In this document: positions 1-64,000 of the stretch, one piece after another | How the letters are laid out: every line of letters begins with the position of its first letter | Position numbering within the stretch: the first letter of the stretch is position 1 | Assembly (NCBI GenBank): GCA_963708085.1 | Contig: OY970180.1 | Span: 792,565-856,564, forward strand | From: an uncultured Actinomycetota bacterium | GTDB lineage: Bacteria > Actinomycetota > Thermoleophilia > Solirubrobacterales > Solirubrobacteraceae | Length of the DNA stretch: 64,000 nucleotides | Direction of reading: 5' to 3' | Position numbers and translations under genes: made by a program | The notes under the pieces: generated by a model | Database searches by the model: none | The model's input: the letters and a program-made list of their open reading frames with translations, nothing else | Told to the model about the DNA's origin: nothing

Positions 1-2577
1 GTCAAAACCACCAAAAACTCCACCACCTGGGCGCCGGGCTGCACGCCGCAGCTGAACGCTGCCACCACTGGCAAAGAAGCTGGCTGCATCTACGGGCAGT
101 GGTACCTGCTCGACCCAGGTGCCAAGTCGGTTGTGGCTGGGCCGACCACCACTGAAGCGGAGCTCGAAGCCAAGACTCACGAAGCAAAGCTCCACACGAC
201 GCTCAAGCCGACGCTCGTGCCGCCCGGGACGGTCGTGGTCAGGTCCAGGCCTGAAGAAAACCGCGAAGGCAAGGTCATCAAGGCCGAACCTAACCGCTTC
301 TACGTTCTGCGGGATGACCCAGTTCTGAGCGGTTCCGACATCACCAATCCGCGGGAGGAATCCGAAAACGGCGGCAGCGGCCAGCCCGCCGTCGTGTTCG
401 GGTTCAACGGCTCCGGCGGCACGACCTTTGAAAAAGTCACCAAGGAGATCGCCAAACGGGGCGAAGAAGCCGCTCTGCCGGGCGTCTCGCACGAAAGCGC
501 ACTGCAGCACTTCGCGATCGTGTTGGACGAACAGGTCATCACCGCCCCGTCGGTCGATTACAAGCTCTACCCCGAAGGCATCGACCCAACCAACGGCTCG
601 CAGATCAGCGGCGGCTTCACCTACACCTCGGCCTCCAATCTCGCCAACGAGCTCCAGTCGGGCGCGCTACCGATCAAATTGACGCTGATCTCCAGCTCCC
701 AGGTCTCTGCGACGCTCGGGAAAACGGCCCTCAGCCAAGGCCTCAAGGCGGGCCTGATCGGCTTCGTGGTCGTCTGTCTCTTCCTGCTGCTCTTCTACCG
801 CATGCTCGGCGTGATCGCGATCGGCGGCCTGCTCATCTATGGCATCTATTTCTTCGCGCTGATCAAGCTGATCCCGATCGTGCTGACGCTGCCGGGCATC
901 GCCGGCCTGATCCTCACAATCGGCGTCGCTGCGGACGCGAACATCGTGATCTTCGAGCGCGTGAAGGAGGAGATCAGATCCGGGCGCTCTGTGGTGGCCG
1001 GCATCGCCGCCGGCTACAAGCGCGGCTTTGCGGCAATCGTGGACGCCAACGTGGTCACGTTCATGACCGCGTTCATCCTGTTCGCGCTGGCGACAGCCGA
1101 AGTCCAGGGCTTCGCGTTCATGCTCGGGATCGGCACGCTGACCTCGCTGTTCACGGCGGTGCTCGCCACGCAGGCTGCGCTGACCTCGATGAGCCATTCG
1201 CGCCTGATCACGCACCCCTCAGCGCTAGGTGCCGGCGGCAAGAAGCGTGACTGGAAATTCGACTTCATGGGCGCCTCGCGCTGGTTCTTCTCGCTTTCCG
1301 GAGTGATCCTGCTGACCGGCGCGATCGCGATCGGCGCGAAGGGGATCAACTTCGGCTTCGACTTCACAGGCGGCAGCAGGATGGAGGTGGCGCTGGTCAA
1401 GCACCCAAGCCCACAGCAGGTCGCCTCCACGCTTGAAGCGGCGAAGTTCCACGGCGTCCAGGTCCAGGCGGTCAAAGAAAAGGGCGTGGTCGGCGGCCGC
1501 GGCTACCAGATCTCCGTCAAGGAGCTCCATCCGAAGCAGCTGCAGCAGGTCAAAACGCTGCTGGAAGCCGATTACGGCATCAAGCCGAATGGCTTCAGCT
1601 CTACCTCGATCGGCCCCTCCTTCGGCCAGGAAATCGCCAACGCGGCGGTGATCGCGATCATCGCCTCGCTGCTGGTGATCTCCGCCTACATCGCGCTGCG
1701 GTTCGAGTGGAAGTACGCGGTGCCGGTGCTGATCGCCTTGATGCACGACCTGTTGATCACCTCGGGTGTCTACGCGCTGACCGGCAGGGAAGTGACCAGC
1801 GCGACTGTCGCCGCCCTGCTTACGATCCTCGGATACTCGCTCTACGACACGATCATCGTCTTCGACCGAATACGTGAGAACGTGCCGCGCATGCCGCGCG
1901 CTGCGTTCTCGCAGATCGTCAACCGCTCGATGTCCGAGGTGCTGACCAGGTCGCTGGCGACGAGCTTCTGCACGCTGCTGCCGGTGATCTCGCTGATGGC
2001 CTTCGGCGGCGCCACACTCAAAGACTTCGCCTTCGCGCTGATCGTCGGCATCGCCTCCGGCGCCTACTCCTCGATCTTCATCGCCTCGCCGGTGCTCACG
2101 CACTGGAAGGAGCGCGAACCGGTGTACCGCAACCGCCGCGCCAGGCTGGTGCGGGAATTCGGCGCTGTGCCGGCGTATGCAACCGCAGCAGGCGGCGCCA
2201 ACACCGAAGTCGAGCCGGCCCAGCAGCGCAGGCGCAGGAGTCGCGGCATGGTCAGCGCCGAGGACCCAGGGGAGCAGCTCTCCAAGGAGGAGTTCGACGC
2301 GCTCGTGCGCGACCTCGATATCGAGCAGGAGCCTTCTTCGGGAAAGCGCGCCCGCGCCGCCGTGGCCTCGCGTCAAGCGCCGCCGCGCGAGCAGCAGAAC
2401 GGGACCCAGCGGGATGCCGCGCGTGGGGATGCGCAGGGTGAGCGCGCCGAGTCTGAGGCGACGCCTGCCGATCCGACGGCCGACGCCGTGCCCGAGGATG
2501 TCTTCCTGAAGGACTCCAAAGACTCCAAGTCCCGGCAGCGCCGCCAGCGCAACCGCAAACACGGTAGGAGTCGATAG
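1..2577 (+). CDS. secDF: SecD-SecF fused protein-translocase subunit (5' end upstream of window)
   Basis: Frame 1 is open from base 1, with no stop before the ATG at 133, so the gene is cut by the window edge. SecD-like (LIGFVVVCLFLLLFYR...AADANIVIFERVKEE) and SecF-like (INFGFDFTGGSRMEV...ILGYSLYDTIIVFDRIREN) multi-TM blocks lie in one ORF. The ORF ends in a charged low-complexity tail of about 130 aa. Confidence 0.9.
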   Translation, partial: VKTTKNSTTWAPGCTPQLNAATTGKEAGCIYGQWYLLDPGAKSVVAGPTTTEAELEAKTHEAKLHTTLKPTLVPPGTVVVRSRPEENREGKVIKAEPNRFYVLRDDPVLSGSDITNPREESENGGSGQPAVVFGFNGSGGTTFEKVTKEIAKRGEEAALPGVSHESALQHFAIVLDEQVITAPSVDYKLYPEGIDPTNGSQISGGFTYTSASNLANELQSGALPIKLTLISSSQVSATLGKTALSQGLKAGLIGFVVVCLFLLLFYRMLGVIAIGGLLIYGIYFFALIKLIPIVLTLPGIAGLILTIGVAADANIVIFERVKEEIRSGRSVVAGIAAGYKRGFAAIVDANVVTFMTAFILFALATAEVQGFAFMLGIGTLTSLFTAVLATQAALTSMSHSRLITHPSALGAGGKKRDWKFDFMGASRWFFSLSGVILLTGAIAIGAKGINFGFDFTGGSRMEVALVKHPSPQQVASTLEAAKFHGVQVQAVKEKGVVGGRGYQISVKELHPKQLQQVKTLLEADYGIKPNGFSSTSIGPSFGQEIANAAVIAIIASLLVISAYIALRFEWKYAVPVLIALMHDLLITSGVYALTGREVTSATVAALLTILGYSLYDTIIVFDRIRENVPRMPRAAFSQIVNRSMSEVLTRSLATSFCTLLPVISLMAFGGATLKDFAFALIVGIASGAYSSIFIASPVLTHWKEREPVYRNRRARLVREFGAVPAYATAAGGANTEVEPAQQRRRRSRGMVSAEDPGEQLSKEEFDALVRDLDIEQEPSSGKRARAAVASRQAPPREQQNGTQRDAARGDAQGERAESEATPADPTADAVPEDVFLKDSKDSKSRQRRQRNRKHGRSR

Positions 2578-2606
2578 TGGCCCGTCATCGAACGCCCAAC
2601 CACCAA

Positions 2607-2632
2607 CGAATTCACAGGACGAACCACTGATG
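2607..2632 (+). repeat. Copy A of a 26-nt stop-to-start intergenic module (CGAATTCACAGGACGAACCACTGATG)
   Basis: 25/26 identical to 17684..17709. Both copies end in the start codon of the downstream gene, contain an AGGA Shine-Dalgarno, and follow a TAGTGG stop context of the upstream gene. Confidence 0.8.
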
Positions 2633-2929
2633 GGCATGCTCGGCTGGGTGATCATGGGCCTTGCGATCTGGCACTTCACGATCTGGCTGCCAGATCGCTT
2701 CTGGGGCGGCATCGTCGGCGCACTTATCGGCTCACTGATCGGCGCGGTCGTGATCGGGCTGATCATCTACGCGGTGAAGTCCTCGACATTCACGATTCCA
2801 GGCAAGAAAGCCACCGACGTGGCGGTGGTCCTCTACGCGGTGCCGGGCGCACTGATCGGGATCGCGATCGTGTACATGCTCGGCGCGTGGCGCGAGCGGG
2901 TCGCTGCTGTCGAGAAGCTCGGCGTCTAG
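2630..2929 (+). CDS. Small integral membrane protein, GlsB/YeaQ/YmgE-like (transglycosylase-associated family)
   Basis: 99-aa ORF with three Gly-rich hydrophobic helices (MGMLGWVIMGLAIW...GGIVGALIGSLIGAVVIGLIIY...). AGGA lies 10 nt upstream of the ATG. The family call is from overall pattern only. Confidence 0.55.
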   Translation: MGMLGWVIMGLAIWHFTIWLPDRFWGGIVGALIGSLIGAVVIGLIIYAVKSSTFTIPGKKATDVAVVLYAVPGALIGIAIVYMLGAWRERVAAVEKLGV

Positions 2930-3021
2930 CCCGAGCTCCCGCCGGCGCGCCGCCACGCACGCCAGCTTGTGCTCAGATTCGCCCGCTGTTCCGTCCCGGG
3001 CGCCGCGTAGGGTGCGGAGCA

Positions 3022-4782
3022 GTGCAGAGCGTGCGTTTTGAGATCCCCGACTGCCCGCCGCAGGCGGTAGACAGGCTGCGCTCGGCGCTCGGCATCGGCG
3101 ACGTGCTCGCGCAGACGCTCGTGCGACGCGGGATAGCCGACGCCGGTGCGGCAGCAGACTTCCTCGGGGCCGACCGGCTGCATGACCACGGTGCGTTTGT
3201 GGGCATCGAGCAGGCCGTAGAGCCGATCCTGCGCCGGATCGCGCAAGGCGGACGCATCACAGTCCACGGTGATTACGACGTCGACGGCGTCTGCTCGACG
3301 GCGCTGCTGGTGAGCGCGCTACGTCGGCTCGGCGCCCAGGTCGACTGGCATATACCGGCCAGGGCGGCCGGCTACGGGCTGCGTGAGGATGCGGTGCGCG
3401 CGATCGCCGAGCGCGGCACCGAGCTGCTGATCACGGTCGACTGCGGCATCGCCTCGGTGGTGGAGGTCGCGCTCGCGCAAAGCCTCGGCATGCAGGTGGT
3501 CGTGACAGACCACCACAGCCCGCGCGCCGACGGAGCGCTGCCGGATGCGCCGATCGTGCATCCGCGCCTCTGCGGCTATCCATGCCCCGACCTCTGCGGC
3601 GCGGCGGTCGCCCACAAGCTCACGAGGGCGCTCTGGAGCGCCGCCGGCCGCGACCCCGCCGAGCTGGACACCGACCTCGACCTGGTGGCGCTTGCGAGCA
3701 TCGCCGATGTGGTCGACCTGCTCGGAGAGAATCGGGCGCTGGCCAGCATGGGCCTGAAGGCACTGGCCGCCACGACTCGCCCGGGCCTGCGCGCGCTGAT
3801 GGAGGTCGCACGGATCGATCCTTCCTGCATCGACGCGCGTATGGTCGCCTTCGGCCTCGCGCCACGCATCAACGCGCCCGGCCGCCTGTTCACCGCCGCA
3901 GCGCCATTGGAGCTGCTGATGACCGCCAGCTCGCAGCGAGCCGCAGAGCTGGCGCAGGAGCTCGACCGCTGCAACCGCGAACGCCGCCAGGTCGAGCAGC
4001 GCATCCTCTTCGAGGCGCAGGCGCAAGTGCGCGAGCTGGGGGAGCTGCCCGGCTACGTGCTGGCCGGGGAGGGGTGGCATCCGGGCGTGGTGGGGATCGT
4101 AGCCTCACGGATCGTGGAGGCCACCAACCGGCCGGCGGTGCTGGTCGGGCTCGACGGCTCCGGTGGCCGCGGCTCTGGGCGCAGCATCGAGGGCTTCGAC
4201 CTGCTCGGCGGCCTCTCCGCATGTAGCGAGCACCTGCTGGCCTACGGAGGCCATCGCGCCGCGTGCGGGCTGGAGCTGGTCCGCGAGCGGCTGGAGGGTT
4301 TCAGGGAGGCGTTCGCCCGTCACGCCGAGCTGATGATCGACGCGGAAGCGCTGGTTGCCACAGAGCGCGTGGACGCGATCGTCTCCGTGGCTGACGTAGG
4401 TCTGCCGCTGGCCGAGGAGCTCTCGCGCCTTGCCCCCTTCGGGCGCGGCAATCCCACGGTCTGCCTGATGGTCAGGGATGCTGAGGTGGCGCAGGTTCAG
4501 GCGATGGGGGAAGGCAAGCACGCGCGTTTCAAGGTGTTCGAAGACAGTTCGCACGCAGCAGCGGTCAGCTTCGGCAATGGCGCCACGCTGCCGGTGCAGG
4601 AGGGCGAGCCGATCGACGCCACCTTCACGCTCGAGATCAACGAGTGGCGCGGCGCATGCGAGCCGCGGTTGGTGCTGCGACAGATCGCGCCCGCGGCAGC
4701 GGAGGCTCCCAGCGTCAGCGCCGCCAGGACGCCTGTCGCAACAGATCAGCAGCCGCTTCAGTTGGCGCTCGCAGTGCCGTAA
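3022..4782 (+). CDS. recJ: Single-stranded-DNA-specific exonuclease RecJ
   Basis: DHH/DHHA1 architecture: ITVHGDYDVDGVCS, ITVDCG, VVVTDHH, GGHRAACG. Start set at the in-frame GTG 3022. The ORF-track start at 2887 overlaps the upstream gene and encodes Arg/Ala-rich junk. Confidence 0.88.
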   Translation: MQSVRFEIPDCPPQAVDRLRSALGIGDVLAQTLVRRGIADAGAAADFLGADRLHDHGAFVGIEQAVEPILRRIAQGGRITVHGDYDVDGVCSTALLVSALRRLGAQVDWHIPARAAGYGLREDAVRAIAERGTELLITVDCGIASVVEVALAQSLGMQVVVTDHHSPRADGALPDAPIVHPRLCGYPCPDLCGAAVAHKLTRALWSAAGRDPAELDTDLDLVALASIADVVDLLGENRALASMGLKALAATTRPGLRALMEVARIDPSCIDARMVAFGLAPRINAPGRLFTAAAPLELLMTASSQRAAELAQELDRCNRERRQVEQRILFEAQAQVRELGELPGYVLAGEGWHPGVVGIVASRIVEATNRPAVLVGLDGSGGRGSGRSIEGFDLLGGLSACSEHLLAYGGHRAACGLELVRERLEGFREAFARHAELMIDAEALVATERVDAIVSVADVGLPLAEELSRLAPFGRGNPTVCLMVRDAEVAQVQAMGEGKHARFKVFEDSSHAAAVSFGNGATLPVQEGEPIDATFTLEINEWRGACEPRLVLRQIAPAAAEAPSVSAARTPVATDQQPLQLALAVP

Positions 4783-4791
4783 CCTAAGGTC

Positions 4792-7125
4792 ATGGCGAGC
4801 ACCGAGGATCAAGCACACGCATCCAGGCCCGCCGGTGTCAGCGGCGCACCGCCGCAGGTGGCGCCGGTGCCGGTCTCGGCCGCGCGCGCCCAGCTGACCG
4901 ACGTCGAGCGCCGGCTGCTGGACGATCTCTTCGCGATCGTCTCCGAGCACGCGCCCGGCTCCTCGGTGGAGATTGACCGGCTGCGCGTGGAAGACGCGTT
5001 CGTGTTCGCCTGCGAGCACCACGCAGACCAGCGCCGGCGCTCCGGCGAGGATTTCATCGTGCACCCGGTTGGGGTGGCGCGGATCTGTGCGGGCATGCGC
5101 CTTGATACCGAGACGCTGTGCGCGGCGCTGCTGCACGACACCGTCGAGGACACCTCTGCCTCGATCGAGGAGGTGCGCGAGCGCTTCGGCGAGACGATTG
5201 CCAAGATCGTCGACGGCGTTACCAAGCTGACCGGGATCACGTTCACCTCGCGCGATGAGGCGCAGGCGGAGAACTACCGCAAGATGCTAGTCGCGATGGC
5301 CACCGACGAACGGGTGATCCTGATCAAGCTGGCCGATCGCCTGCACAACATGCGCACGATCGACGCGCTGCCCAAGCAGAAGCAGATCGAGAAGGCCAAG
5401 GAGACGCTGGAGATCTACTCCCCGATCGCGCATCGCCTGGGTATCCATGCGATGAAGTGGGAGCTGGAGGACCTCGCCTTCGCCACGCTTCACCCGCGCA
5501 AGTACCAGGAGATAAAGGCGCTCGTGGCCCAGCAGCGCAAGGAGCGCGAGCAATATGTGGCGCAGGCCGGCGAGTACCTCGCGCGCGAGCTGCAGGCGCT
5601 TGGCATCCACGCCGAGATTTCAGGCCGCGCCAAGCACTTCTACTCGATCTACTCGAAGATGACCCACAACGGCAAGGAGTTCAACGAGATCTACGACCTC
5701 ACCGCGATGCGCGTGATCGTGGACTCGGTGAAGGACTGCTACGCCGCGGTGGGGGCGATCCACTCGCTCTGGAAGCCGCTGCCCGGGCGCTTCAAGGACT
5801 TCATCGCGATGCCGAAGTTCAACCTGTACCAGTCGCTGCACACGACGATCATCGGGCCCGAGGGTCGGCCGCTGGAGATTCAGATCCGCACCCACGAGAT
5901 GCACGAACTGGCCGAGTATGGGGTCGCCGCGCACTGGATGTACAAGGAGCGCAAGGGCGCCAAGAGCGTCGGAGGACCAGACGATCAGACCCGCCATCGC
6001 TGGCTGCGCTCGATGCTCGACTGGCAGAAGGACCTCTCCGACCCCAGCGAGTTCATGAAGACGTTCAAGAGCGACCTCTTCGAGGACGAGGTTTACGTCT
6101 TCACGCCCAAGGGCGAGGTCAAGGCGCTGGCCGCCGGCGCCACGCCGCTGGACTTTGCCTACGAGGTCCACACCGAGATCGGCCACCGCTGCGTCGGTGC
6201 GCGCGTCAACGGCAAGATCGTGCCGCTGCACTACGAGATGCGCTCCGGCGACATCGTGGAGATCATCACCTCCAAGCGCGAGCGGGGCCCCTCGCGCGAC
6301 TGGCTCGCGCTGGTCAAAACGACCAGGGCGCGCAACAAGATCAAGCAGTGGTTCAAGGCCGAGACGCGCGTTGACACCGAGCACACAGGGCGCGAGGTGC
6401 TGCAGGAACATCTCAAGAAGGCGGGCCTGCCCGCCCAGAAGATCACCGGCTCGACGCTGCTGGCGGATGTGATCCGCGAGCTCGGCTACCGCAAAGCCGA
6501 CGACTTCTACATCGCTCTGGGCGCCGCGAAGGTCTCACCGAAGACTGTGGTGGACAAGGTGCTGCAGCGTCTCAAGCGCGGCGAGGCCGCCGACGCGGGG
6601 GAGACCGCGGTGTCGGAGATGCTGCGGGTCGGCCGCGGTCGCCGGCGCCCAACCAAGTCCTCTGGCCAGTACGGCATCAAGGTGCAGGGCGTCGAGGACG
6701 TGATGCTGCGCCTGGCCAAGTGCTGCCGGCCGGTGCCCGGCGACCCGATCGTCGGCTACATCTCGCTTGGCCGCGGAATCACGATCCACCGTGAGGATTG
6801 CCCGAACACCGCGTTGCTCAAGCGCAGCCCGGAGCGCTTCACCGATGTCTCCTGGGACGGCGGTCCGCAGCAGAGCTCCTTCGTGGTCGAACTGCAGATT
6901 GACGCGTGGGATCGCCACCATCTGCTGGCCGACATCTCCCGCATCTTCTCGGAGTCGGGCACCAACATTCTGGAAGCCCGTTGCCTGTCAAACCCGCCGA
7001 TGGTCAAGAACCGCTTCGTGATCGAGGTGCCGGACACGCACGCGCTCAAGAGCGCGATCAGCAAGCTGCGAAACACCGAGTCGGTGTTCGATGCGTACCG
7101 GGTGACGCCGGGCGGCGCAGCCTAG
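4792..7125 (+). CDS. relA: Bifunctional (p)ppGpp synthetase/hydrolase RelA/SpoT family
   Basis: HD hydrolase motif (HPVGVA...LLHDTVEDT), synthetase block (HFYSIYSKM...DLTAMRVIV...YQSLHTT), TGS (VYVFTPKGEV) and a C-terminal ACT-like domain. Confidence 0.95.
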   Translation: MASTEDQAHASRPAGVSGAPPQVAPVPVSAARAQLTDVERRLLDDLFAIVSEHAPGSSVEIDRLRVEDAFVFACEHHADQRRRSGEDFIVHPVGVARICAGMRLDTETLCAALLHDTVEDTSASIEEVRERFGETIAKIVDGVTKLTGITFTSRDEAQAENYRKMLVAMATDERVILIKLADRLHNMRTIDALPKQKQIEKAKETLEIYSPIAHRLGIHAMKWELEDLAFATLHPRKYQEIKALVAQQRKEREQYVAQAGEYLARELQALGIHAEISGRAKHFYSIYSKMTHNGKEFNEIYDLTAMRVIVDSVKDCYAAVGAIHSLWKPLPGRFKDFIAMPKFNLYQSLHTTIIGPEGRPLEIQIRTHEMHELAEYGVAAHWMYKERKGAKSVGGPDDQTRHRWLRSMLDWQKDLSDPSEFMKTFKSDLFEDEVYVFTPKGEVKALAAGATPLDFAYEVHTEIGHRCVGARVNGKIVPLHYEMRSGDIVEIITSKRERGPSRDWLALVKTTRARNKIKQWFKAETRVDTEHTGREVLQEHLKKAGLPAQKITGSTLLADVIRELGYRKADDFYIALGAAKVSPKTVVDKVLQRLKRGEAADAGETAVSEMLRVGRGRRRPTKSSGQYGIKVQGVEDVMLRLAKCCRPVPGDPIVGYISLGRGITIHREDCPNTALLKRSPERFTDVSWDGGPQQSSFVVELQIDAWDRHHLLADISRIFSESGTNILEARCLSNPPMVKNRFVIEVPDTHALKSAISKLRNTESVFDAYRVTPGGAA

Positions 7126-8114
7126 GAAATCACGCGGAGCGCGAGCGGCCTGATCGAGTAGCGCGCCTGCCGCACCTTGCCGACGAAGTCGCCGTCGACC
7201 TGCAGCGGCAGGGGGCGGCCGTCGGCGCTTTCGACCGTCATCTCCGTGATCTGCTCAAAGCCGGTGACCTGGCGGTGGTCAGAGACCTGCGCCTTGCTGG
7301 AGAGCGCGCGCCAGGCAACGAAGGGCATAGCTGCCGGCGTTACGCGGTGCAGCACTGCGCCCGCCAGCGTGCCGGAGTCCAGGGCGGGACCGCGCGCGAG
7401 CTCGACCGGGCGGTTCTGGAAATAGGTGAACGGGGAGCCGTTCTGGATCACGGTCGTGACGCCGTCAAGCTGCTGCCCGCCGGCGTGCACACTCATGCGT
7501 GGCGGGTTGAGCAGGTAGCGGCGCGTGAGGCTGGAGATCGCCGCCCAGGTAAAGAACCAGGGGCCGTAGCGGGCCTTCAGGCGGGGGTTGGAGTCCACGC
7601 GCTCCACGACGCTTGCGTCCAGCCCTAGCCCGGAGGCGAACGTGAAGGCGCGGCCGTTGACCATGCCGAGGTCGACGCTGCGCGGCTGCCAGTCGTCGGC
7701 CATCGCCAGCAGATGCTCGGTGGCCGCCACCAGCTCGCCGGGGATGCCGAGCATCTTGCCGAACACGTTCGCGGAGCCGCCGGGCAGGCAGGAGAGCGGT
7801 GTGGAGGAGCCGAGCAGGCCGTTGGCCGCTTCGTTGACGGTGCCGTCTCCGCCAAAGGCTACGACCACGTCGTAGCCCTCGTGGGCGGCCTCCTTGCAGA
7901 GCTCGATCGCGTGCCCGCGCGCCTCGGTGTCCACCGCGTCGACCTCGTAGCGGCCCTGCAGCGCGTAGACGACGAGGTGGCGCAGCCTGTCGGAGACGGT
8001 GGTCGCGTACGGGTTGACGATGATCAGCATCCGCTTCTTGGGGGTGCGCGAGAGGGCGTCGAAGTCCTCTGGCATCTCCTGCGGCGGCTGGAGCTCCTGC
8101 TGAGAAGCGCTCAT
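7122..8114 (-). CDS. Diacylglycerol/lipid kinase family protein (YegS/DagK-like)
   Basis: LIIVNPYA...VVAFGGDGTVNEA...LSCLPGGSANVF motifs of the DAGK catalytic domain. Overlaps the relA stop by 4 nt, convergent. Confidence 0.85.
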   Translation of the reverse strand: MSASQQELQPPQEMPEDFDALSRTPKKRMLIIVNPYATTVSDRLRHLVVYALQGRYEVDAVDTEARGHAIELCKEAAHEGYDVVVAFGGDGTVNEAANGLLGSSTPLSCLPGGSANVFGKMLGIPGELVAATEHLLAMADDWQPRSVDLGMVNGRAFTFASGLGLDASVVERVDSNPRLKARYGPWFFTWAAISSLTRRYLLNPPRMSVHAGGQQLDGVTTVIQNGSPFTYFQNRPVELARGPALDSGTLAGAVLHRVTPAAMPFVAWRALSSKAQVSDHRQVTGFEQITEMTVESADGRPLPLQVDGDFVGKVRQARYSIRPLALRVIS

Positions 8115-8204
8115 CGGCTGTGCCTACACCGCCGAACGCACGCTGTTACCGTCGTCTACCCGAGCTAAAGCTGGGGTTGCGTGCCGCCGATCCATCGTTA
8201 TAAT

Positions 8205-8320
8205 TCTCGTCCGAGATAGCTGGACACATCCAGAGGGGTGGAGGGACTGGCCCTTTGAAGCCCCGGCAACCACCGTTCCGCAGCGGGAAGGTGCCAATTC
8301 CAGATAGATGTGTGGCGGGC
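8205..8320 (+). promoter_or_regulatory. SAM-I (S-box) riboswitch
   Basis: Core ACACATC-CAGAGGGGTGGAGGGACTGGCCCTTTGAAGCCCCGGCAACC...GGTGCCAATTCCAGATA-GATGTGT. The P1 arms are 8224-8230 and 8307-8313. The conserved GAGGGA, GGCAACC and GUGCCAAUUCC blocks are all present. It lies about 60 nt upstream of the ATG at 8378. A downstream GGGCTTC can pair with the GGAGCCC Shine-Dalgarno region. Confidence 0.88.
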
Positions 8321-8377
8321 TTCGCGTCTATTGCCACACGGTAAGCGGGCATGTAGCGCGATTTCAAAGGAGCCCAT

Positions 8378-9685
8378 ATGGCTGTCACCCATCTACAGTG
8401 CAAGGCTTGCAAGGCCGAGTACCCGCTGGAGGCGAAGTACGTCTGCGAGCGCTGCTTCGGCCCGCTGGAGGCCGCCTACGACTACTCGAACCTCGGCGGT
8501 GACGTGGCCGGCCTGCGTCGCCGCATCCAGGGCGGCCCGCAGAACATCTGGCGCTACTCGGACTTCCTGCCGACCGTCGGCGGGCAGCCCGGCCCGTCAG
8601 GGCGCCTGGCTTCGCGCGCAGGCCTGCCCGCCGGCTGCACGCCGCTGATCAGGGCCGACCGGCTGGCCAAGCATCTCGGTCTGCGCGAGGTGTGGGTCAA
8701 GAACGACGCCGCCAACCCGACGCACTCCTTCAAGGACAGGGTGGTCTCCGTGGCCGCCGCACGGGCACGGGAGCTCGGCTTCAAAGTGCTCGCCTGCGCC
8801 TCCACCGGCAACCTCGCCAACTCGGTCGCCGCGCACGCCGCGGCGCTCGGCCTCGAGTCTTACGTGCTGATCCCGGCCGACTTGGAGGAGCAGAAGATCC
8901 TCGCCACAGGCATCTACGGCACCAAAGTCGTCGCGATCGACGGCGACTACGACGAGGTCAACCGCCTCTGCACCGAGATCTCCGCCGAACGGGACTGGGC
9001 GTTCGTCAACATCAACTTGCGTCCCTACTACGCCGAGGGCTCCAAGACCCTTGCCTACGAGATCGCCGAGCAGCTCGGCTTCGAGTTGCCCGATCGCTGC
9101 ATCGTGCCGATCGCCTCGGGCTCGCTCTACACCAAGCTCGCAAGGGGCTTCGCGGAGTGGCGCGAGCTTGGCCTGGTCGAGGGGGAGGCCCCACGCATGA
9201 ATGGCGCGCAGGCCGACGGCTGCGCGCCGGTAGCCAACGCGTATGCGGCCGGCGAGCAGGTCTGCCAGCCGGTGAAGGCCAAAACGATCGCCAAGTCGCT
9301 TGCGATCGGGACCCCGGCCGACGGCCCCTTCGCACTCGACCTCGCGCGTCAGAGCGGCGGCGGCGTCGACTCGGTCAGCGACGATGAGATCAGGCAGGGC
9401 ATCGCGCTGCTCGCGCAGACGACGGGCATCTTCACCGAGACGGCCGGCGGCGTGACTACGGCGGTGCTGGCCAAGCTCGCGCAGCGCGGGGACATCGATC
9501 CGCAGGAGCGCGTCGTGCTCGTGATCACCGGCGAGGGCCTGAAGACGCTGGACGCAGTGAAGGGCACGTTCGAGACGACCCAGATCGCGCCGAGCTACGA
9601 GCAGTTCGAGGCTGCCTTCCCGGAGGCTCGGGACGATCGCGCAGCCGCCGACGCGGCGACCGCCGGGTTCGCGGCGCTGCGCTGA
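8378..9685 (+). CDS. thrC: Threonine synthase family PLP enzyme with N-terminal Cys4 zinc ribbon
   Basis: CKAC...CERC at the N terminus. PLP-lysine block NPTHSFKDR, ASTGNLANS, and GxGG-like SGSLY. Good SD (AAAGGAG) 7 nt upstream. Confidence 0.85.
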   Translation: MAVTHLQCKACKAEYPLEAKYVCERCFGPLEAAYDYSNLGGDVAGLRRRIQGGPQNIWRYSDFLPTVGGQPGPSGRLASRAGLPAGCTPLIRADRLAKHLGLREVWVKNDAANPTHSFKDRVVSVAAARARELGFKVLACASTGNLANSVAAHAAALGLESYVLIPADLEEQKILATGIYGTKVVAIDGDYDEVNRLCTEISAERDWAFVNINLRPYYAEGSKTLAYEIAEQLGFELPDRCIVPIASGSLYTKLARGFAEWRELGLVEGEAPRMNGAQADGCAPVANAYAAGEQVCQPVKAKTIAKSLAIGTPADGPFALDLARQSGGGVDSVSDDEIRQGIALLAQTTGIFTETAGGVTTAVLAKLAQRGDIDPQERVVLVITGEGLKTLDAVKGTFETTQIAPSYEQFEAAFPEARDDRAAADAATAGFAALR

Positions 9686-9699
9686 TCGCCAGCTGAACG

Positions 9700-10524
9700 C
9701 TAAGTCTGCGCGTCCATCGCCAGCGCGCTAGCGCCGGTCGTGCTGTGCGCTGCTTGCGCAGGCTCAGCGAGCACATGCACGGCCGCCGGAGCTGGCGCTG
9801 AGCGCACGACGCGAGAGCGCATCCACAGCAGCAGGCAGATGGCGATCAGTGCCATCTCGGCGAGCACGATCGCGCCGGCGATCCCCTGGTCGGCCAGCGG
9901 CGAGGTCGAGGAGGCCGTGTCGCTGCGTAGGAAGTAGGGGTAGTAGACGTCTGGCGACCAGATGCCGACGCAAGCGAGCGCGATGCCTGCGGCCCGGCCG
10001 ATCACGACGTAGGCGATGCTGTTGCGCGCGCTCATCTGCGGCCGCGGGCCGGCAATGCCGCGCAGCAGCGCCGACCACATGTTCAGGCCGGTCGCGACCA
10101 GGAGCACCTCCTGCAGCAGCGTCAGCGAGTCGTGGCGCATGGTTGTCTCGAAGATGCTCGGCCACTGCCACACCAGCAGGTTGGCGAGCCAAAGCGTCAG
10201 CGCGACCGGCGCGCGGGTCAGCGGCGCTAGGAGCCGCAGCGGGGTCCGCGCTAGCGGCGCGAGGATCGACCGGGTCAGGCCAATCGCGATCAGCAGGCAG
10301 GTGAGGTCTCCGATCAGGAGGTGCTGGACGGTGCGCCAGTAGAGCAGTTCTCTGCCGGGCGAGGCGAGCACCACCATGCTCCCAAGCAGCGACACCAGGC
10401 CGACAGCGGTGCAAAGCAGCCGCGATCTTGGGACGGGCTGGCCGATCCTGGCGAGATGCAGAGCGCGGCTGCCGTAGGCGAGCGCCATCAGCGCCACCAA
10501 GGCGATCTCTGCGGCGATCAGCAT
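9700..10524 (-). CDS. Cytochrome c oxidase assembly factor CtaG-like membrane protein (Caa3_CtaG family)
   Basis: A polytopic protein of about 7 TM helices with a VQHLLIGDL-type motif. Layout is typical of Bacillus-type CtaG. Assignment is by pattern only. Confidence 0.6.
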   Translation of the reverse strand: MLIAAEIALVALMALAYGSRALHLARIGQPVPRSRLLCTAVGLVSLLGSMVVLASPGRELLYWRTVQHLLIGDLTCLLIAIGLTRSILAPLARTPLRLLAPLTRAPVALTLWLANLLVWQWPSIFETTMRHDSLTLLQEVLLVATGLNMWSALLRGIAGPRPQMSARNSIAYVVIGRAAGIALACVGIWSPDVYYPYFLRSDTASSTSPLADQGIAGAIVLAEMALIAICLLLWMRSRVVRSAPAPAAVHVLAEPAQAAHSTTGASALAMDAQT

Positions 10525-10708
10525 CTGCTCAGCCTACGCGCTGCAAGGCGAAAGTGGCGCGGCAGAGCGCTGTCGCGACCGCTCGGACGCCGACACGAAA
10601 GGGGATTTCTTCGAGCAAATGGCGCGCTTTTCGGGCTGCTCGCTGGTGGGTTCGATATCGTCTGGGCTAGCCGAGTCCTGCTATCAACCCCCTGGAGGTT
10701 CTCTCATC

Positions 10709-12442
10709 TTGAAGGTGATCGGCGCCGGATTCGGTCGCACGGGCACGATGTCGCTCAAGGTCGCGCTGGACGAGCTCGGTGTCGGGCCTTGTCTGCATGC
10801 GATGGAGTCGCTGCGTGGCGAGCGGACCGCTGCGGGCGCCATGCACTGGGACAGGGTCGCAAACGGCGAGCCGATTGACTGGCAGCAGAGCTTCACCGGA
10901 TGGGGCTCCACGGTCGATTGGCTGGGCGCGCGCTTTTACCCGGAGATGCTGCAGGAGTGGCCGCAGGCGAAGGTGATCCTCAGCGTCAGGGACCCTGAGG
11001 AGTGGTATGAGAGCTGCGACGTGAGTCTGCACGCCACCAGCGGGCTGCAACCGCCGCGCGTGAGCGCCGCCGCCGCGCCGATGCTGAAGGCCGTCGACAC
11101 CGCGATCTGGCAGGGAATCTTCGACGGGCGGTTCGGCGAGCGCGACTATGCGCTGGAGGTCTTCGAGCGCCACCGGCTCCAGGTCGCCGGCACCGTGCCG
11201 CCGGAGCGGCTTCTGATCTATGACATCCGCGAAGGCTGGGAGCCGCTGTGCGAGTTCCTCGGCGTACCCGTGCCGCAGACGCCGTTTCCGCACCTCAACG
11301 GCAGGGAGGCGTTCTGGACGCGCTTCGGCATGACGCCGACGGCGGCGCCGGCGCGGTCGCTGCGAGGGCAAGGTCTGCCAACGGGATTGCCGGCAACGTC
11401 GCAGCCGCCGCTGCCCTCGCGCATCCTGGGCCTGGCTACCGCAGACCCAGAGGTCACGCTCGACCAGCAGCAGATGCTCGATCTGCTCGGCCTCTCCGAC
11501 GATCCGTTTGCGCAGCGCATCTTCGGTCGCTGCGGCGTCAAGCAACGGCGCATGCATCTGAGCGCCGAGATGCTGGAAAAGCCGCTGCAGGGCCGCACGG
11601 CAGAGGTCGAGGAGTTTCTGCTCGCAAGCGCCGTGGAGGCGGTGGAGAAGCTCGACGTGGACCTTGGCCAGATCGGCACGGTGATCTCCTCGAGCCTTTA
11701 TTCGCTGGGATGCCCGCCGCTCGCGCACCAACTGATCGAGCACTTCGATCTCGACCCCGGGATCGACAAGTACCACCTCGTCGGCGTGGGCTGCTCCAGC
11801 GCGGTACCGCTGATCCGGCTGGCGCAGCGCCAGCTGCCCGAGCATCCCGACAAGCTTTGCCTGGTCGTCGGCGCGGAGAGCATGTCGGGGCTGCTGATGG
11901 GCGCCACCGAGGGCGACCCGCGCAGCAAGACCGTGGGCTCATCGATCTTCGGCGACGGCTGCGGCGCGATGCTGATCGGTGCCTGCGGACCGGAGGATCC
12001 GAGCGTCGCTCCGTCGATTCTCGCCTCCAAGGTGCACCAGGTTCCGGACAGCCTTGGAGCCGTGTGCATGAAGTTGGATGTGCACGACAGCTATCTGCAC
12101 CTCGTCCGCGAGCTGCCCGACATCGCCGCCGAACACCTAGGCGGGCTGGTCGAGAACTTCCTCGCCTCCAGTGGCATGACCGCACACATGGTCGACCACT
12201 GGATGCTGCACCCGGGCGGCAGGCGCATCATCGATTGCGCACGGGAAGCGCTGAACCTGCCCTACGAGGCGGTTGAGGTCAGCTATCAGTTGCTGGCCGA
12301 GCACGGCAACGTCGGCACGCCGTCGATCTTCTACGTGATCGAGCGCACGATCGCCCAGCGTCAGCCGCGCCGTGGCGAGCACGGCCTGGCGATCACGATC
12401 GGGCCCGGCGTCAGCGTCGGATTGATGCTGCTGCGCTGGTGA
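10709..12442 (+). CDS. Fusion protein: N-terminal PAPS-type sulfotransferase domain + C-terminal type III polyketide synthase
   Basis: N-terminal part: GAGFGRTGTMSL (5'-PSB-like P-loop), AKVILSVRDPEEWYES, and LIYDIREGWEPLCEFLGVPVP (Sulfotransfer_4-like). After a Pro-rich linker comes a chalcone-synthase-like part with an intact Cys-His-Asn triad (VGVGCSSAV; LHPGGRRII; EHGNVGTPS) and GPGVSVG near the C terminus. Start set at TTG 10709, 11 nt after GGAGG. The ATG at 10619 is an alternative. Confidence 0.8.
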   Translation: MKVIGAGFGRTGTMSLKVALDELGVGPCLHAMESLRGERTAAGAMHWDRVANGEPIDWQQSFTGWGSTVDWLGARFYPEMLQEWPQAKVILSVRDPEEWYESCDVSLHATSGLQPPRVSAAAAPMLKAVDTAIWQGIFDGRFGERDYALEVFERHRLQVAGTVPPERLLIYDIREGWEPLCEFLGVPVPQTPFPHLNGREAFWTRFGMTPTAAPARSLRGQGLPTGLPATSQPPLPSRILGLATADPEVTLDQQQMLDLLGLSDDPFAQRIFGRCGVKQRRMHLSAEMLEKPLQGRTAEVEEFLLASAVEAVEKLDVDLGQIGTVISSSLYSLGCPPLAHQLIEHFDLDPGIDKYHLVGVGCSSAVPLIRLAQRQLPEHPDKLCLVVGAESMSGLLMGATEGDPRSKTVGSSIFGDGCGAMLIGACGPEDPSVAPSILASKVHQVPDSLGAVCMKLDVHDSYLHLVRELPDIAAEHLGGLVENFLASSGMTAHMVDHWMLHPGGRRIIDCAREALNLPYEAVEVSYQLLAEHGNVGTPSIFYVIERTIAQRQPRRGEHGLAITIGPGVSVGLMLLRW

Positions 12443-13316
12443 AGCCGGGGACCGGCGGCCCCTGCGGCTGCTGCGGAGATTCCGATCCGCCTTGCACGCC
12501 TTCGCCTTCAAGCTGTCCCCATGTCACCGTGAACGCGTTGCCCGCGGCCGACAGCGGTGAGGCGATCCCACTGGCGGGCGTGACTGACGCCGCGTAGCGT
12601 CGTCCCGGCCCCTGGGAGTAGTCGCGCAGTTCCAGGCGCGTCACCTTCAGCGAGCGCGCGTCGATCGCGCTGGTCTGCGACTGCGAGCTGCTGACGGAGG
12701 CATTGGAGAACGAGACGGTGCCGAAGTTCGTCAGCGGCAGCGGCGTGCAGTGGGTGCTCGTAAAGCAGAGCGAGGGCGCCTCCACGATCCACTCCGCCGA
12801 GGAGAGGTCCGGAGCCGAGGTCGTGCGGACAGCCGTCTTTGCAGTATGCGCGGTGAGGTCACGTACCGTGAGGATCGTCTGATCGGCCTTCTGCGCGACC
12901 GACGCAGCGATCGTGTCGCCGGGATGCACCGCCAGCTTCATCGTCACTGGGGCGGCGGGCACGAGCTCGAACCAGGCCGAGTAGACCGCGCGCCCGGAGG
13001 TCGTGCAGTCCACTGCGGTGCCCGTCTGCTCAAGCGCTTTGGAGCCCTGGTTGAAGCCGCCGAGGCCCACCCAGGTCACCGAGTAGGTTTCCTGGCCCTG
13101 GACGCACTGTCCGGCCGGTTGTGCCCAGGTGCCCGCGACGCGGTGCAAGAGAGCCGACTTGGAGGCGCCGGTCACGGCGTAGCCGGCCCAGTTGGCGCTG
13201 ACCGCTGTGCTCTCGGCGGCCACCGCCTGGGTCGGGGCGATAGCCGCGGTTATGCCGGGGATGCCGGCGGCCAGAAACCCCAGGAGGGCGAGGCGCTTGG
13301 CGGCTACGGGGGTCAT
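12411..13316 (-). CDS. Secreted G1-family (eqolisin/scytalidoglutamic) peptidase
   Basis: Signal peptide (LALLGFLAAGIPGITAAIAPTQAVAA). SANWAGYAV, TWVGLGG and AEWIVEAP (catalytic Glu context) motifs. The 3' end overlaps the convergent PKS gene by 32 nt. Confidence 0.7.
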   Translation of the reverse strand: MTPVAAKRLALLGFLAAGIPGITAAIAPTQAVAAESTAVSANWAGYAVTGASKSALLHRVAGTWAQPAGQCVQGQETYSVTWVGLGGFNQGSKALEQTGTAVDCTTSGRAVYSAWFELVPAAPVTMKLAVHPGDTIAASVAQKADQTILTVRDLTAHTAKTAVRTTSAPDLSSAEWIVEAPSLCFTSTHCTPLPLTNFGTVSFSNASVSSSQSQTSAIDARSLKVTRLELRDYSQGPGRRYAASVTPASGIASPLSAAGNAFTVTWGQLEGEGVQGGSESPQQPQGPPVPGFTSAAASIRR

Positions 13317-13662
13317 GAGAACAGTTGTCGGCAGGATTGATCGGTGGCAAAAGCGTTGCGTTTGAGCCTTAAGCGATGGTTAGAGCCCGGTGAGACGAGG
13401 ATAGGAATCGTGGGCAGGGCGCATTGCGGGCTTCGCCGCTGTCCTTTCGCGAGATCTCCGCAATTCCTGCTGCATGGAGCATGGAATGTGCCTGTCCGAC
13501 CGGGAGCTCTTGCGGGATCCTGCGGCCCCGTATTCGGCTCAGTTCCTGGTCCCAGTTTGGGTCGATCTGGCCGGTTACCTTCTAGAGCCTCTTGCCGGCC
13601 TCGCCGAGTACTCAGCCGGCTTGCCCCATGAGGCCGAGCCGACGGTCATCAAGCGATGCCAG

Positions 13663-13735
13663 CGCGCCCGGCGTGATTCGAACACGCGACCTTCCGCTCC
13701 GGAGGCGGACGCTCTATCCACTGAGCTACGGGCGC
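13663..13735 (-). tRNA. tRNA-Arg (anticodon CCG)
   Basis: Minus strand reads GCGCCCG-TA-GCTC-AGTGGATA-GAGC-G-TCCGC-CTCCGGA-GCGGA-AGGTC-GCGTG-TTCGAAT-CACGC-CGGGCGC-G. This is a complete 73-nt cloverleaf. CCA is not encoded. Confidence 0.93.
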
Positions 13736-13819
13736 AACGGCGCCGCGCGGGCGCCTGGAAGGGAGCTTAGCGGCGCACCGGCCGGCTGTGGGTGCCGTGC
13801 CGTCGCTACCGTTGCGGCC

Positions 13820-14782
13820 ATGGACATGTCGCTTGTCTTCATCGGCACGGGCGCCTCGACGCCGAGCGCGCGGCGGGGCCTGCCATCGCTGCTGGTTCGG
13901 CGCGGCGGCGAGCACCTGCTCTTCGACTGCGGTGAGGGCACGCAGCGCCAGTTGGTGCGCTCGGTCGGGCTGCCGGACATCGATGCGATCTTCATCACGC
14001 ACTTCCACGCTGACCACTGGCTGGGGCTGCCGGGGATGTTGAAGTCCTTCGCGCTGCGCGAACGGGAGGCGCCGCTTGAGATCTACGGGCCGCCGGGCCT
14101 GCAGGACCTGATGGGCGCCGTGAAGTTCATCTACGGCCGACTGCCTTACAAGATGAGCATCGAGGAGCTCGGGCCGATGGAGGCGGTGCGGCGCGCGGGC
14201 TACACAGTCGGCAGCGTGCCAGTGCGCCACCGGGTCAACGTCGCCTACGGCTACGTGCTGGTTGAGGATTCGCGGCCGGGCCATCTGGACGCTGAGCTGG
14301 CGGCGAGTCTCGGCGTGACGCCGGGACCGGACTTCGGGCGTCTGCAGCGCGGCGAGACGGTCGCGGGCGTGAGCCCGGAGCAGGTAATGGGGCCCACGCG
14401 CGAGGGTCGCAAGCTTGCGATCACCGGCGACACGGCCCCGTGTGAGGCGGTGCAGGTCGCCGCTCACAAGGCCGACCTGCTCGTGCACGAGGCGACCTTC
14501 GCCGACGAGGAGACTGCGCGCGCGAGAGAGACCCAGCACTCGACGGCCAGGCAAGCAGCCGAGATCGCACGCGCCGCGGAAGTGCGGTTGCTCGCGCTCA
14601 CACACATCTCGACGCGGTACGCGGGCGGCGAGCTGCGAGACCAGGGACGCGAGGTCTTTCCCGAGACCGAGGTACCGCGCGACTTCGATGCGATCGAACT
14701 GCCGTTTCCCGAGCGCGGCGCGCCCAAGCTGGTGCGCTGGCGCTCTGACTCTGCGCCGCCTGCGGCCGTCGGGGCCGCTTGA
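13820..14782 (+). CDS. rnz: Ribonuclease Z (tRNA 3' endonuclease, metallo-beta-lactamase fold)
   Basis: LVFIGTGASTPS...LLFDCGEGTQRQL...ITHFHADHWLGLPG...LVHEATF...THIS motifs. The ORF-track start at 13592 would run through the tRNA, so the start is set at ATG 13820. Confidence 0.88.
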   Translation: MDMSLVFIGTGASTPSARRGLPSLLVRRGGEHLLFDCGEGTQRQLVRSVGLPDIDAIFITHFHADHWLGLPGMLKSFALREREAPLEIYGPPGLQDLMGAVKFIYGRLPYKMSIEELGPMEAVRRAGYTVGSVPVRHRVNVAYGYVLVEDSRPGHLDAELAASLGVTPGPDFGRLQRGETVAGVSPEQVMGPTREGRKLAITGDTAPCEAVQVAAHKADLLVHEATFADEETARARETQHSTARQAAEIARAAEVRLLALTHISTRYAGGELRDQGREVFPETEVPRDFDAIELPFPERGAPKLVRWRSDSAPPAAVGAA

Positions 14783-14794
14783 TACAGTCGAGAC

Positions 14795-14830
14795 GTCCTT
14801 TAACCCGGTCCGGTGAGGCCAGGAAGGAAG
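14795..14830 (+). promoter_or_regulatory. Candidate PyrR-binding RNA hairpin overlapping the pyrR ribosome-binding site
   Basis: GTCCTTTAACCCGGTCCGGTGAGGCCAGGAAGGAAG. It resembles the PyrR binding-loop consensus (UCCUUUAA...GUCC.G.GAGGC). UCCUU can pair with AAGGA of the SD immediately before ATG 14834. Confidence 0.55.
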
Positions 14831-14833
14831 TCG

Positions 14834-15388
14834 ATGCAAGACGAGAAGGTGGTCCTCCAAGAGGAGGGCATGGGGCGGTCGCTGGCGCGAATCGCCCATG
14901 AGATCGCAGAGCGCAACCCCGAGCCCGCAGCGCTCGCCCTTCTCGGCATTCACACTCGCGGAGCGATCCTGGCGCGCAGGCTGAAGGCGCTGCTGGATGA
15001 GCTGCTGCCCGTCGAGGTGCCCTTCGGGGATTTGGATATCGGCTTCTACCGCGACGACGTAGCGCAGCGGCTGCAGAGCCCGGTGCTGCACTCCTCGCAC
15101 ATCGACTTCGACGTCACCGGCCGCACGGTCGTGATCGTTGACGACGTGCTCTACACCGGGCGCACTGTGCGGTCCGCGATCGAGGCGCTCTTCGACTACG
15201 GCCGCCCCGACCGCGTGCAGCTGGCGGTGCTGGCCGACCGCGGCCACCGGGAGCTGCCGATCCGGCCCGACTACGTGGGCAAGAACCTGCCGACCTCGCG
15301 CGCCGAGCACGTGCGTGTACGCGTTCGTGAGATCGATGGCGTCGACGAGGTCGCGATCGAGCAGGCCGGCGTGGGGGTGGGGGCGTGA
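14834..15388 (+). CDS. pyrR: Bifunctional pyr operon regulator / uracil phosphoribosyltransferase PyrR
   Basis: PRPP-binding motif VVIVDDVLYTGRTVRSA. The N terminus (LARIAHEIAERN) is typical of PyrR. It is the first gene of the pyr cluster. Confidence 0.9.
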   Translation: MQDEKVVLQEEGMGRSLARIAHEIAERNPEPAALALLGIHTRGAILARRLKALLDELLPVEVPFGDLDIGFYRDDVAQRLQSPVLHSSHIDFDVTGRTVVIVDDVLYTGRTVRSAIEALFDYGRPDRVQLAVLADRGHRELPIRPDYVGKNLPTSRAEHVRVRVREIDGVDEVAIEQAGVGVGA

Positions 15389-16332
15389 ACCACCTGCTCT
15401 CCGTCGAGGAACTGGACCGGGCCGCGATCGAGCGGATCGTGACCAGGGCCGAACGGTTCGCGGAGATCGCCGACCGCGAGATCAAGAAGGTGCCGACGCT
15501 GCGCGGGCGGATGGTGCTCAACCTCTTCTATGAGTCATCCACGCGCACGCGGTCGAGCTTTGAGCTGGCGGCCAAGCGGCTCTCGGCCGACGTTGTGAAC
15601 TTCTCCGCAGGCGGAAGCAGCGTCGAGAAGGGGGAGTCGCTGAAGGACACCGTGCTCACCCTCTCCGCCCACAAGCCGGACGTGATCGTGATCCGCACGC
15701 CATGGGTGGGCGCGGCGGAGCTCGTCTCGCGCTGGTGCAGCGCGGCGATCGTCAATGCCGGTGACGGCAAGCACGAGCACCCCACCCAGGCGCTGCTGGA
15801 CGTCTACACGCTGCGCCGCCGGGTCGGCTCGCTCGACGGGCTCTCGATCTGGATCGTGGGCGACGTTGCACACTCGCGAGTGGCGCGCTCGAATATCCTC
15901 GCGCTGCAGAAGATGGGGGCGAAGGTGACAGTCGCCGGCCCGCCGACGCTGATCCCGCGCCAGATCGAGGCGCTCGGCTGCGAGGTGCGCTATACGCTGG
16001 ATGAGATCTCTGGCGCTGACGTCGTCTACGCACTGCGGATGCAGCGCGAGCGCATGACGGAGGCGTGGGTGCCCTCGCTGCGCGAGTACGCCGCCTGGTA
16101 TCAGATCAACGGCCGGCGCCTGCGGCCGCGCCAGCTGCTGATGCATCCCGGCCCGGTCAACCGCGGCGTCGAGCTCTCGGGCGAGGTCGTCGACTCGCCC
16201 CAGTCGCTGATCTCCGCGCAGGTAGAGGCGGGCGTCGTCGTCAGGATGGCGGTCCTCTACGAGCTGCTCAGCGGCTCGCACTTGCCCTCGCCGAGCCTGC
16301 TGCATCCTTCCACTGCACCCCAGCCCGCCTGA
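15385..16332 (+). CDS. pyrB: Aspartate carbamoyltransferase catalytic subunit
   Basis: FYESSTRTRSSFE, HPTQALLD and MHPGPVNRG signature motifs. The GTG start overlaps the pyrR stop. Confidence 0.95.
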   Translation: MNHLLSVEELDRAAIERIVTRAERFAEIADREIKKVPTLRGRMVLNLFYESSTRTRSSFELAAKRLSADVVNFSAGGSSVEKGESLKDTVLTLSAHKPDVIVIRTPWVGAAELVSRWCSAAIVNAGDGKHEHPTQALLDVYTLRRRVGSLDGLSIWIVGDVAHSRVARSNILALQKMGAKVTVAGPPTLIPRQIEALGCEVRYTLDEISGADVVYALRMQRERMTEAWVPSLREYAAWYQINGRRLRPRQLLMHPGPVNRGVELSGEVVDSPQSLISAQVEAGVVVRMAVLYELLSGSHLPSPSLLHPSTAPQPA

Positions 16333-17678
16333 TGAGCGCACTCACCCTGGTGCGGCGCGAGCAGCCGCGAGCAGACCTGCTGATCCGCGACGTGCACGTC
16401 TTCGACCCGCGTGAGCGGATCGACGCGCGGCTTGACCTGCGGGTGCGCGACGGGGAGATCGCCGAGCTGGGAGAGGCCGGCACGCTGAGCCATGAGGGCG
16501 ACGCGCCGGCCGAGACGATCGACGGCGGCGCCGCGACGCTGCTGCCCGCCTTTTTCGACCCGCACGTGCACCTGCGCACACCCGGCCAGGAGCACAAGGA
16601 GGACCTCGAGACCGGCACCCGCGCTGCGGCCGCGGGCGGCTTCTGCGGCGTGATCGCGATGCCTAATACCGACCCCGTGATCGACTCGGCGCCGCTGCTG
16701 CGCTCGCTGCGCGACGCCGCGCTGCACGAGGCGCGCGTGCCGGTCGGCTTCATGGCCACGATCACTCGCAGGATGGAAGGCCAGGAGCTCAGCGAGATGG
16801 CCTCCCTGCGCCAGGAGGGCGCGATCGGCTTCACCGACGACGGGCGGCCGGTCGCAAGCGCCGGAATGCTGCGCAAGGCGTTGCAATACCAGCGCCTGTG
16901 CGGCGGCGTGCTCGCGCTGCATGAGGAGGACCCATCGCTCTCAGCCGGCGGCAGCATGCGCGAGGGCCCCGTCTCCGCAGCGCTCGGGCTGACCGGCATC
17001 CCCAGCGTCAGCGAGTCGACGATGGTCGCGCGCGACGCCGAGCTCGCGCTCTATGAGCAGGGCAGGGTTCATTTCCAGCACCTCAGCGCAACAGCCTCCG
17101 TGGAAGCGGTCGCAGCCGCCAAGCAGCGCGGCGCGCTCATCAGCGCGGAGGCGAGCCCCCACCATCTGCTGCTGACCGAAGAGGAGCTGCACGGCCTCGA
17201 CACGCGGCTGAAGATGAACCCGCCGCTGGGCGACGAGCAGGACCGGCAGGCGATCATCGAGGGGTTGCGCAGCGGCGTGATCGACTGCGTTGCCACCGAC
17301 CACGCGCCGCATGCACGCGAAGAGAAGGAGGTGCCCTTCGAGCAGGCGCCGATGGGCACGACCGGCCTTGAGACCGCATTCCCCGCTCTCTACTCCATGC
17401 TCGTAAAGCCCGGCGTGCTGGACCTGGCCACGCTTGTGGAACGGATGACCGCCGGCGCGCAGCTGTTCGATATCCCGATCTCGCGGATCGCCGTCGGCGC
17501 GCCGGCGAACCTCACGCTGATCGACCTCAGTGCCGGCTGGGTGCCGGGCGAGCATGGCTGGGAGAGCCGCTCGGAGAACTGCTGCTTTGCCGGCAGGCGG
17601 CTGCAGGGCCGCGTGATAGTGACCGTCGCGGACGGCGTGATCGCCTACCGCCAGCGTGCGTTTACGGTGGTGGCTTAG
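16332..17678 (+). CDS. pyrC: Dihydroorotase
   Basis: FDPHVHLRTPG metal-binding block, ATDHAPH, and amidohydrolase layout. ATG 16332 overlaps the pyrB TGA. The upstream part of ORF 16065.. is an out-of-context extension. Confidence 0.92.
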   Translation: MSALTLVRREQPRADLLIRDVHVFDPRERIDARLDLRVRDGEIAELGEAGTLSHEGDAPAETIDGGAATLLPAFFDPHVHLRTPGQEHKEDLETGTRAAAAGGFCGVIAMPNTDPVIDSAPLLRSLRDAALHEARVPVGFMATITRRMEGQELSEMASLRQEGAIGFTDDGRPVASAGMLRKALQYQRLCGGVLALHEEDPSLSAGGSMREGPVSAALGLTGIPSVSESTMVARDAELALYEQGRVHFQHLSATASVEAVAAAKQRGALISAEASPHHLLLTEEELHGLDTRLKMNPPLGDEQDRQAIIEGLRSGVIDCVATDHAPHAREEKEVPFEQAPMGTTGLETAFPALYSMLVKPGVLDLATLVERMTAGAQLFDIPISRIAVGAPANLTLIDLSAGWVPGEHGWESRSENCCFAGRRLQGRVIVTVADGVIAYRQRAFTVVA

Positions 17679-17683
17679 TGGTC

Positions 17684-17709
17684 CGAATTCACAGGACGGA
17701 CCACTGATG
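17684..17709 (+). repeat. Copy B of the 26-nt stop-to-start intergenic module (CGAATTCACAGGACGGACCACTGATG)
   Basis: 25/26 identical to 2607..2632. It is embedded in a perfect 8-bp hairpin, GTGGTCCG(17678-85)/CGGACCAC(17697-704). The left arm starts in the pyrC TAG stop, and the 11-nt loop carries the AGGA SD. Confidence 0.8.
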
Positions 17710-18225
17710 CTCTCGCGTGAGCGCGCCGCGCTTGTGGTGATCGATGTCCAGCAGGGCTTCTCCTCCTATGAGAGCTTCGACCGGGTCGCCGCTGCGACCG
17801 GCAAGCTGCTGGCCGCCGCGCGAGTGCTGGAACTGCCGCGCGTGGTCACCGAGCAGTACCCGAAGGGGCTCGGGCGCACGGTGGCGAGCGTCGGCCTTAC
17901 GCAGGAGCAGCCGATCGAGAAGACGGTTTTCTCCGCCGTGCGCGCCGAGGGTTTTGACCTGCAGGGAGCCGATCAGGCGATCGTGTGTGGTATCGAGGCG
18001 CACGTGTGCGTCTCACAGACCGTGCTGGACCTGCTGCACCGCGGAGTGGAGGTGCACGTTCCCGCCGATGCGGTCGGCTCGCGCAACCAGATTGACTATG
18101 AGCGGGGCCTTATGCGCCTGGAGCGCGCCGGCGGGGTCGTCAGCACAGTCGAGACAGTGCTATTCGAGCTGCTGGAGCGTGCGGGTACGCCGGAGTTCAA
18201 GACGATCCAGAAGCTCATCATCTGA
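17707..18225 (+). CDS. Isochorismatase-family hydrolase (cysteine hydrolase superfamily)
   Basis: ALVVIDVQQGF...VVTEQYPKGLG...IVCGIEAHVCVSQTVLDL motifs. The gene is inserted between pyrC and carA. Confidence 0.8.
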   Translation: MLSRERAALVVIDVQQGFSSYESFDRVAAATGKLLAAARVLELPRVVTEQYPKGLGRTVASVGLTQEQPIEKTVFSAVRAEGFDLQGADQAIVCGIEAHVCVSQTVLDLLHRGVEVHVPADAVGSRNQIDYERGLMRLERAGGVVSTVETVLFELLERAGTPEFKTIQKLII

Positions 18226-19367
18226 TGGCCGCCGAGAACGCATACGTGCTGCTGGAGGATGGCTCGCGCTTCGACGGGCTGGCCTGCGGCGCGCCCACCC
18301 ACGCCGTTGGCGAGGTCGTCTTCACGACCGGTATGTCCGGCTACCAGGAGTCGGTCAGCGATCCCTCCTTCGCCGGGCAGCTGCTCACCTTCACCTACCC
18401 GCACATCGGCAACTACGGCGTCAGCGCCGAGGCGATGGAGTCGCAGAGCATCTGGGCCAAGGCGGCGATCATGCGTGCGGCCTGCGACTTCGAGGATTCA
18501 CCCGGCGCCGAGCGAGGCTGGCTCTCCTGGCTGGCCGACTGCGGCGTGCCAGGGATCAGCGACGTGGACACCCGCGCGCTCGTGCGACACATCCGGCAGG
18601 AGGGCTCGATGCGGGGTGGCCTCTTCCCCGGCGAGATGGATGGCGCGCGGGCGATGGAGCTGATAGCGGCCGAGCCGCCGATGCAGGGCAGGGATCTCGC
18701 GCGGGTCGTGAGCCCCGGCGAGGTGAGCGAGCTGGCCGCCGCTCGCAACGGCCACGGAACCGGCCATGGGCCGCTGATCGCAGTGCTCGACACGGGCGTG
18801 AAGTCCTCGATCGTGCGCAAGCTGACCGAGCGCGGGGCGCGCGTGCGGCTGCACCCCTGCACGAGCTCACCACAGCAGTTGCTGGAGGGAGACCCGGACG
18901 CGGTGCTGCTCGGCAATGGCCCCGGCGACCCCGCCGCGCTGGACTACGTGGTGGAGACGGTGAGGGGCGTGCTCGGCGTAAAGCCCGTGTGGGGAATCTG
19001 CCTCGGCCACCAGATGCTCTGCCGCGCGCTGGGCCTTGCGACCTTCAAGCTGCCCTTTGGCCACCGCGGCGCAAACCATCCCGTTAAGGACCTCTCGACC
19101 GGGCGCGTGGAGATCACCTCCCAGAACCACGGCTTTGCCGTGCTTGGCCCAGACGGCGGCGAGCTGATCGACAGCGACGAGCCGGTGCGCTGGGAGACCG
19201 ACTTCGGCGGCGCGCTGCTCTCGCACGTGAACCTCTACGACCGCACCGTGGAGGGGCTGACGCTGCTCGACGTGCCCGGCGGCAGCGTGCAGTACCACCC
19301 GGAGGCCGGCCCCGGCCCGCACGACAGCGTGCACTTCTTCGACCGGATGCTCTCAAGCCTTGCCTAA
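18225..19367 (+). CDS. carA: Carbamoyl-phosphate synthase small (glutaminase) subunit
   Basis: [18 protein letters not shown], and the GATase triad context GICLGHQ...HRGANHPV...QYHPEA. Confidence 0.95.
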
Positions 19368-22300
19368 GCGAACCGACATCAAGAAGATCCTGATCATCGG
19401 CTCCGGGCCGATCGTGATCGGCCAGGCCGCCGAGTTCGACTACTCCGGGGTGCAGGCGTGCCGGGTGCTGCGCGCCGAGGGCTACGAGATCGTGCTGGTC
19501 AACTCCAACCCGGCGACGATCATGACCGACCCCGAGGTCGCGGACGCAACCTACATCGAGCCGCTTTTGCCCGGCCCCGTCGCGCAGGTGATCGAGCGCG
19601 AGCGTCCAGATGCACTGCTGCCGACGCTCGGCGGCCAGACCGCGCTGAACCTCGCCAAGGCGCTGAAGGACGACGGCACCCTGGAGCGATTCGGAGTGGA
19701 GCTGATCGGCGCCGACTACGACGCGATCATCTGTGCGGAGGACCGCGAGCTGTTCCGCACCGCGATGGAGCAGGCTGGCCTGCGGATGCCGGCGAGCGCG
19801 ATCGCGACCAGCCTCGACCAGGCGCTCGCCGCGGTGGAGGACCTCGGCCTGCCCTGCATCGTGCGCCCGGCGTTCACGCTAGGCGGGCGTGGCGGCGGCA
19901 TCGCGCGAACCGCGCAGCAGTTCCGTGAGATCGTCCCGCGTGGCCTGGAAGCCTCGCCGATCGGACAGGTGCTGCTCGATCAATCGGTGCTGGGATGGGG
20001 CGAGTTCGAGCTGGAGGTGATGCGCGACAAGGCCGACAACGTTGTGATCGTCTGCTCGATCGAGAACGTCGACCCGATGGGCGTGCACACGGGAGACTCA
20101 GTCACAGTCGCGCCGCAGCAGACGCTGACTGACAGCCTCTACCAGCGCATCCGCGACCAGGCGATCGCCGTGATCCGGGCGGTGGGTGTTGAGACCGGCG
20201 GATCGAACGTGCAGTTCGCGGTCAACCCGGATACCGAGGAGATCCTCGTGATCGAGATGAACCCACGCGTCTCGCGCTCCTCGGCGCTTGCCAGCAAGGC
20301 GACGGGCTTCCCGATCGCCAAGATCGCCGCGCGGCTGGCGGTCGGCTACCTGCTGGAGGAGATCGACAACGACATCACCGGCGTAACGCCGGCCGCATTC
20401 GAGCCCACGCTCGACTACGTGGTGGTGAAGTGGCCGCGCTTCGCGTTTGAGAAGTTCCCGGGCGCGACGCCGTCGCTCTCCACGCACATGAAGTCGGTGG
20501 GGGAGGCGATGGCGATCGGGCGCACCTTCGCGCAGGCGTTCGCCAAGGCGATGCGCTCGCGCGAGCTGGACAAGCCGCCCTGCCTCGGCGGTCTCTCCGA
20601 CGAGGCCCTTCTGGAGAGCCTGGGCACGCCCGCGCCTGACCGCTACGAGGCGATCTTCGAGCTGCTGCGGCGTGGCCGCGGGATCGAGGAGATCCAGCGC
20701 GAAAGCGCGATCGATCCGTGGTTCCTGCGCGAGATGAAGGCGCTCGCGCTCGATCCGCAGGGGCCGTTTTCCGGGCAGCGCACGTTCAAGTCGGTGGACA
20801 CCTGTGCCGCCGAGTTCCCGGCGCGCACTCCCTATCACTACTCGAGCTTTGAGCGGCCCGCTCACGGTGGGCCGGTGGAGAACGAGGTCCAGCGCGGCGA
20901 TCGGCCCTCGGTGATGATCCTCGGCGCCGGCCCCAACCGGATCGGGCAAGGCATCGAGTTTGACTACTGCTGCGTGCATGCCGCGATGACCGTGCGCGAA
21001 ATGGACATGGATGCAGTGATGGTCAATTGCAACCCGGAGACTGTCTCCACCGATTACGACACCTCCGACCGGCTCTACTTCGAGCCGCTCACGCTTGAGG
21101 ACGTGCTCGGGGTTGTTGACGTCGAGAAGCCGCAGGGCGTGATCGTGCAGTTCGGTGGGCAGACGCCGCTGAAGCTCGCCGCTGGCCTGGAGCAAGCGGG
21201 TGTGCCGTTGCTCGGCACAAGCGTTGAGGCGATCGACCTGGCCGAGGATCGCGGCCGCTTCGGCGCACTGTTGCAGCGACTTGGCTACCAGGCGCCGCCG
21301 TACGCCACCGCGACCAGCACACAGCAGGCGCTGGACTGCGCGCAGCAGGTCGGCTACCCGCTGCTCGTGCGCCCCTCCTACGTGCTCGGCGGCCGCGCGA
21401 TGGAGATCGTCTACTCCCACGAGGGCCTTGCCGACTATCTGCGGCGCGAGGTCGACGATGAGCTGCGCAACACGATCTATCTCGACCGCTTCCTGGAGGA
21501 CGCGGTGGAGGTCGACGTCGACGCGCTCTGCGACGGCGCGGAGGTCTGGATCGGCGGGATCATGCAGCACGTGGAGGAGGCCGGCGTTCACTCTGGCGAC
21601 TCCGCGTGCGTGCTGCCACCGCACTCGCTCGGGGAGGAGATGCTGGAGCAGATCCGCGCGGCCACGCGCGGCATCGCGCTGGAGATCGGGGTGGTCGGGC
21701 TGATCAACGTGCAGTACGCGATCCACCACGGGCAGCTGTACGTGATCGAGGCCAACCCGCGCGCCTCGCGCACGGTCCCGTTCGTCTCCAAGGCTGTTGG
21801 GCTGCCGCTGGCCAAGCTCGCCTGCCAGATCATGCTCGGCAGACGGATTGCGGACCTTGGCCTGCCGCGCGAGCGCGAAGGGCTCGGCTTCGGCGACCAC
21901 GTCTCGGTCAAGGAGGCGGTGATGCCGTTCGACCGCTTCGACGGCGCCGACGCGGTGCTCGGCCCCGAGATGCGCTCCACGGGCGAGGTGATGGGCATCG
22001 CACGCGACTTCCCGACCGCCTTCGCCAAGGCGCAGGCAGCGGCTGGCGTGCCGCTGCCTGCTTCGGGCACGGCGTTCATATCGGTCACCGATTCCGACAA
22101 GTCCGGCGCGGTCGCGATCGCGCAGCTGGTGCACGACGCCGGCTTTGCAATCGTGGCCACGCGCGGCACGGCGGAGGCGATTACGCGCATGGGCGTGCCG
22201 GTCACGCCGCTGAACAAGATCGGCGAAGGTTCTCCGCATGTGGTCGACTGGATCGAGCGTGGCGATGTCGACCTGGTCGTCAACACCCCCACCGGGTCGG

Positions 22301-22488
22301 GTGCGCGCAGCGACGGTTGGGAGATCCGCAATGCTGCGACCCGGCGCGGGATTCCCTGCCTGACGACGCTCGCCGCCGGCATATCCGCTGCCCGCGCGAT
22401 CGCAAGAGCCGGCACGGCCGGAGAGCCGGAGGTGCTCTGCCTGCAACGCTTGCACGATCAGCGGGGCAACCGCGCCGGGGTCGCGTGA
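19360..22488 (+). CDS. carB: Carbamoyl-phosphate synthase large subunit
   Basis: 1042 aa. Duplicated ATP-grasp halves ([21 protein letters not shown]; [21 protein letters not shown]) and a C-terminal MGS-like domain. The TTG start overlaps the carA stop. Confidence 0.95.
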
Positions 22489-23306
22489 GCTTCTGGCAGG
22501 ACGGCGCGGCACCCCCGACGCCGTTTGGACGCAGGCTGCTGCCGGTGGTGGCCAACGAACAGGTGGGCGCCTACAGGCTGCTGTGGGTGCTCGATCGCGA
22601 CGGCCCACCGCCCCGGGCCGGACAGTTTGCGATGATCGCCGCCGCACAGGGATGGGGAGGGGGCGTCGACGAGCGTCCCTTCCTACCGCGCGCGTTCTCG
22701 ATCGCGCGGCGCCAGGACGATGGCCGCTGCGCCTTTCTGATCGAGGACGTGGGCCCTGGCACCGCACGGCTGTGCGCGCTGCAGCCAGGGGAGGAGTTGT
22801 GGGTGCTCGGGCCGCTCGGTTGCGGGTTCTCGCGTGCCCCGGAGGGCCACAAGACGATCCTGCTCGGCGGAGGCATCGGGATCGCGCCGCTGATGATCCT
22901 GCAGGATGCGATCGCGGTCGAGGGTTCTCTGGAGGGCTCCGTGGTTCTGCTCGGTTTTCGCGGGCGTGCGCACGCGCAGGGGGCCTCGCTGCTTCGCGAG
23001 CCGGTGCTCGCCACCGACGACGGCTCGGTCGGCCACCACGGACTGGTGACCGATCTGCTGGAGCAGCAACTGAGCGACGGGTCCCCGACGGTCGTGCGCG
23101 CCTGCGGTCCGCCCGCGATGCTCGAGAGCGTCAGGGCGATCTGCGAGCGCGACGGCGTGCAGGCCGAGCTGGCGCTGGAGGCAAGCATGGCCTGCGGCTA
23201 CGGCGCCTGCTACGGCTGCGCGGTGCCACGCCGCGACGGCGGCTACCTACGGGTGTGCGTCGAGGGCCCGGTGGTGGATGCAGCCGAGCTGGAGCAGGTC
23301 GCATGA
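22485..23306 (+). CDS. pyrK: Dihydroorotate dehydrogenase electron-transfer subunit (PyrK, FAD/[2Fe-2S])
   Basis: RAFSIA (flavin-binding RxxS), GGGIGIAPL, and C-terminal [11 protein letters not shown]...C cluster motifs. GTG 22485 overlaps the carB TGA. Confidence 0.85.
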
Positions 23307-24157
23307 TCGACTTCTGTGGCCTAAAGCTCGTCCACCCGGTGATCAACGGCTCGGGCACCTTCGACGCGATCGCCGCCCGCAAGGTCTTCGGCGAGCAGCT
23401 CCCAGAACGCTTCCCGTTCTCCGCCTTCGTCTCCAAGACGATCACGTTGCAGCCGCGGCCGGGCAATCCGGCGCCGCGACTGTGGGAGGCGCCGGCGGGG
23501 CTGATCAACTCGATCGGGCTGCCCAATAAGGGCCTTGATGGATATATCCGCGAGGACCTGCCGCAGCTGGCTGAGCTGCCGGTGCCGCTGATCACAAATG
23601 TGATGGGGTCGACCGAGCAGGAGCTCTGCGAGCTGGTCGCGGCCTGCCAGGCTCAGCCCGAGATTGCCGCGATCGAGCTGAACGTCTCCTGCCCGAACGT
23701 CAAGACCGGGCTTGACATCGGCTCCGATCCACAGCAGCTGGAGCAGGTCACCCGCGCGGTGCGCGCGCATTCCGCAAAGCCCTTGATTGTGAAGCTGACG
23801 CCAAACACCGCTGACGTGGCGGCCTGCGCTGCGGCTGCGCAGCGCGGCGGCGCGGACGCCGTCTCGCTAATCAACACGCTGCGGGCGATGGCGCTTGCGC
23901 CCGGTACAGATCGTCCCTGGCTGGGAGGCCGCACGGGCGGACTCTCAGGTCCCGCGATCCGCGCGGTCGCGCTGGCCCAGGTCGCCGCGGTGAGGGCGGC
24001 GGTGGACTTGCCGATCGTCGGGATGGGGGGCGTGCAGAGCGCCGCTCACGCACGCGATCTGCTGCGCGCCGGCGCAGATCTGGTGGCGGTGGGCACCGAG
24101 AGCTTCCGCGACCCCACGGCGGCTGCGCGCATCGCTGTGGAGATCGGACAGCGGTAG
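23303..24157 (+). CDS. pyrD: Dihydroorotate dehydrogenase, class 1B catalytic subunit
   Basis: NGSGTF, NSIGLPN, ELNVSCPNV (class-1 catalytic Cys), and GGVQSA...GA..V.VGT at the C terminus. The ATG overlaps the pyrK stop. Confidence 0.92.
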   Translation: MIDFCGLKLVHPVINGSGTFDAIAARKVFGEQLPERFPFSAFVSKTITLQPRPGNPAPRLWEAPAGLINSIGLPNKGLDGYIREDLPQLAELPVPLITNVMGSTEQELCELVAACQAQPEIAAIELNVSCPNVKTGLDIGSDPQQLEQVTRAVRAHSAKPLIVKLTPNTADVAACAAAAQRGGADAVSLINTLRAMALAPGTDRPWLGGRTGGLSGPAIRAVALAQVAAVRAAVDLPIVGMGGVQSAAHARDLLRAGADLVAVGTESFRDPTAAARIAVEIGQR

Positions 24158-24297
24158 GGCGGATCGGAGGAAACCCCTGCAAACGCGCGTTGTCACCGTA
24201 CAGCTGCCTCTAGGTGCATGAACCTCAAGTTCAGCTTCAGGTGAATTGCGCGAGTTGGCGTCAAACGGCGTCCCGGTCCGTGTACACTCGCTCGTCC

Positions 24298-24672
24298 ATG
24301 GCGATCGCGACCGACACGGCGCCGGCAGCGCACGACACCGAGCAAGACACGGCGGTTGCAGCCCGGGAGAGGCTGAGTAGATCTCACCTTCAACGCATGG
24401 ATGCGCTTGCCCGGGCCAACCACATTCGGACTCAGCGCGCCCAGGTCAAGCGCGACCTGAAGGCGGGCAGGGTCTCGATCGACTCGCTGATGCTGGATCC
24501 GCCCGGCTGCGTGGAGACCGCAAAGGTCTTCGACCTGCTGCTGGCCGTGCCGCGGTACGGGCGCGTGAAGGTCAACAAGGTGCTGGCCAACTGCCGCATC
24601 TCACCGAGCAAGACGATCGGCGGGCTCTCTGAGCGGCAGCGTACGGAGCTGGTCGCGCTTCTCCGTCGCTAG
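24298..24672 (+). CDS. mihF: Actinobacterial integration host factor mIHF
   Basis: ANHIRTQRAQVKRDLKAGRVSI...VFDLLLAVPRYGRVKVNKVL...ISPSKTIGGLSERQRTELV is the mIHF signature. Conserved position before gmk. The start (ATG 24298, or ATG 24400 at MDALARAN) is uncertain. Confidence 0.85.
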   Translation: MAIATDTAPAAHDTEQDTAVAARERLSRSHLQRMDALARANHIRTQRAQVKRDLKAGRVSIDSLMLDPPGCVETAKVFDLLLAVPRYGRVKVNKVLANCRISPSKTIGGLSERQRTELVALLRR

Positions 24673-24811
24673 ACGGCCGCTGGACTGCGCGATACTGCGT
24701 CCTCCCTCGCTCATGTGCCCGACGCACACTACGCTCGGTGCGTCCTTGTCTCGCTTGTCCATCGACCGTCTAGACCCCGATTCAACCGGAGCGGCCTCTA
24801 GGGTCCCGCGC

Positions 24812-25384
24812 ATGGCGCGCGTGTTCGTGATCACCGGCCCTTCCGGCGTGGGGAAGGGCACCCTCATCTCCGGGCTGATGCAGCAGCTGCCTCAATTGGA
24901 GCTCTCGGTCTCGGCCACCACGCGCGCGCCGCGACCCGGCGAGCAGAACGGCGTCCAATACCACTTCCTCTCAAACGAGGACTTCGACCGGCTCGAAGCG
25001 GACAGCGGGTTCGTCGAGCACGCCAACTACGCTGGCCGCCGCTACGGCACGCTGCGCAGCGAGCTTGAGCGGCGTGTCAGCGACGGCGTGCCGATCGTGC
25101 TGGAGATCGAGGTGCAGGGTGCACGCCAGGTGCGCGCGGCGATGCCCGACGCTCTGCAGGTGTTCATCGCACCACCATCCCTGCCTGTGCTCAGAGAACG
25201 GCTCGTTGGCCGCGGCACCGACGATCCGCAGGAGGTCGCGCGGCGCCTAGCGGTGGCCGAGGAAGAGCTTGCGGCGCAGAGCGAGTTCGCGCACGTGATC
25301 GTCAACGACGACCTGCATCAGGCACAGGGAGAGCTCGTGGCGCTCGTGCAGCAGGCGCTCGCTTGCTCCGAGCCTCTAGACTAA
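24812..25384 (+). CDS. gmk: Guanylate kinase
   Basis: VITGPSGVGKGT P-loop, SATTRAPRPGEQNGVQYHF, and YGT blocks. Confidence 0.93.
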   Translation: MARVFVITGPSGVGKGTLISGLMQQLPQLELSVSATTRAPRPGEQNGVQYHFLSNEDFDRLEADSGFVEHANYAGRRYGTLRSELERRVSDGVPIVLEIEVQGARQVRAAMPDALQVFIAPPSLPVLRERLVGRGTDDPQEVARRLAVAEEELAAQSEFAHVIVNDDLHQAQGELVALVQQALACSEPLD

Positions 25385-25413
25385 AGCTCCACCCAGGAAA
25401 GGCGAATGCCCCG

Positions 25414-25641
25414 ATGATCTCACCCCGCGTCGACCGCCTGCTCGAGAACGTTGACTCCAACTATGCAGGCGTCCTGGTCGCAGCCAAGCGCGCGCGCCAG
25501 ATAAACAGCTACTACCACAACCTTGGCGAGGGCACCTTCGACGAGTTCCCGCCGCCGATGATCGAGACCAAGTCCAAGAACTACTTGACGATCGCCCTCG
25601 AAGAAGTCGCAGCGGGCAAGATCAAGTACCACTACCGCTGA
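25414..25641 (+). CDS. rpoZ: DNA-directed RNA polymerase subunit omega
   Basis: NYAGVLVAAKRARQI motif, 75 aa, with conserved gmk-rpoZ-coaBC order. Confidence 0.88.
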   Translation: MISPRVDRLLENVDSNYAGVLVAAKRARQINSYYHNLGEGTFDEFPPPMIETKSKNYLTIALEEVAAGKIKYHYR

Positions 25642-25718
25642 GAGAACGGCCGGACGGCGCATGTCGGCGCCCTCTCAGCAGCTCAGTTTGATTTGACGAA
25701 CCGATAGAGCTTTCGGAA

Positions 25719-26970
25719 ATGGCCAGAATCCTGCTCGGCGTCAGCGGCGGCATCGCCGCATACAAGGCGCTAGAGCTCGTGCGCTTGGCGACCGGCGCCG
25801 GGCACTCGGTGCGGGTGATCCAGACGCCGAGCAGCCGCAGGTTTGTGGGCCAGGCCTCCTTCGAGGCGCTCACCGGCGCGCCAGTCCTGGTCAGCGAGTT
25901 CGACCACGACCCGTTTCATGGCGCCTTTCCCGGCGAGCAGCCGCCCGGTTACGAGCCGATCGGCCATCTGGAGATCGTGGCCAAAGCCGACCTGCTGCTG
26001 ATCGCGCCCGCCTCGGCGAACACGATCGCAAAGCTCGCCCACGGGCACGCGGAGGGCATGCTGAGCACGGGCGCGCTGGCGGCCAGGTGCCCGCTCGTGA
26101 TCGCGCCGGCGATGAACTCCAACATGTACGAGCATCCGGCCACGCGCGCCAACCTGGCACTGCTCAGAGACCGCGGGGCGCACGTGGTCGAGCCCGAGTC
26201 GGGCCGCCTGGCGTCCAAGGGCGAGCAGGGGATTGGTCGTCTGCCCGAGCCCGCTGCCCTGCTGGCCGCATGTGAGGCGATCCTTGCAGCAGGGTGCGGC
26301 CCGCAGCACACCGGTGGATGGGCGGGCTTGAAGGTCCTGGTCACGGCCGGTGGCACGCGCGAGCCGATCGACGGCGTGCGCTTCGTGGGCAACACCTCCA
26401 GCGGCCGCATGGGACTCGCGCTCGCACAGGCCGCCGCCACACGCGGCGCGCAGGTCACCGTGATCGCCGCGAACGTCGCGCTCGAGAAGCCTGCGGGCGT
26501 GCGCTGGATCGAGGCGGCGACCGCAGCGGATATGCAGCGGGTCTGCGAGCAGGAGCTGCCCGGCTGCGAGGTGCTGCTGATGGCCGCCGCGATCGCCGAC
26601 TTCCGGCCCGCTCATGCGGTCAACGGCAAGATTAAGAAGCGGGAGTGTCAATCGCTGACGCTTGAGCTCGAAGCCGACCCCCGACGTGCTCGCCGGTCTG
26701 GCCGCCGCGCGCACCGACCGGCAGACGTTGGTCGGCTTCGCCGCCGAGCACGGCGATCAAGGGCCGGCGCACGCGCGGGCGAAGCTGGCCGAGAAGCACC
26801 TGGATGCGATCGTGCTCAACGACATCTCACGCAGCGACATCGGCTTCGCCGCCGCCGAGAACGAGGTCACGGTGATCGCCCCCGCCTGGGAGCAGAGCAT
26901 CGCCAAGGCCGACAAGCGCACGGTCGCCGAGGGCATCCTCGACGCTGTGCAACGGCTGCGAGAGCTCTGA
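25719..26970 (+). pseudogene. coaBC: Phosphopantothenoylcysteine decarboxylase/synthetase CoaBC, interrupted by an apparent 1-nt insertion in a C5 run (26678-26682)
   Basis: Frame 0 gives ILLGVSGGIAAYK...APAMNSNMYEHPAT...LVTAGGTREPIDGVRFVGNTSSGRMG...AAAIADFRP...LTLELEADP and then Arg-rich nonsense. The conserved C terminus (PDVLAGL...LVGFAAE...KHLDAIVLNDIS...) continues in frame +1 as ORF 26662..26970. This could be a true pseudogene, a homopolymer sequencing error, or recoding. Confidence 0.8.
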
Positions 26971-27029
26971 GGATCGGCTCCCGGAGTCGGCAGGAGGGCT
27001 CCGAGGCGCCGGCTAAAGTGTGGTCAGCG

Positions 27030-27398
27030 ATGGACAGCCTCTATGACCTGTACATGCGCGGCTGTGACCTGCTGGCTCATGGCGACTACCAGGCGGCGAT
27101 CGTGCCGCTGACTCGGGCGCGCAACATGGAGCCCGAAAAGACCTCGATCAGGGAGGCCCTTGGCCGCGCTCTCTTCCACGCCCATCGCTTCGAGCACGCG
27201 GCTCGAGAGTTCGAGGCCGTCGCCAGCGCCGCCCCCACCAACGACTATGCGCTTTTCTGCCTGGGACGCGCCATGCAGCTGATGGGTCGCCATCGCGAGG
27301 CTTGCAAGCCGCTTGCCCTGGCATGCTCGCTGCGGCCCGAGCGCGCCGACTACCGGCTCTATCGCGACCGCGCGCGCAAGGCCGCGCACGGCTCCTGA
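27030..27398 (+). CDS. Small tetratricopeptide-repeat (TPR) protein
   Basis: 122 aa with TPR-like helices (HGDYQAAIVPLTRARNMEPEK..., YALFCLGRAMQLMGRHREACKPLALA). It lies in the same frame as the shifted coaBC read-through but has its own ATG. Confidence 0.6.
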   Translation: MDSLYDLYMRGCDLLAHGDYQAAIVPLTRARNMEPEKTSIREALGRALFHAHRFEHAAREFEAVASAAPTNDYALFCLGRAMQLMGRHREACKPLALACSLRPERADYRLYRDRARKAAHGS

Positions 27399-27494
27399 GC
27401 ATTAGGGCCGTTCTCAAGGCCCACGAACCAAGCGGTGCTATTCTCGACGCACGGCTTTCTCGCCGGCGCCCGTGCCGGCAGTCGTATCTGAAAG

Positions 27495-27518
27495 TGGGCG
27501 CTCGCCCGCTTTTTTTTC
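27495..27518 (+). terminator. Possible intrinsic terminator (short GC hairpin + T8)
   Basis: GGGCGCTCGCCCGC followed by TTTTTTTT. The stem is only 4-5 bp, but a T8 run is exceptional in this GC-rich sequence. Located between the TPR gene and rimP. Confidence 0.4.
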
Positions 27519-27534
27519 GTCGTCAGGAGGTCCC

Positions 27535-27999
27535 ATGACAGCACTCCAAGAAGAGATCGAGCAGCGGCTGGCTGATGCCGAGCCGCAGGTCGAGGTGCTG
27601 CTCGCAGAGGTGCTCGGCGGTGGGACGCTGCGCATCTTCATCGACCATCCAGACGGCGTGACGCTCTCGCTGTGCGAACGCGTGAGCGGCCATCTGGCCG
27701 ACATGCGGGACCGCTACACGCTCGAGGTCTCCTCGCCCGGAAGCGAACGGCCGCTCAGCAAGCCCGACCACTTCCAGCGTTATATAGGCCGCCGCGCGCG
27801 TGTACGGGTGCGGGCGGCCCATGAGCAAGAGTGCTCGCCCGGGCGCACGCACGCAGGACAGACCGCCGCGGAGCGCCGGCGCAGCTATACGGGGGAGCTC
27901 GTGGGAGCCTCCGACAGCGAGATCACCTTGGCCGCCGAGGGCGGGATCGTCGCGATCCCCTACTCGGACATACGTCGTTGCAACCTCGTCGAGGAGTAG
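27535..27999 (+). CDS. rimP: Ribosome maturation factor RimP
   Basis: LRIFIDHPDGVTLSLCERVS...YTLEVSSPGSERPL motif. GGAGG lies 6 nt before the ATG. First gene of the rimP-nusA-infB operon. Confidence 0.88.
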   Translation: MTALQEEIEQRLADAEPQVEVLLAEVLGGGTLRIFIDHPDGVTLSLCERVSGHLADMRDRYTLEVSSPGSERPLSKPDHFQRYIGRRARVRVRAAHEQECSPGRTHAGQTAAERRRSYTGELVGASDSEITLAAEGGIVAIPYSDIRRCNLVEE

Positions 28000-28003
28000 A
28001 TCC

Positions 28004-29440
28004 ATGTCACGCGAAATCCTTGAGGCCATGCACGCGCTGGCGCGCGAGAAGGGCATCGAGCCGGAGAAGCTGATGATCGCCCTGGAGGACGCGCTGCTCT
28101 CTGCATACAAGAAGCAGCCGGGAGCGGCCAAGTATGCGCGCGTGGAAATCGACCGCGAGACCGCCGACTTCCGGGTGATCGAACTGATCATCCCCGAACG
28201 GCTGGAGGCGCACCTGATCGTCGAGACGATCGACGAGGAAACCGTCGTGGATCCCGAGACCGGCGAGCTGCGCGAACCGCAGGAACCGGTGATCGACCCC
28301 AAGAAGTTCGAGGAGTACCGCGACCAGATCGACGAGCGTGACGTCACGCCCGACGACTTCGGCCGGATCGCCGCGCAGACCGCCAAGCAGGTGATCCTGC
28401 AGCGCATCCGCGAGGCCGAGCGCGACATGATGTTCGAGGAATACCGTGACCGCGTCGGCGAGCTCGTGACCGGGATCGTGCAGCAGTCCGACTCCCGCTA
28501 CACGCTCGTGCAGCTGCGCGAGCGCGTGGAGGCGCTGCTGCCGAAGTCCGAGCAGGTCGACGGCGAGCGCTACGACCACTCCCAGCGGATCAAGGCCGTG
28601 ATCAAGGAGGTCTCGCCCTCCACCAAGGGCCCCTCGATCATCGTCTCCCGCCGCGACCCCGAGCTGATCAAGCAGCTCTTCGAGCTGGAGGTGCCCGAGA
28701 TCGCCGACAGCCTGGTGGAGATCGTGGGCGTCGCGCGCGAGCCCGGCTATCGCTCCAAGATCGCGGTTGTCTCGCACACCGATGGAGTGGATCCTGTCGG
28801 CGCATGTGTCGGACCGCGCGGCTCGCGTGTGCGCATGGTCGTCTCCGAGCTGCGCGGCGAGAAGATCGACATCATCCCCTTCAACGAAGAGCCGGCCCGC
28901 TTCGTGGCCAAGGCGCTCTCACCCGCGCGCGTGCGTGAGGTGCTGGTCGACGACGAGAACAAGCAGGCGACCGTGATCGTGCCCGACGACCAGCTCTCGC
29001 TAGCGATCGGCCGCGAAGGCCAGAACGCGCGCCTGGCGGCGCGCCTGACCGGCTGGCGCGTAGACATTCGCTCGGAGACCGAGTTCGCGGCCGAGGAGGC
29101 CGAGCAGGGCTATGGCGAGGAGGAGGAGGTCTCCGGCCGCTGCGCCGCGATTCTCTCAAACGGCCGTCGCTGCCCCAACGCCTCGCTGCCGGGCTCGCGC
29201 TACTGCGGCCTGGATGCCCATCAGGCGCTCGCGAACATCGACAGCGATCGGGTCGCGGACCTGGCCGGCGGCGAGGATGAGCCCTCGGCCGCCGAGAATG
29301 GCTCCGCTGGGACCGAGGAGACCCTGCAGGCGCAGGAGAGCGTGGCCGACAACGCCCCGCGGCAGGAACAAGAGAGCGAGACGGTCGACGCCGGCGCGCA
29401 GGAGCCGGCGGCCGAGCTCACCGAGGAGCAGGCGTCATAG
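28004..29440 (+). CDS. nusA: Transcription termination/antitermination factor NusA with Cys/His-containing acidic C-terminal extension
   Basis: An N-terminal domain, then S1 (GELVTGIVQQ), then two KH domains (GVDPVGACVGPRGSRV; LSLAIGREGQNARLAARLTGW). A tail of about 110 aa follows. Confidence 0.95.
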   Translation: MSREILEAMHALAREKGIEPEKLMIALEDALLSAYKKQPGAAKYARVEIDRETADFRVIELIIPERLEAHLIVETIDEETVVDPETGELREPQEPVIDPKKFEEYRDQIDERDVTPDDFGRIAAQTAKQVILQRIREAERDMMFEEYRDRVGELVTGIVQQSDSRYTLVQLRERVEALLPKSEQVDGERYDHSQRIKAVIKEVSPSTKGPSIIVSRRDPELIKQLFELEVPEIADSLVEIVGVAREPGYRSKIAVVSHTDGVDPVGACVGPRGSRVRMVVSELRGEKIDIIPFNEEPARFVAKALSPARVREVLVDDENKQATVIVPDDQLSLAIGREGQNARLAARLTGWRVDIRSETEFAAEEAEQGYGEEEEVSGRCAAILSNGRRCPNASLPGSRYCGLDAHQALANIDSDRVADLAGGEDEPSAAENGSAGTEETLQAQESVADNAPRQEQESETVDAGAQEPAAELTEEQAS

Positions 29441-29448
29441 CGGGTCAC

Positions 29449-29730
29449 GTGCCGCAGCGCCGGTGCACCGGCTGCGGGCGGATCACAAGCAAGGGCGATC
29501 TCGTGCGTCTCGCACTGGCTCGCAAGCCGGGACAGACGCGCGCATCAGCGGTCGTGGTGGACGAGCACGCGCGCCTCGGCGGCCGCGGCGCCTACGTCTG
29601 CGCGCACGAGGTCGGCGTCCCCGAGCGCGAGTGCCTGGAGCAGGCGCTACGGCGCGGCTCGATCGTGCGGACGCTGCGCTGCGGCGCGAAGATCGACTCC
29701 TCCGACCTCCTAGAATCGGGTTCCCGATGA
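29449..29730 (+). CDS. ylxR: YlxR/RnpM family (DUF448) RNA-binding protein
   Basis: RRCTGCGR...KGDLVRL...GRGAYVC motif. Conserved position between nusA and infB. Stop overlaps the infB ATG. Confidence 0.8.
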   Translation: MPQRRCTGCGRITSKGDLVRLALARKPGQTRASAVVVDEHARLGGRGAYVCAHEVGVPERECLEQALRRGSIVRTLRCGAKIDSSDLLESGSR

Positions 29731-32132
29731 GCAAGAAGCGCGTGCATGAGATCGCAAAGGAGCAGAACGTCTCCAGCAAGGAGCTGCTCGAGCGTCTGCA
29801 GGCCGCCGGCATCGATGCGAAGGCGGCAGCTTCCTCCGTCGACGAGGCCAGCGCGCTGAAGGCGCTTGGCGCAAACGGCGCCGGGAAGACCACCCCGCCG
29901 GCGCCAGCCAACACGGGAAATGGTGCCGGTGGCAGCCCGCCTCAGCAGGCGGCGCCGCCTGCTACGCCCAAGGCAGTCCAGCCGCAGCCCGTCGCCCCGG
30001 CGACACCGCCGCCGGCAACGCCACAGGCGCAGAGCGCCACCGCGCCGACTGTGCGCGATGGCGGTACGGCCGCGCAGCAGCCGAATGCGCCCGTCGCCCC
30101 GGCTGCACCAGCGGGCCAGCAGGCCGGCGAGGACGGCAAGCAGGCGGCCCATGCGCGGCCCACGCGCGACTCCCGCACCGGCGAGCAGGCCCCCGGCGGC
30201 GCCAACCGGACCGGCCGCAGGCGCGTTGTGATCGACTCGCAGGCTTCACGACGCCCTGCCGCAGGCGGACCGGCCTCCCAGCCGCCACGCAGGCCGCCGC
30301 GCAGAGGCAGGCGCCGCCGCGGCGTCTATGACGAAACGATCGCGCCGCTGGACTCCTCGACCGTGGAAGCGGTCGACCTGATCCGCGTCAACTCCGGCTC
30401 GACCGTGAAGGATGTGGCCGAGTATCTCGGCGTGCCGGTGCCCGAGGTGATCAAGAAGCTGATGAGCCTGGGGGAGATGGCGACGCTGACCCAGACGCTC
30501 GCCGACGACGCGATCCAGGTGCTGGCCGACGAGTTCGAGAAGAAGATCGAGCTCGTGCACGCCGCAGACGAGGTGGAGCTCGAACCCGAGTTCGAGGATG
30601 AGGAGCAGGAGCTCGTCGACCGTCCGCCGGTGGTCACGATCATGGGTCACGTCGATCACGGCAAGACTTCGCTGCTGGACGCGATCCGCAACACCGAGGT
30701 GGCGGCGGGGGAGGCAGGCGGCATCACCCAGCACATCGGCGCCTACCAGGTCGGCCACGCCGGCAAGGAGATCACCTTCCTGGACACCCCCGGCCACGAG
30801 GCGTTCACCGCGATGCGCGCCCGCGGCGCCCGGGTGACCGACGTCGCGGTGATCGTGGTGGCCGCCGACGACGGCGTGAAGCCCCAGACCGAAGAGGCGA
30901 TCGACCACGCCAAGGCGGCCGAAGTGCCGATCGTCGTGGCCGTCAACAAGGTGGACAAGGAGGGCGCGCAGCCTGAGCGCGTGCGCAGCGAGATGGCCCA
31001 GCACGGCCTGCAACCATCCGACTGGGGCGGAGAAACCGAGTTCGTCGACGTCTCGGCCAAGACCGGCCAAGGCCTCTCCGACCTGCTCGACACGATCCAG
31101 GTGGTCTCAGACCTGGAGGAGCTGAAGGCCAACCCGGACGCCGAGGCATCGGGCACCGTGATCGAGTCCAAGCTCGACCCGGGCCGCGGGCCGGTCGTCA
31201 GCATCCTGATTCAGCGCGGCACGCTGCACGTGGGCGATGCGCTGGTCGCTGGCGCGCACTATGGGCGCGTGCGAGCGATGAACGACTGGGGCGGCGGGCG
31301 GATCAAGCGCGCCATGCCCGGCCAGCCGGTCGAGGTGCTCGGCTTTGACGGCGTGCCCGAGGCCGGCGAGCACATGCGCGCGGTGGAGAACGAGCGCCGG
31401 GCGCGCCAGCTTGCCGCCGAACGCGCCACGCGCCTCAAGACAGAGGCGCTGGCACGCCGCTCCGGGCGCAAGATCTCCCTGGAGGACGTCTTCAAGCTCG
31501 CCCAGGAAGGCGCGGTCAAGGAGCTTGGCCTCGTGATCAAGGCCGACGTGGCCGGGTCGCTTGAGGCGATTGAGGACGAGATCGCAAAGCTGCCGCAGGA
31601 CGAGGTCAGCGTGAACGTGATCCACCGCGGCGTCGGCGGCATCAACGAGTCCGACGTGATGCTGGCCGTCGCCTCAGGCGGGCTGATCCTCGCCTTCAAC
31701 GTGCGGCCCGTAGGCGACGCGCGCCGGCTGGCCGAGCGCGAGGGCGTGGAGATCCGCTCCTACTCGGTCATCTACCGGGCGATCGAAGAGCTGCGCGCTG
31801 CGATGCAGGGCATGCTCGATCCCGAGGAGGTCGAGACCTCGGTCGGGCAGGCAGAGGTGCGCCAGCTCTTCCGCGCCTCCAAGATCGGCGTGATCGCCGG
31901 CTCCTACGTGACCGAGGGCCATGTGACGCGCGGAATGCGGGTGCGCGTCGTGCGCGAGGGGACCGTCATCTACGACACCACGATCGGGAGCCTGCGACGG
32001 TTCAACGAGGACACGCGCGAGGTATCGAGCGGCTACGAGTGCGGCATCGTGCTCACCAACTTCCAGGATCTGCGTGAGGGAGATGTGCTCGAGGCCTACG
32101 AGACACGGTTGCGCGAGCGCGAGCTGGCGTAG
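29727..32132 (+). CDS. infB: Translation initiation factor IF-2
   Basis: [12 protein letters not shown]... N terminus, a Pro/Ala-rich linker, and a GTPase domain ([27 protein letters not shown]). The 205 codons upstream in ORF 29112.. overlap nusA/ylxR and are rejected. Confidence 0.95.
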
Positions 32133-32165
32133 GGCCCACCCTGCTCCGCCTGCGCGGCCAGTACG

Positions 32166-32507
32166 ATGAGCTCCGACCGGCTGGCTCGCGTGGAGGAGGC
32201 GATCCGTGAGGTGATCGCAGATGCGATGGCCGGCGATATCAAGGACCCCCGTGTGGGATTCGTCACCGTGACAGATGTGAGGACCAGCCCTGACCTCAGG
32301 CATGCACACGTGCACGTCAGCGTCCTGGGCGACGAGCAGCAGCGCGAGGCCTCGATCGAGGGGTTGCGCAGCGCACATGGCTTCCTACAGCGCCAGATCG
32401 CGGCGCAGCTGCGGCTCAAGCGCACACCCACGTTGCAGTTCCATTACGACCAGACAACCGATAATGCAATGCGCATCGAATCGCTGATGCGCCAGGAGGA
32501 GCAATGA
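32166..32507 (+). CDS. rbfA: 30S ribosome-binding factor RbfA
   Basis: DPRVGFVTVTDVRTSPDLRHAHVHVS...LRLKRTPTLQFHYD signature. Confidence 0.92.
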   Translation: MSSDRLARVEEAIREVIADAMAGDIKDPRVGFVTVTDVRTSPDLRHAHVHVSVLGDEQQREASIEGLRSAHGFLQRQIAAQLRLKRTPTLQFHYDQTTDNAMRIESLMRQEEQ

Positions 32508-33523
32508 GCCTTGGCGACGCGCAAGCGCGCGCGCAGGTGCTGGAACGGCTGCAGGCAGACTCCTCCTTCCTGCTGGCCACGCACGAGGCGCCGGACGGCG
32601 ACGCGTTGGGATCGCTGCTTGCGATGCACGGTCTGCTGATCGCGCTGGGCAAGCAGGCCGAGATGTTCATCTCGCCCAGCGACCTGCCGCTGCCCTATGA
32701 GTACAGCTTCTTCGACACGCCCCGCACGATTCAGGCGCCGCCGGCGGACATCGCCACGCGCACCGTGATCCTGCTCGACTGCGGGAACATCGATCGCAAC
32801 TCCGCCGACGTGCTGCGCGACGGGCGCCACCTGATCAACATCGACCACCACCACGACAACACCGGCTTCGGGACGTTGAACTACGTGGTCCCGAGCGCCT
32901 CGTGCACCGCGGAGATCGTCTGGGAGCTGATGCACGATCTCGGCATCGCTGCGCACGGGCGAATCGCGGAAGCGCTCTACGTGGCGCTGATCACCGACAC
33001 CGGCCGCTTCATGTACGAGAACACCGGGCCGCGCGCGCACCAGATGGCGGCCGAGCTGATAGAGGCCGGAGTGGACGTGCAGGGCATCTACCGCCGGCTG
33101 TTCGAGGAGATGCCGCTGGCCAAGCTGCAGCTGCTCGCGCGTGCCCTGGCCAGCGTGCGCAGCTACGATCAGGGCCGGCTCACGCTAGCTTCGATCACGC
33201 TCGATGACCTGCGGGCCACCGGCGCGAAGGAGAGCCATCACGAGGGCATCGTCGACCAGTTGCGCGCCGTGCGCGGCACGAAGGTCGCGGCGCTCGTGCG
33301 GGAGGTCGAGGCGATCGACGGCTCGCTGCGCCGCAAGGTCTCGCTGCGAGCCACCGACGAAGAGTTCGACGTCTCGGCGATCGCGCGCATCGAAGGCGGT
33401 GGCGGCCATCGCCGCGCGGCCGGCTTCACCACCGATCTCGACGTGCAGGAGATCGCTGCGCTGCTGCGGCGCGAGATCGCCCTGCGCCTGGACGGCGAGC
33501 ACGCCGCCGCCATCTCTTCATAG
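32504..33523 (+). CDS. nrnA: DHH-family phosphoesterase (NrnA-type oligoribonuclease / pAp phosphatase)
   Basis: HEAPDGDALGS, DCG, INIDHHHDN, and GGGHRRAAG (DHHA1) motifs. Conserved rbfA-nrnA-truB order. Confidence 0.88.
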   Translation: MSLGDAQARAQVLERLQADSSFLLATHEAPDGDALGSLLAMHGLLIALGKQAEMFISPSDLPLPYEYSFFDTPRTIQAPPADIATRTVILLDCGNIDRNSADVLRDGRHLINIDHHHDNTGFGTLNYVVPSASCTAEIVWELMHDLGIAAHGRIAEALYVALITDTGRFMYENTGPRAHQMAAELIEAGVDVQGIYRRLFEEMPLAKLQLLARALASVRSYDQGRLTLASITLDDLRATGAKESHHEGIVDQLRAVRGTKVAALVREVEAIDGSLRRKVSLRATDEEFDVSAIARIEGGGGHRRAAGFTTDLDVQEIAALLRREIALRLDGEHAAAISS

Positions 33524-33528
33524 GCCCC

Positions 33529-34197
33529 GTGGCCGAGCCCGCGGAGGGGATCCTCCAAATCGACAAGCCCGCCGGCATGACCTCCCACGACGTGGTTGCC
33601 GCGGTCAGGCATCGGCTCGGTGGAGTCAAGACCGGGCACGCCGGCACGCTCGATCCGTTCGCGACCGGTCTGCTGCTGGTGCTGCTCGGCAGGGCCACCA
33701 AGCTGCAGGACCGGCTGATGGGCCTGCCAAAGGCATACGAGACGCTTGCGATACTTGGCGCACGTTCGAGCACCGGCGACCCCGAGGGTGAGATCGAGCA
33801 GACTGGAAGCATGCCAGCCGACCCGCCGCCGCTGCCTACGGGCGAGGTGATGCAGCGGCCGCCGATCTACTCGGCAATCAAGATCGAAGGGGAGCGCGCC
33901 TACAAGCGCGCACGGCGGGGCGAGAGCTTTGCGATGCCGCCGCGGATCGTGACCGTGTACCGCTTCGAGCAGACCTGGCGCCAGGGGGAGCGGGCGCGGT
34001 TTGAGATCGAGTGCTCCTCGGGCACCTACGTGCGCTCGCTGATCGCAGACCTCGACGACGCCTACTGCCTGGAGCTGCGCCGCACCCGGATCGGGCCATT
34101 CGACGTCGCCGATGCCGTGGCGCCGCCGCGGCGCGGAGAGCCATGGAGCGCGCCTCAACCGTTCACGATCGAGCACGTGCGCGCGCTGCTCCAATAA
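33529..34197 (+). CDS. truB: tRNA pseudouridine(55) synthase TruB
   Basis: GILQIDKPAGMTSHDVV...GHAGTLDPFATGLL catalytic-Asp block, plus PPIYSAIKIEGERAYK. Confidence 0.93.
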   Translation: MAEPAEGILQIDKPAGMTSHDVVAAVRHRLGGVKTGHAGTLDPFATGLLLVLLGRATKLQDRLMGLPKAYETLAILGARSSTGDPEGEIEQTGSMPADPPPLPTGEVMQRPPIYSAIKIEGERAYKRARRGESFAMPPRIVTVYRFEQTWRQGERARFEIECSSGTYVRSLIADLDDAYCLELRRTRIGPFDVADAVAPPRRGEPWSAPQPFTIEHVRALLQ

Positions 34198-34207
34198 CCT
34201 TGACGCT

Positions 34208-35089
34208 GTGAAGATCGTCTCTCTGCCCGACGTGAGCAGGGCGCAGCGCAGGGTGGCGGTCGGCACCTTTGACGGGGTGCACCTCGGTCACCGCGAGGTG
34301 ATCGCCGGTTGCGACAGCGTGCTGACCTTCGAACCGCACCCGGTCTCCGTGGTGGCGCCCGCGCACGCGCCGAAGCTGCTCACCGACCTGCCCCGCAAGG
34401 CGGCGCTGATCGAGGCGCTGGGCGTTGCGGAGCTGATCGTGATCCCATTCGATCAGCAGTTCGCGAGCCTGGAGGCAGCGGCGTTCGTTGAGGATGTGCT
34501 GGTGGGCGCGCTCGGCGCCGTCCATGTCTCGGTGGGCGAGAACTTCAGGTTCGGCCACCGCGCCCAGGGCAACGTGGAGCTGCTGCGGGCTGACTCGCGC
34601 TTCACCACAACCGTGCACCCGCTGCTGGAAATAGACGGCGAGATCGTCTCCTCCAGCCACATCCGTGGCTTGGTTGCGGCCGGCGAGGTTGAACACGCTG
34701 CCCGCTTCCTGGGGGCTCCATTCATGCTCGCGGGCGAGGTGGTGCATGGCGATGAGCGAGGACGCGAACTCGGCTTCCCGACGGCAAATCTGGTGCCGGA
34801 CGACCGCCTGGCTTGTCCCGGCCACGGCGTCTACGCCTGCCGCGCGGGCGAGCAGCTGGCGGCTGTGAGTATCGGCGTGCGGCCGACCTTCGACACCGGC
34901 AGGGCCGAGCTGGTCGAGGCCTACCTGCTCGACTTCCAAGGCGACCTCTATGGCAGTACGCTGGAGCTGAGCTTCCTGGAGCGGCTGCGAGGGGAGCGCA
35001 GGTTCGAGAGCGCGGAGGCGCTGGTGCAGCAGATGCAGCTCGATGTGCAGCGCACCCGCGAGATCGCGGCGGCGCGCGAGCGCGACTAG
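34208..35089 (+). CDS. ribF: Bifunctional riboflavin kinase / FAD synthetase
   Basis: [16 protein letters not shown], and the riboflavin-kinase block [15 protein letters not shown]...PTF...[13 protein letters not shown]. Start at GTG 34208. Confidence 0.92.
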
Positions 35090-35127
35090 GTGACCTGCCC
35101 AGCCGGCCTGCTAGCCTGTGCGGCCGC

Positions 35128-35400
35128 ATGCCGCTGACCACCGACAGAAAGCACGAGCTCGCCACCCAGTACGGCGCCCACGAGGGCGACGTCGGCGGCA
35201 CCAAGGTTCAGATCGCGATGCTGACCGAGCGCATCAACCACCTTAACGACAGCCACCTGCGTGAACAGCGCAAGGACCACCACTCCCGCCGCGGGCTGCT
35301 GAAGCTGGTCGGCCGCCGCCGCCGCCTGCTCGACTACCTGCAGCGCAACGACCTCGAGGGGTACCGTGCGCTGATCAAGGACCTCGGTCTGCGGAAGTGA
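35128..35400 (+). CDS. rpsO: 30S ribosomal protein S15
   Basis: 90 aa. [52 protein letters not shown] is the S15 signature. Confidence 0.95.
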
Positions 35401-35517
35401 TCCTGGACGGCCGATGACCTGCGCTCAGCATTGTCCTCGGTCGCTCGCGTACCACTACGTACGCCACGCTCCCTGCGTTCGCGCTGCGCTTGGTCCTCGA
35501 CCGTCCAGCCAAGAGCG

Positions 35518-35976
35518 GTGAGCGTCCTGCCCGCCGGCACGCAGGTCCCGAGCTTCACGCTTACGCGGGAAGACTCCGAGAAGCTCACCGAGCAGGACCT
35601 GCAGGGGGTCACGACGATCCTCGTCTTCTACCCGTTCGCCTTCAGCCCCGTCTGCACCGACCAGCTGCAGATATACGAAGGCGTGCTCGATCAGCTCACC
35701 GGCAACGGCGAGAAGATCTACGGCGTCTCCTGCGATTCCACCTGGGCGCAGCAGGCGTTTCGCGAGAAGCTCGGGGTCTCAATCCCGCAGCTCTCGGACT
35801 TCGAGCCCAAGGGCGCGGCCTGCGAGGCCTTCGGCGTGCTGCATGAGGGCGGGTTCGCCCAGCGTGCGCTCCTGATCACAGGACCCGACGGCGTGGTGCG
35901 CTGGAGCTACCAGGCGCCATCGCCCGCTGAGCTGCCCAGCGCCGAGCTGCTGCTGGACGGCCTGCGGTCCATCTGA
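35518..35976 (+). CDS. Peroxiredoxin (AhpC/TSA - Bcp-like redoxin)
   Basis: LVFYPFAFSPVCTDQL peroxidatic-Cys motif. Start set at GTG 35518, because the upstream part of the ORF is Arg/Ser-rich junk. Confidence 0.8.
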   Translation: MSVLPAGTQVPSFTLTREDSEKLTEQDLQGVTTILVFYPFAFSPVCTDQLQIYEGVLDQLTGNGEKIYGVSCDSTWAQQAFREKLGVSIPQLSDFEPKGAACEAFGVLHEGGFAQRALLITGPDGVVRWSYQAPSPAELPSAELLLDGLRSI

Positions 35977-36065
35977 GCGTCGCCGCCACGCATCCCTGCT
36001 GCGATTGGCCCTGCGCGGTCCGCTAAGCTGCTTGGCGCATTCGGAATAGATAACTGAGAAGAGCG

Positions 36066-36087
36066 CTCCGCCGACCGAAGGGCGGAG
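36066..36087 (+). promoter_or_regulatory. 7-bp GC hairpin in the pnp leader
   Basis: CTCCGCC-gaccgaag-GGCGGAG, 18 nt before the pnp ATG and directly followed by AGGAAAGCAGAGGA. No T tract follows, so it is more likely a leader or processing hairpin than a terminator. Confidence 0.35.
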
Positions 36088-36104
36088 AGGAAAGCAGAGG
36101 ACAT

Positions 36105-38414
36105 ATGAGCAGTGACTCCGTCACTCGGGTCTCCGTAGAGATCGCTGGCAGCGAGATCTCCTTCGAGACCGGCAGGATGGCCAAGCAGGCCTCCGGAGCA
36201 GTCGTCGTGCGGCAGGGCGACACGATGGTGCTGGCGACCGCAACGGCGGGCGGCAAGCGCGACATCGACTTCATGCCGCTGACCGTGGACGTGGAGGAGC
36301 GGATGTACGCCGCGGGCAAGATCCCCGGCTCCTTCTTCAAGCGCGAGGGCCGCTCCGGTGAGAAGGCGACGCTGACTGCGCGCATGATCGACCGGCCGCT
36401 GCGGCCGCTGTTCGACAAATCCTGGCGCCACGACACCCACCTGGTCGCGATCCCGCTGTCGGTGGACCACGTCCACCCCTACGACATCCTGGCGATGAAC
36501 GGCGCCTCCGCGGCGCTGATGATTTCCAGCGTGCCCTTCGAGGGCCCTGTCGGCGCGGTGCGGATCGGCAAGATCGACGGTGACTTCGTCGTCAACCCGC
36601 CGGAGCCGACGCTGAGCGCCGAAGGCGCAGAGGAGGATGGCGCCGCGGTCTCCGACCTGGATCTGATCGTGGCCGGCACAGAAGACGCGATCCTGATGGT
36701 CGAGGCCGGCGCCAACGAGATCTCCGAGGCGGAGATCCTCGACGCGCTTGACATCGCCCACAGCGAGATCAAGAAGATCTGTCAGATCCAGCGGGATCTG
36801 GCTGCGAAGATCGCCCCGGAGAAGATTCCCGTCGATGCGCTGCAGATCGATCAGGATCTGCTTGCGCAGATCAAGGCCTCCCACGGCGCCGCGCTGGACG
36901 CCGCCACCCAAGTCGTCGAGAAGCTCGAGCGTCAGAACGCGATCGAGGCGGTCGGCGAGGCGATCCTCGAGCAGTACGGATCGCCGGCTCCGGAAGGCGC
37001 AGGCGAGGAGCAGGTCAAGGCCGCCTCGCAGCGCCGCGCGGCCGCGAAGCAGATCTTCGACCACCTTGAGAAGACGATCATCCGCGGGCGGATCGCGGTC
37101 GATAAGAAGCGCCCGGACGGCCGCGCTGCCGACGAGATCCGCGACATCTCGATCGAGGTGGGGGTGACTCCGCGCACGCACGGCTCGGCGCTGTTCACGC
37201 GCGGGCAGACGCAGGCGCTCTCGGTCGCAGCGCTGGGCACGCTCAAGGAGGAGATGCGCCTGGACACGCTCGGCCTGCAGACCAAGAAGTATTACTTCCA
37301 CCACTACAACTTCCCGCCCTTCTCGGTGGGCGAGACCGGCCGTCTTGGCCCCAAGCGGCGTGACATCGGCCACGGCGCGCTGGCCGAGCGGGCGCTGGTC
37401 GCGGTCGTGCCCTCGATCGAGGAGTTCCCCTACACCGTGCGCGTGGTCTCCGACATCCTGGAGTCAAACGGCTCCTCCTCGATGGCTTCGGTCTGCGGCT
37501 CCTCGCTTTCGCTGATGGACGCGGGCGTGCCGATCAAGCGTCCGGTCGCCGGGATCGCGATGGGGCTGATCAAGGAGGGCGATGACTACATCGTCCTGAC
37601 CGACATCGCTGGCGTCGAGGATCACCTCGGCGACATGGACTTCAAGGTCGCCGGCACCGAGCAGGGCATCACCGCGCTGCAGATGGACATCAAGATCTCG
37701 GGCGTCACGTTCGAGATCCTGCGCGATGCGCTCGGGCAGGCAAAGCGCGCACGGACACACATCCTGGGTCTGATGGCCGACGCGATCGGCGGCCCGCGCG
37801 AGCAGCTCTCCCAGTGGGCGCCGCGGATTCAGACGATCCAGATCGACCCGAGCCAGATCGGGCTTTTGATCGGCAAGGGCGGAGAAACGATCCGCGGGCT
37901 CTCGGAGGAGTTCGAGTCCCAGATCGACGTCAACGACGAGGGCCAGGTGCTGATCTACTCCGCTAACGGCGAGCTGTCCGATCAGCTGCTGGAGCGGATC
38001 AGGATGATGATGAAGGAGGTCGAGGTCGGCGACGAATACACCGGCAAGGTCGTAAAGACCACGACCTTCGGCGCATTCGTCGAGCTCGCGAAGGGCACCG
38101 ACGGCCTGCTGCACATATCAAATGTCGCGCCCGGGCGTCGCGTCGACACGGTGGAGGAGGTTCTCAACCGCGGCGACGAGGTTCAGGTGCGCGTGGTCGA
38201 GGTCGACCGCGAGCGCGGCCGCATCGGCCTGCGCCTGGCCGAGGATCCCGATGTCGCCGGCAAGAGCGTCGAGGAGCTTGCAGCGGTCGGCACCGGCGGA
38301 GGAGGCCGCGAGGGCGGCGAGCGTCGCTCCTCGGGCAACGGCCGTCCCGACGGTCCGCGCCGCAGCGATCGCGGCTCCGGCCGTCCTCGGCACGGGGCAG
38401 GCAGAGATCGCTGA
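36105..38414 (+). CDS. pnp: Polyribonucleotide nucleotidyltransferase (PNPase)
   Basis: Two RNase PH domains, then KH ([12 protein letters not shown]), then S1 ([17 protein letters not shown]). Gly/Arg-rich C-terminal tail. Confidence 0.96.
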
Positions 38415-38418
38415 GGGC

Positions 38419-39702
38419 GTGAGCCCTGAGGCGGAGCACAGGCTGAGCACGCTGCCGGGCGGCGTGCAGGTGGTCACCGAACGCGTCGGCAGCGTGCGCT
38501 CGGTGGCCATCGGCTGCCTGATCCACGCGGGGTCGAGCTTCGAGCCGACTCCGCAGGCAGGCATCTCGCATCTGCTGGAGCACATGCTCTTCCGCGGCAC
38601 AGAGCGCTACGGCTCACAGGAGGTCGACCAGATCTTCGACGCGATGGGCTCAGAGCTCGACGCCCAGACAGACAGAGAGACCACCGCACTCTCAACGCGC
38701 GTGCTCGACCGCCACGTGGAGCGGGCGTTCGATGTGATGGGGCAAATGCTCTGGCACCCGAAGCTGGAGGACCTGCAAGCCGAGCGCGAGGTGGTGATCG
38801 AAGAGATCGCGATGTACGAGGACGACCCGCAGGAGCGCATCTTCGACGTGCTTGGCGAAGCAATCTTCGGCGAGCACCCGCTCGGGCGCCCGGTGATCGG
38901 CAACGCGCAAAGCGTCGGCGCGCTCCAGGAGCGTGACCTGCGCGATTATCACGACACGCACTACCTGCCGGCCAACGTCGTGATCGCCGCCGCCGGATCG
39001 ATCGAGCACGAGCAGATGGTGGAGCTGGTGAGCAGCGTTGTGCCCGCTCGGGAATTGAAAGCCGAGCAGCTGCGTACTGCGGTGCCGCCGCCGCACCCAA
39101 GCCGCCGGGTGCGCTTCATCGCCAAGGACACCGAGCAGTACCACTTCTGCATCGGTGGCCCCGGAATCGCGCGCTCCGATGAGCGCCGCTTTGCGCTGAG
39201 AGTGATGGACGTGATCCTTGGCGCCGGCCCCTCATCGCGCATGTTCCAGGAGGTGCGCGAGCGGCGCGGGCTGGCCTATGCGGTCTTCTCCTTCTCCGGT
39301 CTATATGAGCAGACGGGCGAGATCGGCATCTACGTAGGCACGCGCCCGGACAACCTCGCCCAAACGGTCGCGACGATCGCCGCCGAGCTTGCGCGGTTTG
39401 TGGAACATCCCGCCGACGCGGCCGAGCTCGATCGTGCGCGCGAGAACGTGAAGGGCCGGATGGCGCTGGCGATGGAGTCGACGGGCGTGAGGATGGCGCG
39501 CTTGGGAGCCTCGATCCTGCATGATCTGCCGCTGCTCAGCCTCGAGGAGTCGATGGCAAAGGTGGACGCCGTCGGCATCGAGGACCTGCGCGAGCTGGCG
39601 GGGGAGCTGCTGCACCTGCCGGATCTCTCGATCGCGGCGATCGGCCCTGATGAGGGTGAGCTGGAACGCGCGCTGCGCAGCCTGGAAGCGGTGGTGGCGT
39701 GA
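38419..39702 (+). CDS. M16-family zinc metallopeptidase (pitrilysin family, PepR-like)
   Basis: Inverted zinc motif HLLEHMLFRGT, then EIAMYEDDP. Conserved position after pnp. Start at GTG 38419; the ORF-track start overlaps pnp. Confidence 0.88.
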   Translation: MSPEAEHRLSTLPGGVQVVTERVGSVRSVAIGCLIHAGSSFEPTPQAGISHLLEHMLFRGTERYGSQEVDQIFDAMGSELDAQTDRETTALSTRVLDRHVERAFDVMGQMLWHPKLEDLQAEREVVIEEIAMYEDDPQERIFDVLGEAIFGEHPLGRPVIGNAQSVGALQERDLRDYHDTHYLPANVVIAAAGSIEHEQMVELVSSVVPARELKAEQLRTAVPPPHPSRRVRFIAKDTEQYHFCIGGPGIARSDERRFALRVMDVILGAGPSSRMFQEVRERRGLAYAVFSFSGLYEQTGEIGIYVGTRPDNLAQTVATIAAELARFVEHPADAAELDRARENVKGRMALAMESTGVRMARLGASILHDLPLLSLEESMAKVDAVGIEDLRELAGELLHLPDLSIAAIGPDEGELERALRSLEAVVA

Positions 39703-40397
39703 TCCGCGTCGCCGTCGCTGGTGCCGCAGGGCGGATGGGGCAGGCCAGCTGCGAGGCCGTGGCGGCGGCGGAGGACATGGAGCTTGTGGCGCAGGCGGAC
39801 CCGGCGCTTGGCGTCTCCTTGCAGCAGGCGTTGGAGCAGCGGCCTGAGGTGGTCGTGGACTTCACGCGCCCGGACACGGCGCTGCCCAATGCGCTCGCCT
39901 GCCTGGAGGTTGGAGTGCACGTCGTGATCGGCACCACCGGCTTTGACATGGGCTCGCTGCGGGAAGCGTGCCTGCGCGTGAAGGCGAACGCCTTCGTGGC
40001 GCCGAATTTCGCGATCGGCGCCGTGCTGATGATGCGCTTTGCGGCGCAGGCGGCGCAGCACATGGACGCCGCCGAGATCATCGAGCTGCATCACGACGCC
40101 AAGCTCGACGCGCCCAGCGGCACGGCAGCACGCACGGCGGAGCTGATGGCCAAGGCCAGCGGTAGGCCGCAGCCGCCGATCCATTCCGTGCGGCTGCCAG
40201 GGCTGGTCGCCCACCAGGAGGTAATCCTCGGCGCGCTCGGCCAGACGCTCACGATCCGCCACGACTCGATCGACCGTCGCTCGTTCATGCCCGGCGTGCT
40301 GCTAGCGATCAGGAAGGTCGGAGCGCTACCGCAATCGCCGGTGATCGGCTTGGAGCACCTGCTCTTCGATCGGGATCCGCGGGAGGGCATGGGATAA
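39699..40397 (+). CDS. dapB: 4-hydroxy-tetrahydrodipicolinate reductase
   Basis: IRVAVAGAAGRMG Rossmann N terminus, and ELHHDAKLDAPSGTA catalytic block. Confidence 0.93.
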   Translation: MIRVAVAGAAGRMGQASCEAVAAAEDMELVAQADPALGVSLQQALEQRPEVVVDFTRPDTALPNALACLEVGVHVVIGTTGFDMGSLREACLRVKANAFVAPNFAIGAVLMMRFAAQAAQHMDAAEIIELHHDAKLDAPSGTAARTAELMAKASGRPQPPIHSVRLPGLVAHQEVILGALGQTLTIRHDSIDRRSFMPGVLLAIRKVGALPQSPVIGLEHLLFDRDPREGMG

Positions 40398-41266
40398 TGC
40401 CCGGGATGGATCTGGGAACGGTGCTCACCGCGATCGTCACGCCCTTCGATGAGGAGGGGAAGGTCGACGCTGAGAGCTTCGTGGCGCTGATGCACCACCT
40501 CGCGGCGCATGGCTCCGAAGGCTTTGTGGTCTGTGGCACGACCGGCGAGGCCGCGACGCTCGACGACGAGGAGCACCTTGGGCTGATCGAGCTCGCGGTC
40601 AAAGAGCGCCCGGCCGGCGTGAGCATCATCGGCGGCACCGGCTCAAACGACACCACGCACGCCGTCAAGCTGACTAGGCGCGCGACCGACCTTGGCGTGG
40701 ATGCCACGCTCAGCGTCACGCCGTACTACAACCGGCCGAGCCCGCTGGGCATCACGCGCCACTACGAAGAGGTCGCCAAGGCGACCGACCGACCGATCCT
40801 GCTCTACAACATCCCCGCCCGCACGGGGACGAACATGCCGCCGCAGCTGCTTGAGCGGCTGGCTCAGATCGAGCACATCGACGGCGTCAAGCAGTCCAAC
40901 CCCAGCGAGCTGCAACCGATCGACGGCTTGGATCTCTACGCCGGCGACAACGAGACCTTCGCGCAGACTCTGGACATGGGCGGCGCCGGCGGAATCCTGG
41001 TCGCCACTCACGTGGTCGGCGATCAGATGAACGAGATGGCGCGCGACCAGCACCGCCGGCATGAGATCGACGCCTCGCTGCAGGACGTCTACAAGACGCT
41101 GTTCATGACCGCCAGCCCGACCTGCACCAAGGCGGCGTTGAACCTGCTCGGCCACAAAGTCGGCGGTCTGCGGCTGCCGCTGGTGGAGGCAACCGAGGAA
41201 GAGCTGGCGCTCGTGAGGGCGATGCTGGAGCGCCACGGACTGTTGTCCGCGAGCACCGCTGCATGA
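40397..41266 (+). CDS. dapA: 4-hydroxy-tetrahydrodipicolinate synthase
   Basis: TAIVTPFDEEG...GFVVCGTTGEAATL...YYNRP...ILLYNIP...GVKQS (Schiff-base Lys) motifs. Confidence 0.93.
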   Translation: MPGMDLGTVLTAIVTPFDEEGKVDAESFVALMHHLAAHGSEGFVVCGTTGEAATLDDEEHLGLIELAVKERPAGVSIIGGTGSNDTTHAVKLTRRATDLGVDATLSVTPYYNRPSPLGITRHYEEVAKATDRPILLYNIPARTGTNMPPQLLERLAQIEHIDGVKQSNPSELQPIDGLDLYAGDNETFAQTLDMGGAGGILVATHVVGDQMNEMARDQHRRHEIDASLQDVYKTLFMTASPTCTKAALNLLGHKVGGLRLPLVEATEEELALVRAMLERHGLLSASTAA

Positions 41267-42936
41267 GCGCGGGCGTGAAGGTCCTACCGCTCGGCGGCCT
41301 GGGCGAGATCGGCAAGAACATGACCGTCGTTGAGCACGACGGCAGAATCGTCGTGGTCGATGTGGGCCTGCGCTTCCCGACGCCGGAGATGGTCGGGATC
41401 GATCTGGTGTTGCCCGACTTCTCCTATCTGCGCGAGCGTGCCCGCGACATCGAGGCGATCGTGATCACGCACGGCCACGAGGACCACATCGGTGCGCTGC
41501 CGTGGGTGATCCGCGAGCTTGCTCAGCTGCACGAGCCGCCACCCATCTACGGCGGCCCGCTCACGATCGCGATGGCCGAGTCAAAGCTGGAAGAGCATCG
41601 CCTCAAGGACGTCGAGCTGATCGAGGTCGACCCAGGGGAGGCGCTGGACCTCGGCCCCTTCGAGCTTGAGCTCGTGCACATGACCCACTCGATCCCGGAC
41701 TCATGCGCCGTTGCGCTCGGGACCGAGCTCGGCACCGTGCTGATCACCGGCGACTACAAGTTCGACCAGACTCCGGTCGACGGCCCGCCCGCGGACGTCT
41801 CGCGGCTGGCGGAGCTCGGCAGGGAAGGGGTGCTGCTGCTCGGCGGCGACTCGACCAACGTCGACCGCAAGGGCTTCTCGCCTTCTGAGTCGGAAGTCGG
41901 CAGGCATCTGCAGGAGACCTTCTCGCGCTGTGAGGGGCGGATCGTGGTCACGAGCTTCGCCTCCAACATCCACCGCGTGCAGCAGGTGGTGGACGCCGCG
42001 GAGGCGCTGGATCGCAAGGTGGTGCTCGTCGGGCGCTCGATGCGCAAGAACGTCTCGATCGGGCGGCGCCTTGGCCACATCGACATCCCCGACGGCATGC
42101 TCGTCAACCCGCGCGAGCTGACCGACTTCGCCGACGAGCGGATCGTGATCATCTCGACGGGCTCCCAGGGCGAGCCGCTCTCGGCGCTGCGGCGGATGGC
42201 CTACCGTGACCATCCCCAGGTGCAGCTCAAGGACGGCGACACCGTCGTCTTCTCAGCCACCCCCGTGCCTGGAAACGAGCGCGCGGTCAACGAGACGATC
42301 GACCGGCTCTACCACATCGGCTGCGACGTGATCACCACGCGCGAGGCGCCCATCCACGCCTCAGGTCACGGCCACGCCGAGGAGATCAAGCTGATGCTCA
42401 ACCTTGTAAAGCCGCGTTACGTGCTGCCGATGCACGGTGACTTCAAGCGCCTGCGGATGCACGCCGAGCTGGCCGAGGCGGTCGGCATCGACCCCGAGCA
42501 CGTCTTCCAGGCCGACAACGGGCTGCCGCTGATGATCGACGAGCGCGGCGCACGCCTTGGTCAGCGCGAGCACTCGGGGATGATCTTCGTCGACGGAGTG
42601 GAGATCGGCGATGTGGCCGACGTGGCGCTGCGCGACCGGCGGATGCTCTCCGCCGACGGCATCTTCGTCGTGGTGGTAACGATCGCCGAGCAAGACGGCA
42701 GCTCGGTCGCCGACCCGGAGGTGATCTTCCGCGGCGTGCCGTTCCTCGATCAGGCCGGCGATCTGGTGGAGGAGATCAGGCAGGCGGCGCGCGAGACGCT
42801 GGAGCGAGCTGCCGCGGAGGAGGGCATCCGCGAGATCGACCTGCTCCAGCAGATGCTGCACGACGATCTAGCCAAGCTGGTCTACGACCGGCTGCGCCGA
42901 AGGCCGATGGTCCTGCCTGTCGTCGTCGAGGTTTGA
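41263..42936 (+). CDS. rnj: Ribonuclease J
   Basis: Metallo-beta-lactamase/beta-CASP: ITHGHEDHIGALP, HSIPDS, GDYKFD, HASGHG, and the RNase J C-terminal domain. Confidence 0.93.
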   Translation: MSAGVKVLPLGGLGEIGKNMTVVEHDGRIVVVDVGLRFPTPEMVGIDLVLPDFSYLRERARDIEAIVITHGHEDHIGALPWVIRELAQLHEPPPIYGGPLTIAMAESKLEEHRLKDVELIEVDPGEALDLGPFELELVHMTHSIPDSCAVALGTELGTVLITGDYKFDQTPVDGPPADVSRLAELGREGVLLLGGDSTNVDRKGFSPSESEVGRHLQETFSRCEGRIVVTSFASNIHRVQQVVDAAEALDRKVVLVGRSMRKNVSIGRRLGHIDIPDGMLVNPRELTDFADERIVIISTGSQGEPLSALRRMAYRDHPQVQLKDGDTVVFSATPVPGNERAVNETIDRLYHIGCDVITTREAPIHASGHGHAEEIKLMLNLVKPRYVLPMHGDFKRLRMHAELAEAVGIDPEHVFQADNGLPLMIDERGARLGQREHSGMIFVDGVEIGDVADVALRDRRMLSADGIFVVVVTIAEQDGSSVADPEVIFRGVPFLDQAGDLVEEIRQAARETLERAAAEEGIREIDLLQQMLHDDLAKLVYDRLRRRPMVLPVVVEV

Positions 42937-43024
42937 GCAGGACGGCGCCTGACCGAAGTCGGGAGACACTTGCCTTCGGCTCGCATCCCCGTTTCGGCCA
43001 GCGCCAGGCGGCGTCCTCACTCGC

Positions 43025-44440
43025 TCAGGTGCTGAGCACATCACGCTCGCTGCGTTCTTGCCTGACTTGCTCATCCACCGTCCTGGATGCGCTCGGCAGC
43101 TCGACGACGAAACGCGCGCCGCGCGGCTCGCGGTCGGGGTGCACGTCTTCCACGCGCACGCTGCCGCCGTGGGACTCGGCGACTGCCTTGACGATCGCAA
43201 GGCCAAGGCCGAACGATCCGCCGCGATCGCCTGCGCCCCGCACGAAGCGTTCGAACAGGCTGCTGCGTAGGCGCTCGGGGACTCCCGGGCCATCGTCCTC
43301 CACGACGAGCTCGGCACGACCTACTCCGGCCGAGCGGGTCAACACCCGGATCTCCGTGCCGGGCGGGGTATGGCGCACCGCGTTCTCGATCAGGTTGATG
43401 GCAGCCCGCAGGATCTCGTCGCGCGCGGCCTGCACGCTCGCTGGCTTGACGTCGAGCGAGATTTCGTGCGTGGCGCTCATTGGGCCAAGCTCGGCCGCTG
43501 CCTCGATCCCGACCTGAGCCAGATCGACGCGTTCGCGCTTGACCACGCCGCCAACGTCAGCACGCGCGAGCAGCAGCAGGTCGGCGACAAGGCGTCGCAT
43601 GCGCTGAGAAGAGCGCAGTGCGGAGCGGGCTGCGTCGGCCTCTTCGCCCCGTAGCGATTCGGCAAGCAGCTCCAGATTGGCCAGGACGCTGGTAAGCGGC
43701 GTGCGCAGCTCGTGCGAGGCGTCCGCGACGAACCTGCGCTGGCGATCCAGCATCGCTTCGGTTTCGGTATGCGCGGAGTCGAGCTCGTGGAGCATCCCCT
43801 GCAGCGTTCGCGCGAGCTCGCCCACCTCATCTTCGGCTTGCGGCTTTGGCAGCGTGAGAGAAGGGTCGCGGGTGCGGGCGATCTCGGCGGCGCTGCTGGT
43901 CAGCTGGGCGATCGGGAACATCGCGCGGCGAGCGATCACCATTCCCGCCAGCAGAGCGAGGCCGGTGCCCGCCAGTACGCCGAGCACTAGCAGCAGCTCA
44001 ACGCGGGCGATCGTAGAGTCAACCGCCGAGAGCGGACGAGCATACTGCAAGATCAGTTTGCCACCTTCAGTGCCATTGCTGCTGGCGAGGGCCACTTCAC
44101 GGCTGACGACGAGGTATCCGTGAGTCGCGAACGGGGCGCCGAAGCGCGGCGCCCCCAACCAAGGGGCCCCCGCCGGCGCCTGTTCGAGCAACTGGCCGGT
44201 CAGATAGAACAACTTCACCACCGCGCCCTGCTCCGTGGCGACCGACCGCAGCGACGGTTCCGTCTTCAGCGACCTTTCGCCGCTCGAATTGGTGATGATC
44301 TGAAACCGCAGCTCTCCCGGCAGCCTCGTGCCGGCTTGTTCTACCTCGTTGTAGAAATCGGCGCGGATCCGATGGATCGTCAGTGACCCCACGACCAGCG
44401 CGAAAGAGAACAGGATGACGAAGGTCAGCAGCGCCGACAC
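43025..44440 (-). CDS. Two-component sensor histidine kinase (HAMP-HisKA-HATPase_c); start codon uncertain
   Basis: SHELRTPLTSV H-box, N-box NLIENAVRHTP, DDGPGV, and GLGLAIV. Two TM helices. The stop-free frame extends up to ATG 44656, which would overlap the regulator by 146 nt. The only canonical start after the regulator stop is GTG 44440, and that one begins inside TM1. Confidence 0.8.
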   Translation of the reverse strand: MSALLTFVILFSFALVVGSLTIHRIRADFYNEVEQAGTRLPGELRFQIITNSSGERSLKTEPSLRSVATEQGAVVKLFYLTGQLLEQAPAGAPWLGAPRFGAPFATHGYLVVSREVALASSNGTEGGKLILQYARPLSAVDSTIARVELLLVLGVLAGTGLALLAGMVIARRAMFPIAQLTSSAAEIARTRDPSLTLPKPQAEDEVGELARTLQGMLHELDSAHTETEAMLDRQRRFVADASHELRTPLTSVLANLELLAESLRGEEADAARSALRSSQRMRRLVADLLLLARADVGGVVKRERVDLAQVGIEAAAELGPMSATHEISLDVKPASVQAARDEILRAAINLIENAVRHTPPGTEIRVLTRSAGVGRAELVVEDDGPGVPERLRSSLFERFVRGAGDRGGSFGLGLAIVKAVAESHGGSVRVEDVHPDREPRGARFVVELPSASRTVDEQVRQERSERDVLST

Positions 44441-44510
44441 CGCCGCCAGGCGCGTGCGTATCGGCAGGCGGTCGAACGCCGCCTGGCAGCGCTCGCCGGC
44501 GTCGCGCAGC

Positions 44511-45197
44511 CTACGCGCGAAGGACGTAGCCGGCTCCTCTGATCGTGTGCAGCAGCCGCGGCTCGCCCTCGGCCTCCAGCTTGCGGCGCAGGTTCGAGAC
44601 GAACACCTCGATCGTGTTGGTGGTCGAGAACGGGTCGTAGCCCCACACCTCGTCAAGCAGCCGCTGGCGGGAGATCACGATCCGCTCGTTTCGCATCAGA
44701 TACTCGAGCAGTTCAAACTCGCGCTGGGTCAGCTCGATCATCCGCTCGCCGCGCATCACTTCGTGCGTGTCCACGTTGAGCGACAGGTCGCCGACCTTCA
44801 GCGGCGCCGAGCCGCGCGGCGGGCGCCGCCGCAGCAGCGCACGCATACGCGCCAACAGCTCCTGGCGCTCGAAGGGCTTGACCAGGTAGTCGTCCGCGCC
44901 GGCGTCCAGGCCCTCGACTCGGGACTCCAGCGCGTCCCGCGCGGTGAGAATCAGGATCGGGACGTCGTCTGACTCGCGCAGCGTCTTGGCCACGTCGATC
45001 CCGTCGATCTGCGGCAGGCCGAGATCGAGGATCACCAGGTCCGGCGCAAAGGAGCGGCCCTGCTCCAGCGCGACGTGCCCATCGCCGGCGATGCGCACGT
45101 CATAGCCCTCCATGCGCAGTGAGCGCTGGAGCGCCTGGGCGATGTCTTCGTCGTCCTCGACGACGAGCACTCTTGGTGATCGGGCGTAGTCGGTCAT
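44511..45197 (-). CDS. OmpR/PhoB-family response regulator
   Basis: VLVVEDDEDIA...DLVILDLGLP (phospho-acceptor Asp)...LILTAR...KPF receiver, plus a winged-helix output (LTQREFELLEYL...IEVFVSNLRRKL...IRGAGYVL). Confidence 0.92.
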   Translation of the reverse strand: MTDYARSPRVLVVEDDEDIAQALQRSLRMEGYDVRIAGDGHVALEQGRSFAPDLVILDLGLPQIDGIDVAKTLRESDDVPILILTARDALESRVEGLDAGADDYLVKPFERQELLARMRALLRRRPPRGSAPLKVGDLSLNVDTHEVMRGERMIELTQREFELLEYLMRNERIVISRQRLLDEVWGYDPFSTTNTIEVFVSNLRRKLEAEGEPRLLHTIRGAGYVLRA

Positions 45198-45294
45198 GCT
45201 CGCAACAATGTGTACACAGACCCAGTAAAGCGATGGTAAGGGGTTAAGCCCTAAAGCAGGGGCCGGGCCGCAGGCGTCGAAGCTCACGCAGAGG

Positions 45295-47850
45295 ATGCCA
45301 GCCAGCACGAAGCGAAGAAGCACCGCACGAGGCGGCACGCGCGGCGTTGCCCGCGGTCGTGGTCGTGCCCGCAAGCGCACGCCGGCCGAGCGTTTGATGG
45401 GCTGGCTTGGTATTGGAACCCGCCCACCCGTCCCGCGCCTGCCCGTCCTGGATCAGCGCCAGCGCGACGTGCTGGGGCTCGCGCTGCTTGCCGTCGGGGT
45501 GTTTCTGGGCTTCGTCCTTTACGGCGGCTGGAATGGCGGGAGCGCAGGCAAAGCGCTCTCCGCCGCGCTCGGCTTCATCGTCGGTGGCGCGCGCATCCTC
45601 GCGCCTGCCGCCGCGATCGCAGCGGGCGGGGTGCTGCTCTGCACACCCTTGATGCCGCCGACCAAGCCACTGCGGACCGGCTCCATCTGTCTCTTTGCGG
45701 CGATCGTGCTTGCGCTGGCGGCGGGCACCCTCGGCGTCAACGACGGTCAGCGCACCGCCGGTTCTCACTGGTCGGCGAGCTTCCTGGAGCACCGTGGCGG
45801 CGTCTTCGGCCAGGCGATCTACGAAGTGACTCATCGGCTTGTGCAGCAGGTGGGCGTTGACATCCTCGTCGTGTTCCTGCTGATCGTCGGCCTGGTACTC
45901 CTCACCGGCGCCTCGATCGCAACGGCGCTGCGCAGTGCGGGCGGCGGGCTGATCGACACTACGCGGGTCGTGCGGCGGATGGCGAGCAGCGAGCGGGAGC
46001 CCCCGGCCGGACGGCAGGCGGCGCCCGATCAGCGGCAGGGGGTGCTGCCGGTCGAGGCGGAGGGCTGGCCGACCGCGCGCCGCGGCGACGAGCAGGACGC
46101 CCACGAGCTGGCGCCGCCCGACCCCGAGCCCGACAAGCTGATCGTGCGCGCCACCCACGTGGAGGCGCCGTCGCTGGACGGCGTCACCGCCGATACCGAT
46201 CCGTGGGGGCAGGACGAGCCCGAGGAGGCGCAAAACGAAGCGCATGCCACACCGGATGGGCCGGTGCATGAGCCCGCGGTCGAGTCCGCACCTGGCAAGC
46301 CCGATCGCGACGCGCAGCTGGCCATCGACCCCGAGAGCCTGACGCCCCAGGGCCGCCTGCGCGAGGTGGTCACCGGCGACCCCGACTTCGTCTGGAAGAT
46401 GCCCGAGCCGACCAAGGTGCTCTCGCGCTCGGCGGCAGACCAGTCCGCCCCGGACGTCGCCGGTCAGCAGAAGACCGCCGGCTCCCTGGTGGAGGCGCTC
46501 GGCCACTTCGGGGTGCAGGCCAAGGTGATCGGCACCGTCGCAGGGCCGCATATCACCCGCTACGAACTGCGCTTGGCGCCCGGCATCAAGGTGGGCAAGG
46601 TCGCGCAGCTGAAGGACGACCTCGCCTACGCGCTGGCGGCGACGGACATCCGCATTCTCGCGCCGATCCCAGGCAAGCAGGCAGTCGGCGTCGAGGTGCC
46701 AAACGCCAAGCGGCGGATCGTGCGTCTCGGCGACGTCTTCCAGCAGCCGCCGGCCGACTGGTCCCCGCTCACCGTCTGGCTGGGCAAGGACATCGCGGGC
46801 AAGGCGATCGGGGCCGACCTGGCCAAGATGCCGCATCTGCTGGTCGCAGGCACCACCGGCGCCGGCAAGTCGGGCGCGATCAACGCGATGCTCTCGAGCG
46901 TCCTGCTGCGCGCCACGCCGCACGAAGTGCGGATGGTGCTCGTGGACCCCAAGCAGGTCGAGCTCAACCATTACGAGTCGATACCGCATCTGCTCACGCC
47001 GGTGATCACGAGCCCGAAGATGGCCGCCAACGCGCTGCAGAACCTCGTCCGCGAGATGGAGCAGCGCTACGGGATCATGTCGCTTGCTCGCACGCGCAGC
47101 CTGATCGAGCTCAACCGCGCGCGCGAGCAGCGCGACGAGCCGCCGCTGCCATACATCCTCTGCGTGATCGACGAGCTCGCGGACTTGATGATGGTCGCGC
47201 CCGCCGACGTGGAGGACTCGATCATCCGCCTCGCGCAGAAGGCGCGTGCCGTGGGCATCCATCTCGTGCTTGCCACCCAGAGCCCGCGCGTGGACGTGAT
47301 CACGGGCATGATCAAGGCCAACGTGCCCTCGCGTATTGCTTTTGCGGTCTCCAGCCAGACCGACTCGCGCGTGATCCTGGACCAGAACGGCGCCGAGTCG
47401 TTGCTGGGGCAGGGCGACATGCTCTTCTCGCCGGTGGGAAGCTCGCGCCTGCAGCGCATCCAGGGCGCATACATCGACGAGGCGCAGATCGCCAAGCTGA
47501 CCGAGATGTGGAGAAAGCAGGGAGAGCCGGAGCTGCGCGAGGAGCTGTTGGAGGAGGTCGAGCCGGCAGGGGCGGAGGGCGGCGAGTCCTCAGACGAGCT
47601 CGATCCGAACGAGGATCCGCTGCTTTCCGACGCTATCCGCCTGGTGGCTGAGATGCAGACCGCCTCCACTTCGATGCTGCAGCGCCGGCTGCGCCTGGGC
47701 TACACCCGCGCCGGCCGCCTGATCGACATGCTCGAGCGCCGCGGCGTGATCTCCGGCTATGAAGGCTCAAAGCCACGGCAGGTGCTGATCGGCGAGGCCG
47801 ACGTGCCACGCGTGCTCGCCGCGCTGGCAGAGGCGTCCTCGCGGGTCTGA
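45295..47850 (+). CDS. ftsK: DNA translocase FtsK/SpoIIIE
   Basis: N-terminal TM helices, a Pro/acidic linker, a motor domain (LLVAGTTGAGKSGAINAML Walker A; ILCVIDELADL Walker B), and a C-terminal gamma winged helix (MLQRRLRLGYTRAGRLIDMLE). Confidence 0.95.
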   Translation: MPASTKRRSTARGGTRGVARGRGRARKRTPAERLMGWLGIGTRPPVPRLPVLDQRQRDVLGLALLAVGVFLGFVLYGGWNGGSAGKALSAALGFIVGGARILAPAAAIAAGGVLLCTPLMPPTKPLRTGSICLFAAIVLALAAGTLGVNDGQRTAGSHWSASFLEHRGGVFGQAIYEVTHRLVQQVGVDILVVFLLIVGLVLLTGASIATALRSAGGGLIDTTRVVRRMASSEREPPAGRQAAPDQRQGVLPVEAEGWPTARRGDEQDAHELAPPDPEPDKLIVRATHVEAPSLDGVTADTDPWGQDEPEEAQNEAHATPDGPVHEPAVESAPGKPDRDAQLAIDPESLTPQGRLREVVTGDPDFVWKMPEPTKVLSRSAADQSAPDVAGQQKTAGSLVEALGHFGVQAKVIGTVAGPHITRYELRLAPGIKVGKVAQLKDDLAYALAATDIRILAPIPGKQAVGVEVPNAKRRIVRLGDVFQQPPADWSPLTVWLGKDIAGKAIGADLAKMPHLLVAGTTGAGKSGAINAMLSSVLLRATPHEVRMVLVDPKQVELNHYESIPHLLTPVITSPKMAANALQNLVREMEQRYGIMSLARTRSLIELNRAREQRDEPPLPYILCVIDELADLMMVAPADVEDSIIRLAQKARAVGIHLVLATQSPRVDVITGMIKANVPSRIAFAVSSQTDSRVILDQNGAESLLGQGDMLFSPVGSSRLQRIQGAYIDEAQIAKLTEMWRKQGEPELREELLEEVEPAGAEGGESSDELDPNEDPLLSDAIRLVAEMQTASTSMLQRRLRLGYTRAGRLIDMLERRGVISGYEGSKPRQVLIGEADVPRVLAALAEASSRV

Positions 47851-47917
47851 TTCAAAGCTTGCACGCGGTTTATCGGTGCGCCTTGCGACCGGTTAACCAT
47901 TAGCCTTCTGTGCGGAT

Positions 47918-48721
47918 ATGCCCGAGATCGGTGCAACGCTGCGCGAAGCGCGAATGCGCGCGCGTATCGACGTGTCTGAGATCGAGGCTCAGACGAAGAT
48001 CAGGGCGCGCTACCTGCGCGCGCTGGAGAACGAAGAGTGGGACCTGCTGCCAGGTCCGACCTTCATCAAGAGCTTCCTGCGCACCTACGCAACCGCGCTG
48101 GGGTTGGACGGCAAGGCGCTAGTAGAAGAATATCGCGTCAACTTCGAGCAGCCGGGTGAGCAAGAGCTGCAGCCGATCAGCCATCAGCGACGCCAAGCGC
48201 GTCCCGGCGGCGATATGGGCAGCGCCCCGTCGGGTGCAGGCCCATCGCGCGGCTACGTGGTGACGGTGGGCCTGATCGGGCTGCTGATCGTGATCCTTGT
48301 GGTCGGCCTGCTGACCCGCGGCTCCTCGCCCAAGAAAACGACTGGATCTGGCCAGCGTGCCGAAAGCCACAAGACGAGCAACCAGCGCCATTCGCACCTG
48401 CCGCGCCGCAGCCGTCCGGGCACGACCAGCCTCGCGAGTGACGAAGTGAGCGTTTCGCTGCAGGCCACGGCGCCAGTATGGGTGTGCCTGATAAACGGCG
48501 CCCAGCAGAAGCTGGTTCCCGGTGTGGACCTGCAGGCCGGCCAGCGCAGCGGGCCCTTCCACGCCAAGCGCTTCGAAATCACGCTCGGCAACGCGTCGGT
48601 GAGCATGACCGTGAATGGAGCGGCCGTGAGCGTGCCCGAGTCCACGAGCGCGATCGGCTATGCCATCGGCCCGCGTGGCACGACTCCGCTTGCGGCGGGC
48701 CGCGGACCGACCTGCGCATGA
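47918..48721 (+). CDS. RodZ-like helix-turn-helix membrane protein (HTH + DUF4115)
   Basis: IGATLREARMRARIDVSEIEAQTKIRARYLRALENEEW...FIKSFLRTYA, one TM helix (VVTVGLIGLLIVILVVGLL), and a C-terminal beta-rich domain. Confidence 0.75.
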   Translation: MPEIGATLREARMRARIDVSEIEAQTKIRARYLRALENEEWDLLPGPTFIKSFLRTYATALGLDGKALVEEYRVNFEQPGEQELQPISHQRRQARPGGDMGSAPSGAGPSRGYVVTVGLIGLLIVILVVGLLTRGSSPKKTTGSGQRAESHKTSNQRHSHLPRRSRPGTTSLASDEVSVSLQATAPVWVCLINGAQQKLVPGVDLQAGQRSGPFHAKRFEITLGNASVSMTVNGAAVSVPESTSAIGYAIGPRGTTPLAAGRGPTCA

Positions 48722-49995
48722 TCCGCGCAGGCATCCTGGTCACCGGCACGGAGGTGCTCTCCGGCGCCGTCACCGATCGAAACGGCCCGTGGCTCTCGCG
48801 CGAGCTCTACGCGCTTGGCGTTGAGGTGGCGGAGATCCTGATAGTCGGCGATCGCCCATCGGACATCCGAGAGGGGCTCTCGTTGATGGAGGGTCAGGGC
48901 CTGCAGCTGATCGTCGCCAGCGGCGGGCTGGGGCCGACCGCAGACGACCTGACCGTCGAGACAGTGGCCTGCCACCTCGGCCTGGAGCTGTTCACCGACA
49001 CCGCCCTGGAGGCCCGCATCGAGCAGATCGTGGCACCGCTGCGGCAGCGCCGCGGGGTGGATGAGCAGGCGCTGCGGGCCGGCAACAGCAAGCAGGCCAC
49101 CGTGCCACGGGGCGCTGGCGTGCTGGAGCCGGTCGGCACCGCGCCGGGACTGGTGATTCCGCCTGCGCATCCCGACGGGCCGATCGTGGTGGTGCTGCCC
49201 GGCCCTCCGCGAGAGCTACAGCCGATGTGGACCACCGCGCTGGATGTGGAGCCGCTGCGCGGCCTGCTGCGCAGCGTGCAGCAGGGCCAGGTGCACACGA
49301 TGCGCCTGTTCGGGGTGCCGGAGTCGCAGCTGGCACAGACGCTGCGGCAGGCGCAACGGGACGGGGTGCGGCTCGCCGAGCTGGAGGTCACCACCTGCCA
49401 GCACCGCGGCGAGCTGGAGATCACCACCCGCCTGCGAGACGCAGACGCTCCGATCTACGCCGACCTGCAGAGGTTCATCGCCTCCGCGCACCCCGACGAG
49501 CTCTTCTCTACAGACGGCCAGACGATCGACGAGCAGGTTGCGGGGTTGCTGCGTGGCAGCTCGATCGCGATGGCCGAGTCGTGCACGGGCGGGATGCTCG
49601 CCGCTCGCCTGACGGACCTCCCGGGCTCCTCGGAGTACGTGCGCGGCGGGGTGGTCGTCTACTCCGACGAGTCGAAGATCTCGCTGGCGGGAGTTCCGGA
49701 GCGGCTGATCACCGCTCACGGCGCCGTCTCCGAGCAGGTCGCCGCAGCGCTGGCGCAGGGGGTGCGCGCAGTGCTCGATGCCGAGGTGGGGGTGGGGGTG
49801 ACGGGCATCGCCGGCCCCGGCGGCGGCAGCCCTGAGAAGCCCGTCGGCCTGGTCTGGCTGAGCGTGGCCGGCCTGGGCGATCGCGTGCTGACGCGTTCGG
49901 TGCGGCTCCCGGGCGGGCGCCCGGAGGTGAGAGAGCGCGCGGTCACGGTGGCGATGCACATGATCAGACGGGCGCTGCTCCAAAGACGATCGTAG
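48718..49995 (+). CDS. cinA: CinA family: competence/damage-inducible protein with nicotinamide-nucleotide amidohydrolase (PncC) domain
   Basis: N-terminal MoCF-binding domain (AGILVTGTEVLSG...TDRNGPWL), and C-terminal PncC (AESCTGGMLA...SSEYVRGGVVVYS...GVTGIAGPGGG). Confidence 0.9.
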   Translation: MIRAGILVTGTEVLSGAVTDRNGPWLSRELYALGVEVAEILIVGDRPSDIREGLSLMEGQGLQLIVASGGLGPTADDLTVETVACHLGLELFTDTALEARIEQIVAPLRQRRGVDEQALRAGNSKQATVPRGAGVLEPVGTAPGLVIPPAHPDGPIVVVLPGPPRELQPMWTTALDVEPLRGLLRSVQQGQVHTMRLFGVPESQLAQTLRQAQRDGVRLAELEVTTCQHRGELEITTRLRDADAPIYADLQRFIASAHPDELFSTDGQTIDEQVAGLLRGSSIAMAESCTGGMLAARLTDLPGSSEYVRGGVVVYSDESKISLAGVPERLITAHGAVSEQVAAALAQGVRAVLDAEVGVGVTGIAGPGGGSPEKPVGLVWLSVAGLGDRVLTRSVRLPGGRPEVRERAVTVAMHMIRRALLQRRS

Positions 49996-50096
49996 TGGCG
50001 CGGTCCTGTGGCCGTGCAACCGTCCGGGCGGAGCTTTTTTGAACGATCAAAAATATGATATGGTCACCCAATCTTTGTCTGAATACCGGAGGTGAT

Positions 50097-51278
50097 ATGC
50101 CCGCCGCTGTCGTTCACGAGCTCTATGACCCGCTGTACCACACGATGCAGGAGGATCTCTACGAGATCTACCGGCAGCTGCGGGACGAGCATCCCGTCTA
50201 TCACTGCAAGCACCGTGAGGTGTGGTGTCTGACGCGCTTTGACGACGTGCAGGCAGCGGCGCGCGACTGGGAGACGTTCTCGAATGCCAACGGCGTCGAG
50301 CTGGACGTTCCAACGCAGTTCTACGGAACAGGCAACTTTCTCGAGGAAGATCCGCCCCGGCACGACCTGCTGCGCAAGGTGGTTCGCCCCTTCTTCATAC
50401 CGAAGGCGATCGCACGGCTGGAAGGCCAAGTGGAACGGCGCGTGGAGGAGATGATCGCTCAGCTGCTCGATGCGGATCGGATCGATATCGCCCAGGACTT
50501 CGCCTGGGCGCTGCCAGTGTGGGTGATATGCCGGCTGCTCGGTGTGCCAGAGGCAGACGACGAGCACGTGCACGACCTGGTTACCGAATTGGAAACGCGG
50601 TGCCCCGGTGACGATGGGCACGCCGAGCATGTGGGCCCGATCCTGCGCAGGTTTCATGAATACTCAGAAGATCTCGCCGAGCGGAAGCGGCGCATGCCAG
50701 GCGATGACCTGATGTCGCACCTGGTTGCGGGCGAGGCTGAGCAGGCGCCACGCCGCGACGAGCTGCTTGGCTTGATGGTGCTGCTCTTCACCGCCGGCAG
50801 CGAGACGACGGCGGCGTTGATCGGCAATACGCTGAGCTTCCTGGCCGAGCACCCTGACGCTCAGCAGGCGTTGCGGCAGCGGCCGGCTGAGCTGATCGAC
50901 GCAACTATCGAGGAGTCGCTGCGGATGGACACGCCGGTCCAATACCTCGCGCGCCGCGCCACCCGGCCGGTTCTCCTCCACGACGAGGAGATCCCCGCGG
51001 GCGCCGATGTGATTCTGATCTACGGTGCGGCGAATCGCGATGAGCGCCACTTCGAGCGCGCAGAAGCTTTCGACATACACCGCCCTGCGCAGCGGCACCT
51101 CGCCTTTGGCGAGGGAATCCACTTCTGCCTGGGCGCGCCGCTTGCACGTCTGGAGGCCCGTCTGGCGGTGCCAGCGTTCATACGCGCATTTCCCTCCTAC
51201 CGGCTCGAGTCCAGGACGGAGCGGTTCTTCAACCACATAGTGCGGGGCTATCAGCATCTGCCCGCGACGATCGGCTGA
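50097..51278 (+). CDS. Cytochrome P450 monooxygenase (paralog 1)
   Basis: AGSETTA (I-helix), ESLR (ExxR), and heme loop FGEGIHFCLGAPLARLE. GGAGGTGATATG start context. Confidence 0.92.
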   Translation: MPAAVVHELYDPLYHTMQEDLYEIYRQLRDEHPVYHCKHREVWCLTRFDDVQAAARDWETFSNANGVELDVPTQFYGTGNFLEEDPPRHDLLRKVVRPFFIPKAIARLEGQVERRVEEMIAQLLDADRIDIAQDFAWALPVWVICRLLGVPEADDEHVHDLVTELETRCPGDDGHAEHVGPILRRFHEYSEDLAERKRRMPGDDLMSHLVAGEAEQAPRRDELLGLMVLLFTAGSETTAALIGNTLSFLAEHPDAQQALRQRPAELIDATIEESLRMDTPVQYLARRATRPVLLHDEEIPAGADVILIYGAANRDERHFERAEAFDIHRPAQRHLAFGEGIHFCLGAPLARLEARLAVPAFIRAFPSYRLESRTERFFNHIVRGYQHLPATIG

Positions 51279-51533
51279 CACCAATCCCGCCGCCGGGGTT
51301 GCATCGAGGTTGACCGAGCAGCGCCGTCGATCACGCCGGCGCTGCGGCGCCCATCGATGCGCCTGATCGGGCGGGCATTGCTGCACGCCCGATCGCGACG
51401 TTGCGCAAGCCACACGAGAGCCTGCTTGGAGCCCGCTGGCACAGGTGGAGGGAACCTCCGCCATATGGTACGGTGACTCGATCTCTTTGAGGTGTGTTTC
51501 CCTCTGTTACACCATGCCAACCCTGGAGGTGAT

Positions 51534-52715
51534 ATGCCCGCCGTCACAGCTCCCGAGCTCTACGATCCGCTCTACCACACCCCGCAGGACGATCTCTATG
51601 AGATCTACCGGCGCATGCGGGACGATCACCCCGTCTATCACAGCGAGCGTCGCGACGTGTGGTGCCTCACGCGCTTCGATGACGTGCAGGTGGCGGCGCG
51701 CGACTGGGAGACTTTCTCCAACGCCAATGGCGTAGACCTCGACGTGCCGGCGCGGTTCTTCGGCGTCGGGAACTTCATCGAGGAAGACCCGCCGCGGCAC
51801 GACGTGCTGCGCAAGGTCGTGCGCCCCTTCTTCGTGCCGAAGGAGATTGCGAAGCTCGAAGGCCAGATAGCGGAGCGCGTCGAGCAGCTGGTCGCAGGGT
51901 TGGCAGGGGCCGGGCGGATCGACATCGCGCAGGATTTCGCCTGGGCGTTGCCGATCTGGGCGATATGCAGGCTGATCGGCGTGCCACAGGCCGACGACGA
52001 GCTTGTGCACGGCCTCGTCACGAAGCTGGAAACGCGTCGTCCCGGCGACGATGCGCCTTCGGAGTCGATGCTCTCAGCGCTGCGCGAGCTTCGATCCTAT
52101 GCGGAGGATCTTGCCGAGCAGAAGCGGCGGGCGCCGGGCGAGGATCTGATGTCCCATCTCGTCGCCGGCGAGGCCGACGGCGCGCCACGGCGCGAGGAGA
52201 TCCCGGGCATGATCGTGCTGCTGTTCGCCGCCGGCAGCGAGACGACTGCGTCGCTGCTTGGCAACACGCTCTCGCTGCTGGCAGAGCACCGTGAGGCCCA
52301 GGAGGCGCTGCGGCGCGAGCCCGCCGAGCTGATCGACGCTGTGATCGAGGAGTCGCTGCGGATGGACCTGCCGGTCCAGTACCTGGCGCGTCAGACGACC
52401 ACCTCCGCGCGCGTCCATGACGTCGAGATTCCCGAGGGCGCCGACCTCTTGTTGATCTACGGCGCCGCCAATCGCGACGAGCGGCACTTCGAGCGCGCGG
52501 AAACGTTCGATATCAGGCGGCCGTCGCAGCGGCATCTGGCCTTCGGCGAGGGCATCCACTTCTGCCTCGGCGCTCCGCTGGCGCGCTTGGAGGCGCGCAT
52601 CGCGTTGCCGGCGTTCCTGCGCGCCATCCCGTCCTACGAGATCGAGGCGCCGGTCGAGCGGTTCTCCAACCACACCATACGCGGCTTCATGCACCTGCCC
52701 GCCAAGGTCGGCTGA
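51534..52715 (+). CDS. Cytochrome P450 monooxygenase (paralog 2, tandem duplicate)
   Basis: Same motifs as paralog 1 (AGSETTA, ESLR, FGEGIHFCLGAPLARLE). Collinear along the whole length, roughly three quarters identical by eye. Identical GGAGGTGATATGCCCGCC start context. Confidence 0.92.
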   Translation: MPAVTAPELYDPLYHTPQDDLYEIYRRMRDDHPVYHSERRDVWCLTRFDDVQVAARDWETFSNANGVDLDVPARFFGVGNFIEEDPPRHDVLRKVVRPFFVPKEIAKLEGQIAERVEQLVAGLAGAGRIDIAQDFAWALPIWAICRLIGVPQADDELVHGLVTKLETRRPGDDAPSESMLSALRELRSYAEDLAEQKRRAPGEDLMSHLVAGEADGAPRREEIPGMIVLLFAAGSETTASLLGNTLSLLAEHREAQEALRREPAELIDAVIEESLRMDLPVQYLARQTTTSARVHDVEIPEGADLLLIYGAANRDERHFERAETFDIRRPSQRHLAFGEGIHFCLGAPLARLEARIALPAFLRAIPSYEIEAPVERFSNHTIRGFMHLPAKVG

Positions 52716-52819
52716 AGCTCCACGGCATCCGCGACAGCCCTGGATCTCGGCCAGGGCCGACCGCTCCGATCTGCGCGGCCGAATCGCCGGCCGATCGGCC
52801 GGCTAGCATCAGTTGCGGG

Positions 52820-53500
52820 ATGTCTCATCCTGCGACCGCCCGGCTGTTCATAGCGCTCGACCTGCCAAGCGCGCTGAGGCAGGAGCTGAGCTCGTGGGCG
52901 CGCTGCGCGCTGCGTGCCGCGGCCTCCCAGCCGCCAGAGCCGGTGGTGCGCCGGGGACGGCGCGGGGCGAGGCCGGAGCATCGCGCGGCCGGCAGGCTGC
53001 ACGGCATCAGGACGCTCGACGCAGAGCTGATGCACGTCACGCTGACCTTCCTCGGCTCGCGGCCGGTTGAGGAGATCGGCTCGCTCTGCGCGATCGTGGA
53101 GTCGTGCATCGCGCCGCAGATGGACGAGGTGTCGATCGGCGCGCCGCTATGGCTACCTACGCGCAGGCCACGGGCGCTCGCCGTGGAGCTGCACGACGAC
53201 CACGGCTGCCTGGCAGATCTGCACCGGACCCTGGAGAGTGACCTGAGAGCGGCCGGACTGGTCGCGGCGGCACCCACCCACGGCGCAGGCCATCGCGCAT
53301 TTCGCCCGCACGTCACCGTCGCGCGCCTGCGCCAGGGGGCCGTGCCGCGCGATCGCATGCTCGAACCGACTCCCAGATGCGCCTTTTTGCCGCAGCGGCT
53401 CGTGCTCTATCGCTCCTGGCTCTCGCCGGAGGGCGCAAGCTACGAGCCGCTTGCCTTCAGCGCGATCGCGTCGGAGGAGCCGGGAGCGCAGGCCGCCTGA
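52820..53500 (+). CDS. thpR: RNA 2',3'-cyclic phosphodiesterase / 2'-5' RNA ligase family (ThpR/LigT, 2H phosphoesterase)
   Basis: RLFIALDLP N terminus and two HxT motifs (HVTLTFLG; HVTVARL). An Arg-rich insertion lies between beta1 and the first HxT. Confidence 0.8.
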   Translation: MSHPATARLFIALDLPSALRQELSSWARCALRAAASQPPEPVVRRGRRGARPEHRAAGRLHGIRTLDAELMHVTLTFLGSRPVEEIGSLCAIVESCIAPQMDEVSIGAPLWLPTRRPRALAVELHDDHGCLADLHRTLESDLRAAGLVAAAPTHGAGHRAFRPHVTVARLRQGAVPRDRMLEPTPRCAFLPQRLVLYRSWLSPEGASYEPLAFSAIASEEPGAQAA

Positions 53501-53536
53501 GGTCCGCCGAGCGCGCCACGCGCCGGCGGGCCAATA

Positions 53537-53550
53537 CGAACAACTGTTCC
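53537..53550 (+). promoter_or_regulatory. LexA-binding SOS (Cheo-type) box upstream of recA
   Basis: CGAACAACTGTTCC matches the Gram-positive/actinobacterial consensus CGAAC-N4-GTTC. It lies 54 nt upstream of the recA ATG. Confidence 0.75.
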
Positions 53551-53603
53551 GTCCGGAGCGCCCTCTAGCTTGTCCCGGGTAACCCGATCCGGAGGAGCCA
53601 GTC

Positions 53604-54719
53604 ATGCCCGTCACCGACCAGGACCAGGAGAAGGCAGCAAAGGCGCGCGACGCGGCGCTGAAGGGCGCGCTTGGCCAGATCGAGCGCGAGTTCGGCAAGG
53701 GCTCGGTGATGCGGATGGGCGACGAGGGCGCGCAGGTGCGTGTCGACGCGATCCCCACCGGAGCGCTCGCCCTGGACATCGCGCTCGGCATTGGCGGCGT
53801 GCCCAAGGGACGCATCGTCGAGGTCTTCGGCCCGGAGTCCTCCGGCAAGACGACCCTGATCTATCACGTGCTCGCCGAAGCCCAGCGGCTCGGCGGCGTG
53901 TGCGCCTTCATCGATGCCGAGCACGCGATGGACCCGCTCTACGCCAAGACGATTGGCGTAGACATCGACGAGCTGCTGGTCTCTCAGCCTGACTACGGCG
54001 AGCAGGCCCTGGAGATTGCCGACATGCTCGTGCGCTCCGGCGCCGTGGATGTGGTGGCGATCGACTCGGTCGCGGCGCTCACCCCCAAGGTAGAGCTGGA
54101 GGGCCAGATGGGTGACCAGACGGTTGGCGCCCAGGCGCGGATGATGTCCCAGGCGATGCGCAAGCTCGCCGGCAACCTCAACCGGACCAGCACGCTCTGC
54201 ATTCTCACCAACCAGATCCGCGAAAAGGTGGGCGTGATGTTCGGCTCGCCGGAGACCCAGCCGGGCGGCCGCGCGCTGAAGTTCTACGCCTCCCAGCGTC
54301 TGGACATCCGCCGCATCGAGACGCTCAAGGACGGCACCGAGGCGGTCGGCAACCGGGTGCGGGTGAAGGTCGTCAAGAACAAGCTCGCCGCCCCCTTCAG
54401 GCAGGCCGAGTTCGACATCGAGTTCGGCCGTGGCATCTCGACCTCCGGCTGCCTGATCGACCTCGGCATCGAAGAGAACATCGTCACCAAGTCCGGCTCC
54501 TTCTTCTCCTACGGCGAGGAAAGGCTCGGCCAGGGTCGCAACAACGCCAAGGCGTTCCTGGACGAGCACCCGGAAATAGCCATGCAGGTCGAGGCCAAGA
54601 TCTACGCCGCGCTCGGCATAGGCGCCGATAAGGTCACGCCAATCGAGCGCCCGCCGGCCCAGGACGCTGTGCAGGCGGTAGAGGCATCCGCGCCGGCTGC
54701 CGTGCAGCGGGCGGCCTAA
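53604..54719 (+). CDS. recA: Recombinase RecA (no intein)
   Basis: [24 protein letters not shown] Walker [18 protein letters not shown], and [28 protein letters not shown]. Confidence 0.97.
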
Positions 54720-54738
54720 GCCTCTGACTCGCGACGGA

Positions 54739-54766
54739 CACTGGCCGCGCTCAGGTGCGGCCAGTG
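54739..54766. terminator. Perfect 10-bp GC hairpin between convergent recA and VOC genes (likely bidirectional terminator)
   Basis: CACTGGCCGC-gctcaggt-GCGGCCAGTG, 20 nt after the recA stop and 24 nt from the convergent gene's stop. Confidence 0.55.
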
Positions 54767-54789
54767 GTCGTACTTCGCCTGCGGCGGAC

Positions 54790-55398
54790 CTACGCGGCCT
54801 CCCATGCGAACCCATCCGGGTCGGTAAACGGCTCCGCATCGCTGCCGATGACGATCCGATGTGACCCGCTGCCCTCCGAGGAGACGCCGGCATCCTTGGC
54901 CAGGGCGCGGCGCTTGTAGAGGGCCAGCTTGAGGCTTCCCGCCGGGCCGGCAAACTCGACGTACTTGCTGCCAAAGCTCCTGGCCACGCTCAGACCGCGG
55001 TCGACGTAGAACTGCTTGCTCGCGGCGACATCCTCAACTCCCAGAAGGAGCACGATCTGGTCGATCTGGCGAGTTGCCGGACCGGAATTTTTCTTCGAGG
55101 AGGTCGCGACCTTCCAGATCGCCCCGTCCGGGGCTTCTACAACGCCGCCGTAGCCCCAGAGGCTTTTCGCAACCGGCTTCAGTGGCGTGGCACCGGCATC
55201 GAGCGCAGGGCCGATGAGCGCGTCGACCGTGGCCGGCTGGGAGACCACCAGCGACAGCGTGAACCCACGAAAGCCGGTGCTTTGCGGCTCGCAGGCGCGT
55301 AGGCCGACCTGCGTGTCCAGGCCGAAGGCGGTTGTGTAGAAGGCGTTGGCTGCGGCGGGATCGGGCACTTCGAGGGTGACGGACTCGATGGAGGTCAT
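54790..55398 (-). CDS. Two-domain glyoxalase/bleomycin-resistance/dioxygenase (VOC) family protein
   Basis: Two repeats of the beta-alpha-beta-beta-beta module (IESVTLEVPDPAAANAFYTTAFGL...; IDQIVLLLGVEDVAASKQFYVDRGL...). Start at ATG 55398, preceded by GAAGGA. Confidence 0.75.
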   Translation of the reverse strand: MTSIESVTLEVPDPAAANAFYTTAFGLDTQVGLRACEPQSTGFRGFTLSLVVSQPATVDALIGPALDAGATPLKPVAKSLWGYGGVVEAPDGAIWKVATSSKKNSGPATRQIDQIVLLLGVEDVAASKQFYVDRGLSVARSFGSKYVEFAGPAGSLKLALYKRRALAKDAGVSSEGSGSHRIVIGSDAEPFTDPDGFAWEAA

Positions 55399-56028
55399 GG
55401 CAGGTCCTTCGATCAGGTGGTGTTCGAGGCACATGCCAGTCAGGCTAGTTGCCGGGTGCAATGAGCGTTTCTCGATTCCTGCTCGGCTAGATCACTGCGT
55501 TCGTGGGTGCGCCGCGGCTCTCAGAACATTCGCATTTGGATAATCCCTGCCTAAGTACTTAGATTGGTCTGGGCAGCTAGAAGGCGCGTTCAAGCCGTCG
55601 CTGCGGCGTCCAGCAGCGAACAGATGGAGTCTGGTGATTCCTCGTTGAGCGGTAAACAGCCTCGCGGAGACCGAGGGTCGTCGCTCGAGTTCTGAAGCAC
55701 ACCTCCGGTACTGTCTCGCGCCACGATTCAATCTGCTAGCTTGCCGTCCGGTCTTCAGCGCCAGCGTCTTGCTACCACAGCGTGGCCCGGAGCCGATGGC
55801 ATCAGTTGCGAGACGATCCACATTGGGTCGTCGCGGAGAGCGCAATCACGAGGAGAGGGGAAGATCGCGTGAGCACCACGATCATAAGCCCAGACCATCG
55901 TTGGAGCCGGTGCCTCCCGCCCATGCACGCGGCGAGCCTGCCAATGCCGTGCCCCATATGGCCCAAACGGACTCGTGGTCGGGATCCATCGCTCGCAGCT
56001 GAGTTGCCCCATTTGTCGAACGGTCACG

Positions 56029-56358
56029 ATGGCTGGTAACGACCTCTCGGCGGCTTCAATAGCGACGCACACCGATCTTAGGATGCTTCGCTGCTATGTC
56101 GTCGTCGCCGAAGAGCTGCATTTTGCGCGCGCGGCACAGCGCCTCATTACCACGCAGGCCACAGTAAGCAGAACAGTGCGCACTCTTGAGGCCCAGTTGG
56201 GCGTTCAGCTATTGGAGCGAAGCTCTCGGCGAGTCGAGCTAACGGACGCTGGCCGAGTGGTGCTGGTGGGTGGTCGTGAACTCTTGGCGCACTATCAAGC
56301 GCTCGTGGCCGAGGTGTCGGCCCTCAAGCAACGCGGCAGCCTCCCTACAAAAACCTAA
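56029..56358 (+). pseudogene. Truncated LysR-family regulator (HTH + linker only, about 109 aa)
   Basis: LRMLRCYVVVAEELHFARAAQRLITTQATVSRTVRTLEAQLGVQLLERSSRRVELTDAG is the LysR wHTH. The ORF stops right after the linker helix, with no effector-binding domain. The stop is followed 10 nt later by a perfect 14-bp hairpin and a drop in GC. Confidence 0.7.
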
Positions 56359-56367
56359 CTATTGGTT

Positions 56368-56399
56368 ATGCGTATTCCGTATTGATACGGAATACGCAT
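56368..56399. repeat. Perfect 14-bp inverted repeat (ATGCGTATTCCGTA-ttga-TACGGAATACGCAT)
   Basis: Read directly. It is AT-rich relative to its surroundings, has no T tract, and sits exactly at the end of the LysR fragment. Confidence 0.85.
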
Positions 56400-56606
56400 T
56401 GGACATACCATGCCAGTAGAGCTTATGGTTGCTTCGATGCCGGCCAAATCGCGTAAGCGTAACTTGTTGCCTCCATGATATCCCACCCGTTCAGGAAGGG
56501 GTCATCCTCACCGACTGGCTTCACGGCAGTGTGGTGGACCCAATACATAAGAGAGGCGCCAGCGATGAACGACCGGTTGTGCAGTTGCCAACAACGAGGA
56601 GTGAAG

Positions 56607-57521
56607 ATGGAACAGTCAGGTAGGTCGTACTTGCGCAACGCGGTTGCGCTTGGTTTTGTTAGCGCCATGATCGCTATGCTGGCAATAGGCGTCACAGCGA
56701 CACCAGCAGCGGCATACGAATACGAACACATCTATTGTGAAAACATCATGGAACCCGGTGGAACGTGTCCGCCGAGCGGCAGCAGCGAATATGCTCACCT
56801 TCAAGTGAATGAAGGTGATGCTGGTGGCCAGAGTCACGAGACCTGTATTGACGAGTACTTGACGGGCCCCAAAAAATATACGTCACAAAAATGCATGTAC
56901 TACGCGGGTGAAGAGGCCGTGGATACTCCCGGAGGAGAATACGGATATCCCCGCGCATGGAATGGCGGCAGCGCAACGCACGCGGTTGACGCCGTGGAGC
57001 GTGGCTACCATACTGCTGCTGTAGAGAGTGCGATAACGTCGCCACTAACTCCGAGTGGGATAAGCGCAAGCGGGCTGCCGACGGCCGTCGTGCAGGGTCT
57101 CAGCAATTACCCCGGCATCGACTTGGCTACGGCGCAAGCAGCCGGAAGCACCTATCCCGCATGGGTCATTACCGGTTCGACGGAGACCTGCCTCATGCAT
57201 GAAGGGATGCGGCCGGGCGATGTGCCTGGCGGCGTGTGCGGTCCGACGTCGGTTGCGCAAGAACGTGGTTTGGCGATAACGACCGAAAATGCCGCCGGCG
57301 CGGCCGTGATTTTTGGGCTCGCGCCAGCTGGCAATACGTCGGTTAGCGTGATCGAATCCGATGGAGCAGCGAGGAACGTACCGGTCACAAACGGAGTCTA
57401 TGAGGTCACAGGAGGCAACCCAAATGCGGTAAGACTGAGCGCCGCATCAGGCGAAGCTACGACTCGTCACCTAGCTGCTTTGTCGTCGGTACCGCCTGCA
57501 TCGGCGCCCGCCGGGTCGTAG
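56607..57521 (+). CDS. Secreted/anchored hypothetical protein, Cys-containing N-domain plus C-terminal beta module shared with the neighbouring anti-sigma factor
   Basis: SD GAGGAG before the ATG. N-terminal hydrophobic signal/anchor (AVALGFVSAMIAMLAIGVTATPAAA). Atypical AT-richer codon usage (for example AAAAAATATACGTCACAAAAATGC). I recognise no known family. Confidence 0.65.
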   Translation: MEQSGRSYLRNAVALGFVSAMIAMLAIGVTATPAAAYEYEHIYCENIMEPGGTCPPSGSSEYAHLQVNEGDAGGQSHETCIDEYLTGPKKYTSQKCMYYAGEEAVDTPGGEYGYPRAWNGGSATHAVDAVERGYHTAAVESAITSPLTPSGISASGLPTAVVQGLSNYPGIDLATAQAAGSTYPAWVITGSTETCLMHEGMRPGDVPGGVCGPTSVAQERGLAITTENAAGAAVIFGLAPAGNTSVSVIESDGAARNVPVTNGVYEVTGGNPNAVRLSAASGEATTRHLAALSSVPPASAPAGS

Positions 57522-57565
57522 CCACTCCGTAGGCCGTCTGGTTAGCGTCGTTATCCCGCGGGTGA

Positions 57566-57596
57566 GTGGGTGCCGCCGTACAGCGGTGGCACCCAC
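57566..57596. terminator. 13-bp hairpin between convergent genes (likely bidirectional terminator)
   Basis: GTGGGTGCCGCCG-tacag-CGGTGGCACCCAC, with one G-U pair. It lies between the stops at 57521 (+) and 57683 (-). Confidence 0.5.
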
Positions 57597-57682
57597 CGCT
57601 TCTCTATCGCCACAGTGCCTTGATGCTGGTTTCGAGCGCAATAAGCGTCGGTGCGTCGTCTGACGCTGTGATTCGTCTGTCC

Positions 57683-58432
57683 CTAGTGCTGACCGCCCGG
57701 TTCTCTCGTAGGCATGCTCTGCTGCACGGTTGCGCCACTTGCTGTAGTGATTTCTGCGGTCTGCGCTTGTCGGTTTCCCGGCCAGTCAGCCGCGAACCAC
57801 CCGTTTGAGACCGTCGCCTGAACACGACTGCCGTCTTCGAGTACGAGCGTAACGGCAGTTACGTTTGTGCCGACGCGGCCAGCGTTGAAGTCGAATTCGG
57901 CGATCGGGGACGTTTTCGTGAGCACGGAGCCCGTATCCGTTCTTCGGATCGCGTCAGAGGCCATAGGAGCGGTGGGCGATATGCCGCCGTCACGGAAAGG
58001 CGCAAACGGTGGTTCCCCTGTAGGGCTATTAAACGAGGGGCCCGTGACGCACAGTCCGACCCCGGAAGCATCCGTGTATACAAGCAGCGTGTACGGCCCT
58101 CGCGTGTCCACTACGGCAGGTGCCCGCGATGTCAGCGCTGAGTTACGCTGACATTCGGATTCTGCGGTCCGTACCTGGCCGCTTGCAGCTGGTGTCGGCT
58201 TCGCGCTCCATCCTGCGAACGCGTTCGGTGTATCGCCGCCCGCAAAGATGACTGCCGCCGCGGCAGCTGCTGCGACAGCGCCGCCCGCACACATCGCCCG
58301 CAAGATCAAGCGCTGTGGTACCCGGGTGCCCTGCGCATGATTTCGTGAAAGGCGGGCAGCCGCCTCGGAGGGCACCTCTGCCGCGTGCCGCGCGAACATC
58401 TCTCGCAGGTCAGTCTCGATATTATCTGTCAT
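57683..58432 (-). CDS. Membrane-anchored anti-sigma factor (putative)
   Basis: The start ATG overlaps the ECF sigma stop (ATGA). A short cytoplasmic N terminus, a single Ala-rich TM helix (AMCAGGAVAAAAAAAVIFAG), and an extracytoplasmic domain of about 180 aa. The position and topology are typical of ECF partners. Confidence 0.7.
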   Translation of the reverse strand: MTDNIETDLREMFARHAAEVPSEAAARLSRNHAQGTRVPQRLILRAMCAGGAVAAAAAAAVIFAGGDTPNAFAGWSAKPTPAASGQVRTAESECQRNSALTSRAPAVVDTRGPYTLLVYTDASGVGLCVTGPSFNSPTGEPPFAPFRDGGISPTAPMASDAIRRTDTGSVLTKTSPIAEFDFNAGRVGTNVTAVTLVLEDGSRVQATVSNGWFAADWPGNRQAQTAEITTASGATVQQSMPTREPGGQH

Positions 58433-59028
58433 CGGCTTCTGCTCCTTAGCTGATTCCCGATACTTATAGATTGGGGAGCGCGCGGATCCTCCTCCGCTGA
58501 TGACTGCAGCGCTTCGCGGAGACGCACGAGACTGCGAGAGGTCGTACTCTTGACGGTCCCGACAGAGCAACCAAGCATCTCTGCGACCTGTGCCTCGGAG
58601 AAGTCTCCGAAGTAGCGCAACACCAAGATCACTCTCTGGCGAGTCGGCAGCGCACGCACAGCGTCACGCAAATCCCCGTCAGCGGTAGGCAGCGTCGTCA
58701 CGTCATCCGTTCGATCGTCGCCACGAAACGCGAGCTTGGCCTCAGAGGGCCCATCCAGTCTCAGAAGCTCTTGCCAGCGCCGAGCGCGCCGCTGTCCGCC
58801 GTCGAGCGCCAGGTTCACGAGCACTCGCCGGGCATATGCACCAGGATGATGCATCACGCGTATATGTCGCCAACGCTCCGCGACGCGCAAAAAGCATTCC
58901 TGCGTCAAGTCTTCGGCCTCTGGCAGATCAGAGGTGATCAGGTAGGCAGTCCTAAGCAAGTCGTCGCCGTAGCTTGCAACGAATTGCTCGAACTCGATCC
59001 GAGTCCGGTCTTCGTGCCGTGACTCCAC
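58429..59028 (-). CDS. ECF-type RNA polymerase sigma-70 family factor
   Basis: Region 2 (LLRTAYLITSDLPEAEDLTQECFLRV...YARRVLVN) and region 4 HTH (RQRVILVLRYFGDFSEAQVAEMLGCSVGTVKSTTSRSLVRLRE). Confidence 0.9.
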   Translation of the reverse strand: MESRHEDRTRIEFEQFVASYGDDLLRTAYLITSDLPEAEDLTQECFLRVAERWRHIRVMHHPGAYARRVLVNLALDGGQRRARRWQELLRLDGPSEAKLAFRGDDRTDDVTTLPTADGDLRDAVRALPTRQRVILVLRYFGDFSEAQVAEMLGCSVGTVKSTTSRSLVRLREALQSSAEEDPRAPQSISIGNQLRSRSR

Positions 59029-59172
59029 TTAGCTCCCCGGCCATAGGTCTGTAGTACCCATCGTCGACTTAAACCCCTTTCGGACCCCAAAAGGTTGAGC
59101 TGCTCAAGACAGTTTTGCTCCTGCTCCATAGTCGCCGACCTCTCCATCGCCGAATCGAGAGGCTCTATGCGC

Positions 59173-59628
59173 TCAGATCTCTGCAGTGTCGCCGGCCAGG
59201 GCGTCTTGCAAGCCTTCGCGTGCTCCTGGCTGTGCAAGCGCACACTGGTCGGCTCCCTCGTGCAGCAGTGCGGCGAAGCGCCGCTCATCCTTTGCGACGG
59301 AGCGCAGCTTGGCCAGGCGTTCCTTCAGCTCTTGGGTGCTTGCAAACCTCACGCGCTGGGGAGAGCTGCCGGGCACGCTCGCCAGCAGGCCCTTCGCGAT
59401 CCAACTCCGTACGGTCGGTCGACTGACCTCAAGCTCCTCGGCCACCTCGGGCACAGTCAGCGCTGGCGCGTCGGCGTGAACAGTCTGCCTTGCCTGCCTG
59501 AGCGCGCTCTCCGCGACGGCGACGCGGCCGTGGTCGAGCGCGTCGCTCGCACGCGTGATCGCATCGTCGAGCGTGATGAAGCAGGCGATCAATTGACGGT
59601 GCTCACTCTTGGTCATCATGCCCACCAT
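59173..59628 (-). CDS. Excisionase/MerR-type helix-turn-helix (HTH_17-like) DNA-binding protein
   Basis: LTVPEVAEELEVSRPTVRSWIAKGLL is the excisionase-family HTH, flanked by helical N- and C-terminal regions. No integrase or toxin is adjacent. Confidence 0.65.
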   Translation of the reverse strand: MVGMMTKSEHRQLIACFITLDDAITRASDALDHGRVAVAESALRQARQTVHADAPALTVPEVAEELEVSRPTVRSWIAKGLLASVPGSSPQRVRFASTQELKERLAKLRSVAKDERRFAALLHEGADQCALAQPGAREGLQDALAGDTAEI

Positions 59629-59730
59629 AGCAGGTGCTTTCTGAAAAGCACTCAGAATAGAAAGATATGCAAAGGGTAGGGCTCAGATGCGGGTAGCCAT
59701 CGTGATACGGCACGGCTACTCTTCGAAGGC

Positions 59731-61056
59731 GTGAAGTCTTTCCATCTCACCACCTTCGGCTGCCAGATGAACGAGCACGACTCCGAGCGGATGAAGGGCA
59801 TGCTGCAGTCGCTCGGCTACAGCGAGGCGCCAGAGCGTGAGCAGGCGGATCTGATCCTCTTCAACACCTGCTCGATCAGGGAGACCGCCGATAGCCGCTT
59901 CGTGGCGCACCTCGGCCAGGCCAAGCGCTTGAAGCGTGAAGACCCCGAGCGGATCGTGGGCGTCGGTGGCTGCTGGGCGCAGTCGGTCAAGGAGGAGGTC
60001 TTCGAGCGCTTCCCCTTCGTCGACGTCGCCTTCGGCCCAGGCCAGGTGCACAAGCTGGCGGAGTTCCTGACCAGCGACTCGCTGACCGCGCAGGGCTACT
60101 TCGAGTTCGAGGGCTTCACCGGCAGCCTGCCCGCGCATCGCGAGCGGCCCTTCCAGGGATGGCTTCAGATCAGCGTTGGCTGCAACTGCCGGTGCTCCTA
60201 TTGCATCGTGCCGAGCACCCGCGGACTGGAGGTCTCAAGGCCCTTCGCCGAGCTCGTGGCCGAGGCGCAATCGATGGCCGCAGAGGGCGTCAAGGAGGTG
60301 ACGCTGCTCGGCCAGAACGTCAACTCCTACGGCCGCGACCTGCGCGCAGACGGCGGGCCACGCAGCTTCGCGGAACTGCTGACGGCGATCGATGCCGTGG
60401 AGGGGATCGAGCGCGTCCGCTACACGAGCCCGCATCCCAAGGACATGCGTGAGGACGTGATCCGCGCGCACGCGGAGCTGGCAAGCCTCTGCGAGCACAT
60501 CCACCTGCCGCTGCAGTCGGGCTCCAGCAGGGTCCTGAAGGCGATGCGGCGCACCTACACCCGCGAGCGCTACCTCGACCGGGTCGCGATGATCAGAGAG
60601 CACGTGCCGGACGTCGCGCTCTCCACCGACATCATCGTCGGGTTCCCAGGCGAGACCGAGGCGGACTTCCAGCAGACGCTCGAGGTCGTCGAGCAGGTCG
60701 GCTACGACAGCGCCTTCACGTTCATCTTCTCGCCGCGTCGCGGCACCGAGGCGGCGCAGATGACCGCTGAAGCAGTGCCACACCCCGAGAAGGTCAGGCG
60801 GCTGGAAGCACTGGTGCAGGTCGTCCAGCGGCAAGCCCAGCAGCGGGCGGCGCGCTTCGTCGGGCGCACAGTCGAGGTGCTGGTCGAAGGTCCCTCGCGC
60901 ACCGATCCGGAGAAGCTGCGGGGTCGCACGCGCCATAACAAGGTCGTCAACTTCTCTGGCCTGGCTTCGCCCGGCGAGATGGCAGAGGTGGAGATCGCCT
61001 CGGCTACGAGCCAGACGCTTGCCGGCGATGAACGTCTGCTGGCGCGTCTGGGCTGA
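59731..61056 (+). CDS. miaB: tRNA-2-methylthio-N6-dimethylallyladenosine synthase MiaB
   Basis: UPF0004 domain (TFGCQMNEHDSE), radical SAM CNCRCSYCIVP, and a C-terminal TRAM domain. Confidence 0.94.
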   Translation: MKSFHLTTFGCQMNEHDSERMKGMLQSLGYSEAPEREQADLILFNTCSIRETADSRFVAHLGQAKRLKREDPERIVGVGGCWAQSVKEEVFERFPFVDVAFGPGQVHKLAEFLTSDSLTAQGYFEFEGFTGSLPAHRERPFQGWLQISVGCNCRCSYCIVPSTRGLEVSRPFAELVAEAQSMAAEGVKEVTLLGQNVNSYGRDLRADGGPRSFAELLTAIDAVEGIERVRYTSPHPKDMREDVIRAHAELASLCEHIHLPLQSGSSRVLKAMRRTYTRERYLDRVAMIREHVPDVALSTDIIVGFPGETEADFQQTLEVVEQVGYDSAFTFIFSPRRGTEAAQMTAEAVPHPEKVRRLEALVQVVQRQAQQRAARFVGRTVEVLVEGPSRTDPEKLRGRTRHNKVVNFSGLASPGEMAEVEIASATSQTLAGDERLLARLG

Positions 61057-61093
61057 TCGGGCCAAAAGCATGTGTGGACCGCCGGAACGTGTG

Positions 61094-61107
61094 CGAACAT
61101 ATGTTCG
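61094..61107 (+). promoter_or_regulatory. Perfect palindromic LexA SOS box on the start codon of the radical SAM gene
   Basis: CGAACATATGTTCG is the exact Cheo-box palindrome. The candidate ATG start (61101) is the centre of the box, and the candidate GTG start (61107) begins at its last base. Confidence 0.75.
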
Positions 61108-63173
61108 TGCGCTGGAGCAACCTCACCCTCGATGGCACCGACCAAAGGCGCCTGCCGGGATATTGCGATGAGGCGGTCGTGCGCCACTTCGATGCGCCGG
61201 AGGCGCTGCAAACGCGCTTCTACGAGGTCCGTGCTCGCTCGATCCTCAATCGTGTACCGGCGGCATCGCGGATGCCGTTTGGCTGGACAATCAATCCGTA
61301 TCGTGGCTGCAGCCATGCATGTGCATACTGCCTGGGGCCTGATACGCGAGTGCTCTGCGCGGACGGTCGATCCGCGCGCATCGCGGATCTCGAGGTAGGT
61401 GATGCGATCTATGGAACTGTGCGGCGAGGCGCCTACCGGAGGTTCGTCACTACACACGTCCTGGACAAGTGGTCCAGCATCAAGCCTGCCTACGAAGTGC
61501 AGCTAGAGGACGGGACCACGATCCTCGCAAGCGAGGATCACCGTTTCCTGACTGACAGAGGATGGAAGCACGTCCTCGGTGCTGAATGGGGCCGCTTCCA
61601 ACGGCCGCACTTGACGCTGAACAACCGGCTGCTTGGTCCGGGTGGCGACTGCCCGCCCCCACCTATCGATGATGACTATCGGCGCGGATATCTGTGCGGG
61701 ATGATCCGGGGCGACGGCAATCTTGCCACCTATTCATATGAGAGGCCGGGTCGTGCGCACGGAGACGTGCACAGGTTTCGCCTTGCGCTCGCCGATCAGG
61801 AGGCTCTGCTGCGCTCATCGGGGTTCCTTTTTCATTTTGGCATCGGCACGAGAGAGTTCGTGTTCGCGGCGGCCGCGGGATCGCACCGCGCAATAGATGC
61901 CATTCGCACCCAGAAGAAGGCCGATGTCGAGCGGATACGGCGTATCGTCGCTTGGCCGGTGCTCCCGAGCCTGTCTTGGATTAAGGGCTTCCTCGCAGGG
62001 ATCTTCGACGCGGAGGGGTCTTGCTCTGCGCACGTGCTGCGCATCTCCAACACCGACACAGACATCGTCGCGTGGGTGAAGTCGTGCCTTGGCCGTCTCG
62101 GGTTCAGCTACGTGGTGGAGGCGCTCTCTAACCGCAACGGGCTGGTCAGCATCAGGGTCCGAGGGGGCCTGCACGAGCGTATGCGCTTCTTCCTGATGAC
62201 AGATCCCGCGATTACGCGCAAGCGCACGATTGAGGGGGCGGCATTGAAGACGACTGCGAAGCTGCAGGTCGCATCGATCCGTCCGCTCGGGATGACGATG
62301 CGCATGTACGACATCACGACCGGCACAGGTGACTTCATCGCAAACGGGGTGGTAAGCCACAACTGCTTCGCTCGCCCCACCCACAAATATTTGGACTTCG
62401 ACGCCGGCCGCGACTTCGAGCGCGAGATCGTCGTCAAGGTCAACGCGCCGGAGCTGTTGCGCGCCGAGCTTGCGCGCTCCTCATGGAAGGGCGAGCACGT
62501 CGCGCTCGGCACCAACACCGATCCGTATCAGTGGGTCGAGGGCCGCTACAGGCTGATGGAGGGGATCTGGGAGGCGATGCGAGATGCCGCCAACCCCTGC
62601 TCGGTGCTGACCAAGTCGCCGCTGCTGCTCAGGGACCTGCCGCTGATGCTCCAGATCGCGCAGCGCGCGCAGTTCAGCGCCAGCCTCTCCATTCCGACGC
62701 TCGACGAGAAGGCGTGGCGGGCGACCGAGCCGCATACGCCCAGCCCGCGAGCGCGGCTTGAGGCCGTCGCCGAGCTCAACCGGGCGGGCATCCCGACCGG
62801 CGTGCTGATCGCACCGCTGATGCCGGGCATAAACGATGCGCCGCATCAGGTGGAGCCCTTGCTGGAAGCCGCGATTGCTGCGGGCGCCACCAGCGTCGGC
62901 GGCATTGCGCTGCATCTGCGTGGCGAGGTGAAGGGCCTGTTCATGCAGTGGCTGAGCGAGCAACGCCCCGACTTGCTGGCGCGCTATGAGCAGTTGTACC
63001 GGCGTGGCGCCTATGCGCCGGTAGCGGAACGAAAGCGCCTTGCCGCGATGGTGAGGAGAGGTGCGCCGGGCCCCTTGCGCCGTATCTCCCTCTCGCGCGC
63101 CCGAGAGGATCATCCGGGGCCGGTGATCGAGCTGTGCGACGCGCCAGATCCGGTGCAGGAGCGTCTCTTTTGA
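61101..63173 (+). CDS. Rv2578c/SplB-like radical SAM protein (DNA-repair-photolyase-like family, COG1533-type) interrupted by an intein
   Basis: Exteins read ...TINPYRGCSHACAY | CFARPTHKYLDFDAGRDFEREIVVK...ALGTNTDPYQ...VLTKSPLLLRD...LSIPTLDE...GVLIAPLMPGIND. Splicing restores GCSHACAYCFAR, i.e. the CxxxCxxC cluster motif. Start options are GTG 61074, ATG 61101 and GTG 61107. Confidence 0.88.
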   Translation: MFVRWSNLTLDGTDQRRLPGYCDEAVVRHFDAPEALQTRFYEVRARSILNRVPAASRMPFGWTINPYRGCSHACAYCLGPDTRVLCADGRSARIADLEVGDAIYGTVRRGAYRRFVTTHVLDKWSSIKPAYEVQLEDGTTILASEDHRFLTDRGWKHVLGAEWGRFQRPHLTLNNRLLGPGGDCPPPPIDDDYRRGYLCGMIRGDGNLATYSYERPGRAHGDVHRFRLALADQEALLRSSGFLFHFGIGTREFVFAAAAGSHRAIDAIRTQKKADVERIRRIVAWPVLPSLSWIKGFLAGIFDAEGSCSAHVLRISNTDTDIVAWVKSCLGRLGFSYVVEALSNRNGLVSIRVRGGLHERMRFFLMTDPAITRKRTIEGAALKTTAKLQVASIRPLGMTMRMYDITTGTGDFIANGVVSHNCFARPTHKYLDFDAGRDFEREIVVKVNAPELLRAELARSSWKGEHVALGTNTDPYQWVEGRYRLMEGIWEAMRDAANPCSVLTKSPLLLRDLPLMLQIAQRAQFSASLSIPTLDEKAWRATEPHTPSPRARLEAVAELNRAGIPTGVLIAPLMPGINDAPHQVEPLLEAAIAAGATSVGGIALHLRGEVKGLFMQWLSEQRPDLLARYEQLYRRGAYAPVAERKRLAAMVRRGAPGPLRRISLSRAREDHPGPVIELCDAPDPVQERLF
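61329..62363 (+). mobile_element. Full-length intein (345 aa) with LAGLIDADG homing-endonuclease domain
   Basis: Begins with Cys1 (CLGPDTRVLCADG, block A). Block B is ILASEDHRFLT. Two LAGLIDADG motifs are present (YLCGMIRGDGN; FLAGIFDAEGS). Blocks F/G are MYDITTGTGDFIANGVVSHN, followed by the +1 Cys. The insertion is in frame and its length is a multiple of 3. Confidence 0.9.
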
Positions 63174-63191
63174 GACAAGGCGAGTGCGGTG

Positions 63192-63986
63192 CTAACGCTT
63201 CTCGCGCTGCCCGGCAGCCAGCGAGGCCGTGATCTTGTCTCCGCCCATCTTGCGGGTGACGGTGGCGGCGATCTCGGGCGCCACACCGGAGAAGGTCGAT
63301 CCCAGGCGCAGCGTGAGCGGCGCGACATCGACCTCGCCGCGGTTGCGCTCGATCGCGCTCACCACCGCGTCGGCGACGTCCTGCGGAGTGCGCGTACCGA
63401 CGCCTGGCGGCAGCTTGGCGCCAGACTCGGCGAACATTCCCGCTTCGCGGATGAACCCGGGGAAGACTGTCGAGACACCCACGCTTTGGGGGCGAAGCTC
63501 TGCGCGCAGCGCACCCGCGAACCCGCGCATGCCGAACTTCGTTGCGTTGTAGATGGAGCTGCCGGCAGTCGCGGCCTTGCCGGAAAGCGAGGACATGAAC
63601 AGCAGATGTCCCTCTTTGCGCGCGGCCATCTTGGGGGCTAGCGCGTGCGCCATCACGATCGGCGCGCGCAGGTTGACATCCAGCGCCTTGTCGATCTGCT
63701 CCTCGGTGAAGGAGTCCAGCAGGCCGCTGCCCGGCAGGGCGGCGTTGGCGATCAGGATCTGCACGTCGCCGGCCTGCTCCAGCAAGCGGTCCACCTCTTG
63801 TGGATCGCTCAGATCGACCGCGATTACCCGCGCTCCGGAGAGCTCGGAGGCCAGCGGCTCGAGCACATCCACCCGGCGACCGGTGAGCGTCAGCTTCGCG
63901 CCCTTGGCGGCGAGCGTGCGTGCTATCGCTTGACCAAGGCCGCCGCTTGCGCCGGTCAAAAGCACATTGGACCCGGAGATGTGCAT
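63192..63986 (-). CDS. Short-chain dehydrogenase/reductase (SDR) family oxidoreductase
   Basis: TGASGGLGQAIA cofactor motif, NAA, and the S...YNATK catalytic triad context. Confidence 0.9.
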   Translation of the reverse strand: MHISGSNVLLTGASGGLGQAIARTLAAKGAKLTLTGRRVDVLEPLASELSGARVIAVDLSDPQEVDRLLEQAGDVQILIANAALPGSGLLDSFTEEQIDKALDVNLRAPIVMAHALAPKMAARKEGHLLFMSSLSGKAATAGSSIYNATKFGMRGFAGALRAELRPQSVGVSTVFPGFIREAGMFAESGAKLPPGVGTRTPQDVADAVVSAIERNRGEVDVAPLTLRLGSTFSGVAPEIAATVTRKMGGDKITASLAAGQREKR

Positions 63987-64000
63987 TGATGCAGCCTACG

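Follow-up and report, generated by a model that had tools for sequence, protein, structure and literature searches.

In caprazamycin biosynthesis, the PAPS-dependent sulfotransferase Cpz8 sulfates the triketide pyrones made by the type III polyketide synthase (PKS) Cpz6, which means that the sulfate acceptor is the PKS product itself, a 4-hydroxy-α-pyrone, and that PAPS is the donor (PMC6731281, PMC4924298). Another member of the Sulfotransfer_4 family, Hoch_6098, sulfates the phenol resveratrol (PMC6731281). In Mycobacterium tuberculosis, within the operon rv1371-rv1372(pks18)-rv1373, a type III PKS for long-chain α-pyrones adjoins a sulfotransferase, and the authors of that work put forward the hypothesis of a lipid core made by the PKS and then modified by the sulfotransferase (PMC13141999). 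SgdX2 is called an 'activating sulfotransferase' in the title of Mori et al. 2024, as cited in PMC11677658.

The gene that we describe here carries both kinds of enzyme in one frame. It lies on the forward strand at positions 10709-12442 of a 64-kb stretch of DNA (the whole stretch is called the window below) from a soil actinobacterium of the Solirubrobacteraceae, and it is a single ORF of 577 aa inside a maximal ORF of 607 aa (10619..12442, +). A preliminary description had read it as a single-ORF fusion of a sulfotransferase and a type III PKS, and this reading stands, the same architecture being present in 91 other proteins. Every motif which that description quoted is present where it had been placed, and the two neighbours were found as described. 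The features are the following:

9700-10524, - strand: Caa3_CtaG neighbour (Pfam)
10694..10698, + strand: Shine-Dalgarno-like GGAGG, 10 nt 5' of the TTG at 10709 (read from the sequence)
10709..12442, + strand: fusion CDS, TTG start, TGA stop at 12440-12442
10709..11317, + strand: Sulfotransfer_4 domain (ST domain; Cpz8-type, PAPS-dependent family), residues 1-203 (Pfam PF17784)
10727..10753, + strand: 5'-phosphosulfate-binding P-loop GFGRTGTMS, residues 7-15 (motif conserved in 92 fusions)
10796..10798, + strand: His30, candidate catalytic base, invariant in 92 fusions
10988..11014, + strand: 3'-phosphate-binding motif R94-x7-S102 (RDPEEWYES), R94 and S102 invariant in 92 fusions
11234-11251, + strand: GWEPLC motif (read from the sequence)
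11318..11419, + strand: interdomain linker, residues 204-237, rich in Ala, Arg, Pro, Gly and Ser (pLDDT, conservation, dN/dS)
11420..12439, + strand: type III PKS domain, residues 238-577 (Pfam, phmmer, Foldseek)
11792..11794, + strand: predicted catalytic Cys362 (GVGCSS), equivalent to Cys164 of CHS
12209..12211, + strand: predicted catalytic His501 (HPGG), equivalent to His303 of CHS
12308..12310, + strand: predicted catalytic Asn534 (HGNVG), equivalent to Asn336 of CHS
12411-13316, - strand: Peptidase_A4 (G1) neighbour (Pfam)

The TTG start is identical to that of an independent gene call (P0001, 577 aa, 98% identity, 100% coverage), and the orthologues begin with M/V/L-K-V-I-G, in agreement with it. 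GC3 is 0.88 in the ST domain, 0.82 in the linker and 0.87 in the PKS domain, values that are typical for the real genes of the window. A scan for promoters and terminators, which is uninformative for this phylum, gave no signal. Regarding the surroundings, the gene lies among ThrC-like, CtaG-like, G1 peptidase and RNase Z-like genes and a pyr operon. No second Sulfotransfer_4 or second PKS was found in the 64-kb window, nor PAPS-synthesis genes, nor an arylsulfate sulfotransferase (ASST), nor a biosynthetic cluster around the gene that would supply the final sulfate acceptor; the earlier remark that no ASST or other tailoring gene is adjacent holds across the whole 64 kb.

A search for the same architecture, suggested together with the first reading of the gene, gave 91 other full-length proteins from independent assemblies (JGI, ENA, NCBI and Logan, some of the contigs being 1-3.5 Mb long), with 46-98% identity and both domains in frame. 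Together with the protein of the window they form the set of 92 fusions used throughout, and the relatives are mostly Solirubrobacteraceae MAGs. The P-loop, H30 and R94-x7-S102 are invariant or at least 90% conserved in this set, down to 46% identity, and so are C362, H501, N534, F414 and the GPG loop of the PKS domain; both domains look active. The fusion is old and monophyletic. Three further proteins with matches in two stretches (P0147, P0219 and P0212) were considered as independent fusions of this kind and turned out to be tandem ST4-ST4 proteins (ST4 standing for Sulfotransfer_4). In the literature searched we found no description of a fusion between a sulfotransferase and a type III PKS, and the architecture is apparently undescribed; the one cyanobacterial paper in which both terms occur is on another subject.

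The linker has 34 aa here and 16-77 aa across the 92 proteins, and it is in frame in all of them. Its conservation in the set is about 0.3, its pLDDT is below 50 at residues 207-230 and its dN/dS against close orthologues is 0.3-0.9, that is, nearly neutral evolution. In the AF2 model of the whole protein both domains are confidently predicted and the tether between them is disordered. For the domains, dN/dS against close orthologues is 0.03-0.20 (ST) and 0.08-0.21 (PKS), and both are under purifying selection. A linker of this type is also the place where a sequencing or assembly error could have merged two adjacent genes, given that GC-rich, Pro/Ala-rich stretches are error-prone, which is a prior consideration only. 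Nevertheless, the linker has the GC3 of a coding sequence of this window, and one frame runs through linkers of all those lengths. Because 91 other proteins from independent assemblies keep the fusion, we regard such an artefact as practically excluded.

The N-terminal domain, proposed to be a sulfotransferase, matches PF17784 over the entire model (positions 1-215 of 215; residues 32-232 in the numbering of the 607-aa ORF) with E=1.2e-54 and 185.9 bits (cut-off 22.8), which is far past chance and confirms the proposal. Its best match among solved structures is PDB 9kf1 (E=4e-52; the identity is 45% over 207 aa with blastp and 47% over 190 columns of the alignment). We identified 9kf1 as Cpz8 against the published synthetic cpz8 gene, by means of a three-frame exact 6-mer test on the OCR'd gene sequence. 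The ST domain is closely akin to Cpz8, which of the characterised enzymes is the nearest to it. The second-best structural relative is SgdX2 (8y9p; E=5e-48, with 44% of 200 aligned columns identical), and the Schistosoma sulfotransferase 5tiz gave E=1e-19. A literature search on the PDB codes 9KF1, 9KF2 and 8Y9P found nothing relevant.

Within the P-loop, R10, T11, G12 and T13 are at least 90% conserved among the 92 fusions and S15 is invariant. Cpz8, SgdX2 and the stand-alone partner ST4s described below have the GFGRTGTMS loop too, and His30, the putative catalytic base, is conserved in all of these as well. The R-x7-S spacing is that of the canonical 3'-phosphate-binding motif of cytosolic SULTs, and the P-loop, the His, the R-x7-S and the GW(E/P)xLC motifs are common to the ST domain and SgdX2. 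We infer that the ST domain uses PAPS. In a neighbour-joining (NJ) tree the fused ST clade stands apart from Cpz8, SgdX2 and the stand-alone partners, which group together, and therefore the ST sequence gives no specific preference for SgdX2 over Cpz8. The mean pLDDT of 10-residue blocks of the domain ranges from 58 to 96; the core is high and the low values (58-75) fall in loops at about residues 31-50 and 101-130.

The C-terminal domain has Pfam matches to Chal_sti_synt_C (58.2 bits), FAE1_CUT1_RppA (56.2), ACP_syn_III_C (46.3) and Chal_sti_synt_N (31.3, cut-off 27), which jointly cover residues 285-607 in the 607-aa numbering. With phmmer it matches Pks11 (E=1.7e-30), and with Foldseek the target-normalised TM-score is 0.88 for Pks11 and 0.87 for Pks18; all of the top 50 Foldseek matches are type III PKSs. 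The fold, thiolase-like (αβαβα), resembles the type III PKSs more than FabH and is closest to these two long-chain alkylpyrone synthases. The catalytic Cys, His and Asn, noted as intact in the preliminary description, are indeed invariant in the 92 proteins and aligned with the triads of Pks11 and STS. Two other identities were rejected by NCBIfam: the FabH models score 72 against a cut-off of 249, and the top match, the 3,5-dihydroxyphenylacetyl-CoA synthase DpgA, scores 123.4 bits against an equivalog cut-off of 425. The structure of germicidin synthase (if deposited; presumably PDB 3V7I) was absent among the 60 best PDB matches, which hints at a subfamily other than the Cpz6-type (Gcs/VioA-like) one that forms pyrones. 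The identity to any characterised PKS is about 21-26% and the cavity is unusual (T132L, S133Y, T194M, T197L, G256M, F265L and S338G in CHS numbering), and therefore neither the ring type nor the chain length is predictable from the cavity residues.

Among more distant relatives the fusion has a companion. Six fusion loci at 65% identity or less were examined, and in each of them a second, stand-alone Sulfotransfer_4 gene lies divergently upstream of the fusion; the partner has intact PAPS motifs and is not a Cpz4-type ASST. The PKS clade is thus linked with Sulfotransfer_4 genes in the genome both by fusion and by a divergent neighbour. The clade of the window is without this partner and has lost it. 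Therefore, the view of the gene as stand-alone is right for the clade of the window and wrong for these six loci. The rest of the neighbourhood varies among the related loci and consists mostly of housekeeping genes. Gene tables were available for 14 related loci, and in their annotated flanks, which reach about 8-10 kb to either side apart from two short contigs, we found no ASST, PAPS genes, tailoring genes or acceptor pathway. A kinase-like gene beside the partner ST4 at L006 and L007, considered as an APS kinase, is a shikimate kinase and is therefore uninformative about PAPS.

P0112 (locus L013), which had been considered as the ancestral unfused state, turned out to be a decayed fusion where only the P-loop of the ST is left, with a stand-alone ST4 adjoining. 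P0119 is a second possible remnant and has no adjacent ST4, and because of it we dropped the idea that every relative retains at least one of its two sulfotransferases. The ST domain was lost repeatedly, as P0112, possibly P0119, and the clades of stand-alone PKSs in the tree show. At L011, L012 and L018 there is no ST4 nearby. For the PKS, therefore, sulfation is not obligatory.

We think it rather probable that the fusion is a bifunctional enzyme which makes and O-sulfates its own polyketide. Type III PKSs are all homodimers, as the C-terminal domain presumably is. An acyl-CoA starter would be loaded on Cys362, extended with malonyl-type units and cyclised to a hydroxylated ring, either a 4-hydroxy-2-pyrone or an alkylresorcinol, and the Cpz8-type domain, on its flexible tether, would move the sulfate of PAPS onto the enolic or phenolic hydroxyl of this product, so that a sulfated polyketide would come from a single protein. 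That the PKS product is the acceptor of the ST is suggested by the logic of fusion and neighbourhood and by the precedent of Cpz6 and Cpz8; in this scheme the starter, the type of ring and the function of the product in the organism are putative. In most relatives the partner ST4 probably puts one more sulfate on the product or works on a different hydroxyl, and in the lineage of the window, which lost the partner, the fused ST domain alone would serve. Since neither the 64-kb window nor the annotated flanks of the 14 loci showed an ASST or acceptor pathway, the sulfated polyketide would most likely not shuttle sulfate but be the end product itself, a sulfated, amphiphilic lipid of the pyrone or phenolic type.

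The shuttle would be a relay as in caprazamycin, where the sulfated pyrone is an activated aryl-sulfate donor for another acceptor. It could be completed by an ASST like Cpz4 or by the partner ST4 running through PAP, and a second sulfotransferase gene is actually a conserved neighbour in most of the fusion family. Nevertheless, we consider the relay unlikely: this neighbour has the PAPS motifs of its family and is no Cpz4-type enzyme, the clade of the window is without even the partner, and the other neighbours are variable and mostly housekeeping genes. An ASST may lie elsewhere in the genome. The preliminary description had seen in the fusion a Rosetta-stone version of the caprazamycin logic; this idea holds for the ST half, because the closest solved structure is Cpz8 itself, and the relay part was not borne out, as neither the window nor the annotated flanks of the related loci showed an ASST.

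A sulfate that serves as a leaving group, in the style of SgdX2 or the CurM ST, and is then eliminated or displaced to give a sulfate-free final product, seems very unlikely to us. SgdX2 is indeed a near structural relative, and a short-lived intermediate would be well served by a sulfotransferase joined covalently to the synthase. However, the NJ tree does not lean towards SgdX2, the products of type III PKSs are enolic or phenolic, so that eliminating the sulfate has no obvious role, and no thioesterase, dehydratase or nucleophile-delivering enzyme is conserved near the related loci. It is highly improbable, in turn, that the domains work independently, with the ST sulfating a different metabolite of the cell and the fusion doing no more than co-regulate them or aid folding or localisation. 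The long, disordered linker would allow it, and so would the lineages that deleted the ST while the PKS persists. Against it, the fusion is kept under purifying selection over deep divergence, the PKS clade has become linked to ST4 genes in two ways, and Cpz6 and Cpz8 are a precedent for a direct substrate-product relation between the two families.

Beyond the bifunctional enzyme, we can speculate that the divergent pair of ST4 and ST4-type III PKS in the Solirubrobacterales is an uncharacterised pathway, for a new class of sulfated lipids or for a sulfate-carrier system, although we rate this as rather unlikely. The cassette could make cell-envelope lipids of the phenolic or pyrone type with one or two sulfates, which, if true, would be a new sulfated lipid class in abundant soil actinobacteria. 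It could otherwise be a self-contained 'sulfate carrier', where the fused enzyme would charge a polyketide with the sulfate of PAPS, and the resulting aryl or enol sulfate would be the donor for the second Sulfotransfer_4 or for an unlinked enzyme; if true, the two-step sulfation of caprazamycin would be generalised beyond antibiotic clusters and without an ASST.

To our knowledge, type III PKSs are almost always stand-alone, and it is rare for one to be fused in nature to a tailoring enzyme and for the fusion to be conserved. The fusion is independent evidence, of the Rosetta-stone type, that Cpz8-family sulfotransferases and type III PKSs are functionally paired, and it extends this pairing well outside the one antibiotic pathway where it had been shown. 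It points to a sulfated metabolite in the Solirubrobacteraceae, a widespread and barely cultured soil lineage, and would give access to sulfated pyrones or resorcinols with a single compact gene, which makes it interesting for biocatalytic sulfation. Furthermore, the states within the family (partner plus fusion, fusion alone, decayed fusion plus partner) are a natural experiment on why enzymes fuse and on whether two sulfotransferases are redundant.

Regarding the known systems, a sulfotransferase is embedded in a polyketide assembly line in the CurM/OLS sulfotransferase-thioesterase didomains, where the CurM ST, as part of a type I PKS module, modifies an ACP-bound β-hydroxyl ahead of the decarboxylative elimination of curacin biosynthesis. 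In the 'Steely' proteins of Dictyostelium a type I FAS/PKS is fused to a type III PKS, so the partner is not a tailoring enzyme. As far as we know, neither of these joins a Sulfotransfer_4 with a type III PKS. SgdX2, from sungeidine biosynthesis, is a Sulfotransfer_4 like the ST domain, but it is a stand-alone enzyme of an enediyne-derived pathway, where the sulfate is said to activate, and has no association with a type III PKS.

On the PKS side, the nearest solved relatives are Pks11 and Pks18, and the best sequence and fold matches are Pks11 (4jao), Pks18 (1ted) and a type III PKS of M. marinum (7cb3/7d41). They share with the C-terminal domain the compact bacterial type III fold of about 350 aa and the Cys-His-Asn triad, but at about 24-26% identity, with other cavity residues and without an N-terminal enzyme domain. 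Pks18, with the TM-score given above among the best fold matches, also provides the parallel of rv1371-rv1373; there, however, the genes are separate, the desaturase-like rv1371 has no counterpart at the fusion locus, and we take Rv1373 to be of a different, eukaryote-like sulfotransferase family.

The closest system is that of Cpz8 and Cpz6 (with Cpz4) in Streptomyces sp. MK730-62F2, and with it LipE of the related liponucleoside cluster. As in the Cpz6/Cpz8 pair, a type III PKS is paired here with a Cpz8-type sulfotransferase, but both activities are on one polypeptide. The caprazamycin cluster has the Cpz4-type ASST and a liponucleoside acceptor pathway, whereas the fusion gene has no such ASST, liponucleoside or other acceptor pathway nearby and lies in housekeeping surroundings; in place of the ASST, most members of the fusion family have a second Sulfotransfer_4.

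The open reading frame that contains the fusion spans 10619-12442 (+), and the following elements lie at its start and beside it:

8223-8314 (+), SAM riboswitch (RF00162, 78.5 bits), directly 5' of the ThrC-like gene at 8378-9685
9700-10524 (-), Caa3_CtaG-like membrane protein (Pfam)
10694-10698 (+), GGAGG preceding the start codon (read from the sequence)
10709 (+), TTG start codon of the fusion, giving a protein of 577 aa
12411-13316 (-), Peptidase_A4 (G1) protein (Pfam)
13662-13735 (-), tRNA-Arg(CCG)

An independent gene call for a homologous protein (P0001, 98% identity) has the same start and length. Regarding the domains, the N-terminus matches the full-length Sulfotransfer_4 family (ST4, PF17784; E=1.2e-54, 185.9 bits against a cut-off of 22.8) and the C-terminal ~340 residues match Chal_sti_synt_N/C, FAE1_CUT1_RppA and ACP_syn_III(_C) in Pfam. 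These matches confirm the preliminary description of a sulfotransferase (ST) and a type III polyketide synthase (PKS) joined in one reading frame, and each motif quoted there was found at its position. Each domain clearly belongs to a known family.

An artefact that merged two separate genes can be excluded. The linker (residues 204-237) is Ala/Arg/Pro/Gly/Ser-rich and, in an alignment of 92 full-length fusions, measures 16-77 aa, with minimal conservation and always in frame. The GC3 values of the ST domain, linker and PKS domain (0.88, 0.82 and 0.87) match those of other real genes of the window. In an AlphaFold2 model built from the 92-member alignment both domains were confident (mean pLDDT 83.5), and residues 207-230 between them fell below a pLDDT of 50. 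Furthermore, dN/dS against four orthologues with 76-98% protein identity was 0.03-0.20 for the ST domain, 0.08-0.21 for the PKS domain and 0.3-0.74 for the linker; against the more distant locus L010 the values were 0.36, 0.43 and 0.88 respectively.

The catalytic residues had been expected to be conserved, and this is the case throughout the 92 fusions. In the ST domain the 5'-phosphosulfate loop G-F-G-R10-T11-G12-T13-M-S15, His30, the 3'-phosphate motif R94-x7-S102, His155, W177 and P194-H195 are all invariant or at least 90% conserved. The R-x7-S spacing is the one found in the canonical 3'-PB motif of sulfotransferases, and we infer His30 as the candidate catalytic base. In the PKS domain, Cys362, His501 and Asn534 occupy the positions of the catalytic triad when aligned to Pks11 and stilbene synthase; these three are invariant, and so are Phe414 (at CHS Phe215) and the loop G565-P566-G567. 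The top 50 Foldseek matches of this domain were type III PKSs only, the top target-normalised TM-scores being 0.88 for M. tuberculosis Pks11, 0.87 for Pks18 and 0.85-0.87 for an M. marinum enzyme. FabH and DpgA identities were rejected, their NCBIfam scores being far under the cut-offs. The cavity, in CHS numbering transferred through the stilbene synthase alignment, carries T132L, S133Y, T194M, T197L, G256M, F265L and S338G, and the identity of the domain to any characterised PKS is at most ~26%.

The best solved-structure match of the ST domain was 9kf1 (E=4e-52), followed by SgdX2 (8y9p, E=5e-48). The deposited title of 9kf1 is merely 'Sulfotransferase family protein'. We identified it as Cpz8, the caprazamycin sulfotransferase, by exact 6-mers from three frames of the synthetic cpz8 gene printed in the supplementary material by Jendresen and Nielsen (2019; PMC6731281), a gene text that contains OCR indels, because coverage of 9kf1 residues 4-201 was 90% for cpz8, 57% for lipE and 15% for Hoch_6098. 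The ST domain is 45% identical to 9kf1 over 207 aa (E=2e-59), and the conserved ST motifs are common to the fusion, Cpz8 and SgdX2. Cpz8 is reported to carry out the PAPS-dependent sulfation of a triketide pyrone made by the type III PKS Cpz6, after which Cpz4 hands the sulfate onward (PMC6731281; PMC4924298). Therefore, the caprazamycin analogy drawn earlier is right for the ST half at the level of the enzyme family. Hoch_6098, of the same family, sulfates resveratrol (PMC6731281), and SgdX2 is called an 'activating sulfotransferase' in a title cited in the reference list of PMC11677658.

Regarding distribution, a word-indexed protein search found ~95 clusters (90% identity) in which PF17784 and the type III PKS domains occur together, with 98-100% query coverage. 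They are 45-98% identical to the query and come from JGI, ENA, NCBI and Logan assemblies; several lie on contigs of 0.3-2 Mb, and a scan of a genome collection added a 3.5-Mb contig. The genomes nearest to that of the window are MAGs under the labels Solirubrobacteraceae, Solirubrobacterales or Actinomycetota. Among 1.84 billion representatives (50% identity), searched exhaustively, no more than about two or three full-length fusions turned up (P0121, P0081), the remaining strong matches being single-domain ST4 or PKS proteins. On these searches the architecture is limited to one lineage, within which it is frequent. P0147, P0219 and P0212 (446-578 aa) were rejected as PKS fusions, since they are tandem ST4-ST4 didomains; the ST4 family is thus also fused to itself. 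A predicted protein of 4818 aa (P0122) has 12 tandem type III PKS repeats, with 12 stretches each of Chal_sti_synt_N and Chal_sti_synt_C; it may be a genuine poly-PKS, or an array of eukaryotic gene copies that was read as one gene.

All of the window is core-genome: SecDF, RecJ, RelA, DAGK-like, ThrC-like, CtaG-like, the fusion, G1 peptidase, tRNA-Arg, RNase Z-like, pyrR-pyrB-pyrC-carAB, Gmk, CoaBC, IF-2, RibF, PNPase, DapBA, RNase J, FtsK, CinA, one P450, RecA and MiaB. The neighbours are the CtaG-like membrane protein and the G1 peptidase named before. The fusion is divergent from the former, with a 184-bp spacer, and its 3'-end shares 32 bp (12411-12442) with the convergent peptidase gene; a scan found no terminator-like site between the two, and the same convergent arrangement occurs in loci L014 and L015. 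The reported lack of an adjacent arylsulfate sulfotransferase (ASST), methyltransferase or tailoring gene was borne out across the 64-kb window, which also has no PAPS-pathway gene, acyl-CoA ligase, second ST4 or second PKS.

Other features of the window were also recorded. The ThrC-like PLP enzyme has a Cys-rich, zinc-ribbon-like N-terminal segment, and its riboswitch suggests a role in methionine/homocysteine rather than threonine synthesis. The spacer between the peptidase and RNase Z-like genes, which holds the tRNA-Arg, is short here (13316-13800). In the 98%-identical L014 it is occupied by ~1.9 kb of small genes, a HicA toxin among them, and in L015 by a PIN-domain gene; it is a strain-variable islet beside a tRNA. 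The stretch at ~55500-59700, of lower GC (0.59-0.62 vs 0.68 elsewhere), may be of horizontal origin; it encodes an ECF sigma factor, a LysR HTH fragment and two ORFs that match no Pfam family. The lone cytochrome P450 (51492-52715, +) lies among the housekeeping genes CinA and RecA, ~39 kb from the fusion, and no link between the two was seen.

The loci of relatives, whose flanks were visible over no more than 8-10 kb either side of the gene (less on two short contigs), fall into these arrangements:

L005, L006, L008, L010, L016, L017 (all at most 65% identity): fusion with an immediately upstream, divergent ST4 of 231-264 aa
window, L001-L004, L014, L015 (at least 69% identity): fusion alone, flanked by CtaG and Peptidase_A4
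L013: decayed fusion (P0112 PKS, 8001-9185) with a separate, stand-alone ST4 (7006-7722)
L011, L012, L018: PKS alone, nearby ST4 absent (in L018 the PKS is P0119, 3743-4822)

L007 and L009 are second contigs with the same proteins as L006 and L008 respectively. The gene had been called stand-alone, which holds for the clade of the window but not for the examined fusion loci at or below 65% identity, where the partner ST4 is present in six of six. The partner-bearing L010 shows synteny to the window (ThrC-like, CtaG, ..., RNase Z-like, pyrR, pyrB), so that the clade of the window has lost the partner. Among themselves the partners are 64-79% identical, a well-conserved clade of their own in which all PAPS motifs are kept, and they are 38-44% identical to the fused ST domains. 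The latter are monophyletic in a neighbour-joining tree of a small sample, which points to a single ancient fusion and not to a recent duplication of the neighbour. L013 shares its CofD/CofC/CofE surroundings with the fusion locus L005. Its P0112 begins with VKAIGAGSGRTGAMSLKVALEELG, a remnant of the ST P-loop, followed directly by linker and PKS, and is a fusion that underwent an internal ST-domain deletion and retained its partner. In a similarly small neighbour-joining tree, further stand-alone PKSs fall inside the group of fusions; one of these, P0119, may keep an ST remnant resembling that of P0112, with no ST4 in the visible flanks. No recurrent neighbour other than the partner was found across the relatives' loci, which variously hold F420 genes, methionine synthase, an MFS transporter, FAS-II genes, an O-methyltransferase fragment and a radical-SAM protein.

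The best-supported interpretation is that the fusion is a bifunctional enzyme that would make and O-sulfate its own polyketide: the PKS domain would yield a hydroxylated pyrone or resorcinol, which the tethered Cpz8-type domain would sulfate with PAPS. This is favoured because the motifs are intact and both domains are under purifying selection, because Cpz6/Cpz8 are a precedent for exactly these two families, because the genomic linkage is double (the fusion itself and the conserved ST4 neighbour) and because another plausible acceptor pathway is absent nearby. As a speculation, a product with a pair of hydroxyls, e.g. an alkylresorcinol disulfate, would be consistent with the two sulfotransferases that most members have.

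A sulfate relay of the Cpz type, in which an ASST passes the sulfate on, is weakened: neither an ASST nor an acceptor pathway was present in the 64-kb window or in the relatives' visible flanks, and we therefore place the fusion outside such a system, within the sequence available. An activating sulfation like that of SgdX2 or CurM is a rival reading, for which evident chemistry is wanting on a phenolic or enolic product and a conserved partner enzyme is absent. Independent activities of the two domains are a further rival to the bifunctional enzyme.

In the literature searched we found no prior description of an ST-type III PKS fusion. As far as this search shows, the covalent fusion, the conserved two-gene cassette with a second ST4, the location outside a recognisable biosynthetic cluster and the restriction to Solirubrobacterales-like soil actinobacteria all appear to be new. 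The functional pairing of the same two families is already known from caprazamycin, and M. tuberculosis pks18 and rv1373 are an analogous, unsolved adjacency (PMC13141999). The first two steps of the fusion probably work like those of the Cpz system.

Follow-up and report, generated by a model that had tools for sequence, protein, structure and literature searches.

The 345-residue insert in an Rv2578c-like radical SAM gene (COG1533, 'SplB') of a Solirubrobacteraceae bacterium is, with a probability of about 0.9, best explained as a canonical class-1 intein with a LAGLIDADG homing endonuclease (HEN). It would be a selfish mobile element that interrupts the gene, in frame, where the third cysteine ligand of the [4Fe-4S] cluster is encoded; an SOS-type box precedes the gene. 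This reading draws on the anatomy and predicted fold of the element, its exact site, its presence/absence polymorphism, the purifying selection acting on it and its distribution among taxa. The "window" below is the whole 64,000-nucleotide stretch of DNA that was analysed.

The intein, its host and its insertion site are already catalogued and are not new, a point that the original prediction had left uncertain: the site is recorded in the NCBIfam family NF038136, and the host appears as SplB/COG1533 in PMC4760082. As found, the window copy matters little in itself, being another instance of a catalogued and very common intein allele; inteins are, as a rule, situated at catalytic residues of conserved enzymes.

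Organization of the intein

The intein opens with CLGPDTRVL and closes with GVVSHN. It is preceded by GCSHACAY and followed by CFARPTH. Its parts are as follows.

61329-62363, plus strand: complete class-1 intein, Hint splicing domain with an inserted LAGLIDADG HEN; 345 aa, residues 86-430 of the open reading frame
61329-61367, plus strand: block A, CLGPDTRVLCADG; nucleophile Cys1 at 61329-61331
61512-61571, plus strand: block B, GTTILASEDHRFLTDRGWKH; TxxH motif present as S68-E-D-H71
61662-62198, plus strand: LAGLIDADG HEN domain, intein residues about 112-290, from LAGLIDADG_3, the I-DmoI fold match and the alignment
61689-61718, plus strand: LAGLIDADG motif 1, YLCGMIRGDG; putative catalytic Asp129
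61989-62018, plus strand: LAGLIDADG motif 2, FLAGIFDAEG; putative catalytic Glu229
62289-62363, plus strand: blocks F and G, GMTMRMYDITTGTGDFIANGVVSHN; block-F Asp328, penultimate His344, terminal Asn345

The Cys1, block-B histidine, two LAGLIDADG motifs, terminal His-Asn and Cys+1 named in the original prediction were all located, and both the family scans and the predicted fold agree with a LAGLIDADG intein. Block B has a serine in place of the usual threonine. Residues C1, S68, H71, D328, S343, H344 and N345 are invariant in an alignment of 20 intein sequences, and C1, S68, H71 and S343-H344-N345 are at least 98% conserved across all 122 inteins. The endonuclease motifs are nearly as constant: G124, R127, G128 and D129 of motif 1 are at least 90% conserved in the 20-sequence alignment, as are D227, A228, E229 and G230 of motif 2 in the intein alignments. 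The C-terminal junction reads HN|C in 72 of 82 representative junctions. The features of a class-1 intein are all present, namely Cys1, block B, the block F aspartate, His-Asn, Cys+1, an in-frame insertion that orthologues lack and a predicted Hint fold. Those of a two-motif LAGLIDADG endonuclease are present as well, in the form of two acidic-ended helices and a predicted alpha-beta-beta-alpha-beta-beta-alpha pseudo-dimer fold.

Family scans gave matches to intein and LAGLIDADG families. Pfam LAGLIDADG_3 scored 29.1 (cut-off 22.5), TIGR01443 intein_Cterm on the full protein 17.9 (cut-off 15.6) and TIGR01445 intein_Nterm 24.6, barely at its threshold of 24.5; Pfam Intein_splicing remained under its cut-off (25.2 vs 35.8). 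Sequence comparison of the intein with the PDB gave marginal matches only, the best having an E value of 0.006 (gp41-1 intein), and confirmation therefore needed a fold search. The AlphaFold model of the intein has a pLDDT of 81, and its top PDB fold matches are the HEN-containing inteins TliVMA, PI-PfuI, PhoVMA and PI-SceI (Foldseek E values of 1e-15 to 1e-11, probability 1.00). Upon superimposing the HEN domain of the model onto I-DmoI, the TM score was 0.74-0.78 and the rmsd about 3.3 Å.

The host gene

The host gene has the following parts.

61074-63173, plus strand: host open reading frame, 699 aa as listed
61094-61107, plus strand: candidate LexA/SOS-type box, CGAACATATGTTCG, overlapping the probable host start codon
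61107-61328, plus strand: N-extein of an Rv2578c-like radical SAM protein, ending in GCSHACAY; cluster cysteines Cys79 (61308-61310) and Cys83 (61320-61322)
62364-63173, plus strand: C-extein and stop codon, starting with CFARPTHKYLDF; Cys+1 at 62364-62366

The true start is probably the GTG at 61107, which gives 688 aa, because the database protein P0001 is 100% identical and 688 aa long and because the NCBIfam Rv2578c model begins at residue 12-13 of the reading frame in the family scan.

The host had been described as an Rv2578c/SplB-like radical SAM protein, and the families that score highest, far ahead of any others and with the full length aligned, are indeed NF038136 and NF038135, though the scores lie below the trusted cut-offs. 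NF038136 is the 'intein-containing Rv2578c family radical SAM protein' (rSAM_Rv_intein) and NF038135 is its intein-less counterpart. The window precursor scored 692 bits on NF038136 (E value 7e-208), missing the trusted cut-off of 700 by 8 bits, and the spliced product scored 407 bits on NF038135, below the cut-off of 430. A Micromonospora protein with the same intein (locus L049) scored 532 against that cut-off of 430. By these scores the window protein is a close, slightly sub-threshold relative that appears to belong to a divergent Solirubrobacterales branch. The NCBI record for the identical protein reads merely 'LAGLIDADG family homing endonuclease', and homologues carry the JGI label 'DNA repair photolyase'; both names conceal the nature of the protein.

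Removal of the intein in silico restores GCSHACAYCFARPTH, with C79-SHA-C83-AY-C86 in the spliced 354-aa product. As expected from the original prediction, this rebuilds CSHACAYC and gives a single contiguous match to Radical_SAM PF04055 (profile positions 1-157, 49.3 bits, cut-off 29.5); in the unspliced protein the match is restricted to profile positions 43-157. The placement of the insertion, such that Cys+1 is the third cysteine of CxxxCxxC, was likewise borne out by the junction sequence and by the same position in NF038136. Cys+1 is thus predicted to be both a splicing nucleophile and a cluster ligand. A sequence search of the PDB with the spliced extein gave no match at E values up to 1, and its predicted structure, calculated with 30 close homologues as input, had a pLDDT of 46.6, too poor for a fold search. 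'SplB-like' is accordingly a name given to the host by sequence family only. No experimental study, solved structure or known substrate of the host family was found in the searchable literature.

In the window, the candidate LexA box CGAACATATGTTCG forms a perfect palindrome. Its spacer is AT-rich, against a genome of 67% GC. Of 82 fetched loci, 50 have the pattern CGAAC-N4-GTTCG at this offset (235 nt before the intein), and the intein-free locus L081 is one of them. A scan around the gene start found no sigma-70 consensus promoter. The Rv2578c/Rv2579 region of M. tuberculosis has a LexA ChIP peak that is RecA-dependent (PMC3381160), and the host enzyme can probably be called LexA-controlled from Mycobacterium to Solirubrobacterales.

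Empty, full-length and mini alleles

Among 240 close homologues, 120 have an intein of 340-347 aa, 118 are intein-free and two have a mini-intein of 162-169 aa. All of these inteins interrupt the protein at one and the same junction. The intein-free orthologues are about 76-93% identical to the window protein in the extein and carry an uninterrupted GC.H.C.YC[FY]AR. The mini-inteins (P0139 and P0233) are clean HEN deletions, in which the missing segment corresponds exactly to the HEN domain at 61662-62198. The locus L081 is syntenic (miaB, radical SAM gene, SDR) and intein-free, with extein DNA 88% identical to that of the window; its intein-less junction reads TGCAGTCATGCATGTCTCTAC|TGCTACGCCAGGCCAACC. 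The closest orthologues of the window protein are also intein-free. The nearest other intein is 78% identical to the window copy, the donor of which is unsampled. With full-length, mini-intein and empty alleles that are 80-90% identical in the extein, the family offers a clean natural system for the homing cycle.

A relative of the intein is present at no fewer than 587 loci in genomes that each represent a species, and its position is unchanged in all 80 loci that were inspected. Chance can be discounted, since 120 close homologues and these 80 genome loci all have the insertion at one site.

Mobility, selection and spread

To account for the intein on the extein tree (240 sequences), at least 28 gain or loss events are needed, compared with about 80 when its presence is shuffled, and the window extein is nested among intein-free alleles. 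The Hint domain has dN/dS values of 0.07-0.14 and the C-extein of 0.05-0.17; those of the HEN, 0.12-0.27, indicate that it evolves under purifying selection. The GC content at third codon positions is 74.5% in the intein vs 81.4% in the extein.

Carriers include PA0069-family genes of Proteobacteria and Acidobacteriota, and, among cultivated organisms, Conexibacter stalactiti and Micromonospora lutea. Distant hosts resemble the window protein more closely in the intein than in the extein (55% vs 42% in Burkholderiales, for example), and within Solirubrobacterales the relation is reversed, suggesting horizontal spread. As to a vector of this cross-phylum spread, phage and plasmid collections gave only inteins of 25-29% identity and IMG/VR gave none. 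The sole phage match (Rctr197k, 'radical SAM protein-like') sits off any CxxxCxxC motif, and these collections gave no evidence for phage carriage.

The intein relatives collected number 2110. Other radical SAM families have relatives of 36-48% identity at the corresponding cluster cysteine, and 76 of 89 representative N-terminal junctions read CxxxCxx|C. The host families found are Rv2578c, PA0069, DUF5131/mobile-pair-A-like proteins, B12-binding radical SAM proteins and small SPASM/NrdG-like radical SAM proteins. The literature searched contained no paper describing this distribution across families.

Splicing, homing and alternative readings

The conserved residues suggest the following course of events. 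The precursor would be translated as a single chain. Cys1 would carry out an N-S acyl shift, the resulting thioester would be attacked by Cys+1, and Asn345 would cyclise with the assistance of His344. A subsequent S-N shift would yield an enzyme of about 343 aa with an intact CSHACAYC motif, together with the free intein. The free endonuclease, if active as its conserved motifs suggest, would bring about homing: it would cleave the conserved sequence coding for ...CAY|CFAR... in alleles that lack the intein, and the intein would be copied into the cut allele during repair. Splicing probably does occur, and the unspliced precursor is presumably catalytically inactive.

The same mobile intein might also act as a conditional switch, although we consider this unlikely; the original prediction had raised the idea that the redox or metal state of Cys+1 could gate splicing. 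In the precursor, Cys83 (position -3) is paired with Cys1 as a CxxC, and Cys79 and Cys+1 lie close by. The CxxC pair could form a disulfide or bind a metal or an Fe-S cluster, and thereby block the first step of splicing; the oxygen-labile, SOS-induced enzyme would then mature only in a reducing or Fe-S-replete cell. The original prediction had overlooked that a formal C-x3-C-x2-C exists in the precursor, where it is completed by Cys1 (CSHACAY-C1). Because Cys1 itself completes the motif, the geometry relevant to such a trap appears to be that of Cys-3 and Cys1, not Cys+1 alone. The C-x3-C-x2-C1 arrangement is present in the window sequence and in all 80 loci, but it arises automatically once an intein with Cys1 and Cys+1 enters a CxxxCxxC motif. 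A conditional switch would also be in keeping with the conserved candidate LexA box on the host gene, with the native Cys-3/Cys1 disulfide that blocks splicing of the Pyrococcus abyssi MoaA intein until it is reduced (Callahan 2011, as related in PMC3922620 and PMC10663303), and with the reported sensitivity of mycobacterial SufB and DnaB inteins to oxidative stress. On the other hand, the intein is dispensable, as seen from the intein-free closest orthologues and the many gains and losses; its HEN is under purifying selection; and forms without a HEN are just 2 of 122. These observations fit a homing element and not a domesticated regulator.

There is a broader form of this idea. One intein lineage might have become a specialist for the [4Fe-4S]-binding cysteine of CxxxCxxC in many radical SAM families that are otherwise unrelated, as an analogue of the P-loop hot spot of inteins, and in the SOS-box-controlled Rv2578c and PA0069 proteins the Cys-3/Cys1 pair might make splicing conditional on the redox or Fe-S state. 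The occurrence across families is observed directly, and the conditional splicing is conjecture; taken as a whole the proposal is doubtful. If true, maturation of an enzyme that is induced by DNA damage and is oxygen-labile would be confined to conditions under which the cluster survives. The motif-specialised spread and the possible Cys-3/Cys1 trap would then extend the concept of inteins as sensors to bacterial radical SAM enzymes.

Decay of the homing element into a non-splicing remnant, with the host gene a pseudogene, is very improbable. Two relatives do show damage, one having an intein with a frameshift and two stops (L036) and the other an N-terminal frameshift (L062), and the first motif cysteine is lost in a few representatives of the 50% clusters. 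The window reading frame, however, is intact with every splicing residue present and conserved, and the exteins of intein-bearing alleles have dN/dS values in the low range given above for the C-extein (0.05-0.17). A reading of the 345 aa as part of the mature enzyme, a structural or accessory domain specific to the lineage and not excised, might be drawn from the presence of the insert in all of the top 120 full-length homologues, but this is refuted by the 118 orthologues with an uninterrupted motif and by the syntenic intein-free locus, both of which uphold the earlier view of an insertion, as well as by the fold and motifs of the insert, which are those of an intein and a HEN, and by its occurrence in other radical SAM families. 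Bacterial intein-like (BIL) domains have no HEN and no +1 nucleophile context; this assignment was rejected, all class-1 features being present.

Comparison with known systems

The literature searched for inteins together with radical SAM, DUF5131 or Rv2578c gave no paper on this site, nor did it contain a splicing or endonuclease experiment on any member of the window intein's family. The closest catalogued relative is NF038136, in which the intein occupies model positions 76-334 and to which the window exteins align at 1-75 and 335-566; the window intein is longer, having 345 aa vs about 259 model positions. In Table 1 of the survey by Novikova et al. 2016 (Mol Biol Evol 33:783, PMC4760082), SplB/COG1533 ranks with the most frequent intein hosts of bacteria, 48 inteins being counted for it in Actinobacteria. 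These share COG and phylum with the window host, but the main text of that paper is silent on the insertion site and on its coincidence with the Fe-S ligand, and only Actinobacteria are listed.

PI-SceI, PI-PfuI, TliVMA, PhoVMA and I-DmoI share the fold and the two-domain architecture that are predicted for the window intein. These structurally characterised proteins are only 13-19% identical to it and the inteins reside in other hosts (VMA ATPase, RNR). With 345 aa the window intein is also smaller than PI-SceI and PI-PfuI (454-537 aa).

The M. tuberculosis SufB intein is likewise actinobacterial, belongs to the Fe-S field and is reported to be sensitive to oxidative stress. Its host, however, is a cluster-assembly scaffold and not a radical SAM protein, and its site is not a CxxxCxxC ligand.

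MoaA, for its part, belongs to the radical SAM enzymes. Its intein in P. abyssi resembles the window intein in having an oxygen-sensitive host and cysteines at position -3 and at Cys1, the C-x2-C1 spacing being that of the last two cysteines of CxxxCxxC. It differs in being archaeal and in belonging to another radical SAM family, and it is in that intein that redox control of splicing has been demonstrated (PMC3922620, PMC10663303).

Anatomy and fold of the intein

A single open reading frame of 699 residues (61074..63173, + strand) encodes both the Rv2578c/SplB-like radical SAM host protein and the insert, which is its middle 345 residues (61329-62363). The translation around the insert reads ...NPYRGCSHACAY / CLGPDTRVL...GVVSHN / CFARPTHKYLDF.... 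The original prediction placed a LAGLIDADG intein at this position, and its coordinates and every feature that it named were found in the sequence.

Features of the intein, from the translation
61329-61331, + strand: Cys1, the first intein residue
61512-61571, + strand: block B, GTTILASEDHRFLTDRGWKH, with TxxH present as SxxH
61689-61718, + strand: LAGLIDADG motif 1, YLCGMIRGDG
61989-62018, + strand: LAGLIDADG motif 2, FLAGIFDAEG
62289-62363, + strand: blocks F and G, last residues VVSHN
62364-62366, + strand: Cys+1, the first residue of the C-extein

Removing the insert in silico yields a 354-residue product bearing C79-x3-C83-x2-C86. This product has a contiguous match to Pfam Radical_SAM from profile position 1 (49.3 bits, cut-off 29.5), whereas in the unspliced protein the match begins only at position 43, in agreement with the claim that excision regenerates the cluster-binding motif.

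The insert matches Pfam LAGLIDADG_3 above threshold and NCBIfam intein_Nterm and intein_Cterm at or above their respective cut-offs. A PDB sequence search with the intein gave marginal matches only. However, an AlphaFold model built from a 20-intein alignment (mean pLDDT 81) has as its best PDB fold matches the endonuclease-containing inteins TliVMA, PI-PfuI, PhoVMA and PI-SceI (E 3e-15 to 1e-11), and I-DmoI superposes on the central domain of the model with a TM-score of 0.74-0.78. C1, S68, H71, D328, S343, H344 and N345 are invariant in the 20-sequence alignment, where the acidic LAGLIDADG residues D129 and E229 are at least 90% conserved; among all 122 related inteins C1, S68, H71 and S343-H344-N345 are at least 98% conserved. 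The insert is an intein carrying a homing endonuclease. For the host extein, a sequence search found no relative in the PDB, and our own structure model was too poor for use.

Intein-bearing and intein-free alleles

The full precursor as query retrieved 120 proteins of ~690 residues (70-79% identity, aside from the identical P0001), and the spliced extein 120 that are mostly 340-370 residues long (71-92% identity). The 240 pooled homologues were classed by junction. In 118 of them there is no insert and the motif GC.H.C.YC[FY]AR is unbroken. An insert of 340-347 residues occupies exactly the same junction in 119, and P0080, counted as a 120th, shares the N-junction. The remaining two (P0139 and P0233) have mini-inteins of 169 and 162 residues at the identical junction, formed by clean loss of residues ~112-290, i.e. 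the endonuclease domain. The locus of the intein-free homologue P0121 is syntenic with the window (recA ... miaB - rSAM - SDR - ... miaA - dapF); the two agree at 88% of extein DNA positions, and the P0121 junction reads ...TGTCTCTAC directly followed by TGCTACGCC.... The 345-residue segment is an insertion, polymorphic among homologues, and is dispensable.

Among intein-bearing homologues the mean identity is 85% for exteins and 71% for inteins. The window extein is nearest to intein-free alleles (up to 93%); no other intein in the sample exceeds 78% identity to that of the window. A neighbour-joining tree of all 240 exteins needs at least 28 gains or losses, versus about 80 after shuffling, and the nine nearest neighbours of the window (identical P0001 aside) are all without the intein. 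For unsaturated pairs, dN/dS ranges over 0.07-0.14 (splicing domain), 0.12-0.27 (endonuclease domain) and 0.05-0.17 (C-extein), so that all three parts are under selection and the endonuclease is maintained by it. The GC content of the intein (62.0%, GC3 74.5%) is below that of the extein (66.8%, GC3 81.4%). Taken together, the identity, tree, dN/dS and GC results fit an active homing cycle (invasion, fixation, endonuclease loss, precise loss) and not a domesticated domain.

Two fetched loci hold damaged copies. In L036 (3001-4034) the C-terminal part of the intein is broken by a frameshift and two stops, and in L062 (~3001) the frame shifts at the N-junction; either the alleles are decaying or the assemblies contain errors.

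Distribution across taxa and radical SAM families

When one genome for each GTDB species was scanned with the intein alignment, at least 587 loci proved to encode a relative, and the insertion junction is the same in all 80 loci fetched. Carriers are found in Solirubrobacterales, Thermoleophilaceae, Acidimicrobiales, Nitriliruptorales, Streptosporangiaceae, Micromonospora and Pseudonocardiaceae; others belong to Burkholderiales, Beta- and Gammaproteobacteria and Acidobacteriota. The spliced exteins of L074 (Burkholderiales) and L069 (Acidobacteriota) score above cut-off as PA0069-family proteins, and that of L049 (Micromonospora) as Rv2578c-family. Within Solirubrobacterales the extein (0.78-0.85) is better conserved than the intein (0.60-0.72). 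In distant hosts the order is reversed (e.g. 0.42-0.44 and 0.55-0.57, respectively), which speaks for horizontal movement of the intein from lineage to lineage, with the caveat that the loci had been selected for the best intein matches.

An exhaustive HMMER search with the intein over 1.84 billion cluster representatives found 2110 relatives (279 at E<=1e-30), of which 150 representatives were inspected. CxxxCxx directly precedes the intein in 76 of the 89 listed that include the N-junction, most of the remainder looking like frameshifted or truncated gene calls; the C-junction is HN/C in 72 of 82. Spliced in silico, the hosts whose inteins are 36-48% identical comprise mobile-pair-A-like proteins, a ParB_N-DUF5131 fusion, B12-binding radical SAM proteins (three), a small SPASM/NrdG-like radical SAM protein and several distant PA0069/Rv2578c-like proteins. 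Examples in other families with the intein at the same cluster-ligand Cys are P0263, P0278, P0297, P0306, P0312, P0313 and P0322. Because the spliced hosts span several families, the putative lineage is, judging from the 150 representatives, associated with the cluster-binding motif itself. A literature search found no paper on this spread across radical SAM families.

The B12-binding radical SAM protein P0309 (821 residues) has a related intein (residues 207-554, 37-38% identity) before the second Cys, GCPYR-intein-CNFC, which gives this cluster loop another insertion point besides the one at the third Cys.

Gene start and neighbouring genes

A perfect LexA-type palindrome, CGAACATATGTTCG, at 61094-61107 extends into what is probably the start codon of the host gene. 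In 50 of 82 related loci, spread over several actinobacterial orders, CGAAC-N4-GTTCG with an AT-rich spacer stands at an identical offset. In M. tuberculosis, Rv2578c/Rv2579 has a RecA-dependent LexA ChIP peak (PMC3381160). The host enzyme is apparently a member of the SOS regulon, in line with the known preference of inteins for replication and repair proteins (PMC4760082). Given the position of the box, the 11 additional codons at the start of the 699-residue frame (61074-61106, ..CEHMF) are probably translated operator. The GTG at 61074 probably lies 11 codons too far upstream; GTG 61107 is the start both in the NCBIfam model and in the identical 688-residue protein. The residues CEHMF, present in many gene calls, would likewise be a translated SOS box.

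Upstream (59731-61056, +) lies the gene for another radical SAM enzyme, a methylthiotransferase of the MiaB type, with an unbroken cluster motif, GCNCRCSYC; the stop codon of this gene is only 17-50 nt ahead of the start of the intein-bearing gene. recA, a classical actinobacterial intein host, is here without an intein (53604-54719, +, 371 residues) and has a one-mismatch box, CGAACAACTGTTCC, at 53537-53550, about 55 nt upstream. The recA...miaB-rSAM-SDR order is syntenic with the intein-free locus L081. The recA-miaB interval of the window holds an ECF-sigma/anti-sigma-like pair (58429-59028 and 57683-58570, minus strand), that of L081 VapBC/RHH-PIN toxin-antitoxin pairs instead. Judged by eye, two highly similar 407-residue paralogues lie in tandem at 50055-51278 and 51492-52715 (+), an apparent recent duplication, and both have a cytochrome-P450-like heme-ligand signature, FGEGIHFCLGAPLAR.

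Predicted splicing and comparison with known systems

"Intein-containing Rv2578c family radical SAM protein" is the name of the NCBIfam model NF038136. At 692 bits the window precursor is 8 bits under the cut-off of 700, with its intein at model positions 76-334 and its exteins at 1-75 and 335-566, so the insertion site is that of the catalogued model. The original identification is right, yet the element, whose host and site had been left unconfirmed as catalogued, is already in NCBIfam and widespread. Public names are misleading: NCBI has "LAGLIDADG family homing endonuclease" for P0001 and JGI "DNA repair photolyase" for homologues. The searchable literature contains no experimental study of any member of this intein family. 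What remains of interest is a family unstudied at the bench, its distribution across radical SAM motifs and a hypothetical Cys-3/Cys1 trap on an Fe-S ligand of an SOS-controlled enzyme.

By the established class-1 pathway, splicing would proceed through an N-S acyl shift at Cys1, trans-thioesterification onto Cys+1, cyclisation of Asn345 with the help of His344 and an S-N shift. We infer that the precursor, with 345 residues in its cluster loop, is catalytically inactive. The formal CxxxCxxC of the precursor is completed by Cys1 itself (CSHACAY-C1); a Cys83-Cys1 disulfide or metal binding could plausibly hold Cys1 and thus delay splicing.

MoaA, too, belongs to the radical SAM enzymes, and its cluster motif presumably fits the C-x2-C1 spacing of the Pyrococcus abyssi MoaA intein. 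According to two reviews (PMC3922620, PMC10663303), a native Cys-3/Cys1 disulfide in that intein stops splicing until it is reduced. Novikova et al. 2016 (PMC4760082) count SplB/COG1533 among the commonest intein hosts of bacteria, with 48 inteins in Actinobacteria; the insertion site is undescribed in their main text. Taken together, NF038136, Novikova et al. and the MoaA intein provide precedents for the host, the site and the idea of redox gating. The Cys-3 (Cys83 here) and Cys1 pair is common to the P. abyssi MoaA intein, where the disulfide is native, and the window precursor, where it is hypothetical.
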